From Deferrisomatales bacterium (GTDB taxonomy: Bacteria; Desulfobacterota; Deferrisomatia; Deferrisomatales; JACRMM01): a stretch of 64,000 nucleotides of DNA. Of this stretch, positions 1-64,000 are shown in pieces (within the stretch, counting starts at the first letter, position 1; each line of letters starts with the position of its first letter). Where the stretch lies: NCBI GenBank assembly GCA_033551855.1, contig JAWSUI010000009.1, positions 25,334 to 89,333 on the forward strand, in the 5' to 3' direction. The position numbers were made by a program, and so were the translations under genes. The notes beneath the pieces were generated by a model. That model saw only the letters and a program-made list of their open reading frames with translations, had not been told where the DNA came from and did not search any database.

Positions 1-1
1 G

Positions 2-565
2 CACGCGGCGGAAGAGCTCTTCGCCGAGCGCGGGTACGACGGCACCTCCACATCGGCAATCGCCGAACGCGCCGGTGTGGCCCACGGCACGGTCTTTCAC
101 CATTTCCGCACCAAGGAGAACCTGCTCCTGGAGCTCGCAGAGACCCTGACCGGGAGCTACGTGGAGGGCCTCGAGCGGCTGTCCCCGGCCGGGGGATCCG
201 GGTGGGAGATTCTCGAGCGGGCGGTCCGGTATCATTTCGCATTCATGCGGGACTACGACCGGGGCATCGTGGTCCTGGTCCAGGAGTCTTCCCGCATCTT
301 CGGAACCGCAGTGGGCGCCGGGCGCTCCGCCGAAGGGCTCCGCCGGGGCATAGCGGCCATCCACGAGATCCGTCGCAGCATCCTGGTGCAGGGGATGGCC
401 GACGGCTCCATCCAGCAAGTGCCCCTGGAGGGAACCGTCTTTCTACTCGGGAGCATTCTGGGAGGGATCGTCAACCTGAAGGCCAGGGGCTGGATGGACG
501 TGCCCCTAGACCTGGAAGAGACCGCCGTGGCGTTCTGCCGCCGCAGTCTGTCCTCGTCAGGGTGA
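2..565 (+). CDS. TetR/AcrR family transcriptional regulator (5' end outside window)
   Basis: Frame open from base 2: [41 protein letters not shown], a TetR HTH; lies upstream of an efflux operon. Confidence 0.92.
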
Positions 566-654
566 GCCGCAGACTTTTTGAATCCACGGCCCCCCCGCCG
601 GGCAGGGGCGGCAGATGCCGGCCTCTCGAGCCCTACGTCGAAAGGAAGCGGACG

Positions 655-2238
655 ATGACCACGGCGGAACACCGCTGGAGATCTCTACTCCCCTGGACGG
701 CCCTTCTCGCAGCCCCCCTCACGGCTGTGCTCGTCGGTGCCGCCGCTGCCGATCCCGGGGCCGAACGCCCCCCTTTGAGGTTGCGGGAGGCCCTCGCCCT
801 GGGCATCCAGCGCAACCTGGACCTGCGCCTCCAGGAGATCGCCATCCCGGTGAGCGAGCAGGAGGTCGTAGCTCGGGAGGCCGAATTCGATCCGGTGATG
901 GAGGCCGGGGCCGACGCGCGCGCAGACAAGGTCCCCAGCGCCGCCGGCGGCGGCCGAGACCCGAATCTGGTGCGCACCACCGGGGCCGACGTGGGTGTGC
1001 GGAAGCGTTTCACCACCGGGCTCGAGTCGCGTCTGGCCGCCGAGACCTTCCGTCGGACCACCGACGACCCCGGCACCGCGTTGGTTCCGGCGTACCGGAC
1101 GTTCCTGGTTCTCGACCTGACCCAGCCCCTGCTCAGGGATCGGGGCCGGGAGGTCAACACGTCGGCCCTCCGGGAGGGCCGCAACGCCGTGCTGCAGGCC
1201 CGCTATCTCCACCTCGACCGGGCGCTTCGCATCGGAGAGGAGATCGAGCTCGCCTACTACGACCTGGCCACGGCCCACCAGCTCCTCGCCTACCGGGTCG
1301 AGGCGCGGGGGCGCGCGGAGGAGCTCCTGGCCGGCAACCGCGAGAAGTTCGAGGCAGGCGTCGTGCCCATCACCGAGGTGCAGCAGGCGGAGACCGCCGT
1401 GGCGGCCCGAGACGAGCAGGTGGTTGTGGCCCGCCAGCTCGCCGACCGCGTTACGACCCGCCTGTGGGACCTACTGGAGATCCGCCGGGGCGACCCCGGC
1501 TACGGGGCTCCCTTCGTAACCGAGCCCCTGCCCCCCGCTCCCGAGGACTACCCGGAGCTGGAGGAGGCTCTGGCGGTGGCGCTCGCGGAGCGCCCCGACC
1601 TGCGGGAGCGGCTGCTGGAGGTGGAGAACCGGGATCTCCGCGTCGCGTTCTCCCGCAATCAGACGCTGCCGCGGCTCGACCTCGTGGCGACCCTGGGTCT
1701 CAACGGGCTTTCCGGAGACGAGCGCGAGGGGTTCTCCTCCGATTACGACGGGCGATACCTCGACTCCTGGTCTCGCCTGCCCGACGGGGACGGGTACCAG
1801 TGGCTCGCGGGCGTGCGCCTCGCCTACCCCTTGGGCAACCGCTCCGCCCAAGCCCGCCTGCGCCAGAGCGCCTGGGAGAAGCGGCAGGCGGTGTACGGGC
1901 TCAAGCGCCTCGAGGGGACCGCTGAGGCGGAGGTGGAACGCGCCCTCGTGGACGTGCGCCGGGGGTTGGAGCGGTATCGGGTGGCAGAGCGGTTCCACCG
2001 TTTGGCGGCCGCGACCTTGAGCCAGGAGATGGAGCGTCTGAAGGAGGGGCTCTCCGATACCTTCCGCGTCCTGACGTTCCAGGACGACCTCACCGAGGCC
2101 CACATCCGCAAGGAGGCCGCCCTCTCCGACTCCCAGAAGGGGTTGGCGAGCCTGTACCGGGCCATGGGCAAGAATTTGGAGCGCCACGGGATCGTAGCCG
2201 AGCTGCAGGAGAAGGAGAGCGAGCGTGAACATCCGTAG
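655..2238 (+). CDS. TolC family outer membrane efflux protein
   Basis: ATG 655 after AAAGGAAG; signal-like N-terminus; OEP-type segments (QPLLRDRG, LPRLDL); first gene of a tripartite pump cluster. Confidence 0.88.
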   Translation: MTTAEHRWRSLLPWTALLAAPLTAVLVGAAAADPGAERPPLRLREALALGIQRNLDLRLQEIAIPVSEQEVVAREAEFDPVMEAGADARADKVPSAAGGGRDPNLVRTTGADVGVRKRFTTGLESRLAAETFRRTTDDPGTALVPAYRTFLVLDLTQPLLRDRGREVNTSALREGRNAVLQARYLHLDRALRIGEEIELAYYDLATAHQLLAYRVEARGRAEELLAGNREKFEAGVVPITEVQQAETAVAARDEQVVVARQLADRVTTRLWDLLEIRRGDPGYGAPFVTEPLPPAPEDYPELEEALAVALAERPDLRERLLEVENRDLRVAFSRNQTLPRLDLVATLGLNGLSGDEREGFSSDYDGRYLDSWSRLPDGDGYQWLAGVRLAYPLGNRSAQARLRQSAWEKRQAVYGLKRLEGTAEAEVERALVDVRRGLERYRVAERFHRLAAATLSQEMERLKEGLSDTFRVLTFQDDLTEAHIRKEAALSDSQKGLASLYRAMGKNLERHGIVAELQEKESEREHP

Positions 2239-3529
2239 AAGACGAGGCACGGCACTGACCCTCCTGGCCGGGCTGGCCGTGGCGGCGTGCGGCCAGGAGG
2301 CCGCCCCGCCGCCAGGGGCAACGCCCGCCGGGCACCGGGCGGTCCCCGTCACCGTGGCGGAGGCCGTGGCCCGTCGCGTCGAGGTACGCCTCGAGCAGGT
2401 GGGTACCCTGGAGGCCAGCCGCTCCGTCACCCTGCGGTCCGAGGCCAGTGGCACGATCGTCGAGGTACCCTTCGCCGAGGGACAGCCGGTCCGGGAGGGG
2501 GCGGTGCTGGTGCGCCTGGACGACCGCAAGCTCCAGGCCGAGACCGCCATGCTCGAGGCCAGCCTCCGGCAGCTCGAGGTGCGGCTAGCCAACCGCCGGC
2601 GGGACCTGGAGCGAAACCCCGCCCTGGTGGAGGCCGAGATCCAGAAGCTCGACGAGCAGGTGCGCCAGCTTCGGGTCCGCCTGGCCAACCGGGAGCGCGA
2701 CCTGGAGCGCAACCGGCCCCTGGTGGAGCGGGACCTCATCGCCCGCCAGGCGTTCGACCGCATCCAGACCGAGGTGGACGAGCTCAGATCCGACATCGCC
2801 CGCACCGAGCTGGAGCTCGCCCGGCAGCGGGATCTGGTGGCGAAGCAGAGCGCCGACAGCATTCGCACCGACATCGGAGAGATCGAGGCCCAGATCGCCC
2901 GGACCGAGGCGAGCCTGGTCCAGCAGCGGGTGCGCCTGGCCGACGCCACCATCCGGGCCCCTTTCTCCGGCGTGGCCGACGTGCGCAACGTGAACGTGGG
3001 AGACTTCCTCGCGGTGGGTGGCCCCGTGGTCACGGTGGTGGACTTGGACCCCCTGGAGATCACGTTCCGGGTTCCCGAGAGGCACCGGCCCAGGATCTCG
3101 ACCGGCCTGCCCGTGGCGCTGCGGGTCGATGCGGCCCCGGGAGAGGTCTTCACCGGAACGGTCTCCTTCCTTTCGCCCCAGGTGGACCCGGAGACCCGCT
3201 CCTCCCTGGTGAAGGCGGCGGTGCGCAACCCCGAACACCGCCTCAGCCCCGGTATGTTCGCCCGGGTAGAGGTCCTGCTGGAGGTCCGCGAAGACGCCCT
3301 GACCGTGCCCTGGGAGAGCGTCATCCAGACCGAGTCGGCGACCTACCTCTACGCGGTGGAGGGAGACGCGGCCCGGCACGTACCCATCGAGCTCGGAGAG
3401 ACCACCAGCGAGTGGGCCGAGGTGCGGGGCACGGACCTGCAGCCGGGGTCCCTCGTCGTGCTGGAGGGGAAGTTCTCCCTCCGCGACGGCGCCCAGGTGG
3501 CCCTCCCAGGGCCGCCCCGGGAGCCGTAG
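2225..3529 (+). CDS. RND efflux periplasmic adaptor (MFP), lipoprotein, extended hairpin
   Basis: Lipobox AVAAC; lipoyl-like GQPVREGAVLVRLD; IRAPFSG; LSPGMFARV. Confidence 0.92.
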   Translation: MNIRRRRGTALTLLAGLAVAACGQEAAPPPGATPAGHRAVPVTVAEAVARRVEVRLEQVGTLEASRSVTLRSEASGTIVEVPFAEGQPVREGAVLVRLDDRKLQAETAMLEASLRQLEVRLANRRRDLERNPALVEAEIQKLDEQVRQLRVRLANRERDLERNRPLVERDLIARQAFDRIQTEVDELRSDIARTELELARQRDLVAKQSADSIRTDIGEIEAQIARTEASLVQQRVRLADATIRAPFSGVADVRNVNVGDFLAVGGPVVTVVDLDPLEITFRVPERHRPRISTGLPVALRVDAAPGEVFTGTVSFLSPQVDPETRSSLVKAAVRNPEHRLSPGMFARVEVLLEVREDALTVPWESVIQTESATYLYAVEGDAARHVPIELGETTSEWAEVRGTDLQPGSLVVLEGKFSLRDGAQVALPGPPREP

Positions 3530-3574
3530 GCGCACCGACCCCCCAGCCCCTGACCCCCCGGACCCGGAGCCCCC

Positions 3575-6500
3575 ATGTTCCTTCCCCACTTCTCCATTCG
3601 CCGCCCCGTAACCGCCACGGTCATGGTGGGAGCCCTGGTCGTGTTCGGCGCCATCGGGTTTTCACGCCTGGGCATCTCTCTTTACCCCGACGTGGACTTT
3701 CCCATGGTCACCGTGACGACCACCTGGGAGAACGCCCGGCCCGAGGAGGTGGACGGCGAGGTCACCGACCAGCTCGAGGACGCCATCAGCGCTGTGAGCG
3801 GCATCAAGCACATCGTCTCCCAGAGCTTCCTGGGCCGTTCCCAGATCACCGTGGAGTTCGAGCTCTCGAAGGACATCGACGTCGCGGCACAGGAGGTGCG
3901 CGACAAGGTGTCGGCCCGTTTGGGCCGCATTCCCCGCGAGGCCGACGCCCCGGTCATCGACAAGCTCGACATCAACGCCCAGCCCATCATGTGGCTGGCC
4001 CTCACGGGCCAGCAGGCCATCGAGGAGCTGACCCGGTTCGCCGGCGACCAGGTGCGCCCCATGCTCCAGAGGATCGACGGCGTCGGCGAGGTGCGCCTCG
4101 GGGGCGCCCGGGAGAAGGAGGTGCGCCTGTGGCTCTACCGGGAGCGCCTGGCAGCGTACAACGTGGGGGTGGAGGAGGTCATCGCGGCCCTTCGTGCCCA
4201 GCACGTGGAGGTGCCCGGCGGCACCATCGACTCCCCGGAGAAGGAGTTCGTGATCCGCACCGTGGGCCAGTTCGAGGGGCCCGAGGAGTTCAACGAGCTG
4301 ATCGTAACCTACCGGCAGGGCACCCCCGTGCGCCTGCGTCACCTGGGCTACGCCGAGGCCGGTCGGCAGGAGAGCATGAGCCCCGCTCGCTTCACCACCC
4401 GGGAGGGCCCGGACAAGACCGTGGCCCTGGGCGTCTCGCCCCGCTCCGGCGCCAACCAGGTCGCGATCGCTCGGGAGGTCAAGCGGGTGCTGCCCCAGAT
4501 CGAGGCCATGCTCCTCGAGGGCATGGCGGTGCGCATCGCCTCGGACAACACCCGGTTCATCGAGGAGTCCATCGCCGAGATCCGGTTCCAGCTCCTGCTG
4601 GGAGGCCTCGCCGCGGCGCTGACCATCCTGTTCTTCCTCCAGAACCTGCGCACCACGCTCATCAGCGCCGTGGCGATCCCCACCTCGATCGTGGCCACTT
4701 TCGCCACCATGTACTGGATGGGATTCACCCTCAACAACATGAGCATGCTGGCGCTCGTGACCGCGGTGGGCCTGGTCATCGATGACGCCATCGTCATGGT
4801 GGAGAACATCTTCCGCCACCGGGACACCCTCGGGAAAGGCCCCATGCGCGCGGCCTACGACGGGTCGGCCGAGGTCTTCTTCGCCATCATCGCGACCACC
4901 GGGGCACTGGCCGGGGTGTTCCTGCCCGTGGCCTTCATGGGGGGCATCGTGGGACGCTTCTTCTTCGAGTTTGCCGTCACCATGGCCTTCGCCGTGCTCT
5001 GCTCCACGTTCGTGGCCATGACCGCCGTGCCCATGCTCTCCTCGCGGTTCCTGCGGCTCGACAGCGGGAAGGGGCGCGTCTTCCACGTCTTCGACCGCGC
5101 CGTGGACGCCCTCTCCCGCAGGTACCGGGTTCTCCTGGGATGGGCCCTGCGCCACCGCCTGTCCGTGGTGGCGGTGGCGCTGGCGGCCCTCGTGGCCGGG
5201 GGCGTCGTCTTCCAGCGCCTGGGCAAAGAGTTCATCACGGCCGAGGACCAGAGCCGGTTCATGGTGCGCATGAAGACCCCCCTCTCGTACTCCCTCGAGA
5301 AGACCGATCTCGTGCTCCAGCGCGTGGAAGACGAGCTACGGGCTATCCCCGAGGTGAACCACTTCTTCAGCGTGAGCGGCTGGGGGGGGGCCCAGAACGC
5401 CCTCACCGTGGTCACCCTCGTTCCCAAGGACCAGCGCCGACGGACCCAGAAACAGATCCAGGCCGAGATCAACGCCATGCTTCGCCAGGTGCCCGACACC
5501 CGGGGCATCGCGGTGGACATCTCCCCCCTGGGAGGTGGCGCACGCAACGAGGACATCCAACTCGTCGTCCAGGGGCCCGACCTGGAAGCCCTGGACCGGT
5601 ACTCCCAGGCCATCATGGACCGCCTGGGGCAGACGCCCGGTTACGTGGGGATCTCGCGGGACCTGGACATCGGCAAGCCGGAGGTGCGGCTCCGCATCGA
5701 CCGGGAAAGGGCGGCCGACGCGGGGGTGAGCGTGCGAGACGTCGCGGCGGCGGTAGGGGCCCTGATGGGAGGCGTCAAGGTGGGGGACTACAAGGAGGGC
5801 GGAAAGAGCTATGACGTGCGCCTGCGCCTCGTGAAGGAGCACCGGGAGCTCCCCGAGGACGTGGGGCGCCTGTGGCTGCGGGGCAGCGAGGGCAGGCTCG
5901 TGGACGCCAGCGGATTCGTCTCGACCGAGGTCGGCGTGGGGCCGAGCGTCATCAATCGGACCGACCGCCAGCGTGCCGCCACGGTCTACGCCAACATCCA
6001 GAACAAGGTGCTGGGGGCCGCCCTGCCCGAGGTCCAGGAGATCGCCGACCAGATCCTCCCCGAGGAGTACACGACCCGTTTTGCCGGCCGGGCCGAGGCC
6101 TTCAAAGAAACCGGGGGGTATGTGGCCTTCGCGTTCCTTCTGGCCATCGCGATCACCTACATGGTCCTGGCGGCCCAATTCGAGAGCTTCGTCCAGCCCT
6201 TGTCCATCATGACCGGGCTGCCCCTGGCCTTCGTGGGCGCCTTCGGCCTCCTCTACCTCCTGGGCAACACGTTCAATCTCTTCTCGATGATCGCCCTCAT
6301 CCTCCTGGTGGGCCTCGTGACCAAGAACGGCATCCTGCTCATCGAATTCACGAACCAGCTTCGGGCACGGGGGCTTCCGGTGTACGAGGCCCTGGTGGAA
6401 GCGGGCGCGACGCGGCTGCGCCCCATCCTCATGACCGCGGTGTCCACCGTGGCGGGGGTGGCCCCCGTGGCCCTGGGCCTGGGGGTGGGGAGCGAGAGCC

Positions 6501-6715
6501 GCCAGCCCCTGGCCGTGGCCATCGCGGGGGGCATCCTCTCCTCGACCTTCCTGACCCTGGCGGTGGTTCCCGTGGCGTACAGCTACCTGGATCAGCTCTC
6601 CCAATGGCGCCTGGTGGCACGGGTCAAGGACCGCCTGCTCGCCCGGGACCACCCGGTGGGCGCCGACGAGGATCCCTCCAGCCTCACCCCCTTGAACCGA
6701 GAGGCCTCCCCATGA
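3575..6715 (+). CDS. RND transporter permease (AcrB/MdtB-like), copy 1
   Basis: 1046 aa; IRRPV, GLVIDDAIVMVENI, KNGILLIEF, RLRPILMT. Confidence 0.95.
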   Translation: MFLPHFSIRRPVTATVMVGALVVFGAIGFSRLGISLYPDVDFPMVTVTTTWENARPEEVDGEVTDQLEDAISAVSGIKHIVSQSFLGRSQITVEFELSKDIDVAAQEVRDKVSARLGRIPREADAPVIDKLDINAQPIMWLALTGQQAIEELTRFAGDQVRPMLQRIDGVGEVRLGGAREKEVRLWLYRERLAAYNVGVEEVIAALRAQHVEVPGGTIDSPEKEFVIRTVGQFEGPEEFNELIVTYRQGTPVRLRHLGYAEAGRQESMSPARFTTREGPDKTVALGVSPRSGANQVAIAREVKRVLPQIEAMLLEGMAVRIASDNTRFIEESIAEIRFQLLLGGLAAALTILFFLQNLRTTLISAVAIPTSIVATFATMYWMGFTLNNMSMLALVTAVGLVIDDAIVMVENIFRHRDTLGKGPMRAAYDGSAEVFFAIIATTGALAGVFLPVAFMGGIVGRFFFEFAVTMAFAVLCSTFVAMTAVPMLSSRFLRLDSGKGRVFHVFDRAVDALSRRYRVLLGWALRHRLSVVAVALAALVAGGVVFQRLGKEFITAEDQSRFMVRMKTPLSYSLEKTDLVLQRVEDELRAIPEVNHFFSVSGWGGAQNALTVVTLVPKDQRRRTQKQIQAEINAMLRQVPDTRGIAVDISPLGGGARNEDIQLVVQGPDLEALDRYSQAIMDRLGQTPGYVGISRDLDIGKPEVRLRIDRERAADAGVSVRDVAAAVGALMGGVKVGDYKEGGKSYDVRLRLVKEHRELPEDVGRLWLRGSEGRLVDASGFVSTEVGVGPSVINRTDRQRAATVYANIQNKVLGAALPEVQEIADQILPEEYTTRFAGRAEAFKETGGYVAFAFLLAIAITYMVLAAQFESFVQPLSIMTGLPLAFVGAFGLLYLLGNTFNLFSMIALILLVGLVTKNGILLIEFTNQLRARGLPVYEALVEAGATRLRPILMTAVSTVAGVAPVALGLGVGSESRQPLAVAIAGGILSSTFLTLAVVPVAYSYLDQLSQWRLVARVKDRLLARDHPVGADEDPSSLTPLNREASP

Positions 6716-7008
6716 AGATGCTCATCATCGTCTACAACACGAGCTGCGAAGAGGACATCCGCGAGGTGCTGCGAAACCGGGGAATCCGCCACTACAGCCA
6801 GATTCCAAAGGTCTTCGGGCAGGGGGACGCGGGGCTTGTGGACGGCTCCCTCCTGTGCCCCGGCCAGAACGCCATGGTCTTCCTCGTGCTCTCGGACGAC
6901 GAGGCCCGGGCGGCGGCCGAGGCCGTGCGCCAGCTCGTGCTCAGCACGGGGGGCTGCGGGTGCGTGCCCATCCGGGCCTTCCTGGTGCCGTGCGAGCAGG
7001 TGGTCTAG
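6712..7008 (+). CDS. P-II/GlnB-like fold transporter-associated protein (PG0541-like)
   Basis: ATGA overlap with RND stop; MKMLIIVYN...HYSQIPKVFGQGDAG...PGQNAMVF...IRAFLVPCEQVV. Confidence 0.75.
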   Translation: MKMLIIVYNTSCEEDIREVLRNRGIRHYSQIPKVFGQGDAGLVDGSLLCPGQNAMVFLVLSDDEARAAAEAVRQLVLSTGGCGCVPIRAFLVPCEQVV

Positions 7009-7026
7009 CGGAGGTCCGGAGCCCCC

Positions 7027-10000
7027 GTGTTCCTTCCCCACTTCTCCATCCGCCGCCCGGTGGCGGCCACCGTGCTGGTGGGAGCCCTGGTGGTCTTCGG
7101 CATCCTCGGTGTCTCACGGCTGGGGGTGTCCCTCTACCCCGACGTGGACTTTCCCAACGTCACCGTCTCCACCCGCTGGGAGAACGCCCGCCCCGAGGAG
7201 ATCGACAACCAGGTCACCGACCAGCTCGAAGACGCCATCAGCGCCATCAGCGGCATCAAGCACATCACCTCCCAGAGCTCCCAGGGCCGCTCCCGGATCA
7301 CCGTTGAGTTCGAGCTCACCAAGGACCTGGACGTGGCCGCCCAAGAGGTGCGCGACAAGGTCTCGGCCCGGCTGCGGCGGCTGCCCTCCGACGCTGAAGT
7401 GCCGGTCATCGACAAGCTCGACATCAACGCCCAACCCATCCTCCGCCTCGCCCTGACGGGCCAGCACGCCATCGAGGACCTGACCCGGTTCGCCCAGGAC
7501 GAGGTGCGCCCCCTGCTGCAACGCATCGAGGGGGTGGGGGAGGTGAGCCTGGGCGGCGCCCGCCAAAAGGAAGTGCACCTGTGGCTCTACCGGGAGCGTC
7601 TCACCGCATACAACGTGGGGGTAGACGAAGTGATGGCGGCGGTCCGGGGCCAGCACGCGGAGGTGCCCGGCGGCCGGATCGAGTCGTTGGACAAGGAGTT
7701 CCTCATCCGCACGGTGGGGGAGTTCGCGACCCCCGAGGAGTTCAACGAGCTCATCGTGGCCTGGAGGGACGGCACCCCCGTGCGCCTCCGCCACGTGGGC
7801 TACGCCGAGGCGGGCCGGCAGGAGAGCCTCTCGGTGGCCCGCTTCACCACCAAGGAAGCGGTGAGCCGCACCGTATCCGTCAACGTGGCCCCCCGCTCCG
7901 GTGCCAACCAGGTGGCCATCGCCCGGGCGGTCAAGGACATGCTCCCGGAGATCCGGGCCATGCTGCTGGAGGGCATGACGCTGCACATCGCCACCGACAC
8001 CACCGAGTTCATCGAGCAATCCATCGACGAGCTCCGGTTCCAACTCTTCCTGGGGGGCCTGGCAGCGGCGCTCACGATCCTGATCTTCCTCCAGAACGCC
8101 CGCACCACCCTGATTAGCGCGCTCTCCATCCCCACCTCGGTCATCGCCGCCTTTGCCGCCATGTACGGGATGGGGTTCACCCTCAACAACATGACCATGC
8201 TCGCCCTCATCACCGCCGTGGGGCTCGTGATCGACGACTCCATCGTGACGGTGGAGAACATCTACCGCCACCGGGACGCCCTGGACAAGGGACCCCGGCG
8301 AGCCGCGTTCGACGGCTCCGGGGAGGTGTACTTCGCGATCCTCGCCACCACCGCGGCGCTGGCGGGGGTGTTCCTCCCGGTCGCCTTCATGGGGGGGCTC
8401 GTGGGGCGCTTCTTCTTCGAGTTCGCGGTGACCATGGCCTTTGCCGTGGTCTGCTCCACCTTCGTGGCCATGACCGTCGTGCCCATGCTCGCCTCCCGGG
8501 TGCTCACGGTGAACCGGGACAAGGGGCGGGTGTTCCGGGCCTTCGACCAGGCCGTGGCCGGCCTCTCGGCCCTGTACCGGCGCCTCCTCGGCTGGGCACT
8601 GCGCCACCGCCTCGCCGTGGTGGGGCTCGCCGCCCTGGCCCTCGCCGCGGGGGGCTTTCTCTTCCAGAACCTGGGCAAGGAGTTCATCACTGCGGAGGAC
8701 CAGAGCCGATTCACCGTGCGCATCCGCACCCCACTCGCCTACTCCCTGGACAAGACCGACGAGCTCCTGCGCCGGGTGGAGGGGCACCTGCGGGCCATCC
8801 CCGAAGTGAGCCACTTCTTCAGCATCAGCGGTATCGGGGGCTCGGCCCAGAACGCCATCGCCATCGTCACGCTGGTGCCCAAGGACCAGCGGTCCCGGTC
8901 CCAGCGGGAGGTCCAGCGAGAGATCAACGGGTTCCTCCGGACCATCCCGGATCTCCGGGGGGTCGCGGCCGACATCTCCCCCATGGGGGGCGGCGCCCGG
9001 AACGAGGACATCCAGCTCGTCATCCGGGGGCCGCGGCTGGAGGCCCTCGACCGTTACTCCCAGGAGATCATGGAGCGCCTGGAGCGCACGCCCGGTTTCG
9101 TCGGCCTCACCCGGGACCTGGACGTGGGCAAGCCCGAGGTGCGGGTGCGCATCGACCGGGAGAAGGCGGCCGACGCCGGGGTGAGCGTGCGCGACGTGGC
9201 CTCCGCGGTGGGGGCCTTGATGGGGGGCGTCCAGGTGGGCGAGTACAAAGAGGGGGGCCGCACCTACGAGGTGCGCCTTCGCTTGGTACCCGAGCACCGG
9301 GAGCTGCCGGGAGACGTGGAGCGAATCTGGTTGCGCTCCCGAGACGGGCGCCTGGTGGACGCCAGCGGTTTCGTCTCGGTGGACGTGGGGGTGGGTCCGA
9401 GCGTGATCAACCGCCTGGACCGCCAGCGCTCGGCCACGGTGTACGCCAACCTGGAGGGGCTCGTCCTGGGAGACGCCCTGCCCCGGGTGCGGGCCTTGGC
9501 GGAGGAGGTGCTCTCCGACGGCTACACCGTCAAGTTCGCCGGACGCGCCGAGACCTTTGGGGAGACGGGTCAGTACGTTGCGTTCGCCTTCCTCCTCGCC
9601 ATCGTCCTCACCTACATGGTGCTGGCCTTCCAGTTCGAGAGCTTCCTCCAACCCTTGGCGATCATGACCGGCCTGCCGCTCACCTTCGTGGGCGCCTTCG
9701 GCCTGCTCTACCTCATGGGGAACACCCTCAACCTCTTCTCCATGATCGCACTCATCCTGCTCGTGGGGTTGGCCACCAAGAACGGCATCCTGCTCATCGA
9801 CTTCACCAACCAGCTCCGGGCCAAGGGCCTGTCGGTCCACGAGGCCCTGGTGGAGGCCGGCGCAACGCGGCTCCGCCCCATCCTCATGACCGCGATCTCC
9901 ACGGTCGCCGGTGTCGTTCCCGTGGCCGTCGGCATAGGGGTGGGGAGCGAGAGCCGCCAACCCCTGGCAGTGGCCATCGCCGGGGGGATCCTGTCGTCGA

Positions 10001-10122
10001 CCTTCCTGACCCTCGCGGTGGTACCCGTGGCGTACAGCTACCTGGAGCAGCTCGGGGGCTGGAGAGTGGTGGGCTGGGCAAAGGGGAAGATCTTCGCGCG
10101 GGACGCGACGGGGGAAGAGTGA
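7027..10122 (+). CDS. RND transporter permease, copy 2 (tandem paralog)
   Basis: 1031 aa, colinear with 3575-6715; GTG start in the same leader context. Confidence 0.95.
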   Translation: MFLPHFSIRRPVAATVLVGALVVFGILGVSRLGVSLYPDVDFPNVTVSTRWENARPEEIDNQVTDQLEDAISAISGIKHITSQSSQGRSRITVEFELTKDLDVAAQEVRDKVSARLRRLPSDAEVPVIDKLDINAQPILRLALTGQHAIEDLTRFAQDEVRPLLQRIEGVGEVSLGGARQKEVHLWLYRERLTAYNVGVDEVMAAVRGQHAEVPGGRIESLDKEFLIRTVGEFATPEEFNELIVAWRDGTPVRLRHVGYAEAGRQESLSVARFTTKEAVSRTVSVNVAPRSGANQVAIARAVKDMLPEIRAMLLEGMTLHIATDTTEFIEQSIDELRFQLFLGGLAAALTILIFLQNARTTLISALSIPTSVIAAFAAMYGMGFTLNNMTMLALITAVGLVIDDSIVTVENIYRHRDALDKGPRRAAFDGSGEVYFAILATTAALAGVFLPVAFMGGLVGRFFFEFAVTMAFAVVCSTFVAMTVVPMLASRVLTVNRDKGRVFRAFDQAVAGLSALYRRLLGWALRHRLAVVGLAALALAAGGFLFQNLGKEFITAEDQSRFTVRIRTPLAYSLDKTDELLRRVEGHLRAIPEVSHFFSISGIGGSAQNAIAIVTLVPKDQRSRSQREVQREINGFLRTIPDLRGVAADISPMGGGARNEDIQLVIRGPRLEALDRYSQEIMERLERTPGFVGLTRDLDVGKPEVRVRIDREKAADAGVSVRDVASAVGALMGGVQVGEYKEGGRTYEVRLRLVPEHRELPGDVERIWLRSRDGRLVDASGFVSVDVGVGPSVINRLDRQRSATVYANLEGLVLGDALPRVRALAEEVLSDGYTVKFAGRAETFGETGQYVAFAFLLAIVLTYMVLAFQFESFLQPLAIMTGLPLTFVGAFGLLYLMGNTLNLFSMIALILLVGLATKNGILLIDFTNQLRAKGLSVHEALVEAGATRLRPILMTAISTVAGVVPVAVGIGVGSESRQPLAVAIAGGILSSTFLTLAVVPVAYSYLEQLGGWRVVGWAKGKIFARDATGEE

Positions 10123-10154
10123 GGAGGTGAAGGATCTGAGGCGGCTTGGATCGT

Positions 10155-10248
10155 AATAGGACCCATGGGACGAATAGGACCTGTGAAAACCGGGGGCCCT
10201 TACCACCCATGGGTCCCATAAGTCCCATTCGTCCTGTAGGTCCTATAC
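10155..10248. repeat. Imperfect inverted repeat built from ~9-nt units (ATAGGACCY / GTCCYAT)
   Basis: Left arm aataggacccatgggacgaataggacc; reverse complement of right arm tataggacctacaggacgaatgggact; lies between convergent genes. Confidence 0.6.
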
Positions 10249-11073
10249 CTTCCACTCCCCCCCTACCACCTCGATCCGAGCCATCTCCGCCAGCCGGGGG
10301 CCGTCGATGGCGGCCAGGCTGTCGAGGAGGTTCACTTGGAAGGTGCCCGGTCCCGCAGCTCCCCTCGCCGCGAGCTCCCCGGCGGACCCGAGGTAGGCCA
10401 GGGCTCCCGCTGCTGCTTCCCAGGGATCGCCGGGCACCGCCAGGAAGGCGCCGATCAGGGCGGTTGCGGTACACCCCGTGCCCGTGACCCGGGCCAACAG
10501 GGGGTGGCCGTTGTGAACCCGGCAGGCGCGGTGCCCGTCGGTGACGAAGTCCACCGCCCCCGTGACGGCCACGGCCGCACCGAGCTCCCGGGCAAGGCGG
10601 ACCGCGTCCTCCGCCGCCTTCTCGACGCCGTGGACCGCTTCCACCCCCTTGCCCCCGGCCCCGGGCCGTACCAGAGACAGGACCTCGGAAGCGTTCCCTC
10701 GGAGAACGGAGATCTTCACCTCACGGGTCAGCCGCCGGGCGGCCTCGGTCCGCAGGCGCGTCACCCCCGAACCCACCGGATCCAACACTACCGGAATCCC
10801 TCGATGGTTGGCGGCCCTGCCCGCCTGGGCCATGGCATCGACCCACGGGGGCGAAAGGGTGCCGATGTTGAGCACCAGCGCCCCGGCCGCGGCCACCATC
10901 TCCTCCACCTCCTCCCGGGCGTGCGCCATCACGGGCGCCGCGCCGCAGGCGAGGAGGGCATTGGCCGTCACGTTCATGACCACGTAATTCGTGATGTTGT
11001 GAACCAGGGGGCGCTGCCCCCGCACTCGCTCGAGGCGCTCCGCGGCACCCCGCCCCACGTCCGGCTGCGTCAC
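10243..11073 (-). CDS. thiM: Hydroxyethylthiazole kinase
   Basis: PLVHNITNYVVMNVTANALLACGAAPVMAH, LDPVGSG, RGNASE, TGTGC; GTG start overlaps the thiE stop. Confidence 0.95.
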   Translation of the reverse strand: MTQPDVGRGAAERLERVRGQRPLVHNITNYVVMNVTANALLACGAAPVMAHAREEVEEMVAAAGALVLNIGTLSPPWVDAMAQAGRAANHRGIPVVLDPVGSGVTRLRTEAARRLTREVKISVLRGNASEVLSLVRPGAGGKGVEAVHGVEKAAEDAVRLARELGAAVAVTGAVDFVTDGHRACRVHNGHPLLARVTGTGCTATALIGAFLAVPGDPWEAAAGALAYLGSAGELAARGAAGPGTFQVNLLDSLAAIDGPRLAEMARIEVVGGEWKV

Positions 11074-11747
11074 GTCTCTTCCTCCTCGTCCGGATGGCGG
11101 GCGCCGGGCTCCTCCAGTGCCAGGAGCAGCCGCCGGGTCGCCTCGGCGGGGTCCTCCTCGCAACACACGGCTGAAATCACCGCAAACCCTTGGGCTCCCG
11201 CCCGGAGGACCGCACGAGCCCGTACCGCGTCGATGCCGCCGATGGCGATCACCGGAGCCGGCAACGCCGCCGCCACCTCCCGCAGCAGCTCGAGACCCCT
11301 CACCGGGGCCGCGTCGGCCTTGGAGCCCGTCGGATAGACCGGGCCGAAGCCGACATAGTCCGCGCCCTCCTCGATGCAACGCCGCGCCTGCTCCACCGTA
11401 GACGCCGATCCGCCGATGATCGCCCGCGGCCCGAGCAGGCGGCGCGCGAAGGGGATGGGGGCATCGCTCTGACCCAGGTGGACGCCGTCCGCTTGCGACG
11501 CCAGCGCCACGTCCACCCGATCGTTGACGATGAAGGTAGCGCCGGCAGCCCGGCAAACCTGCCCCATCTGCCGGGCCACGGCGATCAGGACACGGGTGGA
11601 CCCGGTCTTCTGGCGAAACTGAACCACGTGGGCCCCCCCCTCCAAGGCCCGTACGGCCAACTCCACGTGGGAGAAGCGGGTTTGCAGCTCCACATCGGTG
11701 AGCACGTGGACACGCCCGACCCGTTCCGACCTCCTCCATCCGGCCAT
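11070..11747 (-). CDS. thiE: Thiamine phosphate synthase
   Basis: VQFRQK, FIVNDRVDVALA, GVHLGQSD, GPVYPTGSK, AIGGI. Confidence 0.95.
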   Translation of the reverse strand: MAGWRRSERVGRVHVLTDVELQTRFSHVELAVRALEGGAHVVQFRQKTGSTRVLIAVARQMGQVCRAAGATFIVNDRVDVALASQADGVHLGQSDAPIPFARRLLGPRAIIGGSASTVEQARRCIEEGADYVGFGPVYPTGSKADAAPVRGLELLREVAAALPAPVIAIGGIDAVRARAVLRAGAQGFAVISAVCCEEDPAEATRRLLLALEEPGARHPDEEEET

Positions 11748-11878
11748 CGTCACTCTTCTCGGGGCTCCCTCGGCCCTGAACTCCCCCCCTCCGGGCCCCC
11801 GGAGGGGGACATCCCACCGGTCCTCCAGTATAGCAAGGGAAGCGGCGCACCAGAATCCACCGCCACATCGTGGGCCGG

Positions 11879-12157
11879 TCACACCCGGTGCATGTAGCGG
11901 AAGACCTCCGCATCCTGCACCATGACCTGGAGGCCCATCCCTTCGACCGAACCCTGGAGGCGGCGTGCGAGCTCGGGAAGGTCGACCGGGGCCCGGCCGG
12001 CGTCTGCCAGGAGCGTCATCGCGAAGATCGTCCCCCCCAGGATCTTCTGGTTGATGTCTTCGATGTTGACCCCGTTCTCGGCGAGGCAGGTGGCGATGCG
12101 GGCCACGATTCCGACCTGGTCCTGGCCGATCACGGTTACGACCGTCTTCCTGGACAT
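11879..12157 (-). CDS. ACT domain protein (UPF0237-like)
   Basis: MSRKTVVTVIGQDQVGIVARIA...NIEDINQ...VFRYMHRV. Confidence 0.88.
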   Translation of the reverse strand: MSRKTVVTVIGQDQVGIVARIATCLAENGVNIEDINQKILGGTIFAMTLLADAGRAPVDLPELARRLQGSVEGMGLQVMVQDAEVFRYMHRV

Positions 12158-12183
12158 CTCCGTCCTCCTCGGGAGGTCAAAGG

Positions 12184-13290
12184 TCAACGGCTGGTCGCGG
12201 TGCGCGGGGCGCGGGGCGGTCCTCTCGGTTCTTCCGGCCCGGAGGCGAAGGGCAGGGTCCCGGCCACCAGGAACGCGGCACCCAGGAGGAGCACCGCCTG
12301 GGTCTCTCCCACCGGCAAGCCGGCGGACGGGACGAGCACCACTCCCAGCGCAATCGCCACCCCCGCCGCCACAATGGCAGTGAACCTTCCCCCCAAGCCC
12401 AGGAGGGAGCCGGGGATCCCGCCCGCCCCGAAGGCCAGCGCCTGAAAGATATCTGCCCTTCGACTCGGGGCCAGAAGCTGGAGCGACTCGAGGCCCAGCC
12501 CGAGGAGCACCGCCGCCCCGAGCCCGACGGCAGCCCGCTGCAGCGGCTTTGCCGCCCGTTCCGTCCGGGCGACAAGCGCGGCGCAGATCGCCCCCAGAAG
12601 GATCAGGTGCCCCGATGAGGTGATCCAGGACCACCAACCGGGGAACCGGCGGAAGCTCGAGGTGAAACCCTGGGTCTGGCTCCAGAGGGTGCCGGTCTGC
12701 ACCGTGCCCGGCAGCAAGGCCCACACGGCGAGGCACACCGCCCACAAAGCAAAGAGGGCATGGACCGTCTCCCCCCGGGCGAGAGCCTCCCCCCATTCCC
12801 ACACGACCTCCCGGACGCACGTCTCCCATAGGCGCCCAACCCCCACTCCCAACAGGGCCCCGAGCCCATCCACGACCACGTCCGTCGCCGTGGTGCGCCG
12901 CGCGGGGAGGAACAACTGGAGGGCTTCTACGATCAAGCTCAGGACGAGGGCAGCCGCCAGCACCTTCCCCAGCCGGCCCCGGCGCCCATACATCAAGCGC
13001 CACCCAGTGAACCCGAAGGGCAGGAAGAGGCCGAGATTGGCGAAGACGTCGCTCCAGAGCGGCGGCCGCCCCCTCTCCACGAAGGGGATCCACTGGATGT
13101 CGCTGACGGCGCGGGAGAGGGCTTCCGGTGACGCATCTCCCGTGAAGGGCATAAGGGTCCACCACAGGATCAACAAGACCGACGCTGCCCAGGCAAGGGC
13201 TCGGGCCCAGGTCGGCGTCTCGAGCCGGTTGTGGGGGTTCCTTCGACCGGTCCGGCGCAGGGCTTGCGACGCTCGCTCGGATGGGGCCAT
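12184..13290 (-). CDS. VanZ family membrane protein
   Basis: DVFANLGLFLPFG, VEALQLFLPARR..ATDV; a second ESLQLLAPSR motif; multiple TM segments. Confidence 0.8.
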   Translation of the reverse strand: MAPSERASQALRRTGRRNPHNRLETPTWARALAWAASVLLILWWTLMPFTGDASPEALSRAVSDIQWIPFVERGRPPLWSDVFANLGLFLPFGFTGWRLMYGRRGRLGKVLAAALVLSLIVEALQLFLPARRTTATDVVVDGLGALLGVGVGRLWETCVREVVWEWGEALARGETVHALFALWAVCLAVWALLPGTVQTGTLWSQTQGFTSSFRRFPGWWSWITSSGHLILLGAICAALVARTERAAKPLQRAAVGLGAAVLLGLGLESLQLLAPSRRADIFQALAFGAGGIPGSLLGLGGRFTAIVAAGVAIALGVVLVPSAGLPVGETQAVLLLGAAFLVAGTLPFASGPEEPRGPPRAPRTATSR

Positions 13291-13351
13291 CGGCGGATGC
13301 TGGCACAGGGACGAAGCGACCGTCAAGAATGGCCAGCCCCGCCCACGAGGG

Positions 13352-13735
13352 TTACCCTCGGGCCAGGGCCTCCCGCGCGCGCTCCGCCGCAGCCTCGGCG
13401 AGCTTCGGGTGTCCTCCCAGCACCTCGGCTGCACGGAACTCCACCCCCGGGTGCCTGGCCGTCAGTCGCTCGAGCTCGCGGGGTATCTCCTCGCGCACGT
13501 GGGCGCCGGGGAACAGGAAGAAGGGAAGCACGACCACCCTGCGGAACCCGGCGGCCACACAGCGATCTGCAGCCTCGGCGAGACCAGGCCGACGCAACTG
13601 GAGAAAGGCCACCTCCACCCGCACGGGCCCGAGGAGGTCCGCCAACTGCCGCGCCACGGCGCCCAGGCCTTCGATGGCCTCAGGGAGCCGGCTTCCGTGG
13701 CCCAGCAGGATGATCGCAGCGTCCTCCTCCCCCAT
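13352..13735 (-). CDS. cbiX: Sirohydrochlorin chelatase, short CbiX/SirB family
   Basis: IILLGHGSR, AFLQL..P, VLPFFLFPGAHVREEIP, LGGHP. Confidence 0.85.
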   Translation of the reverse strand: MGEEDAAIILLGHGSRLPEAIEGLGAVARQLADLLGPVRVEVAFLQLRRPGLAEAADRCVAAGFRRVVVLPFFLFPGAHVREEIPRELERLTARHPGVEFRAAEVLGGHPKLAEAAAERAREALARG

Positions 13736-13858
13736 CGTCCGGGACCTCCGCACCGATGTCGGACCAAGGCCGCGACGGTCACGTACGCGTCCCCGGGTGT
13801 CAAGAGCAGGGCCGCCCCGCCCGCCCGCAGGGGGGTCAAGTGGTCGTCGGCAGAGTTT

Positions 13859-14905
13859 CTACAGGGCCCCCGCGCCCTCGATCCCATCCATCACCTGGAG
13901 CTTCTCGATCAGGTCTGCAACCCGACAGGCATAACCCCACTCGTTGTCGTACCAGGCCACCACCTTCGCCATCCGGTCCTGGCGCACGTGGGTGAGTTGG
14001 GCGTCGACGATGGCCGAGTGAGGGTCGCCGATGATGTCGACGGAGACGATGGGGTCGGTGGTGTAGTCCATGATCCCCTGCAGGGGCCCTCGGCAGGCGG
14101 CCCGCATGGCCTCGTTGATCTCCTCGGCGGTCGCCTTCCTCTCCAGCATCACCGTGAGGTCGATGAGGGAGCCCGTGGGGACCGGGACGCGAAACGCGAG
14201 ACCCTCGATCCTCCCGTCCAGCTCCGGGATCACGATCCCCAGCGCCTTCGCCGCCCCGGTGGAGGTCGGGATGATCGACAGGGTAGCCATCCGGGCCCGA
14301 CGGAAGTCCTTGTGGGGATAGTCGAACAGCCGCTGGTCGTTGGTGAAGGCGTGCACCGTCGAGAGGTACCCCTTGGCGATGCCCCAGTTCTCCAGGAGCA
14401 CCTTCGCCACCGGTGCCGCGCAGTTGGTCGTGCAGGAGGAGTTGGAGATGATGGCGTGCTCGGGGCGAATGACGTGATCGTTCACCCCCATCACGATGGT
14501 GGCGTCGAGGGGGTCCTTCGACGGAACCGTGAGGATCACCCGCTTGGCGCCGGACCGGAGGTGTCCCTCCAGCTGGGAGACCCGGCGGAACACCCCTGTG
14601 GATTCCACCACGTAATCCACCCCGAGATCCGCCCAGGGCAGCTCCAAGGGATCGCCGCTGCGCTTGGCGGCACCCTTGATGACCTGCATGGCGTCGCCGT
14701 CGATCACCATTCGACCGTCCCGCAACTCCACGCTCCCGGGGAACCGGCCGTGGATGGAGTCGTACTTCGTGACCATGTACAGCGCCTCGATATCCGCCAA
14801 ATCGTGAAGGGCCACGAAATCGAAGTTCTTCTTGTACTTCTTGGCGGCCCGGAGCACGAGGCGGCCGATGCGGCCGTACCCGTTGATGGCGATGCGAACG
14901 GCCAT
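13859..14905 (-). CDS. gap: Type I glyceraldehyde-3-phosphate dehydrogenase
   Basis: AINGYGRIGR, SSCTTNC, IIPTSTGAAKA, WYDNEWGY. Confidence 0.95.
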   Translation of the reverse strand: MAVRIAINGYGRIGRLVLRAAKKYKKNFDFVALHDLADIEALYMVTKYDSIHGRFPGSVELRDGRMVIDGDAMQVIKGAAKRSGDPLELPWADLGVDYVVESTGVFRRVSQLEGHLRSGAKRVILTVPSKDPLDATIVMGVNDHVIRPEHAIISNSSCTTNCAAPVAKVLLENWGIAKGYLSTVHAFTNDQRLFDYPHKDFRRARMATLSIIPTSTGAAKALGIVIPELDGRIEGLAFRVPVPTGSLIDLTVMLERKATAEEINEAMRAACRGPLQGIMDYTTDPIVSVDIIGDPHSAIVDAQLTHVRQDRMAKVVAWYDNEWGYACRVADLIEKLQVMDGIEGAGAL

Positions 14906-15034
14906 GGCGAGTCCTCCTGGAGACAAGGGGAGACGCGAGGCTCCCCGATATGGTCAACGGCCCGCCCCAGGATAGCCCGGGGCCGAGATGCCGCAACCCG
15001 GCGCAGCCGCTTCCCCCGGCGTCGCAGGTGCGGA

Positions 15035-15694
15035 TCAGCGGATCCGCCTGGCCACCTCGTCGCCGATCGCCGTGAGCTCGACCCCGGCCCGGTGGAAGAG
15101 CTCCCCCCACGTGGACGCCCCAGACCGGACGCTGGCGAGGAATGCCGCGGGCTCCGATCCCGCGACCCGAGCCAAGAGCACCGCCGCCAGCGTTTCGGCG
15201 TCCGTGGCCCCTGCGCTCCGGAGGGCCTGGACCGCCTCGGGGGCGGCCCCTAGCCGCTCCGACGCTGCGGCGTCCACCACCGCCGAAGCGAGAACCGCGT
15301 CCGGCGAACCGCGCCGCAGGACGCCGTTCAATTCCCCTCCGACCCGCTCCGGTCGCACTCCGAGCCTGTCGAGGGCGTCCGCCCAGTTCCCCGAGCGGGC
15401 CCGGGCGTCCAGGAGCTCCGGGGCAGAGAGCCCGCTCTTCGCCCCCACGAAATGGGCGAGCCACAGATCCTCGTTCGCGGTGCCGGTCATCTTCGCCTGG
15501 ACGACCGATCGTTTCTCGATCCCGAAGGCGGAGGCCATCACGGAGTTCTGCACCGTGGCCAGCACGTAGGGATCCGCTGCCGCCGGCCGCGCGGGGTCGA
15601 AGGAGCGGTCCCGGAAACAGTGGCAGGATACGGCCCGGCCCTCTGCCGGGGCGCTGGCCAGGGCCAACAGGACACAAAGGAGAAGAACTCGCAT
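15035..15694 (-). CDS. Secreted hypothetical protein
   Basis: Signal peptide MRVLLLCVLLALASAPAEG followed by SCHCFRDRSFDP; start inferred. Confidence 0.7.
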   Translation of the reverse strand: MRVLLLCVLLALASAPAEGRAVSCHCFRDRSFDPARPAAADPYVLATVQNSVMASAFGIEKRSVVQAKMTGTANEDLWLAHFVGAKSGLSAPELLDARARSGNWADALDRLGVRPERVGGELNGVLRRGSPDAVLASAVVDAAASERLGAAPEAVQALRSAGATDAETLAAVLLARVAGSEPAAFLASVRSGASTWGELFHRAGVELTAIGDEVARRIR

Positions 15695-15843
15695 GGCTGC
15701 TCCCAGGACACATGGGTGGACGGACCCCTGGATCCACCGGCTGGTTCGCAAGCGGGGTCCGGGAGCCCCTGCGTTTCGCCCCCCAAAACGCGGCAACTGG
15801 AAAAAGTGTCCCAGCCGTCCCCGGTGCGCCGGGCTTCACCCGC

Positions 15844-15900
15844 TTGCGCCGGCCTCGTCGGGTCGGTGGATGCGGCGCGGAACTGCACTCCAGGGCTCCC
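15844..15900 (+). repeat. Intergenic repeat family B, copy 1
   Basis: 46/57 ungapped identity with 31731-31787 (manual count). Confidence 0.65.
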
Positions 15901-16120
15901 GGACTGCGCCCCGCAATCTGGATTCTGGGACCGCCCCAGTGTGTCGCCGTCTCGCCGCACGAGCCTTGACTCCGGTCAAGACCTCCCAGGAAGGGGGATT
16001 CCCGGGCGGTGCCGCGGGGCTCCACCCCCCCCCTTTACACGCGACCCCGTCTGGGGTACCAAGGGCCCCCCAAAGCGGGGAACTGCAAGAGGAGCCCCGA
16101 GAGGGCTGCGGAGGAAGAGC

Positions 16121-17890
16121 GTGAAACCCCTTCGAGAGAAGCTTTCGTCCCTGGTCGCCGAGGCCTTCCGTACCGCCGGGCTGGATCCTTCCCTCGGAGA
16201 GGTGGTGGTGTCGGCTCGGCCGGATCTGGGGCAGTTCCAATGCAATGGGCCCCTGCCGGCGGCCAAGGCAGCCAAGGCGAACCCGCGTCAGATCGCCCAG
16301 GCCGTCGTGGACCGCCTCGCCCACGACGACGTGTTTCGCTACGTGTCCGTGGCGGGCCCCGGCTTCATCAACCTCAGCCTCACGGACGAGTTTCTGGCGA
16401 CCCACGCCCGGGAAATGCGGTCGGACCAGAACCTGGGCTGCGCTCCCGTCGCCTCGCCCCAGAGGATCGTGCTGGACTACGGAGGGCCGAACATCGCGAA
16501 GCCCATGCACGTGGGGCACCTGCGGGCCGCCATCATCGGGGAGAGCCTGAAGCGCCTGGCCCGTTATCTGGGCCACGACGTGGTGGGCGACGTGCACCTG
16601 GGGGACTGGGGCCTCCAGATGGGCATGGTGATCGCGGAGCTGGCTCGGAGACGCCCCGACCTGCCCTATTTCGAGGCGACCCGCTCCGGGCCATACCCAT
16701 CGGCGTCCCCGGTGTCCGCGTCCGAGCTGGAGGAGATCTACCCCACCGCGAGTCAGCGGGCCAAGGCGGACCCCGGCTTCGCCGAGGCTGCCCGTCAGGC
16801 CACCTTCGAGCTCCAACAGGGGCGTCCCGGCTACCGGGCCCTCTGGCGGCACCTCGTGGACGTCTCGGTGGCGGAGCTCAAGGCCGACTACGACCGACTC
16901 GAGGTGGGGTTCGACCTCTGGTTGGGGGAGAGTGACGCCCAACCCTGGATCCCTCCCCTCATCGAGCGGCTCCGAGCCGGCGGGCACGCCCGCGAGAGCG
17001 AGGGCGCCCTCGTGGTGGACGTGGCAGAAGCCGGGGATGCAAAGGAGCTGCCGCCGCTGCTCCTCCTCAAGTCCGACGGCGCGGCCCTCTACGGAACCAC
17101 GGACCTGGCGACCCTGGACCACCGGGTACGGGACCTCGGGGCGCAACGAGTCCTCTACGTCGTCGACAAACGCCAAGCAGACCACTTCACACAGGTCTTC
17201 CGCGCGGCCCGAAGGACAGGCATCGCCCCCCCCGCCGTGGGGCTCGAGCACATCGGCTTCGGCACCATGAACGGATCGGACGGGAGACCGTTCAAGACCC
17301 GCGAGGGGGGGGTCATGAAGCTTCGCGACCTCCTGGATCTCGTCACCGCCAAGGCACGGGAGAGGATCCGAGAGGCCGGGGTCGCCCGGGACTACCCGCC
17401 GGACGAGGTGGAGCGGATCGCGCAGTTGGTGGGGATCGCCACCCTCAAGTATGCCGACCTGTCCAACCACCGGGCAAAGGACTACATTTTTGACCTGGAG
17501 CGCTTCTCGTCCTTCGAGGGGCGAACCGGGCCGTACCTCTTGTACGCTGCGGTGCGAACCCGCTCCATCCTGCGCAAGGCTGCCGAGGCCGGGCTCGTGC
17601 CCGGCACGCTGGCGCCCGCGGCGGACGACGTGGAGCGCGGTGTCCTGCTGACCCTCGCGAGATACCCGGACTCCCTCCACGCCGCTTTCGAGAATCGCGC
17701 CCCGAACATCCTTTGCGATTACGCCTACGAGCTGGCAACGGCCTTCACCCGCTTCTACCAGGAGCACCACATCCTCAGCCAAACCGACCCCGCCCGCCGG
17801 GCGTCCTGGCTCGGCCTGTGCGATCTCACGGTGAGGGTGCTCCTCCAGGTCCTGGAGCTGCTGGGGATCCGGGTGCCCGAGCGGATGTGA
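16121..17890 (+). CDS. argS: Arginine--tRNA ligase
   Basis: GPGFIN, PNIAKPMHVGHLR, GDWGLQMG, FKTREGG, GPYLLYA, LGIRVPERM; GTG after GGAGG. Confidence 0.96.
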   Translation: MKPLREKLSSLVAEAFRTAGLDPSLGEVVVSARPDLGQFQCNGPLPAAKAAKANPRQIAQAVVDRLAHDDVFRYVSVAGPGFINLSLTDEFLATHAREMRSDQNLGCAPVASPQRIVLDYGGPNIAKPMHVGHLRAAIIGESLKRLARYLGHDVVGDVHLGDWGLQMGMVIAELARRRPDLPYFEATRSGPYPSASPVSASELEEIYPTASQRAKADPGFAEAARQATFELQQGRPGYRALWRHLVDVSVAELKADYDRLEVGFDLWLGESDAQPWIPPLIERLRAGGHARESEGALVVDVAEAGDAKELPPLLLLKSDGAALYGTTDLATLDHRVRDLGAQRVLYVVDKRQADHFTQVFRAARRTGIAPPAVGLEHIGFGTMNGSDGRPFKTREGGVMKLRDLLDLVTAKARERIREAGVARDYPPDEVERIAQLVGIATLKYADLSNHRAKDYIFDLERFSSFEGRTGPYLLYAAVRTRSILRKAAEAGLVPGTLAPAADDVERGVLLTLARYPDSLHAAFENRAPNILCDYAYELATAFTRFYQEHHILSQTDPARRASWLGLCDLTVRVLLQVLELLGIRVPERM

Positions 17891-17999
17891 GAAGGCCCGA
17901 GGGCAGGGCATGAGAAAGATCTCATGCCGATTTCAGGATGCTCTCATCTCGCAGCCTTATTCTACGGCTGGAATGATCGATTGACGCAGGAGGTGGAAC

Positions 18000-19403
18000 A
18001 TGAAACAGAGGAAGATCTTTCCGTTCCTGACGGTGCTCGCTGCGCTGGCGGCGGGCGCGTACGCGGCTTGGGCCGCTCCCGCTCCGGAGTCCTTCGCTCC
18101 CTTGGCGGAGCGCTTGACGCCCAGCGTGGTCAACATCTCTACCACGAGCACCGTTCGACCCTCGGCCCCCTTCCGCGCCCCCCCGAGGGGAAGGGACCCC
18201 TTTCGGGAGTTTTTCGGTGAGGAGTTCTTCCGTCGGTTCTTCGGCGAAGACGCTCCGCGGGAGTTTCGCTCCCAGAGCCTGGGCTCCGGGTTCATTCTCG
18301 ATCGGGAGGGGTACGTCATCACCAACAACCACGTCGTGCGCAACGCCGACCAGATCGTGGTGAAGCTTTCCGACGAAGTGGAGTTCGAGGCGAAGGTGGT
18401 GGGCACCGACCCGAAGACCGATCTTGCCCTCATCCAGTTCGACCCCAAGGGCGTGACCCTGCAACCCGTGGAGATGGGGGACTCCGACGCCCTTCGCGTG
18501 GGCGAGTGGGTCATGGCCATCGGCAACCCCTTCGGCTACGGCCACACCGTTACCGCCGGCATCGTGAGCGCCAAGGGACGCGTCATCGGCGCAGGGGCTT
18601 ACGACGACTTCATCCAGACCGATGCGGCGATCAACCCCGGGAACTCCGGCGGCCCCCTGTTCGACGCCGGTGGGCGCGTGGTCGGGATCAACACGGCCAT
18701 CGTGGCGGGGGGTACCGGCATCGGGTTTGCGATCCCCGTGAACCTGGCCAAGCAGGTGGTCACCCAACTCAAGGACCAAGGCAAGGTCACCCGCGGCTGG
18801 CTAGGGGTCATGATCCAGCAGGTCACCCCCGAGCTCGCCAGACAGTTCGGACTGGAGGAGACCCGCGGCGCCCTGGTGGGCGGGGTGACGCCCGGCGGGC
18901 CCGCGGAGAAAGCCGGGCTGCTGCGCGGTGACGTCATCTTGGAGTTCGACCGGGTCGCGGTGGGCCGAATGAGCGAGCTCCCGCGCCTGGTGGCTCAGCG
19001 CGCACCGGGGAGCAAGGTCGAGGTGCTCGTGCTGCGCAAGGGCGAGCGGAAGACCCTCACCGTCACCCTCGGCGAGCTCAAAGACGAGACCGTGGCGGCA
19101 GCAGAGCCCGCCTCCGAGCAGGAGCTCGGCCTCACGGTGCAGGAGATCAGCCCGGAGCTTCGGGCCCATCTGGAGTTGGATACGGACCAAGGCCTGGTGA
19201 TCTCGGGGGTGGATCCCAGCGGCCCCGCGGCCGGCGCGGGTCTGCGACGGGGCGACGTGATCCTGGAGGTGAACCAGCAAGAGGTAGCGGATCTCGACTC
19301 CTACCGGCGCGCCCTGGGGGCTGCGGAGGGCAAGGACAGCGTGCTGTTCCTGATCCGGCGCGGCCAGGGCAGCCTGTACGTAGTGGTTCCCATGAAGACG
19401 TGA
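18000..19403 (+). CDS. degP: Do/DegP family serine endoprotease with two PDZ domains
   Basis: SLGSGFI, TNNHVV, DLAL, QTDAAINPGNSGGPL; two PDZ domains. Confidence 0.93.
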   Translation: MKQRKIFPFLTVLAALAAGAYAAWAAPAPESFAPLAERLTPSVVNISTTSTVRPSAPFRAPPRGRDPFREFFGEEFFRRFFGEDAPREFRSQSLGSGFILDREGYVITNNHVVRNADQIVVKLSDEVEFEAKVVGTDPKTDLALIQFDPKGVTLQPVEMGDSDALRVGEWVMAIGNPFGYGHTVTAGIVSAKGRVIGAGAYDDFIQTDAAINPGNSGGPLFDAGGRVVGINTAIVAGGTGIGFAIPVNLAKQVVTQLKDQGKVTRGWLGVMIQQVTPELARQFGLEETRGALVGGVTPGGPAEKAGLLRGDVILEFDRVAVGRMSELPRLVAQRAPGSKVEVLVLRKGERKTLTVTLGELKDETVAAAEPASEQELGLTVQEISPELRAHLELDTDQGLVISGVDPSGPAAGAGLRRGDVILEVNQQEVADLDSYRRALGAAEGKDSVLFLIRRGQGSLYVVVPMKT

Positions 19404-19426
19404 CGCGCTCCCCGGAGGAGACGTCG

Positions 19427-19459
19427 AGAGGGGCCCCCCGCGGGGGCCCCTCTGTTTTT
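19427..19459 (+). terminator. Rho-independent terminator
   Basis: 12-bp stem agaggggccccc/gggggcccctct followed by gttttt. Confidence 0.8.
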
Positions 19460-19492
19460 CTGGTTCCTCCGGCAAACGCCCGGCCGGGCTCC

Positions 19493-20461
19493 TCACCGAG
19501 GCCCGCCGCCACCGGGCTCCAGGGTCCGCAGGGTGTGTTGATAAGGGGAAGGGTCCATTCCCAGCAGCCGGGCATTCCCCACGGCCCTCTCTGCCAGGAC
19601 ACGGGCCTCGCCGGCGCGCCCGGCCTGCGCCAGCAGCAGGGCCAGGTTGTTCAGGGGCTCGGGCCGGCCGGACCCCACGGCGTGGGATCGGCGAAACGCA
19701 TCCTCGGCGCCCGGCAGGTCTCCCACGGCATAACGTGCATTGCCCAGTCCGAAGGTGCCCCGCCAGTCGCCCGCCCAGCGGCGGGCAAAGGCCTCATAGC
19801 CGGCCCCGGCCTGGAGGGCGTGGCCACCCTCTTCCAGGTCCGCCAGACTCTCGAGGATCCCCTCCCGATCGTCTCCCGCTGGAAGCCGGCCCGGGGGGAG
19901 GGCGAGGAGCCCGAAGGCGCCGCCCCGCTCCCAGGTGCGCCGGAGTCTTCCCAAGGCCACCCCCTCGGGGGCCGGGCCGCCTGCGTGGAGCACGGCGATC
20001 CCCTCGCTCAGGTCATATCCCGTGAGCACCGAGTAGTGCCACCGCGGCAGCCACCCCAACCCTCGGTTTTCCAGGAGGAGGACGGGATGCCCCGCGCCCG
20101 CTTCGGCCAGGAGCGCCTCGAAATGGGGGCGAACCCGGTAGGCCAGGAGCCCGCGGGCCCGAACCTCCCGGGGGAGATCGATGGGCAGGGTGCCGGAGCG
20201 ACCGGGGAGGTACACGAGGGGGGCGAGGGCCTCCGGCGTCTCCGGGTGCCCCGCCCAGGCGAGGAGGGAGGCCAGGGAGGTGGGACCGCAGTGGTCCTCG
20301 GTCTGCACCAGGACCGGAACGCCCTCCACCCGCGCCCGTGGGGGAAGCTCCACGTCCCGCAGGCGAGAGAGCCCGGAGGCGCACCCCCCCAGCGTCCCCG
20401 CCAGGGGAAGCGCCACCGCGAGCAGACAGACGGCGCGGGCACGTCCGTGGACACCCCCCAC
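19493..20461 (-). CDS. PA2778-like C39 family cysteine peptidase with TPR, lipoprotein
   Basis: Lipobox LGGC; QTEDHCGPTSLA, VYLPGRSGT, WHYSVLTGYD; TPR segment LNNLA. Confidence 0.85.
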   Translation of the reverse strand: MGGVHGRARAVCLLAVALPLAGTLGGCASGLSRLRDVELPPRARVEGVPVLVQTEDHCGPTSLASLLAWAGHPETPEALAPLVYLPGRSGTLPIDLPREVRARGLLAYRVRPHFEALLAEAGAGHPVLLLENRGLGWLPRWHYSVLTGYDLSEGIAVLHAGGPAPEGVALGRLRRTWERGGAFGLLALPPGRLPAGDDREGILESLADLEEGGHALQAGAGYEAFARRWAGDWRGTFGLGNARYAVGDLPGAEDAFRRSHAVGSGRPEPLNNLALLLAQAGRAGEARVLAERAVGNARLLGMDPSPYQHTLRTLEPGGGGPR

Positions 20462-20465
20462 GCCG

Positions 20466-20861
20466 TCAGCGAACCGATTTCTTGACGAAGGGGAAGACGT
20501 TGGTGAACCCGAGGATGTCCGTGATCAGGAGCACGATGAAGATAAACAGGACGGCGGCGATGACGACCCCGACCCCATTGCCGGCCGCCGGAAGGCGGTC
20601 CCACTCGTCCAGGGCCCGCTGGGCCTCTGCGTCCGTGAGGCCGGCGACCCGGCGCACCGCTTCCGCCCGGTCCACCCCGTAGGCCTCCAGCGCCCGCGCC
20701 ACGTCCTCCCGCTCGAGGACGGAGACCAGCCGGGCCTGGGGCCCTTCGACCGTCGCGCGGGTCGACACCCAGCCGGCCGTCGCGGGGGAGGTGGGCAAGG
20801 ACAGGCACAGGACGGCAAAGACAACTAAGAGGGACGTGAGCTCTTTCCAGGGGCGGGACAT
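20466..20861 (-). CDS. PA2779 family protein
   Basis: LEREDVARALEAYGVD..EAVRRVAGLTDAE...FIVLLITDILG; adjacent to the PA2778-like gene. Confidence 0.85.
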   Translation of the reverse strand: MSRPWKELTSLLVVFAVLCLSLPTSPATAGWVSTRATVEGPQARLVSVLEREDVARALEAYGVDRAEAVRRVAGLTDAEAQRALDEWDRLPAAGNGVGVVIAAVLFIFIVLLITDILGFTNVFPFVKKSVR

Positions 20862-20976
20862 GGCTAACCTCCTCGCTCGGGGATCCAGAAACAGCGTCGG
20901 GGGCCCAAGTTTACGGAAATCCTGGTGCCCGTCAACCGAGGCACCCCGTCCTGGACCCACCGCCCGTCAAGTGCTC

Positions 20977-21140
20977 GGGGTCGGGCGGGTCCGGCGGCGC
21001 AGGCGGACGGCCGCTCGAGGACCGTATCCCCGTCGGGGCCCGTGGACCCTTCGGGCATCCCGCAGGACCCGAGGGCCCGCAAAGTCGGGGCGTCCGGCAG
21101 CGGCCGCCGGCGTGGGCGGACCCACCCCGCCGTTTCCCGG
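20977..21140 (+). repeat. Structured intergenic repeat family A, copy 1
   Basis: Shares cgcaggcggacggccgctcga and ggca..g.ccgccgg..tgggcggaccc...cgtttcccgg with the copies at 36.9, 38.9 and 43.2 kb. Confidence 0.8.
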
Positions 21141-21280
21141 CCGAGCCGATACTTCCCCCCTGCGCAGCCTCCGCATGAGGGGCAGGGTTCCGGCTCATCT
21201 GGCGCACCCGGGCCGGGACCGTGTAGAGTCACCGGGCCGCGGCGGCGAAGTCCTTTCCGCGAATGTCAGGAGAAGGTCCC

Positions 21281-21766
21281 ATGCCGACGATGGAGGAGGT
21301 CAAGGCGTACCTGGCCGGCCACGGAATCGGGGTGAGGGAGTTCGACGTCCCCACCCCGACCTCCGAGACCGCCGCCCGAGCCGTGGGGTGCTCCGTGGGG
21401 GAGATCGCCAAGACCGTGCTCTTCGTGGTGGGGGGGGTTCCCGTGGCCGTCGTCGCCTCCGGGGACGTGAAGGTCATCGGGAGCAAGCTCAAGAAGGCCA
21501 CCGGGCTCACGGGGAAGGTCAGGCTGCCCACGGCCGAAGACGTGGTTCTCCACACGGGCTATGCCCCGGGCGGCGTCTGCCCCTTCCTCCTCCCCCCCGG
21601 GCTGCTCATCGTCATGGACTCGTCGCTCCGGCGCTTTCGCACGGTCTTCCCGGCAGCCGGCAACGACCACTCCGCGGTCCCCGTCACAGTGGATCGCCTC
21701 CTGGGTCTTACCGGTGCCCGCGAGGTGGACGCCTGCGAACCCCCGGGCGGCAAGGCGGCGCCGTAA
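21281..21766 (+). CDS. YbaK/EbsC family aminoacyl-tRNA deacylase-like protein
   Basis: AARAVGCSVGEIAKTVLF, TGYAPGGVCPF, PAAG. Confidence 0.9.
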   Translation: MPTMEEVKAYLAGHGIGVREFDVPTPTSETAARAVGCSVGEIAKTVLFVVGGVPVAVVASGDVKVIGSKLKKATGLTGKVRLPTAEDVVLHTGYAPGGVCPFLLPPGLLIVMDSSLRRFRTVFPAAGNDHSAVPVTVDRLLGLTGAREVDACEPPGGKAAP

Positions 21767-21892
21767 GCGCCCGCCGCCGCCGCGACCGCTTCGCCGAGCT
21801 TCCGAAATCGATCCCCCGTCCGAAGGACCTTGCCTCGTCCGGGCCTTCGGGTAGCCTGTGGGCCTCGAACCGCCACCCCCGAACGGCGAGCC

Positions 21893-23536
21893 ATGGCCCA
21901 GCAAAGCTTTCTCCACGACCTCATCCTTCACGGCTCCTTCGACCGCGCGTTGCTCGATTCCTTCCGCGTCGAGGAGCCGAGCGACGAAGTGCGGGGACTT
22001 TCTGTGGCTTTCGAGGCTCTGGCCACGGAGCTTCCGCCCGAAGACCTCGAGAGGGCCGGCGCCGTGCCGCCGGAGGCCCTGGCCTCCCTGGGCGGTCGGG
22101 GGTTCTTCGGGATGACCGTCCCGCGAGACTACGGGGGGCTCGGGCTCCCCTTCTCCCAATACCTGAAGGTCGTCGAGCGCATGGCCGCCGTCGACCTCTC
22201 CTTGGCCATGGTGTCGCTGGCCCACCTCTCCATCGGCGTCCAGGGTATCGTGCTCTTCGGCACCCACGAGCAGAAGAGGCGCTACCTCGCACCCGCCGCA
22301 GCGGGCGACCGGATCTTCGCTTACGCCCTGACCGAGCCCGAGGTCGGTTCCGACGCCAAGCACATCCGAACCACGGCCCGGCTCTCGGAGGACGGTTCCC
22401 ACTACGTCCTGAACGGCCAGAAGACCTATATCACCAACGCCAACTATGCCGGGGGCTTCACGGTGTTCGCGCAACTCCACGGTCATCGGCCCGGACACAT
22501 GGGAGCCTTCATCGTGGAACGGGCGTCGGAGGGGCTGACGGTCGGGCCGGACATGCCCAAGATGGGGCTGAAGGCGAGCTCCACCGCGTTTCTTCGCTTC
22601 GACGACGTGAACGTCCCGATCGAGAACCTGCTCGGCAAGCCGGGGGACGGGTTCCGGGTCGCGATGACGGTGCTGAGCTACGGCCGACTGGCCGTGTGTG
22701 CCGCCGGCCTGGGCCTCGTGGAGCGTTCCGTCACCGACATGGTCCGACGCGCGAAGTCCCGAGTCCAGTTCGGGGTCCCCATCGCGAGCTTCGAGCTGAT
22801 ACAGGAAAAGATCGCGTCGGCGCAGATCAGCGCGTACGTGGGGGAGGCCATGGTCGAGCTCGCCGCTCGTCAACTCGAGGAACGCCCCACCGCGAACGTG
22901 GCGCTGGAGACCAGCCACTGCAAGCTCTTCTGCACCACTCGGGCCTGGACGGTGCTCTACGACGCCATGCAGGTGGCCGGGGGGTCGGGGTACCTCTCCA
23001 CGAACCCCTACGAACGGCGCATGCGGGACTACCGCGTGGCGACGATCTTCGAGGGGACCACCGAGATCCACTCGATGTACCCTGCCCTCCTGCTCTTGCG
23101 ATCCCTCGGTGACGGTCTTCCCCGGGGCGCTCCCGCCAGGGCGCTGGCCTTGGTCCGGGGGGCCTTTCGGAGGCCTGCCGGGCCGACGCCGTCCGGCGAC
23201 GCCGGCGTCCGGCGGGCCCTGTCACTCGCCCGGCGGTGCGGACGGGTGCTCGTCCGGCTTCTCCACCTGGGGCTCCTCTTCTACGGGAAGGAAGTGGTCT
23301 CCCGAGAGTTCTTCCTGAGGCGGCTCACCTGGCTGAGCGCCCGGGAGTACGGTCTCCTGGCGGGCGCTGCGCGCCTGGAGGGAGAGCGGCGACAGGGTCA
23401 ACCCGTGGACGGTTCCGGCGCCCTGCTGGCCGCGTTTGCCGAGGAGACCGCCCGGGAGCTGCCCGACCTGAGGCGACTGCGCTCCACCAGGACGGAGCGC
23501 CTGATGACCGCCATCACCCGGCGACTCGCTTCGTGA
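21893..23536 (+). CDS. Acyl-CoA dehydrogenase (ACAD9/VLCAD-like)
   Basis: YALTEPEVGSD, LNGQKTYITN, KMGLKASST, RVQFG, IFEGTTEI. Confidence 0.93.
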   Translation: MAQQSFLHDLILHGSFDRALLDSFRVEEPSDEVRGLSVAFEALATELPPEDLERAGAVPPEALASLGGRGFFGMTVPRDYGGLGLPFSQYLKVVERMAAVDLSLAMVSLAHLSIGVQGIVLFGTHEQKRRYLAPAAAGDRIFAYALTEPEVGSDAKHIRTTARLSEDGSHYVLNGQKTYITNANYAGGFTVFAQLHGHRPGHMGAFIVERASEGLTVGPDMPKMGLKASSTAFLRFDDVNVPIENLLGKPGDGFRVAMTVLSYGRLAVCAAGLGLVERSVTDMVRRAKSRVQFGVPIASFELIQEKIASAQISAYVGEAMVELAARQLEERPTANVALETSHCKLFCTTRAWTVLYDAMQVAGGSGYLSTNPYERRMRDYRVATIFEGTTEIHSMYPALLLLRSLGDGLPRGAPARALALVRGAFRRPAGPTPSGDAGVRRALSLARRCGRVLVRLLHLGLLFYGKEVVSREFFLRRLTWLSAREYGLLAGAARLEGERRQGQPVDGSGALLAAFAEETARELPDLRRLRSTRTERLMTAITRRLAS

Positions 23537-23704
23537 GCACTCCTGCCGCCCGGAGGCCGGGCACACGCCAGCGCACACGGCCCGCCCCTGTGCGCGCTCC
23601 GGCACCCTGGCGGGCGGCCGCTCAAGCCGGGGGCGCCCTCTGCCGATGAACGGCCCGGCCTTCCGTGGCAGCTGCCGGCCCCCCTTCCGACCGGAGGACG
23701 ACCC

Positions 23705-24490
23705 TTGCGACGCGCCGCGACGATCATCACCCTCTCCCTGCTCCTCACCGCTCCCGGCGCCGCCGCCGCGGCCGTGGAGCTCGGCCTCAAGGGCGCCTAC
23801 TGGGTGCCCGAGTTCTCCGGGCAGTTCCGTCTCGACCGCAGCGGGACTCGGGGCACGGTCGTCGATGCGGAGGACGACGCGGGCATCGACGACGAGAACT
23901 TCTTTTTCGGCGAGGCATGGCTCCGGGCCGGACGGCACCGGCTCTCTCTCGCGGCCATGCGGGTGGAGTACTCGGGGGCGCGGGTGCTCTCTCGGGAGAT
24001 CACCTTCGGAGCAAGGACGTTCGTGGCGGACGGGCGGGCAGAAAGCTCCCTGGAGTACAACGCGCTCGACCTGGCCTACCAGTACGACCTGATCCTCCTG
24101 AAGGGGGGTCTTGCCGGCCTCTCCTTGGGGCCGATCCTCCAGCTCACCTACCTGGACGGGGACCTTGCGATGAGCGGAGAAGGTAGCGTCAACGGGACGA
24201 CCGGTCGCGCGGAGGCGTCGAAGGCCTTCCAGATTCCCCTCCCCCTGATCGGCGCGGGAGCGCGCCTCGGTCTCTTGACCGGATGGCTGGAGGCGCGGGC
24301 ACGGGCTGTCGGGATCGCCTATCGGGGAGACGCTGTCTGGGATTTTCAGGCAGAGGCTGCTCTCACCCTTTTCCCGTTCCTGGAGATCGTCGGGGGCTAC
24401 CGCCGCTTCGTCATCGACGTCGACCGGGATGGCGTCCTCCTCCACTACACCCAGTCCGGTCCGTACCTCGGCGCGGCCCTGGTCTTCTGA
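23705..24490 (+). CDS. Outer membrane beta-barrel protein (TIGR04219-like)
   Basis: Signal peptide, amphipathic strands, C-terminal SGPYLGAALVF. Confidence 0.8.
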   Translation: MRRAATIITLSLLLTAPGAAAAAVELGLKGAYWVPEFSGQFRLDRSGTRGTVVDAEDDAGIDDENFFFGEAWLRAGRHRLSLAAMRVEYSGARVLSREITFGARTFVADGRAESSLEYNALDLAYQYDLILLKGGLAGLSLGPILQLTYLDGDLAMSGEGSVNGTTGRAEASKAFQIPLPLIGAGARLGLLTGWLEARARAVGIAYRGDAVWDFQAEAALTLFPFLEIVGGYRRFVIDVDRDGVLLHYTQSGPYLGAALVF

Positions 24491-24538
24491 ACCCGGGCCC
24501 CCCCGCCCCGGCAAGGATCCAACGGCCCACCGAGCCCC

Positions 24539-24602
24539 GTGTCCGCACATCCCTGTGTGTCCGCACATCCCTGTTGACGAGGAGAGGACGATCGTTTACA
24601 AG
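24539..24602 (+). promoter_or_regulatory. Tandem 18-bp direct repeat abutting a putative sigma70 promoter
   Basis: (gtgtccgcacatccctgt)x2 at 24539-24574; TTGACG 24574-24579, 17-nt spacer, TACAAG 24597-24602. Confidence 0.55.
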
Positions 24603-24647
24603 GGTCGGAGGCCGGTCGCGCCGCATAACCACGGTTGGAGACCACCA

Positions 24648-25187
24648 ATGTTGGGCCAGAAGCTCAAGAGCGCTCGCCTCGCCCGAGGGTACAGCCTGGA
24701 AGAGCTCGCTCGGAGGACGGGTTTCTCCAAAAGCTTTTTGTCCCAGATCGAGAACGGCAAGAACTCCCCCTCGATTGCGAGCCTGAAGACGATCACCCAG
24801 GTCCTCGGGGTCAGTATCGGGGAACTGTTCGAGGTCGACCGGGGGGACCAGGTCTATTTTCTCCGCAAGAGGGACCGAATCCCCTTCGAAGTCGTGAAAG
24901 ACAAGGTGATCTTCGAGTTCGGCGCTTCGAAGGTCCCGAACCGGAAGATGGAGGCGATCTTTTTCACCCTCCTCCCGGGGGGAGAGAGCGAGGGAGACTA
25001 CACCCATGACGGCGAGGAGTTTGGCACGGTGGTCGCGGGGACCCTCCACCTCGAGCTTGGGGGCCGTGAGTACGTCATGGAACCCGGTGATTCCATCTAT
25101 TTCAGCTCCACGATTCCGCACCGCTGGAAGAACGCGGGCGACGAGCCCATGCGGGCCCTCTGGGTGATCACCCCCCCGTCCTTCTGA
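24648..25187 (+). CDS. XRE-family HTH plus cupin transcriptional regulator
   Basis: SLEELARRTGFSKSFLSQIENGK; HDGEEF...GDSIYF...PHRWKN. Confidence 0.92.
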   Translation: MLGQKLKSARLARGYSLEELARRTGFSKSFLSQIENGKNSPSIASLKTITQVLGVSIGELFEVDRGDQVYFLRKRDRIPFEVVKDKVIFEFGASKVPNRKMEAIFFTLLPGGESEGDYTHDGEEFGTVVAGTLHLELGGREYVMEPGDSIYFSSTIPHRWKNAGDEPMRALWVITPPSF

Positions 25188-25241
25188 CCCTCGCAGCCGG
25201 AGCCCGTACGGGCCCCATCTCCTCCTCCCGCCTGGAGTCCC

Positions 25242-25694
25242 ATGGACATCTTCCAACGCAGCATCCACTCCAACGTCAAGCGCCTGGACGATGACCGGCT
25301 CCAGGTGACGAGCTCCCTTCTCGACCTGGAACACTCGTTCCACCTGGAGCTGGTGGTCCGGGTTTCCACGGCCGCCATCGAGTCGGCCAAGGGCGCCATG
25401 AGCAAGACTCCCCTCACCCGGTGCCTCCAGGGAGTCGAGGCCATTCCGGGCCTGGTGGGGCTCACCATCGGCCGAGGGGTGGTCCGGGAGATCCAGCGCC
25501 GGATGGGCGGCCCCCGGGGCTGCGCCCACATGGTGGAGCTGATCCTGGACGCCGTGCGCCTCGTCTCCATGCTGCTCATCGGGGACACCGTGAACTACTG
25601 GGGAGAGCTCAAGGAAGAGTTGAGCGAGGAGGAGATCGTGGCGCGGGGCAGGGAGAAGCTCAAGAACACCTGCCTGGTCTTCGCGGAGGAATAG
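25242..25694 (+). CDS. DUF2889 domain protein
   Basis: LLDLEH, TP...C, GGPRGCAHMVELI, LKNTCLVF. Confidence 0.75.
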   Translation: MDIFQRSIHSNVKRLDDDRLQVTSSLLDLEHSFHLELVVRVSTAAIESAKGAMSKTPLTRCLQGVEAIPGLVGLTIGRGVVREIQRRMGGPRGCAHMVELILDAVRLVSMLLIGDTVNYWGELKEELSEEEIVARGREKLKNTCLVFAEE

Positions 25695-25695
25695 G

Positions 25696-26616
25696 GTGGA
25701 CACCAAGCGGGTAACGCTGGAGGAGGCGATCTCCCAGTTCGTGCAGGCCGGCGACGCCGTGGTGCTCGGGGCGGCCCTGGAGTCTCTCATTCCCTTCGCG
25801 GCGGGCTTCGAGCTGGTGCGGCAGGGTCTGCGCAACCTCACCCTCGTGGGGCCCATCTCCGACATGCTCTTCGACGTCCTCATCGGGGCCGGTTGTGCGC
25901 GCCGGGTGGAAGCGGCCTGGGTGGGCAACGTGATGATGGGCACGGGGTACAACTTCCGCCGCGCCGTGGAGTCGGGCGTGCCCCGGGCCCTGGAGGTGGT
26001 GGACCACACCAACTTCACTCTCCAGACGGGCCTCAAGGCGGCCGCCCAGGGGCTCTCCTTCCTGCCGACCCGGACCGCGCTGGGAAGCTCGATCCTCGAG
26101 CGCAATCTCGACCTCACGACGATGCGCTGCCCTTTCACGAACGCCCCCTTGGTCGCGGTGAGGGCGATCGAGCCCGACGTGGCGATTCTCCATGTGCAGA
26201 GGGCCGATGCGAAGGGCAACGCCCACGTCTGGGGCAATCTGGGCGTCACCCAAGAAGCCGCCTTCGCCGCGCGCAAGGTGATCGTGGTGGCCGAGGAGAT
26301 CGTGCCCCCCTCGGTCATCGCCAGCGACCCCAACCGAACCCTCATCCCCGGCTTCCTGGTCTCTGCCGTCGCGGAAGCCCCGTGGGGAAGCCACCCCTCG
26401 CCCTGCCAGGGTTACGCCAACCGGGACCATCGCTTCTACGCGGAGTACCACGCGGCCAGCCGGACCCGGGAAGGCTTCCTCGAGTGGCTGGACCGCTACG
26501 TGTGGGGCCCGGGCAGCCACGGGGGGTATGTGGAGCTCCTGCAGGCCTCCGGGCGGCTCGAGGAACTGGCGGTCGCGAACCACGCATACTCGGTGCCGTC
26601 GGACTACGGGTACTGA
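25696..26616 (+). CDS. CoA transferase subunit A (glutaconate CoA-transferase-like)
   Basis: PFAAGFELVRQG, PDVAILHVQRAD..GN, WGSHPS. Confidence 0.9.
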   Translation: MDTKRVTLEEAISQFVQAGDAVVLGAALESLIPFAAGFELVRQGLRNLTLVGPISDMLFDVLIGAGCARRVEAAWVGNVMMGTGYNFRRAVESGVPRALEVVDHTNFTLQTGLKAAAQGLSFLPTRTALGSSILERNLDLTTMRCPFTNAPLVAVRAIEPDVAILHVQRADAKGNAHVWGNLGVTQEAAFAARKVIVVAEEIVPPSVIASDPNRTLIPGFLVSAVAEAPWGSHPSPCQGYANRDHRFYAEYHAASRTREGFLEWLDRYVWGPGSHGGYVELLQASGRLEELAVANHAYSVPSDYGY

Positions 26617-26654
26617 CCCCCTGCCGGTCCGAGACGCGGACGGAGTCATAACGG

Positions 26655-27416
26655 ATGACGCGAGAGTTCACCCCCGGCGAGCTCATGATTGCCCGCGCCG
26701 CGCAGGAAATCCAGGACCGGGAATTGGTCTTCGTCGGCATGCGCCTTCCCCTGCTCGCCTTCCTCCTGGCTCGGTCCACCCACGCCCCGGGGGCCGTGGG
26801 CCTCTTCGAGAACGGCGTCCTGCGCGACACTCCCGCCTCGGCGCCCCTCATTACCATGAGCGATTCCCCCAACATTCGCGAAGCCCGGATGTGCATGGGG
26901 ATGGAGACGGCCATGGGGCTCCTCCAGGCAGGCCGGGTCGACCTGGGGTTCATCGGAGGCGCCGAGGTCGACCGCTATGGGAATCTCAACACGACCGAGG
27001 TGGGGGACGGCGGCCGGACGGTGCGGCTCCCGGGAAGCGGCGGGGCCTGTGACATCGCGTGCCTGGCCTCCCGACTGGTGGTCGTGATGAAGCACGAGCG
27101 GCGCCGTTTCGTCGAGCGCGTGCGCTACTGCACGAGCCCCGGGTACGGAGAGGGGGGGCGATGGCGGGAGCACCAAGGCCTCGCCCGGGGAGGGCCGACG
27201 GCGGTGATCACCGACAAGGCGGTCTTTGGGTTTCACCCCCGGACCCGCGAAATGGTCCTCCTCTCCGTGCATCCCGGCACCTCCCCGGAGGAGGTCCGAG
27301 ACCTCACCGGCTGGCCCCTGTTCCTGCCGGCCCAGGTGCCGGAGACCCCGACTCCCAAGGCCCTGGATCTAGAGGTGATCCGGCGCTACGACCCCGAGGG
27401 GTTCTGGAGCCGGTGA
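26655..27416 (+). CDS. CoA transferase subunit B
   Basis: VFVGM, catalytic-type LFENG, GGAEVDRYGNLNTT, RLPGSGGACDIA. Confidence 0.9.
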   Translation: MTREFTPGELMIARAAQEIQDRELVFVGMRLPLLAFLLARSTHAPGAVGLFENGVLRDTPASAPLITMSDSPNIREARMCMGMETAMGLLQAGRVDLGFIGGAEVDRYGNLNTTEVGDGGRTVRLPGSGGACDIACLASRLVVVMKHERRRFVERVRYCTSPGYGEGGRWREHQGLARGGPTAVITDKAVFGFHPRTREMVLLSVHPGTSPEEVRDLTGWPLFLPAQVPETPTPKALDLEVIRRYDPEGFWSR

Positions 27417-27703
27417 CCCCGTCGGTCCGCCGGGAGATCCTGGAGCGGCTTCGGAGGGGACCGGCGACCCTGCGGGAGCTCTCCCGGGAGCTCGGGCTAC
27501 GGGAGAGGGAGACGGCGGAACATCTCGGGCACGCGGCCCGGTCGCTTCGGCAAGGGGAAACGCTGGCAGAGGTGCCGGCCGAGTGCCGGGGGTGCGGCTT
27601 CCGGTTCCGGAAGCGGGAGCGGCTGACCACTCCGGGACGCTGCCCCCGCTGCCGGAGCGAGCGGATCCGGCCGGCGGTGTTTCGGGTGGAATCCGCCTCC
27701 TGA
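27413..27703 (+). CDS. HTH plus Zn-ribbon transcriptional regulator (COG3357-like)
   Basis: GTGA overlap with the previous stop; EHLGHAARS, CRGCGF, PGRCPRCRSERI. Confidence 0.8.
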   Translation: MTPSVRREILERLRRGPATLRELSRELGLRERETAEHLGHAARSLRQGETLAEVPAECRGCGFRFRKRERLTTPGRCPRCRSERIRPAVFRVESAS

Positions 27704-27783
27704 GGAACCTCCCACGCAGCCCCGCTGGACCTGCCTCGGGGGGCCGGGAGACGAGCCGCCTGCGAACCTCGGAGAACCCGTCC

Positions 27784-28704
27784 ATGCTGACGCCCATGGA
27801 GCCCGCATATAGGGCGGCGCTCGCCGACGGGCGCCTGCACCGCGCCCTCCGGGAGGCCTGGAGCCGCCTGGCCTCTTGCGACCTCTGTCCCCGGCGCTGC
27901 GGCGTCGATCGGCTGCGGGGGGAGGAGGGTTTCTGCCGCACCGGCCGGCGCGCCCGTGTGGCGTCCGCGGGGCCGCACTTCGGGGAGGAAAGACCGCTCG
28001 TGGGGAGCGGAGGCTCGGGGACGATCTTCTTCTCCGGGTGCAACCTGCGGTGCCGGTTCTGCCAGAACTGGGAGCTGAGCTGGGAAGGGGAAGGGGCGGA
28101 GATGCTTCCGCACCGCCTGGCCGACACCATGCTCGACCTGCAGGCCCGGGGTTGCCACAACGTGAACCTCGTCACCCCCTCCCACGTGGTGCCCCAGCTC
28201 CTGGCCGCCGTTGTCCTGGCGACCCGGAAGGGCCTCTGCCTTCCGCTGGTCTACAACTCCAGCGGCTACGACTCGGTGGACACCCTGGGCCTGCTCGACG
28301 GGGTGATCGACCTCTACATGCCGGACATGAAGTGGGTCGATCCCACCGCGGGAGAACGGCTGGCGGGGGTCCCCGACTACTGGGACGCAACCCGCGAGGC
28401 GGTGCGGGAGATGCACCGCCAGGTGGGGGACCTGGTCCTGGACCGGCGGGGCATCGCCCTGCGGGGGCTCCTCGTCCGGCACCTGGTCATGCCCGACGGC
28501 CTTGCCGGCACCGGGCGGGTCATGGAGTTCCTGGCGACGGAGGTCTCTCGCGACACCTACGTCAACGTCATGGCCCAGTATCGGCCGGTGGGCGAGGCCT
28601 GGGAGCTTCCCCCCCTCGATCGGCGCATCACCCGGGCCGAGCACGCCCACGCCCTGGCCGAGGCGCGGCGGGCCGGGCTGCGAAGAATCGACGGGGAACC
28701 CTGA
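27784..28704 (+). CDS. Radical SAM protein, PflX-like
   Basis: CDLCPRRC, HFGEE, GTIFFSGCNLRCRFCQN, LLVRHLVMP. Confidence 0.9.
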   Translation: MLTPMEPAYRAALADGRLHRALREAWSRLASCDLCPRRCGVDRLRGEEGFCRTGRRARVASAGPHFGEERPLVGSGGSGTIFFSGCNLRCRFCQNWELSWEGEGAEMLPHRLADTMLDLQARGCHNVNLVTPSHVVPQLLAAVVLATRKGLCLPLVYNSSGYDSVDTLGLLDGVIDLYMPDMKWVDPTAGERLAGVPDYWDATREAVREMHRQVGDLVLDRRGIALRGLLVRHLVMPDGLAGTGRVMEFLATEVSRDTYVNVMAQYRPVGEAWELPPLDRRITRAEHAHALAEARRAGLRRIDGEP

Positions 28705-28708
28705 CGGT

Positions 28709-31549
28709 TCACCCCCCCAGCCGCTGTTCGACGGCCTGCTTGTAGAAGAGGTAGTGGCCGGTGGTGACGAAGGCGCCGCAGTGCTCGCGGGCAAACCCGG
28801 CGTCCAGGAACACGCGGGTGACGAAGGGCTCGTCCCCCCCGCCCGAGAGGCGAGCCTCACGGATCCGGCGCCGGGTCTCGGCAACGGGGTCGCCCACCTC
28901 TCCGCTGCGGATCGATTGGTCGCCCCACGTGATCCGGTACCCCGCTTCCTCCCCCTCTCCCTTCCCCGTCCCGCGCTCGATCACCAGGCCCTCCGGCAGG
29001 AGACCCAGGGCCCGCACCCGGCTCAGATGTTCGCGGGTCGCCGTGCGCGCATGCCACTTCCCCTCCCGGAGCAAGGAGTGGATCCTCAAGACCTGCCTCA
29101 GGCTCTTGCCCCGGAGAGGGCTGCCGTGCTGGCCCCCCACGTCGGCAACCGTTCCCTCCAGGAAGAGCAGGAGCCTCGCGAGGCGATAGGGGAAGCGCTC
29201 GGCGGGGCCTGCGACCCGAGAGAGATGGCCCACCTCGTCCACGACGAGGATCGTCTCCCGGCCGCCTTCCTCCCAGAGGAAGACGTCGATGAGGCCCGCG
29301 CACGCCGCCGCGAAGGCGGCCTTCAAGGGGGCGAGCTCCGGGTCCGAGCTCTCCACGCGGGTCTCGACCCGGGTGTGGGGCCCCACGCCGCAGAGGAAGC
29401 GCAACAAGCCCTCCCGGCTTGGGAACGTACGGCAGCGCAGCTCCCCCGGGCCGCTCCGATCCAGGACGTAGGCCCCGGTCGCCGACATCCCGACCAGCCG
29501 CCGGCGCAGGCCTTCGGGAAACCGCCTCCCCCCGAGAAGGCCGGCCGCCGCAGCCAACTCCCGCTGGAGGCGGCGGGGACTACCCCGGAGGACTCCCACC
29601 TTGTGCAGCGGTGCGAAGACTTGGAGGCTCGTAGGGTCCGGGCTCCGCAGCAGGAAGGGCACCAACACCTCCTCCGCGAGAGCTTGCAGCGCATCGGGGC
29701 CGTGCCATCGGCGGCAGAAGGTCTCCCCCCAGCTGTTCGAGAAGACGGCCCTCACTTCCTCCGAACCGCCTCCCTCCCCCCACAGGCTCGGGACGATCAG
29801 CAGCCTGTCCGGCACGGGATCCGCCGAGAGGGCCTCGTGAGACGGCTCCGAGACCCGTGTGCGTTCCACAAGTTCCGTCAGCCGGCGGATCAGGGCCTCC
29901 AGATCCGCGGCGGGGACCCCCCCCGCCAACCCCCTGCAGAAGACGCGGGTGCGGGTCCCCACGAGCCGGTTCCGGGCGGCCCAGACCAAGAGCTCCAGCG
30001 GGTCGTCGGAACTCCGGAGGAGCTCCCGCTCGGCCCCACCCACGGTGGGGGACGCGACCCGACCGCGAAAGAGCCTCCACGGGACCTCCCCGTCGGGGAG
30101 CCGCTCCTGGTGCAGGGACACGCAGGGCTCCTCCACACCGCCTCCCACGAGGTGCAGGACCTCCACCTTGTCCTGTTCCCGACCGTAGACGGCTCGCAGC
30201 TTGCGCCCCAGGACGTCCAGGTCGCGCGGGGTGATCCGCGGGGTCTCCTCGCCCGTGCCGAGGGCCTCGCGGATCCGCTGATAGGTGCGGAGGAAGTACC
30301 GGTCCACCTCCCTCGCCAACCCCGCGACCCACTCGAGCCTCCACGTCTCGAAGGCGTTCAGGCAGCGCAGGCGCCGCTCGTCCCAACCCCAGGAGGCGAC
30401 ATACTCCCGCAGCACGGCTTCATCCGACCCTAGCGACAGGAGGGTGGGGGTAAAACGCAGGGAAGGATCCAGGCGAACACCGGTCTTCAGGTAGAAGCAC
30501 CGTGCCAGGAGGTCCTCTGCCGCGGCCTCCCCGTGAACGCGGTAGTGGGCCAGCACCTCGTCGAAGAGCAGGCGGTAGGGGTCGACCCGCTCGCCCGCGA
30601 GCACCCGCTCCTTGAGCCGCTCGCACAGGGGGCGGCCTTCGGGACCGGAGCGCGCCCCCCTTTCGAGAAGCCCGAGCTTGAGCGCCGACTTGAAAGGGGA
30701 CTTCCAGCCCTTCACGATCTGCCACACCACCGCACCGAAGAGCTCCCCGGGGGGGACCCGCTCCACGCAGCCCAGATCGACGTACCCTCCCGCGTCGAAA
30801 GCCGAAGACTGCCGCAGCAGGTCGCAGTGGCGACGGTACTCTTCCGGGCCGACCCCGGGGGGCACCAGCCGCCAGAAGGGCGCCTTGCCCGCCAGGGGAA
30901 CGCCCGTGCGGTAGAACTCCTCCTTCAACAGCGCCCCCATCGCCGAGCCGCAGCCCTCGGGCCCGGCCTCCCCGAAGTCGTTGCGGCAGACACTCTGCGT
31001 TGCCTGCAGGAAGAGGTGGACCTCCAGGCGGCAGTGGCGGTTCATCCAGGCTTCCACGGCGGCCACCTTGCGTCGAAAGAGCTCCAGGCCCCAGCCGGAG
31101 ACGGCCGGCCCGTGGCACACCCAGACGTCCAGGTCGGACTCCCCGGAGAAACCGATGGTGCCCGCACTTCCCATGACGGCCACCAGCTCCACCGCGGGCC
31201 GCAGGACCCCCGAGGGGCGAGGGTCGGCTCCGGGGAAGTGCCGGCGGGCGAGCCGGATCTCCTCCCGGTGCGGAGAATAGCCCGAGACCCCGACCGGGCA
31301 CTGGGGGTCGTCCACGTAACCGGGCAGGCCGGGCCGATTCAGGTGGAGAAGCAGGGGCAGCAGGCGCAGGGCCTCCTCCGCCCTCGGACCGAGCTGGGCT
31401 TCGATGCGCCGGCGGCGGAAACGGTCATATGCCGCGAAGGCCGCCTCCGCGGCCCGGGCACCGGCCACGGGAGCATCGGCCTGCAGGGACAGGAACCCCT
31501 TCGGGGGGAAGCTCTCCCGAGAAGGCGCCAGGCTGGATGCGTAGCTCAC
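28709..31549 (-). CDS. cyaA: Class I adenylate cyclase
   Basis: LPLLLHLN.PGLPGY, MGSAGTIG..GESDLDVWVC, LLKEEFYRT, WQIVKG..SPFKS.LK, CFYLK; GTG start inferred from RBS. Confidence 0.85.
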   Translation of the reverse strand: MSYASSLAPSRESFPPKGFLSLQADAPVAGARAAEAAFAAYDRFRRRRIEAQLGPRAEEALRLLPLLLHLNRPGLPGYVDDPQCPVGVSGYSPHREEIRLARRHFPGADPRPSGVLRPAVELVAVMGSAGTIGFSGESDLDVWVCHGPAVSGWGLELFRRKVAAVEAWMNRHCRLEVHLFLQATQSVCRNDFGEAGPEGCGSAMGALLKEEFYRTGVPLAGKAPFWRLVPPGVGPEEYRRHCDLLRQSSAFDAGGYVDLGCVERVPPGELFGAVVWQIVKGWKSPFKSALKLGLLERGARSGPEGRPLCERLKERVLAGERVDPYRLLFDEVLAHYRVHGEAAAEDLLARCFYLKTGVRLDPSLRFTPTLLSLGSDEAVLREYVASWGWDERRLRCLNAFETWRLEWVAGLAREVDRYFLRTYQRIREALGTGEETPRITPRDLDVLGRKLRAVYGREQDKVEVLHLVGGGVEEPCVSLHQERLPDGEVPWRLFRGRVASPTVGGAERELLRSSDDPLELLVWAARNRLVGTRTRVFCRGLAGGVPAADLEALIRRLTELVERTRVSEPSHEALSADPVPDRLLIVPSLWGEGGGSEEVRAVFSNSWGETFCRRWHGPDALQALAEEVLVPFLLRSPDPTSLQVFAPLHKVGVLRGSPRRLQRELAAAAGLLGGRRFPEGLRRRLVGMSATGAYVLDRSGPGELRCRTFPSREGLLRFLCGVGPHTRVETRVESSDPELAPLKAAFAAACAGLIDVFLWEEGGRETILVVDEVGHLSRVAGPAERFPYRLARLLLFLEGTVADVGGQHGSPLRGKSLRQVLRIHSLLREGKWHARTATREHLSRVRALGLLPEGLVIERGTGKGEGEEAGYRITWGDQSIRSGEVGDPVAETRRRIREARLSGGGDEPFVTRVFLDAGFAREHCGAFVTTGHYLFYKQAVEQRLGG

Positions 31550-31730
31550 AAGACCCTCCGTTCGCCCCGAAACACCCCTTGCACCTACCATCGGCCGCGG
31601 GGCACCCACAGATAAGGCCTACTGGCCGTTCCGCCCCCCTCCCGTGCGACCGGATCCGGCAGAACTGGGACCCGACTATGGGCGCCTACAATTCACCACC
31701 ACGTCGTGGGCGGAGTCGGGGATCCCCCAT

Positions 31731-31787
31731 TTGCACCGGACTCGGCGGGTTGGTCGAGGCGGTGCGGGGCTGCGCTCCAAGGCTCCC
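31731..31787 (+). repeat. Intergenic repeat family B, copy 2
   Basis: Matches 15844-15900. Confidence 0.65.
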
Positions 31788-31912
31788 CGGCCCCGTTCGG
31801 ATATCTGGTGGTGGATTTGGGGCACGCGGACATCTTGCCGGGAAGCGGGGCCGGGAGTAGCGTGGACCGGAGCAGGGGGGAACCGGAGGCCTCGATCCCG
31901 AAGGGCACGAAG

Positions 31913-32260
31913 ATGCGGCAAACTGTCGTCTGGGCGCTGTTGGGGGTGGCCGTGTGGAGCTCCGCGGCCTGGGGTCTGGGGTCCCGCCCGAACGGCCCCC
32001 CCGCCCCCCGCTCCGACAAGGACGCGCTCCAGCTCATCGCCGAGGCGGTCCAGGGCGGCGAGATCGACGCCGACACGGCGGTGCTGTACCGGGTGTACGC
32101 GGTCATGGACGGTGCGAAGCTGCCGTCCCGGTTCCACAGCACCGTGCCCCTGCGCGACGGCACCCCGATCCTGCGGGAGGCCAGGAGCCGGTACCCGGAC
32201 CTCCGGCCCGACGTCCGCGAAGCCTTGGACCCGTATCTCTTTCCCGGAGGCAGACCATGA
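31913..32260 (+). CDS. Small secreted protein homologous to the prodomain of the downstream metalloprotease
   Basis: Signal peptide; GEIDADTAVLYRVYA...LP...RDGTPILREAR versus GELDRATADLYRLYA...LP...RCGTPILRAVR in the next gene. Confidence 0.75.
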   Translation: MRQTVVWALLGVAVWSSAAWGLGSRPNGPPAPRSDKDALQLIAEAVQGGEIDADTAVLYRVYAVMDGAKLPSRFHSTVPLRDGTPILREARSRYPDLRPDVREALDPYLFPGGRP

Positions 32261-34353
32261 GGGTGCGGTGGGTTTTCGGAGCGGCCCTGGCCCTGGGGCT
32301 CCTGGGCGGGAGCTACGGGGCCCACGGCACCCCCCGCTCCGGGCCCCTCACCGGGCTCGACACCCGTCCGGCGGCGCTCACGGCCGCCGGGGAGCTCGAC
32401 CGGGCTACCGCCGACCTGTATCGGCTCTACGCGCTGATGGCCGCCGACCGGCTGCCCCGTGAGCTCCGGGCCGAGTCGCCGGAAGGCACGGCCGCGAAGA
32501 TCGGTCTACCCCTCGCCTCCGGGCCTGCCGGCCACCGGTGCGGCACGCCGATCCTCCGCGCGGTCCGGGCCCGTCTGGACGAGCTCCCGGCCGAGCTGCG
32601 GGCGGAGGCCGAGGAGCTGCTCGCCCCGCCCCGGCCGGCGGCGGCCCGTTCGGCCGGGCAGGTCGGGGGAAAGGACTTCTCCCCCGTGCTCCTCAACTGG
32701 GTCGTCACGGAGAACTTTTCCATCCAGTGGGGGCCGGACCTGACCAACGAGGACGGCTCGCTCCCGGTGCGCGACCTGGACGCCAACGGCATCCCGGACG
32801 TCGTCGAGCGCTGGGCGGAGCTCTTCGAGGCCAGCTACCGTACCGTGGCCGAGGTGCTCAAGCCGGGGGTGCCGGACACCGTCCCCGAGGGAACGGCGCT
32901 GGCGTCCCACCGGGTCCCCGTCTACATCGCGAACTCCTCGCCGGATCAGCTCTTCGAGAACATCGACCCCACGTCCGGGATCTACGCCTTTACCGTCAGC
33001 AGCCCGATCCCCTACATCGTCGTCAACAACGACCTCCGGTTCGTGCCCCCCAACGACGAGGGCCCCACCGCAGAGGACAGGATTCGAGGGGCCATGAAGA
33101 TCACCGCGGCCCACGAATTCTTCCACGTGATCCACTTCCTCTACGAGCCCTCCGTCTGGAACGTAATCGAGGACGACTGGTGGCTGGAGACCAGCGCCAC
33201 GTGGATGGAGGACGAGGTCTTCGGCGGGGTCAACGACTACCACCAGTACTACCCCGGCTGGACCTTCTTCGTGGAGGCAGGTCTCCCGGTGCCCTTCGGT
33301 GACGACCACTACGTGACCCGGGCCTACGGTGGGGCAATCTTCGCCAAGTACCTCTCAGAGCACGTGGCGGGGCGTCGGATGATGGGGGAGCTCTGGGACC
33401 TCATCCGCCCGGCCCCAGCCCCCGGCCGGCGCATCCTCCAGGCCCTGGATGTCTGGGCTGCTTCCCGAGGGTTTTCCGACCTCGAGGAGATGTTCCTCGG
33501 CTTCACCGCAGCCAACGCGGTGATGGACTACGAGGAGGGGGGAGCCTACGGAGCGGTGCCGATCCGCAAGGACTCCCTCACGGCGGACAGCACGACGGAC
33601 CTGCTGCCGCCGGTCTTCCCGCCACAGCCGCAGCGGATCCCGGCGCCGAGCTACCTGGGGGCCACCTACCTGCTCGAAACGGGCGGGGGCGGGCCCGGTG
33701 TCCAGGTCGCCCTGTCCGGGGCCCCCGCCGAGCGCTGGGGGCTTTCTCTCGTGCTGGCCCACCCCGAGGGGTACAGCCTGGCGCTCGGGGCGAGCGCGCC
33801 CGACGGCGAAACGAGCATTGCGGTCACGTCGCTCGTCGACTTCGACCGCGTCTACGCGATACCCTCGTACCTGACCCCACCCGTTGACCCCGCTGCCTCG
33901 GTGTCGTACGCCACCACGGCGACCGCAGTGGCAGCCGGTGATCCGGTTCCCCCGGGAGGGGTGGGGGCCCTCTCCCTCACACCGGCGGTCGGAGGCTTCG
34001 ACGCCTCCTGGTCGCCGCCGGGGGACCCCGACGCGGCGGGCCACGTGGTGCGCTGGAAACTCGAGAATGAGGGAACGTTCCTCGGCAGCCGGACCTTCGT
34101 CGCCCCCGTGACCGCGGCGGAGGTGCGCGGACTCGACGTGGGCACCTACGACGTGGATGTTTTCGCCTACGACCGGACCGGGAACCGGGGGCCCTCCCCG
34201 GCCGTCCTCCCCCAGGTCGTCGTGAGCGAGGCCGGGCGAGAGGCGGCGATTCCACCCGCCGACGAGATCATCCTGGGGGCAGGCCAGACCGTTCCGACCT
34301 CCGGCGGTGGCGGCGGTGGTGGCGGGTGCTTCCTGACGTCCCTGGGCCCCTGA
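32257..34353 (+). CDS. Secreted zinc metalloprotease (MXAN_6640-like) with FN3-like domain and C-terminal Gly-rich Cys tail
   Basis: ATGA overlap; TAAHEFFHVIH, WWLETSATWMED; FN3-like YDVDVFAYDRTGN; ends GGGGGGGCFLTSLGP. Confidence 0.85.
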   Translation: MRVRWVFGAALALGLLGGSYGAHGTPRSGPLTGLDTRPAALTAAGELDRATADLYRLYALMAADRLPRELRAESPEGTAAKIGLPLASGPAGHRCGTPILRAVRARLDELPAELRAEAEELLAPPRPAAARSAGQVGGKDFSPVLLNWVVTENFSIQWGPDLTNEDGSLPVRDLDANGIPDVVERWAELFEASYRTVAEVLKPGVPDTVPEGTALASHRVPVYIANSSPDQLFENIDPTSGIYAFTVSSPIPYIVVNNDLRFVPPNDEGPTAEDRIRGAMKITAAHEFFHVIHFLYEPSVWNVIEDDWWLETSATWMEDEVFGGVNDYHQYYPGWTFFVEAGLPVPFGDDHYVTRAYGGAIFAKYLSEHVAGRRMMGELWDLIRPAPAPGRRILQALDVWAASRGFSDLEEMFLGFTAANAVMDYEEGGAYGAVPIRKDSLTADSTTDLLPPVFPPQPQRIPAPSYLGATYLLETGGGGPGVQVALSGAPAERWGLSLVLAHPEGYSLALGASAPDGETSIAVTSLVDFDRVYAIPSYLTPPVDPAASVSYATTATAVAAGDPVPPGGVGALSLTPAVGGFDASWSPPGDPDAAGHVVRWKLENEGTFLGSRTFVAPVTAAEVRGLDVGTYDVDVFAYDRTGNRGPSPAVLPQVVVSEAGREAAIPPADEIILGAGQTVPTSGGGGGGGGCFLTSLGP

Positions 34354-34401
34354 GCCCGCCCCCAAGACGGCCAGATCACCGGGGATTTTCCCCAACGGCT
34401 C

Positions 34402-34830
34402 TCAACCCGGTGCACTACCTTGCAGCCGGGTCACCGCCTCTCGCAGATACCCCGGCACCGGCGTGGGGGCGTGGGACTCCCGGTCCAGGACCACGTAGAT
34501 CTCCACCCCCTCGGCCACCAGGCGGCCCGTCGCCTCCTCCGTGGCCCGGAGGCCGAAGGTGAGGGAGGTGTTGCCCACGCGGGTGACGCGGACCCCGCAG
34601 ACGAGGGTCTCCCCGAAGCCGCCGGAGGAGCGGAAGTCGCACTCCGCCCGGGCCAGCACCAGGTCGTGGCCGCGGCGGGTCAGTTCGGCGTAGGGCAGGC
34701 CCAGCGCCTCCAGATAGTCGGTGATGGCGTCGTCGAAGTACACGAAGTAGTTGGCGTTGAACACGTGTCCCTGGGTGTCGGTGTCCGAAAAACGGACCTT
34801 ACGCTGGTAGACGACCGGGTACTCCGCCAT
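34402..34830 (-). CDS. Acyl-CoA thioesterase (4HBT/YbgC family)
   Basis: VRFSDTDTQGHVFNANYFVYF. Confidence 0.92.
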   Translation of the reverse strand: MAEYPVVYQRKVRFSDTDTQGHVFNANYFVYFDDAITDYLEALGLPYAELTRRGHDLVLARAECDFRSSGGFGETLVCGVRVTRVGNTSLTFGLRATEEATGRLVAEGVEIYVVLDRESHAPTPVPGYLREAVTRLQGSAPG

Positions 34831-34854
34831 CCGCCCTCCTCCTTCTCAAGATGT

Positions 34855-36237
34855 TCAGCCCGTTCCCGGCGGACGGGGCCCTTCCCCGCCGCGCGGCCCC
34901 TCCACATCCCCTGCCAGCGCCCCGGCGCCCATCAAGGCGAGGCCGCGCCACCCGACCTCTAGGAGCCGTGCCAGGCCCAGCTCGCGCCCCAGCGCCCCGA
35001 GCAGGTACCCCCGGGCCGCGACCTCGAAGGAGAAACCCGGGTGGAGGAGGCGGGCGGTTCCTTCCACCGTGATGAGGGCCTTGGCCAGCAGGCCGTACTT
35101 GCGGGGAAAGCTGACGCGGTGCCGGTGCACGGCGCCCAGGATGCCCCGGCCGATGCGGGAGAGGGACGTCTCCCCCAGGGAGGGGCCCAGGGCCTCGTCC
35201 ATGATCCGGCCCACGGCCTGCGCGAAACCCGCCGCCTCCTGGGGCGGCACGTGCACCCCCAGCCCCGCCAGGTGGCGCAGGGCGAGGGGGGCATCCCGGG
35301 AGAGCAGTCCGGCCAGGGCGCCCAGCACGTCCCGGCGCTCCCGCGGGCTCAGGCGGCCGGTGATGCCGAAGTCGAGGTACGCGATCTCGCCCTGTGGGGT
35401 GATCAGGAGGTTCGCAGGGTGGAGGTCCGCGTGGAACAGGCCGTCCCGGACCACCTGCTGGAGAAAGGCCCGGGCGCCCCGTTCCGCCAGCTCGGCGTAA
35501 TCGCTGCGGCCGCGGGCCGCGGCCGCGGAGATCTTCACCCCCTCCACGTACTCGGCCGTCAGGACCCGTCGGGTGGTCCAGCCCCAGTGGACGCGGGGGA
35601 TCCGGATGCCGGGAAAGTCCCGGAAGTTCCTCCCCAGGGCGCCGGCCACCTCGGCCTCGCGCCGGAAGTCGAGCTCCTCCTCGAAGGTCTCGCGGAGCTC
35701 CCCCCAGAGGGCGGCCGCATCCAGGCGGCTCCCCAAGGGCGTCAGGCGCACCAGGAAGGGGAGCAGGTCCGCCGCGAGGCGCAGGTCCCGCCGCATGGAC
35801 GCCGCTGCCCCCGGGCGCTGGACCTTGACGGCCACCGCCTCCCCCCTCGGGAGCACGGCCCGGTGGACCTGGCTCAAGGAAGCCGCGGCGAGGGGCTGCG
35901 GGTCGAAATCCCGGAACAGCCGGGCCAGGGGCGCACCCAGCTCGGCTTCCACCCGCCGGCGAACTTGATCGAAGGCTACCGGCTCGGCCCGGTCCTGGAG
36001 GCGCTCGAGCTCGGCCAGGGCGTCGGGAGGCACCAGATCGGGGCGGACCGAGAGCAACTGCCCGAGCTTGATGAATGCCGGGCCCAGGCGCTCGAAGGCC
36101 CGGCGCACGGACGCGGCCAGAGGGGCCCAGGAACGGGAGCGCACGCTGCCCGCAGCTCCCCAGGCCCCCGCCCACGCCAGGGCGGCGAGCACCGCTCCCA
36201 GCCGGACCGCTCCCTCAACCCTCCCCACGGCCGGCAA
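34855..36237 (-). CDS. ABC1/UbiB (AarF) family kinase
   Basis: LGPAFIKLGQLLS.RPD, AASLSQVH, VAVKVQRP, FHADLHPAN, LDFG; start uncertain. Confidence 0.9.
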   Translation of the reverse strand: MPAVGRVEGAVRLGAVLAALAWAGAWGAAGSVRSRSWAPLAASVRRAFERLGPAFIKLGQLLSVRPDLVPPDALAELERLQDRAEPVAFDQVRRRVEAELGAPLARLFRDFDPQPLAAASLSQVHRAVLPRGEAVAVKVQRPGAAASMRRDLRLAADLLPFLVRLTPLGSRLDAAALWGELRETFEEELDFRREAEVAGALGRNFRDFPGIRIPRVHWGWTTRRVLTAEYVEGVKISAAAARGRSDYAELAERGARAFLQQVVRDGLFHADLHPANLLITPQGEIAYLDFGITGRLSPRERRDVLGALAGLLSRDAPLALRHLAGLGVHVPPQEAAGFAQAVGRIMDEALGPSLGETSLSRIGRGILGAVHRHRVSFPRKYGLLAKALITVEGTARLLHPGFSFEVAARGYLLGALGRELGLARLLEVGWRGLALMGAGALAGDVEGPRGGEGPRPPGTG

Positions 36238-36568
36238 ATCTCTCCAGTTTCTCCTCGAGCCCCCGGAGCCGGGCCCGCAGCTCCTCCACCTCGGCCCGGA
36301 GGTCCGTGCCGTCGTCCCGATGCAGGAACCCCATCTGTCGGAGCTCCGCGGTGAAGGCCTCAGAGAGGATCCCCTTGAGCGACTCCTTCTCCTGCTCCAC
36401 CGCCAAGAGGAACTCCTGATACTGCTGCCGCACGTCCTGGGGCGTCTCCCTCGCGCGCCGCAGGGCGTCCCGGATCCAGTCGTCGGCCTTTTCGTGGAGG
36501 AGCAGCCACGCCCCGAAGAAGGCGAGGCTCCCCTTTTCGCCGGGGGAAGGCATGCGGTCCATCGTCAT
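36215..36568 (-). CDS. Small coiled-coil/phasin-like protein coupled to the ABC1 kinase
   Basis: GGAGGAG RBS; C-terminal EVEELRARLRGLEEKL. Confidence 0.65.
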   Translation of the reverse strand: MTMDRMPSPGEKGSLAFFGAWLLLHEKADDWIRDALRRARETPQDVRQQYQEFLLAVEQEKESLKGILSEAFTAELRQMGFLHRDDGTDLRAEVEELRARLRGLEEKLERFAGRGEG

Positions 36569-36620
36569 CTCCTCCGCAAGGCGGGTCCGTCGCGGCCTCG
36601 GCACGACCTCGCCGGGCACG

Positions 36621-36854
36621 AGTGACTCAAACCACAGGTCCGAGTGATACCGAGGACGCCCCTGCACCCGGGCTGCAAGGCGCGAGGAGCGAGAATACTG
36701 GCCAAATTCCACCGATGATTTCGCAGAAGCTCGGAATCGGACAGCCGCAGGCTGCCGGCAGGCGAGGGCCATGGATGGTCCGAGTCACGAGCAACGCCGC
36801 AGACCGGAATGCAGGGGCGGCCGAATCACCTTCGCAATTGTGGTTTGAGGCACT
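36621..36854. mobile_element. Putative MITE/IS remnant
   Basis: Terminal IR AGTG(A/C)CTCAAACCACA at 36621-36636 and 36839-36854, 15/16 match. Confidence 0.5.
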
Positions 36855-36900
36855 AGACCACGGTTGCCCTCGCGCCGCAACGGAAAAGCCCCCTCAAGTC

Positions 36901-37112
36901 GGTTCATCCGGGAAATGACCGGGTACTCGTGTCCAGGGACGACCGGGTGGGCCCGGCCACGCAGGCGGACGGCCGCTCGACGGGAGCAGCCCCTTCGGGA
37001 CCAGCGATGCCGCGAGGATTCCGGATGGGGCGCGGGAGCACACCTACCGTACAGTTCGGCATCGTCCGCCGGAGGGGGCGGGCCCACCCGGTCGTTTACC
37101 GGAAGAACCCTC
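36901..37112 (+). repeat. Structured intergenic repeat family A, copy 2
   Basis: Outer stem gaccgggtgggccc/gggcccacccggtc; inner stem ggcggacg/cgtccgcc. Confidence 0.85.
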
Positions 37113-37170
37113 AAGTCCGCCCCGCCGGTGCCGATCAGAGGGCGGGAACGGGTCTGCTCAGGAGGGCACG

Positions 37171-37971
37171 ATGGATCTCGCCACCATTCTCGGTCTCGCC
37201 GCCGGCGTAGGACTGATCGTTTCGGCCCTCCTCCTGGGGGGGGCGCCGCTGGCCTTCGTGGACCTCCCGGCGCTGCTCATCGTGCTCGGGGGGATGACGG
37301 CCGTAACCTTCGTCATGTTCCCCTTGCGGACCGTCCTCGGGTCGATCCGGGTCGCCGTCAAGGCTTTTCGAGAAGACCCGTGGAACCTCGATGCGATCAT
37401 CGATCAGATGGTAAGTCTCTCCCGCCTGGCCAGGACCAACGGCATCCTCGCCCTGGAGGACGCCGAGAGGGAGATCCAGAATCCCTTTCTCAAGAAGGGC
37501 ATCCAGCTCGCCGTGGACGGCAACGAAGAGGAACTCATCCGGTTCATCATGGCCACCGACGTGAGCTTCACGAGGGAGCGCCACCTGATCGGCCAGAAAG
37601 TGTTCCGCCAGTTGGGCGCCATGGGGCCGGCCTTCGGGATGATCGGCACCCTGATCGGCCTGGTCCAGATGCTGCGCACGTTGGACGACCCCTCCTCCAT
37701 CGGCCCGGCCATGGCGGTGGCTCTCCTCACGACCTTCTATGGGGCCCTCCTCTCGAACCTGGTGTTCCTCCCCATCGCCAACAAGCTGGAGTTTCGAAGC
37801 AAGGAGGAGGCGCTGGCCAAGCAGGTCGTGACGGAAGGAATCATCTCCATCATGCAGGGCGCCAACCCCAAAGTACTCAAGGACAAGCTCGAGGCCTTCG
37901 TGTCCCCGACGATGCGCCGGGACAAGCGCGACGGCTCTCCGACCGTGATGACCACCGAAGAGGCGGCGTAG
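37171..37971 (+). CDS. motA: Flagellar stator MotA/PomA family
   Basis: MDLATILG, ALLIVLGG, GILALE, PAFGMIGTLIGLVQML, ALLTTFYG. Confidence 0.92.
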   Translation: MDLATILGLAAGVGLIVSALLLGGAPLAFVDLPALLIVLGGMTAVTFVMFPLRTVLGSIRVAVKAFREDPWNLDAIIDQMVSLSRLARTNGILALEDAEREIQNPFLKKGIQLAVDGNEEELIRFIMATDVSFTRERHLIGQKVFRQLGAMGPAFGMIGTLIGLVQMLRTLDDPSSIGPAMAVALLTTFYGALLSNLVFLPIANKLEFRSKEEALAKQVVTEGIISIMQGANPKVLKDKLEAFVSPTMRRDKRDGSPTVMTTEEAA

Positions 37972-37974
37972 CCC

Positions 37975-38763
37975 GTGCAGCCGAACCCGCCGTGGTTGAG
38001 CCGGGACCCTCGGGAGGAGGCAGAGCACGCCGTTCCGGCGTGGACGGTCACCTTCGCCGACCTGGCCCTCCTGCTCCTGACGTTCTTCGTCCTCCTCCTG
38101 TCCTTCGCCAACCTGGACGCCCAGAAGTTCCGAGACATGCTCGGCAGCGTGAAGGACGCCTTCGGGGTGCAGAAACAGACCGTCGGCGACGCCTCCGCTC
38201 GGGCCGCGGGGGCGATCGACCTGTCGGCACACCAGGGCGCCGGCTGGCGCCTGGACCCTGCTCCCGGGGAGGCAGGCCACTCCCCACCGATGGATCAAGC
38301 CCTCACCATCATCCGGGCGAGATTCGAGGGCTTGGGGGGCGGTACGGAGGTCCTGGCGGGAGACGAGGAAGTCACCGTGCGGGTGGCCGGAAAGCTTCTC
38401 TTCCTCGCGGGCTCGGCGGAGCTTCGCCCGGAAGCCGCCGAGATCATGGCCCGCGTGGGGGGTGTGCTCCGGCAGTACGTCTTCGACCTGTACATCCTCG
38501 GGCACACCGACGCAGTTCCGTTCGAGACGGCCCAGTTTCCCAGCAATTGGGAGCTGAGCTCGGCCCGGGCGGCGGCCGCCCTGCGCCACCTGGTGGCGGA
38601 AGGGGCCGACCCCCGGCGCCTGGTGGCCCTGGGGCTCGCGGACACCCGACCCATCGAACCCAACACCAGCCCGGAGGGGCGGGCGCGCAACCGCCGGGTG
38701 GAGTTCCTCTTCAAGAGCCCCAGGGCGCTGGCGGCCGGCGGATTCAGGGCTGCCGGCCCTTGA
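37975..38763 (+). CDS. motB: Flagellar stator MotB/PomB family (OmpA-like domain)
   Basis: WTVTFADLALLLLTFFVLL, GHTD, SNWELSSARA, RARNRRVE. Confidence 0.92.
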   Translation: MQPNPPWLSRDPREEAEHAVPAWTVTFADLALLLLTFFVLLLSFANLDAQKFRDMLGSVKDAFGVQKQTVGDASARAAGAIDLSAHQGAGWRLDPAPGEAGHSPPMDQALTIIRARFEGLGGGTEVLAGDEEVTVRVAGKLLFLAGSAELRPEAAEIMARVGGVLRQYVFDLYILGHTDAVPFETAQFPSNWELSSARAAAALRHLVAEGADPRRLVALGLADTRPIEPNTSPEGRARNRRVEFLFKSPRALAAGGFRAAGP

Positions 38764-38792
38764 GCAACTCCTGCCCCCCCGGCAGAGTGCAG

Positions 38793-39062
38793 CCTCTTCC
38801 GGGGAATGGCGGGTTCCCGCAGCCGAGGACGGCCGGGTGAGCCGAGAATGGATCATCCGAGAAAGGACCGGGTACTCGTGTCCAGGGACGATCGGGTGAG
38901 CCCGAGCACGTAGGCAGACGGCCGCTCGACGGGAGCTGCTGCTTCGGGAGCCGCGATATCGCGAGGATTCCGGATGCGGCGCGGGAGCGCTCCCACCGTG
39001 CAGACCGGCATCGTCTGCCGGAGTGGGCGGGCCCACCCGGTCGTTACCGGGAGAACCCCAAA
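38793..39062 (+). repeat. Structured intergenic repeat family A, copy 3, preceded by a partial 5' copy
   Basis: 38851-39062 is colinear with 36901-37112; 38793-38842 resembles 43208-43255. Confidence 0.85.
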
Positions 39063-39233
39063 AATTCACCCTTTTGGGGGATGCGCGAAGGGCTCTCCGC
39101 CCGTAAGATCGCGCTCGCTTCCACCAGCGCACCTCTCCGGGGAAAGTTGCACAGCGCCCTTCGGGGCCGGTTCCGAACTGGGCCCCTCCCGCTCGCGGGA
39201 GGGGCCGCTGCTCGATGGGGTCTCGTCCTTCCG

Positions 39234-40261
39234 TCAGGGACCGGCGACGACTTCTTCCGCGCCCTCGGGACGGATGGGGAAGTGATCGAACCCGCGGGCC
39301 CGGGGGAGGGGAACCGCGGTGCCCCTGCGCGTCAGGTTCACCCCCGGCTCCCGAACGACCCGCCCGATCCGGCGCACCGGGGTGGCAGCCTCACGCGCCA
39401 CCTGGAGCACGTCGCCGCGCCGCTCCGGCGCAGCGGTGAACAGGAGCTCGAAGTCCTCTCCCCCCGCCAGCACCAGGCGTTCCGGGTCCACCCCGAGCTC
39501 CCTCGACACCCCGGCGAGGGCGACGGATACGGGAAGCCGCTCTGCCCAGATCTCCGCCCCCACCCCGCTGGCCCGCAGCACGTGGCCCAGGTCCTGGAGC
39601 AGACCGTCGGAGACGTCGATCAGGGCGCTCGCCAGACCCGCCTCCCCGAGGGACGCCCCCAGGGCCAAGCGGGGCTCGGGACGCACGTGGCGAAGGACCA
39701 GGGCCTCTCGCCGCGGCTCCCCCAGGGGTTGGCCGCTCTCCAGCAGCCGCAGTCCCGCGGCGCTCTCGCCCGGGCTCCCGCTCACGAAGAGGTCCTCCCC
39801 GGGACGAGCGCCGGAACGGAGCACCGGCCCGTGGGCCGCGGCCACGCCGAGCAGCGCGATGGACAGCACTACCTGAGGGGCCGCGGAGGTGTCTCCTCCC
39901 ACCAGGGGGCACCGGAAGGCCGCGGCCCCCTCCTCCAGCCCCTCGTAGAGCTGGGTCACCCAGTCCGCCGACAACTCTCCGGGGGCCGCCAGGCAGACCG
40001 TGTACGCTAGGGGTCGCCCTCCCATCGCTGCGATGTCACTGGCGTTGGCCGCCACGCACTTGTAGCCGAGGTCGCGCGCCGCCGTGGTCCGGCGGCGGAA
40101 GTGGACGTCCTCCACGAGCTGATCCGTGGTGAAGAGGAGTGCTCCGGCAGGCGCGGGCAGCACCGCGGCGTCGTCTCCCGGGCCGACCCACCCGGCAGGG
40201 TGAACGCGCCCGAACAGGCCCAGGGACCCCAGGAGCCCGAACTCGCCCAGCTCCCGTATCT

Positions 40262-40265
<4 letters not shown>
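39234..40265 (-). CDS. thiL: Thiamine-monophosphate kinase
   Basis: LGEFGL, GPGDDAAV, SDIAAMGG, VGGDT, IDVSDGL, GGEDFELLFT; GTG overlaps the lon stop. Confidence 0.95.
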
Positions 40266-42682
<2,417 letters not shown>

Positions 42683-42694
42683 GAAGTCGCACCT

Positions 42695-43135
42695 TCACTC
42701 GATGGGGATTTGGCGGTGGCTCACCCGTCGGTCGGCCACCCGGGGGATGCGAATCTCCAGAACCCCGCCTTCACACCGGGCCCGGCTGCGCGCCGGATCC
42801 CCGGCGGCCGGCAGGACGATGAGGCGCTGGAAGGGCCCGAAGCTGCGTTCGATGCGCAGGTAGACCGACCGCTCGGTCTCCGGGTGCTTGCTCCCCCGGA
42901 TGATGAGGAAGTTCGGCCCGCCGTAGAGCTCGAGCGTGTCCCGATCGACGCCCGGCAGGTCCGCCCGGACCAGGATTTCCTCCTCGGTCTCGATGACGTC
43001 CACGGGCGGCACGAGCGCCTTGTCCTCCAGGGCGACGGAGCCGAGATCCTCGTCGAACAGGCGAAGGAACAGGGCCTCTGCCTCCTGCTGGAAGTACTCG
43101 AGCCGCTCCAGGATGTCTCGGGGAATCCGCGTCAT
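42695..43135 (-). CDS. Hsp20/alpha-crystallin family protein
   Basis: PPVDVIET, ADLPGV, ERSFGPFQR, GVLEIRIP; upstream of lon. Confidence 0.92.
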   Translation of the reverse strand: MTRIPRDILERLEYFQQEAEALFLRLFDEDLGSVALEDKALVPPVDVIETEEEILVRADLPGVDRDTLELYGGPNFLIIRGSKHPETERSVYLRIERSFGPFQRLIVLPAAGDPARSRARCEGGVLEIRIPRVADRRVSHRQIPIE

Positions 43136-43202
43136 GGGCCCCTCGGGTCGGGTCCGGCAGTTCGGGGCGGATCATAGTCACCGCCCCCGACACCGTCAAG
43201 AA

Positions 43203-43410
43203 AGGGTCCTCCGGGGAATGACGGGTTTCCGCACCAGGGAGGGCCGGGTGGGTCCGACGGCGCAGGCGGACGGCCGATCGGTGACCGCCACCCCGTCGGG
43301 ACCTGTGATCCCGCTGGCGGGTCGGACGACCGGAGGGCTCGCAAGGGTCGGGGCGTCCGGCATCGGCCGCCGGAGTCGGCGGACCCGCCCGGCCGTTTCC
43401 CGGATGCGCC
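43203..43410 (+). repeat. Structured intergenic repeat family A, copy 4
   Basis: ggccgggtgggtcc...cgcaggcggacggcc...ggcatcggccgccggag...ggacccgcccggcc. Confidence 0.8.
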
Positions 43411-43424
43411 TTCATTCTCGCGTC

Positions 43425-44834
43425 CTACTCGACGCAGCAGCTCATCCGGCTGATGTCGCGGCGGAAGGCCTGGGCGGCCATCTTGATCGCTTCGCAGTAG
43501 GTGGGAAAGACGTGGGTGGTGTCGATGAGGTCGTCCACGGTAAGGCCGAAGCGCACGGCCAGCGCGGCCTCGTGGATCATCTCGGCCGCGTGGGGCGCGA
43601 GGATGTGGGCCCCCGCAACCCTGCCCGTCTCGTGGTGGGCCACGAGCTTGACCAGCCCCCTCGTGTCGTTCACCGCCATCCCCTTGGGGACCTGGCTCAG
43701 GGCAACCGTCCGACAGGTACAGGTGCCGTGGCGGGCCACGTACCTCGCCTCGGTGAGACCCACGCCGGCCACCTCGGGGTCGGTAAAGATGGCGAAGGGG
43801 ATGGTGTCGGCGTCCAGGGTCTTCTTCTTCCCCTCGAAGGCATTCTCCACTGCCATCTTTCCTTCCTTGGCGGCCACCGTTTCCAGGCAGACGTGGCAGA
43901 CCACGTCCCCGGCGGCCCACACGTAGGGGAGGCTCGTCCGAAGGTGTTCGTCCACCTTGATGTGGCAGCCCTTCACTGTCTCGATGCCAACCCCTTCCAG
44001 GTTGAGCCCCTCGATGTTTCCGGTCACCCCGGTGGCCACCAGGATTTCGTGGGCCACAATTGTCTCTTCCCGGCCGTCCCGCTCCACGACGACCCTCTTC
44101 CCTGCCGAAGTCCGCGCCACCCGGACGGCCTTGGCGCCGGTGCGGATCTCGATCCCCTCCGCCTCCAGGAACCCCTGAAGCGCCTCGGAGATCTCGGGCT
44201 CGGTGACCGAAGCGATCCGGTCGGTGGCTTCGAGGACGGTCACCTTGGACCCGAAGCGCGCAAAAATCTGCGCGAACTCGAGACCCAGGGCACCACCGCC
44301 CAGCACCAGGAGTGAATCGGGCAGGCGCCGCAGGGCCAGGGCCTCGCGGTTGGTGAGGTACCCCGCCTCTTCCAGGCCCGGGATCGCCGGGATCTTCGTC
44401 CGGCAGCCCGTGGCGATCAGGATCTGCTCGCCTTCGACCTCCTCTTCCCCCACCCGGACGACCCGGTCCGAGACAAAGGAGCCCCGCCCTTCGAGCCAGG
44501 TCACGTGGTCGAACCCTCCCAGGACGTCCCGATAGTTCTTCTCACGAGCTTCGGCGACCAGGCGGTCCTTGTCCGCCATGGCCCGCTGAAAGTCGAAGCG
44601 GGCAAGGTTGCCGGCAACGGATGCGAAGCGGGGCTGGCGCACGGCGTGCAGGTGGCCGGCCACGGCCAGGAGGTGTTTGGTGGGCATACATCCCACGTTG
44701 ACGCAGGTTCCGCCTATGGGAAGCCCATCGTTGACCATGGCGGTGCGAAGGCCCATCCGGTCGGCCTGCGTGGCGGCGGCGAACGCCGCCGCGCCGCCCC
44801 CCAGGATTACCAGGTCGTATCGGTTCCTGGGCAT
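43425..44834 (-). CDS. merA: Mercuric reductase lacking the N-terminal NmerA domain
   Basis: GGTCVNVGCMPTK redox dithiol; HVFPTY; C-terminal MSCCVE Cys pair; mer operon context. Confidence 0.93.
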   Translation of the reverse strand: MPRNRYDLVILGGGAAAFAAATQADRMGLRTAMVNDGLPIGGTCVNVGCMPTKHLLAVAGHLHAVRQPRFASVAGNLARFDFQRAMADKDRLVAEAREKNYRDVLGGFDHVTWLEGRGSFVSDRVVRVGEEEVEGEQILIATGCRTKIPAIPGLEEAGYLTNREALALRRLPDSLLVLGGGALGLEFAQIFARFGSKVTVLEATDRIASVTEPEISEALQGFLEAEGIEIRTGAKAVRVARTSAGKRVVVERDGREETIVAHEILVATGVTGNIEGLNLEGVGIETVKGCHIKVDEHLRTSLPYVWAAGDVVCHVCLETVAAKEGKMAVENAFEGKKKTLDADTIPFAIFTDPEVAGVGLTEARYVARHGTCTCRTVALSQVPKGMAVNDTRGLVKLVAHHETGRVAGAHILAPHAAEMIHEAALAVRFGLTVDDLIDTTHVFPTYCEAIKMAAQAFRRDISRMSCCVE

Positions 44835-44847
44835 CCATGTCCTCCTT

Positions 44848-45150
44848 TCACTCCGCCGTAAGCTCCACCGGCCGGCAGGTCATGGCCCCGCCCTCCACCG
44901 GGCAGGCCTTGTGGCAGTGGCAGTCGCCCATGCAGTTGCCGGGGTTCACGACCCGCGCCGTCTTCCCGCCACCGATCTCCACCATCTCGTAGCACCCGCC
45001 CATGCACACCTGCACACACTTGCCACAGCCGATGCACTGGTTCGGATCCACCTCCTGGATATACATGGGCGTCCAGGGCGTTCCGTCCTGGCGGCGGAAG
45101 GTGAGGTAGGTCTTGCTCGAACACAGTCCTCCAGCACAGCAGTCGCTCAT
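44848..45150 (-). CDS. Dicluster-type ferredoxin with N-terminal CC
   Basis: MSDCCAGGLC...DGTPWTP...CIGCGKCVQVC...CMGDCHCHKACP. Confidence 0.85.
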   Translation of the reverse strand: MSDCCAGGLCSSKTYLTFRRQDGTPWTPMYIQEVDPNQCIGCGKCVQVCMGGCYEMVEIGGGKTARVVNPGNCMGDCHCHKACPVEGGAMTCRPVELTAE

Positions 45151-45170
45151 GTCGGCGGCCTTGTGCCCAC

Positions 45171-45500
45171 TCAGTGACCCGAGGGCTCCTGGATGCTCGC
45201 CCGGAACCCTGCCTGCTCCACGGCGGCCACGAGCTCCTGGGGGCTGACTTGGGCCGGGTCGTAGAACACCGTGGCCGTCTTGTTCCGGTAGCTTACCTTG
45301 GCGTCCCGGACGCCGTCGAGCCTCTTGAGGGCGGCCTTGACCGCGAACGCACAGGCGGCACAGGTCAGGCCTTCGAGGGCGAGGGCGGCCTCCCGGCTCT
45401 CCTCGGCCCGGGCATGCCCTGGACGCAGGCCGAGGGACGGGCCCAGGACGAGGGCTCCGATCCACCCTGCGACGGCCAGCAAGCATTTCCTCCGGTTCAT
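45171..45500 (-). CDS. merP: Periplasmic mercury-binding HMA protein
   Basis: Signal peptide MNRRKCLL...; GLTCAAC; directly after merT. Confidence 0.88.
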   Translation of the reverse strand: MNRRKCLLAVAGWIGALVLGPSLGLRPGHARAEESREAALALEGLTCAACAFAVKAALKRLDGVRDAKVSYRNKTATVFYDPAQVSPQELVAAVEQAGFRASIQEPSGH

Positions 45501-45514
45501 GGGGTCGCCTCCCG

Positions 45515-45934
45515 TCACTCGAGGGTCAGCGGCAGCAAGCTGGGGACGAAATAGAGCGCCAGGGCCAGAATCGCAGTGGTCCAAAGCACGATGCGCTGGG
45601 CGCGCAGGGCCCGGGGCGTACAGCAGGCCTCCCCGCGCCGGGCAGCGGCTCGCGGCCGCCAGTAGGCCCGGTAGAAGCCCCAGCCCAGGAAGCCGAGCAT
45701 CAGGGCCGCAAAGAGCGGGCGATACGGCTCCAGTGCCAGGAGCGCCGCTGCGCCCGACACGCCGAGAAAGACCGCCAGGAGCGGGCCGACGCAGCACGCC
45801 GAGGCCAGCAGGCCAGAGACCAGCGCCCCGGCGGCGCCGACTCCCAAGACCTTGCCCCCTCTTGGGCCTTCTGTTCCCCGTGGGCCTACAGCGCACGCTT
45901 GGCCCTTCTCGGTCTTCGCAGGCGCTCGTCCCAT
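45515..45934 (-). CDS. merT: Mercuric ion transporter
   Basis: LASACCVGPL, LEPYRP, loop EACC; three TM segments. Confidence 0.92.
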   Translation of the reverse strand: MGRAPAKTEKGQACAVGPRGTEGPRGGKVLGVGAAGALVSGLLASACCVGPLLAVFLGVSGAAALLALEPYRPLFAALMLGFLGWGFYRAYWRPRAAARRGEACCTPRALRAQRIVLWTTAILALALYFVPSLLPLTLE

Positions 45935-45952
45935 TGCCGCCTCCTTTCTCCT

Positions 45953-46603
45953 TCACGCTCCCGGCGGTGCCCCTCCGAGGAGGGGCCGAAAGTACCGGGC
46001 GGCAAGCTGCACGGCCTGCGCCAATCGAAACAAGCTCCGTTGTTCCGGCTCTTCTTGTTCCCACCTTCTGGCCGTCTCCTCGTCCCGGAGGAAGACCATG
46101 GTGCGTCAAAGGCTTCCTGCGGCGGTGCCCCCGACAGGCCCCCAGCGCACGCCCACATGGAGGCTCTCCGGGGGATCGGCAGCCGTCACCGCCTCGCCGC
46201 GCTGGACCACCCGGATGGGTGCGCCCGTGACGTGGCACGCGGAACGGGTCTCGACCTCGGCCCCGAACATCGGTGCCACGGCCAGCGCGTCCAGGGCGCA
46301 CATCGCGTACAGGGCGTGCCCGTTCACTCGCACCCGGTGCGGCGTTTCCGCCGTGGTCATGGGGTAGGCGCCGGTGATCTCACCGTCTGCCCCCAGGACT
46401 ACGAGGTCGTTGCGGGCCAACTCGGCCAGAGCGCCGGCGCCCGCGGCCGCCTCCACCTCCCGGGCGGTCGGTAGCCGGCCCCGTTTCGCAAAGGTGCGGA
46501 GAATTTCCCGGTGCGCGGCGGCCACGGGGGCCGCCAGGCGCCCCCGGCGCTCGGCCAGGGGGAGGATCTCCTGGAGCCGCTGGAGGGCGACCTCGACCTT
46601 CAC
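45953..46603 (-). CDS. merB: Alkylmercury lyase, predicted selenoprotein (in-frame UGA 46108-46106)
   Basis: GAYP, LYAMCALDA, SACHVTG; read-through gives AAGSL-U-RTMVFLRDEETARRW...QAVQLAARYFRPLL, 216 aa, ending just before the merT RBS. Confidence 0.85.
46069..46098 (-). promoter_or_regulatory. Putative SECIS hairpin of merB
   Basis: UGA, 9 nt, then GUCUUCCUC-CGGGAC-GAGGAGAC (stem with bulged U, G-containing loop). Confidence 0.65.
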
Positions 46604-46607
46604 CGCC

Positions 46608-46880
46608 TCAGTTCCTCGGGGTGCCGACGCCGGCGGCCCGCAGAGCCTCCTCGTCCAGACCGCGGCCCGCGCAGCACGGGGCCAGGGCGCCGTCCACCGC
46701 CACGGCGGGTACCGAGCGCACGCCGAGCTTCCGGGCGCGCTCGGCCACGGCCGGGTCGTGCATGTCGAGCACCCGCACGTCGCAGGACGGACAGGCGAGG
46801 TTCCTCACCCGTTCGACAGCCTCTTCGCATACCGGGCATCCGGCGCTGAACACCTCCACCAATCGCTTCGTGTCGCTCAT
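46608..46880 (-). CDS. Small Cys-rich thioredoxin/glutaredoxin-fold protein
   Basis: VEVFSAGCPVC...CPSC...GVRSVPAVAVDG..APCCAGRG; ATGA overlap with the merR stop. Confidence 0.85.
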   Translation of the reverse strand: MSDTKRLVEVFSAGCPVCEEAVERVRNLACPSCDVRVLDMHDPAVAERARKLGVRSVPAVAVDGALAPCCAGRGLDEEALRAAGVGTPRN

Positions 46881-47308
46881 GATTTCTCGACTCCTCCCCC
46901 CGGATCTTCCGTCTCCCATTCCATGGCCGCGAGGATCGGGCACTCCGTCCCGGTGCCGAAGGTCCGGCAGCGCCCGACCAATTCTTCCAGCACGGCCCGC
47001 ATGCGTTCCAGGGAGGCGATCTTGCCGGTGATGTCGGCGAGCTTGCCTTCGGCCCGGGCCCGGACCTCGTCGCAGGAAGGATCCGCTCGCAGGTCCAGGA
47101 GCTCGGCGATCTCGCGCAGCGTGAAGCCCAATTTCTTGGCGCGCCGGATGAAGCGCACCCGGGAGACCGTCTCGGGCGGATAGCGCCGGAAGCCGCGTTC
47201 GGCCCTCGCGGGCCTGGCTACGAGACCCTTCCGCTCGTAGAAACGCACCGTCTCGACGCCCACCCCCGCCGCTTTCGCCACTTGGCCGATGGTCGGGTCC
47301 TGATTCAT
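46877..47308 (-). CDS. merR: Hg(II)-responsive MerR regulator
   Basis: TIGQVAKAAGVGVETVRFYERKGL; three Cys (SCDEV, GRC...ECPIL). Confidence 0.92.
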   Translation of the reverse strand: MNQDPTIGQVAKAAGVGVETVRFYERKGLVARPARAERGFRRYPPETVSRVRFIRRAKKLGFTLREIAELLDLRADPSCDEVRARAEGKLADITGKIASLERMRAVLEELVGRCRTFGTGTECPILAAMEWETEDPGGGVEKS

Positions 47309-47328
47309 CCCATGACCTCCCAACACTC

Positions 47329-47360
47329 AGTCTAAGGCCCGTACTATGGTACGGAGTCAA
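47329..47360 (-). promoter_or_regulatory. MerR operator/promoter
   Basis: TTGACT, 20-nt spacer, TAGACT; dyad CCGTAC-N4-GTACGG at 47339-47354, as in Tn21/Tn501 operators. Confidence 0.9.
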
Positions 47361-47541
47361 GGCACGCGAGGGCGTCGGCCGTCCCCATCGCGGATCGACC
47401 GGGCCTCCGGTATCTCGGCGGACCGCACAAGAAACCCCTTGCGCGGCCCGTGGGCATTCCAGTGGATGAGGACCGGCCGCGGGGGCCGGTCCCTCCTCGC
47501 TGGTCTCGGTGAGCGGGCTCACGGGTGTCGTCGCCTCCGCG

Positions 47542-48243
47542 TTACGTGGACTCCTTGAACCGGGCCATCATCTTGGCCTGCATCCGCCGGGTGACCTCGG
47601 CCCGATCGTGCCCCTGCCGGAGCCTGCGGCCCAGCTCGGCTCCGGCCTGGCGGGCGGCCTCCAGGGCATCGGGCTGTTTCGCCACGCTCGGGATCATGTC
47701 CTCGGTGATCTTCGCCCCCTCGCCGTAGAGCATGTAGGGAACGCCCACCTTGCAGGTGTCTCCGTAGCCGCAGCTGTAACAGGCGGCGGCGCCCTGGCCG
47801 GTCACCGCGGCCACGGTCTCGATGAAGTTGTAGAGGAAGAACTTGTCGATGTCCGCCGCCGGGAACTGCCCCGACGACCCCCCCACGCCCACGGCGACCC
47901 CGAGCTTTCCCCACAGGGCGTCGCCTTCCCGGTGGCGGAACTGGTACCAGCGCTCCAGGAAAGCGTGGGTCACGCCGTTCAAGGTCGAGTAGAAGTTCGG
48001 GGCGCCGATCACGTACGCGTCGGCCTCGGCGATCTTCGGGCGAAGCTCCCGGAGGTCGTCGTCGAGCACGCAGACGTTGTCCTTCACGCACCCCAGGCAG
48101 GCCACGCAGCCGCCGATCTTCTTTCCCCGCAGGGAGACGAGCTCGTACTCACAGCCGCTTGCGTCCAAAACGGTGCGCACGAGGATGTGGACGCCGGACT
48201 GCTCGTTCTTTCTCGTGCTTCCGCAGATGCCCAGGATCTTCAT
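47542..48243 (-). CDS. Flavodoxin family protein (iron-sulfur flavoprotein-like)
   Basis: MKILGICGSTR, CVACLGC...C..DD, ADAYVIGAPNFY; second CYSCGYGDTC motif. Confidence 0.9.
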   Translation of the reverse strand: MKILGICGSTRKNEQSGVHILVRTVLDASGCEYELVSLRGKKIGGCVACLGCVKDNVCVLDDDLRELRPKIAEADAYVIGAPNFYSTLNGVTHAFLERWYQFRHREGDALWGKLGVAVGVGGSSGQFPAADIDKFFLYNFIETVAAVTGQGAAACYSCGYGDTCKVGVPYMLYGEGAKITEDMIPSVAKQPDALEAARQAGAELGRRLRQGHDRAEVTRRMQAKMMARFKEST

Positions 48244-48327
48244 GCCGCATCTCCTCTGCCCTCGGGTTGGTCTCGAACCGGCAGAAGAGAGACTACGCCG
48301 AGTTGGGCAGCCTTGCCGTAGCCCCGG

Positions 48328-48975
48328 CTACCGCCCTGCGCCATTTCCGTCGCCACGGGGAGGCTGGAGAGTTCGGCCCCCGGGGCCGGCGGAGGCCACT
48401 TCACGGGCGCGGGCGGGCGCACCGCGCCAGCCACGCGCCCACGAGCCAGCCCCCAGGGACAGCAACGTCACCGCCGCGGCGGCGGCGTGAAACGCGAACA
48501 GACCGGAAAAGAACGAGGCGACCGGCTGCCAGGGCTCGTGGGCGAGGTTCACGTTCCACTCCGGTGCCGTGGCCCAGCGGGAAACGGGGACCCTCCCCAC
48601 ATGGATCGCCTAGGCAACGGGCACCGCCCCCCGCGGCAGCTCACCGGCCCGCCTCAGGTACAGGAGGCCGGCGGCTGGCGGAAAGACGTGGATCAGCACG
48701 GAGGTGGGAAACCACCGGCCCGACACCAGAGTCTCCACGAGCCAGGACGGCAAACCCACGCTGAGATGAAAGAGCGAGCCCGCGGCCGCGAGCAGGGCAT
48801 GCCCCCTCCACAGCCCTGCGGCTACGGCCAGGGTGGCCACGTGGCACGACCAGCACATGATCGCGAGGGAGTACTCCTGGGCCATGGCCCAGGAGTGCAG
48901 CGCCCAGGCGAGGAGAACGGCCAGGGCCAACCCCCGCCGCAGCCCGGGCGACATGGCGGTTCGTGGGATTCTCAT
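48328..48975 (-). pseudogene. Membrane protein with in-frame amber stop (48612-48610)
   Basis: The two track ORFs are in the same frame: GAVPVA-TAG-AIHVGRVPVSRWATAPEWNVNLAH; hydrophobic on both sides. Confidence 0.65.
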
Positions 48976-49187
48976 CGTACGTCGGACGCTCCGGAAAGAT
49001 GCTGCCTCAGATGCGCGGGAACTGCCGACCCCAAGGCCGCCGACGCTGCGGATTCCGGCGGCGAGAAACCATCGGCCGGGGCGTCGTTCGCCTAGGGGTG
49101 GCCACTCGGAAGCCGTCTTCTTCGCATCACGAATCCGTCCCATTCACGGGGAGCAGAAACGGCATGCTCCGAAGTCTATGCGCGGCT

Positions 49188-49411
49188 TTCATACCTGTTG
49201 GGTATTTACATGACTCAGGGGGCCACCAGATGTAGAACCAGATCTGGAAGGCCCGTTGGTGTTCCGGGCGGAAGGATCAAACAAATTCCCTTGGAGTGCC
49301 GCATGGTTGCCGTGCCATGGCAGGCGGGGCGCGCTAACGTCCCGCGCATACCCGCTCCCAAGATGTTGTGGCTCCCTGAGTGATGTTGATACCCAGTTCA
49401 TACCTTTTGGG
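49188..49411. mobile_element. Lower-GC element with ~28-bp imperfect inverted repeats
   Basis: tgggtatttacatgactcagggggccac (49199-49226) versus the reverse complement of 49368-49395, tgggtatcaacatcactcagggagccac; ttcatacct.ttggg repeated at 49188 and 49397. Confidence 0.5.
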
Positions 49412-49811
49412 CAGCATTGACGGCGGGCTGGGCGGCGCAGATACTCTCCATCCCCTCCGCCCGTGAGCGGTGCCCGCCGCGGGCCTCTCCCGGCGGAGAG
49501 CCGACGGCCGGCGAGTCCGCCGAGCCGCTTCGCGCCGGAGGCGGGCTCCTCCGCAGGACTTGCGGGCTACGGAAGGCCTCTCGTTCGACACATCACGCGG
49601 ATCCGTCGGCACGTGCACGGGCTGCGCTTCTTCTCGTTTTCGATCGTGGGCTCCGGGAGGGGAGAACCGCCTCGGCGAAGCGTCCGCCGGAGGTCGCCAC
49701 CGAAGACCAGGGCACGTTCGGCGACCGCGCCCTACCAGCCGACACCATCCAGTGAGGGGCCAGGACGACCCTCGGACCCTGCGGCCGAACCAAGCGGAAG
49801 GGAGGAAGGAC

Positions 49812-51290
49812 ATGCAGGAACCGACCCTGAGGCACTGGCACCGGGCCGTGGGGCTCGCACTCGGACCGCTGCTCCTCCTCCAAGCCGTCAGCGGGCTCTT
49901 TCTGAGCGTGGAGATCCTCTACGGCGCCCACGAGCGCGTGCACTCGCTGCTGGTGGGCCGGCGCATGCCCTCCGTCGCCCGCTTCTGGGATTTCCTCCTG
50001 GTCGAGATCCACTACGGGGGGATCCTCGGGCGGTGGTACCACTGGGGGCTCGGGTTCGGGCTGGCGTTCCTCGTCGCTTCCGGCAGCCTGATCTTCATCC
50101 GGTTGCGTGCACGGCTGCGGGCCAATGTCACCGGGACGGGCCGTTTGCGCCCCGCGGCCGCCGTGGCCGTCTCCGGCACCGCGGATGGAGCCGCCCAGCC
50201 GGCCACGAGTCTGGACAGGCTCTACTCCCTCCAATGGAAGGTCTATGCTCTGTTGGGAGCCGGGGCACTGGCGATCTTCCTCGCGGCCTCCTTCACCCAC
50301 TTCCGCGCCTACCGGCTCCTGAGTCTCAACGCGCCCCTGGTCGGCGCAGCGTCGGAGGTGAAGCTCGGCGGGGCGCTGGCACACCTCTGGTTCGAGGAGA
50401 TCATGGTCGGCGACCCCCACGAGACCCTGGATACCGTGTGGGAATCCCTGGACGCCGCCGACGGGTATGCCCGGGCGATGCAGCAAGGCGGGCTCACTCC
50501 CCGCGGCATCCTGCCCCCCCTGACCGACGCGCCGACCCTGAAGGAGCTGGCCGCCGTCCGGGGCAAGCTGGCCGAGCTCCGCGAGATCACCCGGGCTCGC
50601 CTGCGCGACCCAGCGGGCGCGGGACCCGGCAGCCCTCTCGACCAGCGACACGATGCGTTGTTCCTGGATTTTCTCGCCACAGCCGGGGCCTTCGACGCGG
50701 CGGTCCAGGCGGCCATCCGCAGGGACCTGGCGGCCTTTCGCAACAACCTGGCGGTGGTGGTGACGACGGGGCTGCTCCTGACGGCCGCGATCGGTTTCCT
50801 GGTCTTGCGACTCGAGCGCCAGCGGTCCCAGAGCGTACTCGCGATCGAAAGCGCTCGCGCCGAATGTGAGGACAGCCAGGCCGGCATGAGGGACCTCATC
50901 TCGGCCGTGTCCGACTCGGTGCTGTTGGTAGACCCCGAAGGGCGGATCGTGGAGGCCAATCGGAGCGCGTGTCGCTCCCTGGGGTACACGGAGGAAGAGC
51001 TGACCGGCTTGCCGGTAGGGCGCGTGGAGGCGGGGCTCGACGAGGACGACCTCGTGGAGCGCCTGCGACGCATCGAACCGGGTCATCCCGCACGCGTCGC
51101 AGGCCTGCACCGGCGCCGAGACGGGAGCACGTTTCCGGTGGAGTGGCACCTCGGTGCGTACGAACGCGCAGGTCAGCGGGTGGCCGTATGTCTGGCGAGA
51201 ACGCTCTCCGAACCATCGCCGGAACGCCGCCCGGCCTCTCCTCCGTCCCAATCCCCGGGCAGGAAGGACCGCTCCCGCTCCGATCCCTGA
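49812..51290 (+). CDS. Membrane sensor protein: PepSY-TM-like N-terminus, helical sensor, PAS; no output domain
   Basis: LRHWHRAVG..P.LLQAVSGL, EIHYG; AHLWFEEI; PAS motifs EANRSAC..LGYTEEEL and RRDGSTFPVE. Confidence 0.75.
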   Translation: MQEPTLRHWHRAVGLALGPLLLLQAVSGLFLSVEILYGAHERVHSLLVGRRMPSVARFWDFLLVEIHYGGILGRWYHWGLGFGLAFLVASGSLIFIRLRARLRANVTGTGRLRPAAAVAVSGTADGAAQPATSLDRLYSLQWKVYALLGAGALAIFLAASFTHFRAYRLLSLNAPLVGAASEVKLGGALAHLWFEEIMVGDPHETLDTVWESLDAADGYARAMQQGGLTPRGILPPLTDAPTLKELAAVRGKLAELREITRARLRDPAGAGPGSPLDQRHDALFLDFLATAGAFDAAVQAAIRRDLAAFRNNLAVVVTTGLLLTAAIGFLVLRLERQRSQSVLAIESARAECEDSQAGMRDLISAVSDSVLLVDPEGRIVEANRSACRSLGYTEEELTGLPVGRVEAGLDEDDLVERLRRIEPGHPARVAGLHRRRDGSTFPVEWHLGAYERAGQRVAVCLARTLSEPSPERRPASPPSQSPGRKDRSRSDP

Positions 51291-51292
51291 TC

Positions 51293-53107
51293 TCATCCCG
51301 CCTCGTCGAAGCACGCCGTGAAGAAGAAGGTGCTTCCCCGGCCGGAGCCGCTCTCCGCCCAGGCTCGGCCGCCCATCCGCTCTGCGAGGGCGGCGCAGAG
51401 CGCCAGCCCGAGACCCAGACCTTCGTAGGAGTGGGTGGCGGCGGGCTCGGCCTGCTCGAAGGCCCGAAAGAGCCTGTCTCGTTCCTCGGGCGCGATGCCC
51501 CGCCCGGTGTCGGCCACCTCGAAGCGAAGGCACCCCCGCTTCCCGTCTAGCCGGTCCCGCCGCACCGCGACCGTCACCTTCCCCTGTTCGGTGAACTTGA
51601 CGGCATTGTCGAGGAGGGCGCCGAGCGCCCGGCTCAGGCGAGCGGGATCCCCCCACAGGGAGTCCGGCACGTCCGCGGCCACCGACCACGAGAAGCCGAG
51701 GCCCTTCGCTCGAGCCAACTCCCCGTACGGGCGAAGGCTGGCCTCCAAGCTCTGCCTCACTCGAATCTCGGTCCGTTCCATCCGAAGGGTCCCCGCGCGC
51801 AGGCGGGAGAGGTCCAGAACGCCTTCCGCCAAGCGGACGAGGCGTTGCCCATTCGCTGCCAGCCGCTCCAGAGACCGCCGTTGGCCGGGGGTGAGCGGTC
51901 CCTCGGCCTCGTCGAGGAGCAGATCTGCGTACCCGAGAATGGCGTTGAGGGGCGTATGGAGCTCGTGGCTCGCAACCGCCATGAATCCGCTCGTCGCGCG
52001 CTGAGCCGCCTCCGCGGCCTGGGCGCGGACCTGGGCCGCCTCGTACTCGCGGCGGTCCGTGACGTCGAGGGCGACCCCCACCATCCGGGCCAGCCGGCCT
52101 TCCGGGTCGCGCCGGAGGCCCCCGCGCGCCGAGACCCACCGGACGTCTGCATCCCCATGGACGGTCCGGTACTCGACCTGGTAGTCCCCTCCCGTCCGCA
52201 GGCAGTCATCCACGGCCTCCAGGACGCGCTTTCGGTCCTCCGGGTGAATCGTGCCGACGAAGAGCTCATAGGAAACCGGCTCGTCCGGCGGAAAGCCCAG
52301 GATCGCTTTCGACCTCCGGTCCCAATGGAGCGACCCCTCCTGGATATCCCAGTCCCACGTCCCGATCTCGGCGGCCTCTACCGCCAGCCGGAGCCTCTCC
52401 CCCGAGACCTGCAGGGCCTCTTTCTCGGCCTCCAAGGCCTCGAACCCCCCTCGGACCCGGCGGACGAGGGGGCGGAAGATTAGGAGCGCCTCGGCCGCCA
52501 GGAGTCCAAGAACCGCCACGAGGAGCCCCCCCTGGATCGTACGGAGCCGACCGGCGCGCCGGCGCGCCTCCTGCTCGAAGCGGCCCACCAGGGCGTCCAT
52601 GCGGACGAGATAATCCGACGAGGCCTCGGCAGCCCGGGTGAGCTCGTCCCGGAGCTCGACCAGGGGTTGCCCGCCGGCGACACCGAGGGCCGCCCGGAGG
52701 GGCCGAGCCATTCTCTCGAAGGCTTCATCGACGGATTCGTACAGCGCCTGTGCCTGGGGGCTGTTTTGGGAGGGCTGTGCGGAAACCGCTCCGCCTCGGC
52801 CAAGGGCCTCGTGGACCTCGGACCATGACGAGAAATCCTTCGCCAGCTCGTCCAGCTCGGCTGACGCGGCGCCCGGTTCCGGGTGGAAAGAGATCTTCAA
52901 CGCGTCCTTTGCGATCTTCTGCGAGAGCATCCGCTGCCGGCCGGCTTGGTTGATGAGCGGCGCGTCGGCGTCGTACCGTCCCACGGCGTAGCCGGCCACG
53001 ACATACCCCAGCACGATCAGCGACGCGATCAAGCCGAGCGCGACCGCGTACCCAAGAATTATCGCCTGATGGAGCTTCGACGCCGTCCTCCCCGCGATCA
53101 AGCGCAT
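51293..53107 (-). CDS. Sensor histidine kinase with NarX/PilJ-like periplasmic domain and PAS
   Basis: INQAGRQRMLSQKIAK P-box; SHELHTPLNAILG; NAVKFT, DTGRGI, GLGLGL. Confidence 0.9.
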   Translation of the reverse strand: MRLIAGRTASKLHQAIILGYAVALGLIASLIVLGYVVAGYAVGRYDADAPLINQAGRQRMLSQKIAKDALKISFHPEPGAASAELDELAKDFSSWSEVHEALGRGGAVSAQPSQNSPQAQALYESVDEAFERMARPLRAALGVAGGQPLVELRDELTRAAEASSDYLVRMDALVGRFEQEARRRAGRLRTIQGGLLVAVLGLLAAEALLIFRPLVRRVRGGFEALEAEKEALQVSGERLRLAVEAAEIGTWDWDIQEGSLHWDRRSKAILGFPPDEPVSYELFVGTIHPEDRKRVLEAVDDCLRTGGDYQVEYRTVHGDADVRWVSARGGLRRDPEGRLARMVGVALDVTDRREYEAAQVRAQAAEAAQRATSGFMAVASHELHTPLNAILGYADLLLDEAEGPLTPGQRRSLERLAANGQRLVRLAEGVLDLSRLRAGTLRMERTEIRVRQSLEASLRPYGELARAKGLGFSWSVAADVPDSLWGDPARLSRALGALLDNAVKFTEQGKVTVAVRRDRLDGKRGCLRFEVADTGRGIAPEERDRLFRAFEQAEPAATHSYEGLGLGLALCAALAERMGGRAWAESGSGRGSTFFFTACFDEAG

Positions 53108-53546
53108 GACTCCCCCTTTCCCCCCCGCCTCTCGAGATCGAGGGAAGACACTTCCCCGGCCCCCGGCAGCCAACGGCTTGCTCCTCTCGGAACGCCGGCA
53201 GAGCACACCGTCCGGCGCCCGTTGCGCCCCCCGGATCATCGCTATGGCCTGGGCATGCGGCACCTCCCCTTCTGAGCGGGACCCCGGCCCCCTCGGCAAA
53301 ACGCCTGCCGTAATCACCATTCCCTACCATATTTGTCACGCCGCCGGGCAGTTCCTTACGCGACGTGGACCGGGCGCACACCCCCAGGGAACCGCGGCAA
53401 CCCTTCTTTCCCCGCCTGCTCTCCTTCGTCGCGGCAGCGTCGGCGTCGCTGGGGGCGGTCAGCGCGGGATTGAAGAGATCGCACGCACGGCGTGGTGCTT
53501 CTGCACCGTGTTCCGGCCAGTTCTCCATCTCTCGTGAAACGCGGTC

Positions 53547-54482
53547 TCACTTGATGATCTCGCCGAGACCATAGGCGTCCCACGTGCGGCCCCGGATTTC
53601 GACCGTCCCCCGGGCGATCCCCATGGCGAACCCCCCGATGATCCAGTTGGTGATCGTCTTCCGGTCCTCGAGCTCCAGTGAGAAGGTCAGCTCCCCTCCC
53701 TCGCCGGTCCAACGGCCCTCCCACGATCGGGGCCAGCGGTAGAACCCGAGCGCCGGCCGATGGCCGGTGACGTGGATCTCCGCGCCTTCCAACCGCAGGA
53801 TCGTCCCGTCCGCGACCGCGAACCCGTCCACCAGACCGGTGAGGCCCGCCAGCTTCTCGCTTCGCTGCCGGTGGAGGTAGAGGTCTCCGAGGTCGCCCGT
53901 GGCCGGGTCGCGGAGCAGCAGGTAGAGCCCGTGGAAGTCCCGCCAGAACCCGGGGTAGGTGCGGGCCAGGCGGTTCCAGTCCTCGAAGTGGATGTGCTCG
54001 TAGATGACCCGGCCCGGCAGCGTGCGCCCGGCCCAGACGAGTGTGGCCGACACAGAGCCCATCCAGTAGCGGTCCTGCCCGCGCTTGCGGTCGAGGTGGA
54101 CCGGGATGGCGTCGATCCGAAGGGAGAGGGAGTTCTCGGGGCTCTCGATTGTCATGCCAGACTCCGGCGTGCCCGAGAAGCGGAAGTGCTCCGAGTCCGT
54201 GAGACCCTCCAGGACCTGTCCCGTGTTGGGAAACGGGCCGCTTCCCCGGAGGCCGATCCAGCCTTGCCCCTCGGCGTGGAGCACCGCGAAGTGCTCCGCC
54301 TGGAACTCCCTGCCGTCCTGCCCACGGTTGGTGTCGAGGGCGAAGGCGACCCGCCCCTGCTCATCCTGCCCCACGAAGGAGAAGTAGTCGGAGTAGTAGG
54401 CGAGCCGGGCCCCGGCGAGGCTCGGGGCCGAGAGGATGACGAACAAGACGGCCTTGCGCAAGACCGGCGCTCTACCCGCCAT
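53547..54482 (-). CDS. Secreted hypothetical beta-rich protein
   Basis: Signal-like N-terminus; YYSDYFSFVG...YGLGEIIK; GGT-containing RBS upstream. Confidence 0.7.
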   Translation of the reverse strand: MAGRAPVLRKAVLFVILSAPSLAGARLAYYSDYFSFVGQDEQGRVAFALDTNRGQDGREFQAEHFAVLHAEGQGWIGLRGSGPFPNTGQVLEGLTDSEHFRFSGTPESGMTIESPENSLSLRIDAIPVHLDRKRGQDRYWMGSVSATLVWAGRTLPGRVIYEHIHFEDWNRLARTYPGFWRDFHGLYLLLRDPATGDLGDLYLHRQRSEKLAGLTGLVDGFAVADGTILRLEGAEIHVTGHRPALGFYRWPRSWEGRWTGEGGELTFSLELEDRKTITNWIIGGFAMGIARGTVEIRGRTWDAYGLGEIIK

Positions 54483-54805
54483 GGAACCACCTCGCCGTAA
54501 TTCGGGCGGAATCGTAGTCGCCCCCCGTCGAAGCGCCGCGCCTGGCTCCGGCAGGGGAAAGCGCTCCGCGGGGGCTGAAAACGGTTCCTCTCCCCTGGCA
54601 CGCCGGCCGGCTGCGGTGGTCGGCTCGGCTTTGCCGTTGCAGGAATCCGCCTTCCCACAGTGTAGCCGCCGGAAGCAATTTGGAAACATCACCCCTCGCA
54701 CCGAGGTGAGGTTCCGTTTGAGCCGTCCCGTTGGGGGGTGCTACGCCGCCTGTTGGGCGGCGCCGCGAGTCCCGGGCCCGGCGGCAGACCGACGAAGAGG
54801 AGCCC

Positions 54806-56108
54806 ATGACCGGTTTCCTGACCGCCGCGGAAGTGCTCGTGCTCGGCATCGCAACCCTGTTCACCCTTGGCTCCGTGATCTCCAGCGCCTGGGAGAAGGA
54901 GAAGAGGGCGGCCCGGATCGGAGGGACCATGTTCGCCGGTCTGCTGGCGGCCTGCCTTGTCGTCGCGGCGCTCGGAAGATCGGGTTTCTTCGAGGGCTCC
55001 GGGGGTTTCCTGCTCCTCTTCGCGATCCTCTGCGCGACGGTTGCGCCCATCCTTCTCCTCGCGAGGCGAACGGCCCCCAATCCTCGGGCCTCGGAGGGCA
55101 CCAAGGGCTACATCCGAGGGGATGTGAAGGGGTTCGACGAGCGCGACGAGGTCTTCGCGCGAAATCGGATGCTTCGGCCCGGCACGGAGCCTTACCGGCA
55201 CTTCTACGCGGAACACCCCGAGTGGGAGGAGTTCGACGCCCGGCGACGGGAGCGGGGCGGGCCGACCGGCATCCCGGGCACCATCGATCGGCCCCACGAG
55301 GGGCCGAACGTCGCGCTTGCGGCCGCCTCCCAACTCTACCCGATGCACCTCGGGAGGCCGGAGATCGTGAAGCCGAAGCCGCCTCCCCAACTTCAGGGCA
55401 AGCCGCTAACGCTCAGCCCCGAGGAAGCCACGGCACGGGTGAAGGGCTACGCCAGGCGCCTCGGCGCCGTCCTCGTAGGCATTGCCGAGGTGAACCCTCT
55501 ATGCGTGTATGCGAGGCGCGAAGAGATCTTCTACGACAACTGGGAGGACTGGGGGCAGGAGATCCGCCTGGAGCACCCCTATGCGATCCTGTTCGCCGTG
55601 GAGACGTCCCGGGAGCTGGTCTGGCCGTCGCGGCACACGCCGACCGGAATCGCCACCGGGGTCAAGTACGCGAGGGCGGCGTTCATCGCCACGCAACTCG
55701 CGGCCTTCCTCGCCAACCTCGGCTACGGCCAATCACCTGCGCCACCACGAGATCCTGCTCGTCCCCATGGCGGTGGACGCCGGTTTGGGGGAGATCTCCC
55801 GGATGGGGTACGTGATCACCAAGGAGTACGGGCCGAGGGTCCGGCTCGGAGGCGTGACGACCGATCTGCCGCTCGTGCCGGACCGCCCCGTGGACATCGG
55901 CGTCGAGGACTTCTGCACGATCTGCAAGAAGTGCGCGCGCTGCTGCCCGTCACGCTCGATCCCTCGCGACGAACCGAAGATGGTCAACGGGACACTGCTG
56001 ACCTTGACGCCGCACCCCCGCTGGGAAGACGCCCCCGCGGGCCGCGCTCCTGTCGAGGACAGGTTCGGTGCTCCGCCCGCTCACGTCCGGTTGAGGCGCC
56101 AGTCGTAG
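54806..56108 (+). pseudogene. Reductive dehalogenase/QueG-like 4Fe-4S membrane protein, frameshifted and truncated
   Basis: FDERDEVFAR...LANLGY; frame change near 55728 to ANHLRH..AVDAGLGEISRMG..YGPRVRLG.VTTDLPL...FCTICKKCARCCP; second cluster motif absent. Confidence 0.8.
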
Positions 56109-58768
56109 GGGTGGTACTCGGCCCGGAGACGGCCAGCGTGCGCCGCCAGGTAGTCCCGATCTTCGGGGTCGTACAAGTAGGGGGCCACGAATCGCAGGCG
56201 GTCGGCCTCGGTCGCCCCGAAGTCCTCCCCGTACCAGCGGAACACCTGCGGGAGCCACACGGCACCCCGCTCGCGGTCGATACGCACTCCGCCAGAGCTC
56301 AGGAAGGTCTTGCCCGACACCGCGAGGTCCTCGTCCAGGGTCTCGGCACGGTAGATCTCGATCGGTGGGCAGGAGGCGGAGGCGCATACCAGGGCGAAGT
56401 GAATGCGGGGATCGAGGGGCTCGACCACCTGGCCGTACCGGGGGTCCTCGGCGTCGAAGGGGCGGAGCAGCGAGTGGGGAAAGCGGCGGTTGCCCCTGAG
56501 GACCCCGTGCTCGATGTCGTCGGCGGTGAACTCCATCGCACCGATCCGGTAGGCGATGCGGCGGAAGAACCGGGGGACCTCCCGGACCGAGTCGCGGATC
56601 TCCAGCGCGATGACGCCGTGGACCACGAGGACGTTGAAGAGGTTGATCCAAAACGCCAGCCGCTCCTCCCGGCTGCCGAGCCGCGCCGGGTCGAAGCGCT
56701 GGAGGTCCCGGCTGCGCTCCTCGTACTCCCGGTAGACCTTCGAGGCGGCCATCTCCTCGTAGGCCACCCGGCCCTGCGCGGTGCGAAAGAAGGCGCCCCG
56801 GAGCACGTTCATCAGGTGCTTGAGATCGGCCGCGACGCGCTCCGCCGGAGCGTGGCCCAGGGGCTCGCCCTCGTTCAGGACGTAGCGCCGGGTGAGGAGG
56901 AGCTTCTGCCGGAGCGTGGCGGCCACGGGCTTCCGGGACGAGGTCCGCTCCCGCTCGCGCCGGGCCCGGCAGAGGGCGAAGACGCTGTTGACGTAGCCGA
57001 TGTGGGTGAAGGCCTGGGGGAAGTTGCCGAGGGGCTCGCGCCAGCCGGGGTCGTACTCCTCGGCGAAGAGCCCCAGGTGGTTGGCGGTGCCCTCGAGCCG
57101 CAGGAGGAGGATCTGCGCCTCGTCGAGACGGCCCTGGCCGATCAGGTTGTCCACGAGCCAGAAGGTGCACAGGAGAAAGGTGCCCTCGCCCCCGGAGAGC
57201 CCGTCTTCGGTGCGGTAGCGGTAGACGAAGCCGTCCTCGGCGAGCTCGCGCCGGATCGCTGCCACCGTCGAGACCATCTTCGGGTGGTCGTACGGGAGGA
57301 ACCCGTAGAAGGAGAGGAGGAGATTGCTCGCGTCCAGGGCGCCGGTGTCGTAGTGCTGGACGAAGGAGCCCTGCCGCTCGTCCCACCCCCGGGCCAGCAC
57401 CTCCCGGCGGATCTCGTCCCGCACCGCGGTCCAGCGGTCGAGGTCGGCCGGGAACCCGTACCGTCGGGCGATGGTAATCCCCCGGTCGAGGGCCACCCAG
57501 CACATCACCTTGGAGTAGACGAAGTGATGGGGCCCGCCGCGCACCTCCCAGATGCCGGAGTCCGGCTCCCGCCGTCCCGCGGCCGCGGCCTCGCAGACGT
57601 CCCTCAGGAACGGCCAGAGGCCGAAGTCGATCTTGCCCACGTAGTTCGAGAGGCGAAGCGCCGCGTCCATGACCTCGCCGTAGATGTCGAGCTGCCGCTG
57701 GCGGTAGGCCCCGTTGCCGATCCGCACCGGCCGGGACCCCTTGTACCCCTCCAGGTGCGGGAGCTCCTCCTCGTCGAGCACGGTCTCCCCCCGCAGCCCG
57801 TAGACGATCTGCAGCTCCCTCCCCTCCCCGCAGACGCACTGCTCCAGCCAGCGGAAGTAGGCCTCCATCTCCGCCAGGTGGCCCATGTTGAACAGCGCCT
57901 CGACGGTGAACGCCGAGTCGCGAAGCCAGGCGAAGCGGTAGTCCCAGTTGCGTCCGCCCCCGATCTCCTCGGGGAGCGAGGTGGTGGGCGCCGCGGCCAC
58001 GGCCCCGGTGGGCGCGAACTGGAGGAGCTTGAGGACCAGGCTGGAGCGCTCGATCATGCCCCGAAACGGCCCGAAGTCGAGATCCTGGCCGGTCTCGTTC
58101 TGGGCCAGCCAGTCGTGCCAGCGCCGCCGGGTCTCTTCCAGGGCGGCGTCGCCTTCCAAAGGAGTGAGGCCCGGCTCTGCCCCGTCGCCGTAGACGAGCC
58201 GAAGCCACACCTGCTCTCCGGCCCGGAGCCGCCAGGACGCCTCGGCCCGGTCGCCGGCCACCCGGAGCCCGTCCCGGTCCGCTACGAGCGCGAGCACGGA
58301 CCCGCCGGCCCGGGCTACCACGCCCTTCGGATAGGCGTCCATGGTTGGCACTGCCCGCCCGTAGTCGAAGCGGGGCGCGAAGTCGACTCGAATCGCCACC
58401 TCGCCCTCGGTGCACTCCACCAGGCGGAAGAGCTCCTGGCGTTCGCACTCGTCTCCGGGAACGTCGGCCGGCGGCAGCGGCATGAAGTCGGTCAGGCGCA
58501 GCCGGCCGGAGCGGGTGCGAAACCGGGTCACCAGGACGTTGGTGCCCGGCAGGTAGGCGGCGGTGGAATCCCAGTCCCCTTCGGGCGTCACCGCGAAACG
58601 GCCGCCCCGGTCCCGATCGAGCACTGCGGCAAAGACGCTCGGGGAGTCGAGGCTCGGCAGACACAGCCAGTCGATGCTGCCGTCGAGGCCCACCAGGGCC
58701 GCCGTCTGGGAGCTGCCGATCAGTCCGTAGTCGCCGATCTTCCGGTACATGGCTGTCGTGTCGTGCAT
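56081..58768 (-). CDS. GH15 (glucoamylase/trehalase-like) fused to C-terminal DUF547
   Basis: IDWLCLP..DSPSVF, TTSLPE..GG.RNWDYR, GNFPQAFTH; then LAFWINLFN, DIEHGVLR, DPRIHFALVCASASCP, YDWRLN. Confidence 0.9.
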   Translation of the reverse strand: MHDTTAMYRKIGDYGLIGSSQTAALVGLDGSIDWLCLPSLDSPSVFAAVLDRDRGGRFAVTPEGDWDSTAAYLPGTNVLVTRFRTRSGRLRLTDFMPLPPADVPGDECERQELFRLVECTEGEVAIRVDFAPRFDYGRAVPTMDAYPKGVVARAGGSVLALVADRDGLRVAGDRAEASWRLRAGEQVWLRLVYGDGAEPGLTPLEGDAALEETRRRWHDWLAQNETGQDLDFGPFRGMIERSSLVLKLLQFAPTGAVAAAPTTSLPEEIGGGRNWDYRFAWLRDSAFTVEALFNMGHLAEMEAYFRWLEQCVCGEGRELQIVYGLRGETVLDEEELPHLEGYKGSRPVRIGNGAYRQRQLDIYGEVMDAALRLSNYVGKIDFGLWPFLRDVCEAAAAGRREPDSGIWEVRGGPHHFVYSKVMCWVALDRGITIARRYGFPADLDRWTAVRDEIRREVLARGWDERQGSFVQHYDTGALDASNLLLSFYGFLPYDHPKMVSTVAAIRRELAEDGFVYRYRTEDGLSGGEGTFLLCTFWLVDNLIGQGRLDEAQILLLRLEGTANHLGLFAEEYDPGWREPLGNFPQAFTHIGYVNSVFALCRARRERERTSSRKPVAATLRQKLLLTRRYVLNEGEPLGHAPAERVAADLKHLMNVLRGAFFRTAQGRVAYEEMAASKVYREYEERSRDLQRFDPARLGSREERLAFWINLFNVLVVHGVIALEIRDSVREVPRFFRRIAYRIGAMEFTADDIEHGVLRGNRRFPHSLLRPFDAEDPRYGQVVEPLDPRIHFALVCASASCPPIEIYRAETLDEDLAVSGKTFLSSGGVRIDRERGAVWLPQVFRWYGEDFGATEADRLRFVAPYLYDPEDRDYLAAHAGRLRAEYHPYDWRLNRT

Positions 58769-58918
58769 TCCTTCCTGCCATCCGGCACATCCGTCCGCGC
58801 GGCATGAGAGCCGTCAAGCCGAAGCGCCGCGGGAAACCCAGCCTACCAGGTTTGCGGAAGGCCGCCCGCTCGAAGGACCACCGGGCCGGGGTCTTCACCC
58901 CGGCCCCCAAGGCCCTCC

Positions 58919-59756
58919 TCAGTCGTCGTCATCGTCGAAGAAGAACCTCCGGTCCCCGAAGAAGTCGTCCTCCTCGTCGTCGAAGAAGTCCTCGTCGAAG
59001 AAGAAGTCGTCATCGAAGAACGGGAACAGGAAGGGGTTGCCGAACGGCCCTCTCACGAACCGGCGGTCGCCCTCAGGGCGCCGGAAGTCGAAGCGCCGGT
59101 CGCCGAGGGGCCGGCTCGAGTCTGCGGGGCCCTTCCGGAAACTCAGTGGGTCAATCAAGGGTAAGAACGATCTCGCGCAGAGCCGCTGGGACGCGGAGGC
59201 ATTCTTTGTCTTTCCCTGCGCCTCTGCACCCCGGGTGAGATCAGACTGGTTCCTCCAGGCCGTTCCCTGCCCTGGCACCGGAACCTGCCGGTGAACACGC
59301 ATGCCACGCTGCGTCCATTCATGGATCATTGCGGCTTCGTAGACGGTCTCGAGAAGTCCGAGACCCAGCTCTCGATGGACGAGAACCGCTGCGCCTACGA
59401 TTTCTGTGCCGATCTCGCTTTCTTGCACAGGCGCGTCCTTCTTCGGACAAAGCGCTAACCTTCGCGCGGTGTCTCTGAGACGCAGAGGAGTCTTGGCTTG
59501 GTTCGTTCCCGGCGCCTCTGCGGCTCTGCGCGAGAACACGATGGTTCCTCGCACCCATAGAAAACCCGGAAGCTCCGTCTGCGGCGAGCTGGAGGACGCC
59601 GGTGGCGTCCGGCGAGGGCACCTCGGCCGCGAACCCTCCGAGGCCGCCTCCGAGCGCCGTGCCGCGGTACACATGGCCGACCGAGGCCGCGGCCGGGAAG
59701 GCCATCCCCAACGAGATCATCAAAGCCATCACGGCCCACTTCATCATGCTCCGCAT
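58919..59756 (-). pseudogene. Small secreted protein with Asp/Phe-rich tail, interrupted by an insertion
   Basis: N-terminal MRSMMKWAVMALMISLGMAFPAAA..ADGASGF (59756-59562); C-terminal RKGPADS...FFDDDFFFDEDFFDDEEDD (59141-58919). Confidence 0.55.
59142..59561. mobile_element. IR-bounded cassette carrying a GxxExxY protein fragment
   Basis: Perfect 16-bp IR TCTCGCGCAGAGCCGC at 59171-59186 and 59520-59535; minus strand EIVGAAVLVHRELGLGLLETVYEAAM..E...RGMRVHRQVPVP. Confidence 0.7.
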
Positions 59757-59911
59757 GGCTGCTCTCCCTTCTCCCCCCTTGACTGGTGCCGTCACTGGGA
59801 TAGTCGGCATCCGGCCCGATTCCTTTCGGGAGCCCCGGTACGGCGGCCAGGCCGGGGAGACGGACTCGTTTGAAACGGTCCTTTCGGGATAACAACGCCC
59901 GGAGAGCGTCT

Positions 59912-60319
59912 CTATCCTCGAACCGTCCAGAGCGTGTCCTCTTCGCGCAGCGCGTAGAGGGCGTAGCAGGCGGCCAGCATCGGCCAGGCGGCGAAGAAGA
60001 GGAGGCTGCCTCCCTCGAAGGGCGAGAGATACTGCCGGAAGGACGACAGGGTGGAGACGGCGTGCAGCAGGAGCACGGTGCCGTAGGTGAGCCGCTTCTT
60101 TAGGCCGGCGACGAAGCCGAGGATCAGCAGGAGCTCCGCGGCACCCACGGCGTACATCACGGCGCTCCCGAGCCGCTCGAGACCGTAGAAGTCCTGGAAC
60201 ACCGACGCCGCGTGCCCCGGCCTCACGAACTTGTCGATGGTCCACATCAGCATCACGAGAAACACCGAAAGGCGCAGAAACAGAAGGGACAGGGGCAGAC
60301 GGCGGGTCGCGACATTCAT
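59912..60319 (-). CDS. DoxX-like membrane protein
   Basis: LLFLRLSVFLVMLMWTIDKF..PGHA..VF; LHAVSTLSS; ATGA overlap with the upstream stop. Confidence 0.8.
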   Translation of the reverse strand: MNVATRRLPLSLLFLRLSVFLVMLMWTIDKFVRPGHAASVFQDFYGLERLGSAVMYAVGAAELLLILGFVAGLKKRLTYGTVLLLHAVSTLSSFRQYLSPFEGGSLLFFAAWPMLAACYALYALREEDTLWTVRG

Positions 60320-61332
60320 CGTAGCTTCTCCTGCCTGTCGAGGGGGCTCCCAACGGGACCGGGCCGGTATGGCTCTTCGAGCTCGCGAACCGTGCCGTTG
60401 GCCGGCGCCTTCTCCAGCAACTCCAACGCGGCCAGGAGAACGGCGCGTTGCCGGTCGGCGTCTCCCGGGGCACCCAGAGGCCGTCCCACGGGGTGACGGG
60501 TGACGAGGACCCGCGGCAGCGACATCTCCTTCGCCACCCCCTCGAAGGCCTTGACGTAGACCCCAACCGTCGGGATTCCGGCCTCTTCCGCGACCCGGGC
60601 GACGTGTCCCACGGACACGTGGCAGACCGGTCAGACGGGCACCAGCAGGAGGGCGTCCACTTTCTCCTCCTTGATCCGCTCGACCCACGCCGGCGCGCTC
60701 TCCTTGAGGAGCCGAAGTTGGGAACACGCGCCGACGAAGGAGTACGAGGAGGGCGCGAGCTCCCCGATCGCGCCCTCCTCCTCCAATTCCCGGAGCCGGT
60801 CCAGCGCGAAGACCACGTTGGGGTCGGTCCGGGCCGCCCTCACGTCGTACCCGCCGTGCCGGACGCAGAGCGAGGTGGACGGCGTGCCGGAGGGGATGGC
60901 GCACAAGTCCGGGGGCGCCTTGAGGAATTCCCCGATGCGCCGGGTCGCCTCCTCCTGCGTCATGCCCTTCACCCCGAAGGGCTCCGGGTCGGCTCCCTCG
61001 GCGAAGTGGCCGCTCGAGGTGAGCAGGGCCAGCCGGCACTCCCGTACGGGCTTCGCCAAAGGAGTGAACGGGCCCCTGTCATAGGCCCACTTTCCGGCCC
61101 CTTCGTGCCCGTAGGCCCGGGCCTGCCACTCGTAGGCGTGCTGCACCAGGCGGTCGGCGTCGCCGTCGTCGATGGTCTGTCCGAGCTTGTCCAGGAGGGA
61201 GCGGAAGAACTCCCCGGCCTCCCCCGCCGGGAGGTTCTTGAGGAACTTGAAGGCGAGGTCGGTCCGGGACCCGTAGAAGAACGAGTTCTTGAACTCTTCC
61301 AGGGATTCGGGAGACGCAGGGATCTCGGTCAT
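60316..61332 (-). CDS. Glycine/proline reductase selenoprotein B-like protein (in-frame UGA 60633-60631, UxxC)
   Basis: PFTPLAKP..ECRLALLTSSG, HGGYD...DPNVVFALDRL, VDALLLVPV-U-PVCHVSVGHVARVAEEAGIPTV; both halves in frame. Confidence 0.88.
60602..60620 (-). promoter_or_regulatory. Putative SECIS hairpin
   Basis: UGA, 10 nt, then ACGUGUCC-GUG-GGACACGU, a perfect 8-bp stem. Confidence 0.7.
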
Positions 61333-61415
61333 GGCTTTCCTCGCAGGGCGGGGGCGATTGATGAGGGCGGGCTCAGAAGTTTACCAGATCACGCCCGTCC
61401 GCTCTGTAGCCCTGG

Positions 61416-61724
61416 CTACAGGAGGGCGCCCCAGTAGATCTGGCGGAGGGTGCCCGGGTCATCGGTCACGGCGCGGGCCAGCGCCACGGCGAAGCACGCG
61501 ACTGGCCGCGAGTGCAGGCCCGTCTCGCGCCCCCGCACGTCCAGGGCGGCCGCGAGCGCCGCAGGGAGGGGAAGGCAGGCGGCCTCCGTCGCTCCCTGAA
61601 GCTCTTCCAGCTCCCGAAGGGACAGAAAACAGCCCTCGTAGAGGTAATGGTCGCCCCGGAGCGCGAAGGGTGGCCCCGGAATGGGAGCGGCACAGCCGAC
61701 GCAGGCTCGAGATTCCGGGTCCAT
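61416..61724 (-). pseudogene. Truncated HD-GYP-like protein
   Basis: ALDVRGRETGLHSRPVA...IYWGALL then stop, exactly where HDIGK is expected. Confidence 0.65.
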
Positions 61725-61830
61725 TCGTCATCCTTCCTGCGGACCCTCCGTCCGCGGCTCACGGAGCCCCCCCCTCTGTCTGCCGAAGCCGCCGGCTCCC
61801 TCTCGGAAAAGGAGGCCGGCGGCTCCCAAC

Positions 61831-62274
61831 TCACTCGCCCAGCATCGCCTTCAAGACGATGTTTCCCATCATTTCGTGCATGTTCTTCGGGTCGCCGGAC
61901 GGATGATAGGCGATCTCCTGCAGTTGGCACTTCTTCAGCTCGGATGGCGAGATCGTCGCCGCGTACCGGGCGGAGCCCTTCTCGTCGGTCCGGAAGGAGT
62001 AGTCGCCCGTTCCGAGGCCGGCCATGTCCATCTTCGCCTTCATGTTGACCAGCCAGACGGTATGGACGGCGCCGGGTTTCAGACCGATTGCCGTGATGAC
62101 GACCTCCGTCTGGTCGCCTCCCTTGTCCGTGATCACCGCCTCGGCCGTCGCCCCCTTGCCGGCCTGGTCGGCCATCAGGCTGAGCCTACGTTCGGCTCCC
62201 GCGGCAGCGAGGCCCGCGTAGAGCCAGGACGCCAGGGTCAACACCGCTGCCAGGATCTTCAGATTGGTTCGAAT
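61831..62274 (-). CDS. Secreted hypothetical protein (ATT or degenerate start)
   Basis: GGAGGTG RBS followed by ATT; signal peptide; GLKPGAVHTVWLVNMK, IAYHPSGDPKNM. Confidence 0.6.
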   Translation of the reverse strand: MRTNLKILAAVLTLASWLYAGLAAAGAERRLSLMADQAGKGATAEAVITDKGGDQTEVVITAIGLKPGAVHTVWLVNMKAKMDMAGLGTGDYSFRTDEKGSARYAATISPSELKKCQLQEIAYHPSGDPKNMHEMMGNIVLKAMLGE

Positions 62275-62489
62275 GTCACACCTCCCCGTTCGCGCACGCG
62301 GCACCAAGCCCCACGGCAACGCTTCTCGGGTCGCGGTGGTTCCCCGTTCAATTGGTCGGCGAGACGAAGCATTTCTTACGCAAAAGCCTTCCGGGTGCCG
62401 CACGGACCATCGGACCGGTTGACGCCGATGAACGGTCTCCTATCATCATCCGGAAGACGAAGCGCCTCGTCGCCTTGCAGGATGCGAAC

Positions 62490-62888
62490 ATGGAGGACTC
62501 TGAGTTGGGCCAAGAGACGCTGCTTTTCGTGTACAACGCTGATGCGTCGCTCTTGGCCGGGATTGTGGATTTCCTGACGAAGGTGTTCGCCCCGAAGAGG
62601 TATCCCTGCAGGCTGTGCCTTCTGACCTACGGGGTCCTCCGCATGAAACGCCAATGGCGGGAGTTCCTCGAGCGTCTGCCCCAGCGCAAGGTCTTCCTGC
62701 ATCGGGACGACTTCCGGCGCAACCATCCGGACCTTGCCGGTAGCCCGCTGCCGGCGGTCCTCCGCATCACCGGCAGGGGCAGTTCGGTCTTGCTGAGCGC
62801 TCAGGAGATCCACCACGTGGAGAACCTGGAGGCACTCGAACACCGGCTCTTGGAGAGGCTCGGCATGGCCGGGATGCCGGGAAATTGA
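62490..62888 (+). CDS. Conserved-type hypothetical protein with CxxC
   Basis: LLFVYNADA...YPCRLCLLTYG...W.EFL...FLHRDDF. Confidence 0.75.
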   Translation: MEDSELGQETLLFVYNADASLLAGIVDFLTKVFAPKRYPCRLCLLTYGVLRMKRQWREFLERLPQRKVFLHRDDFRRNHPDLAGSPLPAVLRITGRGSSVLLSAQEIHHVENLEALEHRLLERLGMAGMPGN

Positions 62889-62910
62889 GCCCGGCCGGGG
62901 AATCGACTCG

Positions 62911-63642
62911 ATGAAGCCGATCAAGCGCTCCGTGATGCGGATTCTCGTCTGGAACATGCGATGGATGACACGCTACGCCGGATTCATCGCGCGGCCCCTC
63001 GTGTCGTGGTACGCGGGCCGGGAGGTCATCGCGTGCGGCCTCGCGGCGCGGGAAAGGGGCGCCGTCTCGCTGATCTACACGCCTTGGCACTCGCGGGGCG
63101 AGCACTCTTTCTACGTGCGGAGAGGGCGTTCCTGGGTGCCGATCGAAGCCATCCCCGTCGAGGATTTCTCGGGGGCGCTCGTCCGGCAGGTGCTCCTTCC
63201 CTCGGTGCAGCCCGGAGACGTCTGTCAGGCGAGGGCGGCAGACCTCACGAGCGGTCGCACGACTTCATCTCCCCCCATCACGGTCAAGCCGGGCACGAAG
63301 GAAGACGCGGCTCTGCTTCGCATCCAGGCGCTCCCGGGCGGCGAGGCGCTGTTCTCGTGGCCGCAGGCCGGGCTCCACGACCCGATGATCTACTTCCTGA
63401 CGCTGGAAGGCCGGACGGGAAATGCTCTCGTGGGCGTGTACACCCGAGAAACCTCCTGGCGGTATCCCCGCCTCAAGGATGCGTCCCTCGCCGTCGGGGG
63501 AACAGAGCTTCCGCCCCTCGTGGCGGGAGAGACCTACACCGCGAAGTGGGTTCTCGTGGACTTCGACGGCTGGGTGGCCGAGATGGCGGTGAAGTCGTTT
63601 GAGCAGCAGATTCTGCCGGGATTCGGTGCCGATTCCGGCTGA
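62911..63642 (+). CDS. Hypothetical protein
   Basis: 243-aa ORF with ATG start and plausible composition; no motif recognised. Confidence 0.6.
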   Translation: MKPIKRSVMRILVWNMRWMTRYAGFIARPLVSWYAGREVIACGLAARERGAVSLIYTPWHSRGEHSFYVRRGRSWVPIEAIPVEDFSGALVRQVLLPSVQPGDVCQARAADLTSGRTTSSPPITVKPGTKEDAALLRIQALPGGEALFSWPQAGLHDPMIYFLTLEGRTGNALVGVYTRETSWRYPRLKDASLAVGGTELPPLVAGETYTAKWVLVDFDGWVAEMAVKSFEQQILPGFGADSG

Positions 63643-63682
63643 GGAAAGAAACAAGAACCCCGTGGCTCAGCGGCGGGGACAC

Positions 63683-63870
63683 CTATCTGCCGGCCTGCCG
63701 GTACCAGAGCGACGTGACGATCCCCCAGCCGAAGTTGAGCAGCACAACAAGGGCGGGCGTGAGGTGCCCGAACTCGAGGCCGAGCACTCCTTTGCCCATG
63801 GCGGGGAAGACGGAGAAGAGCACGACCGCCGAGGCCGCCAGGCTGAAGAGCATGCCCTCCGGCCCCAGCC
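63683..63870 (-). pseudogene. C-terminal fragment of a membrane protein
   Basis: MLFSLAASAVVLFSVFPAMGKGVLGLEFGHLTPALVVLLNFGWGIVTSLWYRQAGR*; no evident N-terminus. Confidence 0.45.
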
Positions 63871-63944
63871 GTCCCGCGAATGGAGGGCGTCCGTCGGGTC
63901 GGACTCGAGGAGCCTTCTATCGAGGGATGGAGGGGAACTGGCCA

Positions 63945-64000
63945 CTACGTGGACTCCTTGAACCGGGCCATCATCTTGGCCTGCATCCGCCGGGTGACCT
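63945..64000 (-). CDS. 3' end of a second flavodoxin family gene copy (runs off window)
   Basis: 63946-64000 is identical to 47543-47597; stop TAG versus TAA. Confidence 0.75.
   Translation of the reverse strand, partial: VTRRMQAKMMARFKEST

Follow-up and report, generated by a model that had tools for sequence, protein, structure and literature searches.

Does the merB gene of the mercury-resistance operon described here end at its in-frame UGA, or does this UGA encode a selenocysteine (Sec) in the active site of the protein? In the window (the whole 64,000-nucleotide stretch of a Deferrisomatales genome that was analysed), the ORF listing gives merB as 46603..46106, a frame of 165 aa terminated by TGA. 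Reading through this TGA opens 50 further codons (RTMVFLRDEETARRW...AARYFRPLLGGAPPGA) before a second TGA at 45955-45953, for a total of 216 aa, and the merT ATG (45934) follows 18 nt past the second TGA, preceded by AGGAGAAAGGAGG. The coordinates and lengths proposed in the initial annotation are thus as we find them, on the minus strand, as is its claim that the read-through frame closes just ahead of the merT ribosome-binding site. Taking the sequence evidence as a whole, we conclude that the apparent stop of merB is very probably a selenocysteine codon at the catalytic site. The gene and the codon in question are as follows.

45953..46603, minus strand: merB over its full length: 216 codons, one of them an internal UGA, followed by the terminal TGA
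46106..46108, minus strand: in-frame UGA, codon 166, putative selenocysteine site at the position of MerB Cys159

The read-through translation scores 110.3 bits with the Pfam MerB family (PF03243; cut-off 27), and the match, from residue 83 to 205 and from profile position 2 to 125 of 126, spans the UGA. In phmmer alignments with solved MerB (chain 3f2g_A), C102, D105 and U166 correspond to C96, D99 and C159, respectively. The first two are read in the translation as C102-A-L-D105, the CALD motif that had been named as their source in the initial annotation, and neither residue varies across alignments A1 and A5. The UGA column coincides with Cys159 of E. coli MerB (3f2g/1s6l) and with the matching Cys of MerB2 (5c17). 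An AlphaFold model of the read-through protein had a pLDDT of 91.2 and a pTM of 0.89, and in a structure search the sole folds matched were those of MerB and MerB2: all 11 matches at E <= 0.001 were entries of these two proteins (TM 0.58-0.79), the crystal entries reaching TM 0.71-0.79 over 188-216 columns. These results bear on the possibility that the UGA is a true stop, in which case merB would be a truncated or decaying gene with a 165-residue product devoid of the second catalytic ligand, followed by an untranslated remnant of 50 codons. That the downstream part matches the MerB profile almost to its last position, and folds with the rest of the protein at high confidence, argues against such decay.

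Our protein shares with the characterised enzymes, MerB of plasmid R831b (1S6L, 3F0O, 3F0P, 3F2F) and MerB2 (5C17), the PF03243 domain, the fold, the catalytic Cys and Asp and the column of the third ligand, and its 216 aa compare with 212 aa in MerB. In contrast, its identity to the solved MerB and MerB2 is 21-24%, and the codon at the Cys159 position is UGA, the proposed Sec. The motif at the site is L-U-R with no second Cys beside it, whereas R831b MerB has C159-C160 (C160 being taken from the titles of C160S mutant structure entries). Two NCBIfam MerB equivalogs were also missed by the window protein, NF009710 (77.3 bits against 193) and NF033555 (73.4 against 200). As judged from its sequence, the protein is a member of a divergent MerB clade, of which we know of no assayed members. 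Cys159 is the defining residue of MerB, and the window merB has at this position a UGA and no Cys codon; if the UGA is decoded as Sec, a selenol would take the place of the thiol, making it a functional analogue of the defining residue and not that residue itself.

The initial annotation had placed the UGA at the Cys159 position and had expected homologues to carry Cys there, an expectation that we checked by alignment. Cys was found at the UGA column in 17/17 full-length homologous proteins and in 76 of 80 genome loci, the remaining four having TGA. A metagenome scan for further TGA-type DNA returned Cys at the column in all of the 80 loci kept, and the DNA-verified TGA set stands at six. Among 21 genomes of the order examined, six bear MerB (G000, G003, G006, G007, G008 and G019, the window's own genome included), and all six have TGA at this codon. 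The TGA-type proteins are 50-54% identical to the window protein; all six forms read S-L-U, which in the window is extended to G-S-L-U-R, and over the 43 codons past the UGA 23-27 residues are kept relative to the window. Differences in this part concentrate at third codon positions (e.g. 12/12/23 and 13/12/27), the same as upstream of the UGA, and no frameshifts or extra stops were seen in the 43-59 post-UGA codons of the six forms. An untranslated remnant should have gathered such lesions. This, the retention of the TGA and of a conserved open frame in six genomes at that level of protein divergence, and the third-position bias typical of coding sequence make a true stop highly improbable. 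merB presents what is looked for in a bacterial selenoprotein, namely an in-frame UGA that falls on the Cys column of its homologues and is followed by conserved coding sequence. The signal above chance lies in this coincidence of TGA and Cys and in the persistence of the TGA among related genomes, not in the hairpin described below.

A split gene, with a tail started from an ATG three codons past the UGA, was considered and rejected because locus L026 carries TTT at that place and because the resulting piece would miss the catalytic ligand. In a tree of 147 sequences, the TGA forms group as a single clade of nine tips with no Cys form within it (support 0.77). The six TGA-type sequences are kin, and represent roughly three lineages. 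Cys-type homologues, for example the 'alkylmercury lyase' of Geothermobacter hydrogeniphilus (P0007/L021), have a full-length identity of 40-53% and share with the window the motifs AMCALDA, S-L-C-x-E-M-V-F-L (C at the column) and F-x-P-L-L, although they differ in having Cys (TGY) at the column and mostly non-complementary bases at the hairpin positions.

Gene calling by the standard code speaks for a true stop, as it yields exactly the 165-aa product, and the close database entries are all 165-170 aa long. Entries cut at this length are also what had been foreseen in the claim that gene callers would miss the read-through, and the database proteins P0003, P0004, P0005, P0033, P0043, P0109, P0144, P0152, P0168, P0173 and P0176 end exactly ahead of the column. 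One entry, P0074, has W at the UGA column, as expected of a gene caller that reads TGA as Trp. At the DNA level, a 5761-nt contig of public run X1 covers merB, keeps the TGA and differs from the window at 46452 and 46486 only, though this contig and the window may share a sample of origin, and rare variants are hidden in contigs. Truncation of this kind has consequences for environmental surveys. One such survey (PMC12484752), in the part of its text available, relied on Prodigal gene calls and kept MerB only with Cys96, Asp99 and Cys159. A TGA-type MerB would be cut at residue 165 and discarded by such surveys, which thus overlook TGA-type merB, and the demethylation potential of the lineage would be undercounted.

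The initial annotation had asked for the Sec machinery to be sought in the genome. We found a tRNA-Sec (70.9 bits; called by ARAGORN as tRNA-SeC, anticodon tca), selA (573 bits), selB (307 bits) and selD (367 bits, with one in-frame TGA), so that selA, selB, selC and selD all stand above their curated cut-offs. In addition, an fdhA-like gene has an in-frame TGA in the context CARL-TGA-HS. Of 10 neighbouring genes checked, 8 terminate in TGA, and general reassignment of TGA was ruled out for this reason. The same data weigh on a second alternative, in which the UGA is read through as Cys (by a Cys-charged tRNA-Sec-like tRNA), as Trp (through near-cognate suppression) or as Sec under selenium supply only, such that a Cys or other form of the enzyme is made at least part of the time. 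Cys is indeed the family norm at this position, and the W of P0074 could be cited for a Trp reading, even if it reflects the code table of the caller. The genome, however, has the full Sec pathway with a Sec-type tRNA, its two classical selenoprotein genes (selD and the fdhA-like gene) use TGA, and the terminators of the neighbouring genes argue against any wider recoding. Furthermore, a change from TGA to TGC or TGT would take one step if Cys sufficed, yet TGA is retained in six of six genomes. We consider it unlikely that the codon is decoded in any of these ways, and favour Sec.

Decoding of a UGA as Sec in bacteria calls attention to the RNA just downstream, where the following element was located.

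46069..46098, minus strand: SECIS-like hairpin, core helix 46093-46088 with 46081-46076, loop 46087-46082 (CGGGAC)

In the centroid fold, nt 11-21 (counted from the U of UGA) pair with nt 28-40, leaving the loop CGGGAC and a 2-nt bulge. The bulged hairpin reported earlier at 9 nt past the UGA therefore exists; the register given for it (with a bulged U) pairs the same bases in another way. Its stability lies within chance (z = -0.44; an equal or better fold is reached by 62 of 200 shuffles), so that the hairpin by itself is no evidence, and an energy indistinguishable from that of shuffles is a point that can be claimed for a true stop. Across the family, all 6 pairs of the core helix form in 6/6 TGA forms versus 4/130 Cys forms, and the 12 Cys forms with the FLxD(E/D)(E/D) peptide all fall short of 6 pairs. 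Local hairpin energies in TGA forms lie between -7.9 and -12.9 kcal/mol; the mean for comparison is -6.4 (sd 3.0). The folding energy of the whole 63 nt did not separate TGA from Cys forms (-14.5 to -22.1 versus a mean of -15.9), and for this reason the position-specific helix count was used in its place. Compensatory changes were seen at 0/11 and 0/12 pairs (by counts and RNAalifold) in a set of six sequences that, at 90% column identity, is too small and too alike for this purpose; the sole variation in the core helix among TGA forms is U-A to U-G. Conservation of the hairpin is partly at the protein level, because the helix sits in the codons of the conserved peptide VFLRDEE. An Rfam scan of 45800-46300 with E up to 10 gave four chance-level matches and no SECIS family. 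The loop corresponds to nt 22-27; in the fdhF element of E. coli, SelB contacts G23 and U24.

If codon 166 is a Sec codon, what is the enzyme for? The neighbourhood of merB, in the order putative MerR operator/promoter, merR, thioredoxin-like gene, merB, merT, merP, ferredoxin gene and merA, comprises these features in addition to merB itself.

47330..47360, minus strand: putative mer promoter/operator, with TTGACT at 47360-47355, the dyad CCGTAC-CATA-GTACGG at 47354-47339 and TTAGAC at 47335-47330
46877..47326, minus strand: merR, with MerR-DNA-bind at 72.6 bits, MerR_1 at 68.2 and MerR at 50.6, all above the Pfam cut-offs
46608..46880, minus strand: small thioredoxin/glutaredoxin-like gene with a CPVC motif, Thioredoxin_3 at 29.4 (cut-off 24.8) and Glutaredoxin at 25.0 (22.9)
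45515..45934, minus strand: merT, Pfam MerT at 72.8 bits against 32.9, whose first membrane helix carries a Cys-Cys pair
45171..45500, minus strand: merP-like periplasmic metal-binding protein with a CAAC motif, Pfam HMA at 59.8 bits against 24.8
44848..45150, minus strand: 4Fe-4S ferredoxin-like gene, beginning MSDCC, with Pfam Fer4 family matches
43425..44834, minus strand: merA, mercuric reductase core of 469 aa, TIGR02053 at 539.5 bits against 454.45, with Pyr_redox_2 and Pyr_redox_dim

The gaps between the operon genes range from -4 to 20 nt, the thioredoxin-like gene overlapping merR by 4 nt and ending 4 nt ahead of merB. The arms of the operator dyad (6+6 nt, 100% complementary, 4 nt between them) lie inside a 19-nt spacer, and a standard sigma-70 scan of 43300-47600 with 16-18 nt spacers found no promoter, as expected for a 19-nt spacer of the MerR type. 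The putative promoter/operator presumably resembles merOP of Tn21/Tn501. For merR the listed start is GTG 47326, although ATG 47308, 7 nt after GGAGG, is the likelier one; its product has three Cys (DPSC, GRC, TEC) and scores 142.6 bits with TIGR02051 MerR, slightly below the cut-off of 150.85. The NCBIfam MerT and MerP equivalogs are likewise missed by the window proteins. The merP-like protein, whose scanned stretch begins 3 nt downstream of its ATG, has 57.1 bits with TIGR02052 MerP (cut-off 92.55) and 95.2 bits with NF041115 'metal-binding (seleno)protein' (cut-off 95). MerA has the redox-active motif CVNVGC and a C-terminal CC (ending ...SCCVE), and is without an N-terminal HMA domain. 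With the putative dyad operator in a predicted 19-nt-spacer promoter and with merR, merT, merP and merA, the setting is the true mer operon that the initial annotation had made of it. The location of merB alongside merT, merP and merA under probable MerR control is also what the window shares with the MerB system, from which it differs in having merR first and co-directional, and in its extra thioredoxin-like and ferredoxin genes.

This context bears on a third possibility, namely that the protein is a genuine selenoprotein acting on a substrate other than an organomercurial (a different organometal, or some role in metal handling like that proposed for SaoL), with mer-like neighbours that serve general soft-metal handling. 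The missed MerB cut-offs fit such a role, and Haft and Gwadz argue, in the available part of their preprint, that a metal-site Sec may alter the substrate range (bioRxiv 10.1101/2022.07.06.499078). The order merB-merT-merP-ferredoxin is repeated in L026, but in four of the six TGA-type loci (L022, L027, L028 and L186) merB does not adjoin merT, merP or merA; its neighbours there are unrelated genes (xanthine-dehydrogenase type, SLT/SBP) plus only a small thioredoxin-like gene. In the window, on the other hand, the gene is packed between merR with its putative operator and merT/merP/merA, MerA scores above its equivalog cut-off, the catalytic Cys and Asp are retained, and the nearest solved relatives are two characterised organomercurial lyases. 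A different substrate thus seems improbable to us, and we consider it likely that merB encodes a 216-residue organomercurial lyase with Sec at UGA codon 166, in one MerR-controlled unit that feeds MerA.

We propose that SelB and Sec-tRNA(Sec) would decode UGA 166, guided by the hairpin shortly downstream. Sec166, standing for the canonical Cys159, would bind the mercury of the organomercurial together with Cys102 (Cys96), while Asp105 (Asp99) would protonate the leaving carbon and Hg(II) would stay on the thiolate-selenolate pair. The released Hg(II) would be handed on, possibly carried by the thioredoxin-like protein, and then reduced to Hg(0) by MerA. We infer that the genes from the operator/promoter through merA are co-transcribed as one unit under MerR, and that selenium would give the enzyme an advantage. 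The Sec protein and its Cys-type relatives would form a natural Sec/Cys pair for the study of Hg-C cleavage and product release.

A MerB-like selenoprotein is already in print, and the initial annotation had rightly limited novelty to the setting. SaoL (NF040728), the 'selenocysteine-assisted organometallic lyase' of Haft and Gwadz (bioRxiv 10.1101/2022.07.06.499078), is the one such protein of MerB type published, as far as the accessible text of the literature extends. According to the available sections of that preprint, it has a MerB fold with Sec at the Cys159-equivalent position, where our protein has its proposed Sec; it carries a Cys-Sec (CU) dipeptide, is one of the nine genes of the SAO locus, which include an ABC transporter (SaoABP), and is argued to have a role in metabolism and not in resistance. 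The window protein differs in having L-U instead of CU and a mer operon with merA instead of the SAO neighbourhood, and it scores 54.7 bits with NF040728 (cut-off 140), matching over residues 58-146 only; identity with SaoL was ruled out on these grounds. Novelty therefore rests on the clade and on the mer-operon setting. In transport proteins of the mercury type, MerT-family selenoproteins and the UxxU metal-binding protein NF041115 indicate that Sec can replace a metal-binding Cys (PMC9312934, PMC13188914, in the parts available). MerT (CC) and MerP (CAAC) of the window use Cys, unlike those selenoproteins, and the proposed selenium sits in the enzyme MerB. Published selenoprotein surveys state, in their available portions, that a selenium-dependent enzyme in a classical mercury-resistance operon has not been met. 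Our operon is a candidate counter-example to this statement.

The window's genome also has hgcA and hgcB, so that methylation (hgcAB) and demethylation (merB) genes occur within one genome. A more far-reaching scenario, which we put forward tentatively and think rather doubtful, is that this predicted methylator has a Sec-dependent demethylation/reduction module, in which Sec166, permanently ionised and of very high Hg affinity, would cleave trace methylmercury in anoxic habitats where Cys-MerB is thought inefficient, and in which removal of Hg(II) from the Se-Hg-S site and its transfer to the NmerA-less MerA would depend on the neighbouring CxxC thioredoxin-like protein. If true, this would be the first selenoenzyme of true mercury resistance, and selenium supply would be coupled to the net methylmercury output of a single organism. 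A phylum-wide search of 401 genomes added one more close homologue of the Cys type (G388). It also returned three distant genes of the MerB fold, none of the window's clade, with TGA at the Cys159 column (G055, G376 and G381, the match of the last stopping short of that column).

The mer operon proposed in the initial annotation was borne out: merR, merT, a merP-like gene and merA are co-directional around merB, every gene from merR to merA is encoded on the minus strand, neighbours being spaced by -4 to 20 nt (the merT-merP gap being 14 nt when the merP ATG at 45500 is included), and MerA scores above its equivalog cut-off (539.5 versus 454.45).

Genes of the mer operon in the window
47326/47308-46877, minus strand: merR
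46880-46608, minus strand: CPVC thioredoxin-like gene
46603-45953, minus strand: merB
45934-45515, minus strand: merT
45500-45171, minus strand: merP-like gene
45150-44848, minus strand: ferredoxin gene, product beginning MSDCC
44834-43425, minus strand: merA

On the 5' side of merR, TTGACT and TTAGAC flank a 19-nt spacer that contains the perfect dyad CCGTAC-CATA-GTACGG, a layout typical of MerR-type promoters; at the other end, hsp20 and lon follow merA after a gap of 289 nt. The merB ORF runs from GTG at 46603 to a TGA at 46108-46106 (165 aa), beyond which the frame remains open for 50 further codons until it meets another TGA at 45955-45953; read through, it would encode 216 residues. The merT ATG lies 18 nt beyond this end and is preceded by a strong ribosome-binding site. 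The translated frame reproduced the coordinates, lengths and CALD motif first described for merB. The gene immediately 5' of the putative mer promoter, also on the minus strand, belongs to the NADPH-dependent FMN reductase family (47542-48243), and no NCBIfam match was found for it.

The match of the Pfam MerB profile (PF03243) to the read-through product (110.3 bits; profile positions 2-125 of 126) spans residues 83-205 and therefore crosses the UGA. Sequence search against solved structures returned MerB2 (5c17, E 3e-14) and R831b MerB (3f2g and 1s6l, E about 2e-8), and in the alignments to solved MerB, C102 corresponds to C96, D105 to D99 and residue 166 to C159, which places the UGA at the Cys159 position as had been claimed. 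An AlphaFold model of the read-through protein, built with 23 sequences, has a mean pLDDT of 91.2 and a pTM of 0.89, with confidence dipping to 67-75 at residues 151-170 surrounding the putative selenocysteine (Sec) site. Fold matches at E <= 0.001 comprised 11 entries, MerB or MerB2 only: the TM score is 0.71-0.79 for ten crystal entries, aligned over 188-216 columns, and 0.58-0.64 for the solution structure 1s6l. The window protein scores under the curated cut-offs of both NCBIfam MerB models (77.3 versus 193 and 73.4 versus 200), and also below that of the model for SaoL, a MerB-type selenoprotein (54.7 versus 140). It is thus a divergent MerB, outside the curated MerB and SaoL equivalogs.

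As anticipated for a Sec codon replacing Cys, the Cys159 column holds Cys in all 17 aligned full-length homologues. Of 80 loci in the genome collection, 76 have Cys there and four have TGA; all 80 loci of the metagenome collection have Cys, 71 of them called by motif and the 9 without the motif assigned by tblastn. Gene callers do miss the full gene, the nearest database proteins ending exactly ahead of the column: P0003 (98% identity), P0004 (68%), P0005 (67%), and P0033 and P0043 (56%). A library of representatives contains 1464 proteins matching the window MerB at E <= 0.001; among 13 of the best 150 that were aligned, picked for a match end near residue 160-165 or for top rank, seven stop exactly before the column (P0005, P0109, P0144, P0152, P0168, P0173 and P0176). 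Another homologue, P0074 (191 aa, 64% identical), carries W in precisely the proposed Sec column before homology is lost, which looks like a TGA read as Trp by the gene caller in a poor contig.

One TGA occurs at the proposed Sec codon in the MerB homologues of each of five relatives (G003, G006, G007, G008 and G019; four of these records are the same as loci L022, L026 (G019), L027 and L028), which with the window's own genome make up all six MerB-bearing genomes among 21 of the order. The tails beyond the TGA share 23-27 of 43 residues with the window, nucleotide differences there are skewed to third positions just as they are upstream, and no further stop or frameshift was found between the TGA and the normal end in any of the six TGA-type sequences. 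In a FastTree phylogeny of 147 sequences, five DNA-verified TGA forms and four cut-short entries form one clade (support 0.77) with no Cys form inside it; the TGA-type locus L186 was omitted, as the N-terminal part is missing from its contig. Elsewhere in the phylum, three more distantly related genes with the MerB fold, L187 (G055), L190 (G381) and L191 (G376), also have TGA at this column in different motifs (T-U-P, GT-U-N and C-U-N, the last SaoL-like), so predicted Sec at the site has arisen or spread in several MerB clades.

The genome has the Sec machinery that the initial annotation called for: a tRNA-Sec (70.9 bits; ARAGORN call tRNA-SeC, anticodon tca), selA, selB and selD. Two other genes, selD and an fdhA-like gene with the classical C-A-R-L-U-H-S context, themselves hold an in-frame TGA.

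Other TGA-containing genes in the window's genome (loop nucleotides numbered from the U of UGA)
G000:C50:3310-4233: selD, one in-frame TGA then a hairpin; nt 22-27 GGGGAC
G000:C5:62720-63475: fdhA-like gene, one in-frame TGA then a hairpin; nt 22-27 GGUCUG

Among 10 neighbouring genes checked, 8 terminate with TGA, which argues against reassignment of the code. A 5761-nt contig from a public sequencing run (X1) spans 45900-46650 and differs from the window only at 46452 and 46486, although it may share the window's sample and contigs conceal minor variants. On evidence that is entirely computational, merB is very probably a real and functional selenoprotein gene.

A hairpin does fold after the UGA; the bulged-U register first proposed pairs the same bases in a different way. 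Numbered from the U of UGA, nt 16-21 (UUCCUC) pair with 28-33 (GAGGAG) around the loop CGGGAC, with an outer helix beyond a 2-nt bulge. All six core pairs form in 6/6 TGA-type sequences versus 4/130 distinct Cys-type sequences, and in none of 12 Cys forms with a similar FLxD(E/D)(E/D) peptide. Local folding energies are -7.9 to -12.9 kcal/mol for the TGA forms versus a Cys-form mean of -6.4 (sd 3.0). The codons TTC CTC ... GAG GAR are used in all six TGA forms, TTT and CTG mostly in Cys forms, and the helix overlaps codons of the conserved peptide. In the loop of the TGA forms, nt 23 is G and nt 24 is U (in the window, G), and the loop position presumably matches the E. coli fdhF element. The window hairpin is no more stable than shuffled sequences (z = -0.44; 62/200 at least as good), the six TGA-type sequences, which are kin, show no compensatory change in its pairs, and no Rfam model matches it. 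The hairpin is suitably placed and is a plausible candidate SECIS element.

Within the clade, the full mer setting is seen in the window and a partial one in a single relative, where L026 keeps the order merB-merT-merP-ferredoxin as far as the contig end. The remaining four TGA-type loci (L022, L027, L028 and L186) have only a small thioredoxin-like ORF 3' of merB and otherwise unrelated neighbours. That ORF scores 21.6-22 bits against Thioredoxin_3, below the cut-off. A thioredoxin-like ORF adjoins TGA-type merB in five of six loci: it precedes merB in the window (CPVC) and follows it in the others (GCPS; e.g. L028 789-1058 and L027 4552-4989), the two kinds being only weakly alike (E 0.001). 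The 4Fe-4S ferredoxin-like gene between merP and merA, which also follows merP in L026, is to our knowledge not usual in mer operons; its product is a candidate electron donor or metal carrier. The merP-like protein barely exceeds the cut-off of NF041115, 'UxxU metal-binding (seleno)protein' (95.2 versus 95), and with its CAAC motif it represents the Cys version of a family in which selenoproteins are common.

MerB-like selenoproteins were known from other contexts, as the initial annotation cautioned: the Haft and Gwadz preprint (bioRxiv 10.1101/2022.07.06.499078) describes SaoL, a selenoprotein resembling MerB that has a CU motif and is encoded in the SAO locus, and states that no mercury-resistance selenoprotein was present in the authors' catalogue. 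In the tables of two reviews (PMC9312934, PMC13188914), the relevant entries in the portions consulted are SaoL or 'alkylmercury lyase MerB-like protein', together with one selenoprotein of the MerT family and one metal-binding protein of the UxxU type. Full-text searches of the openly available literature turned up no description of a Sec MerB within a mer operon. The window's merB thus belongs to a type already known and is new in form: a MerB subfamily with a predicted Sec/Cys pair, here located in a complete mer operon that includes MerA and is predicted to be under MerR control.

By homology with MerB, the organomercurial would be bound by Cys102 and the predicted Sec166, and its carbon protonated by Asp105, leaving Hg(II) on the S/Se pair. 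The MerB mechanism was reportedly established by Pitts and Summers in 2002, and the titles of mercury-bound MerB structures among the fold matches agree with it. Candidate metal acceptors are the adjacent CxxC protein and the C-terminal Cys pair of MerA. Selenols are ionised at neutral pH and hold mercury more tightly than thiols do; this should help the enzyme to capture and cleave scarce substrate but hinder product release.

The same genome also carries the predicted mercury methylation genes hgcA and hgcB.

Predicted mercury methylation genes (L200, a locus of the window's genome)
G000:C10:76346-77320 (L200 about 1498-2475), minus strand: hgcA, NF040863 430 bits versus cut-off 275, cap-helix motif NVWCAAGK
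L200 1084-1386, minus strand: hgcB-like ferredoxin, 100 aa, C-terminal CC, just downstream of hgcA

A predicted mercury methylator therefore also carries merB and merA.
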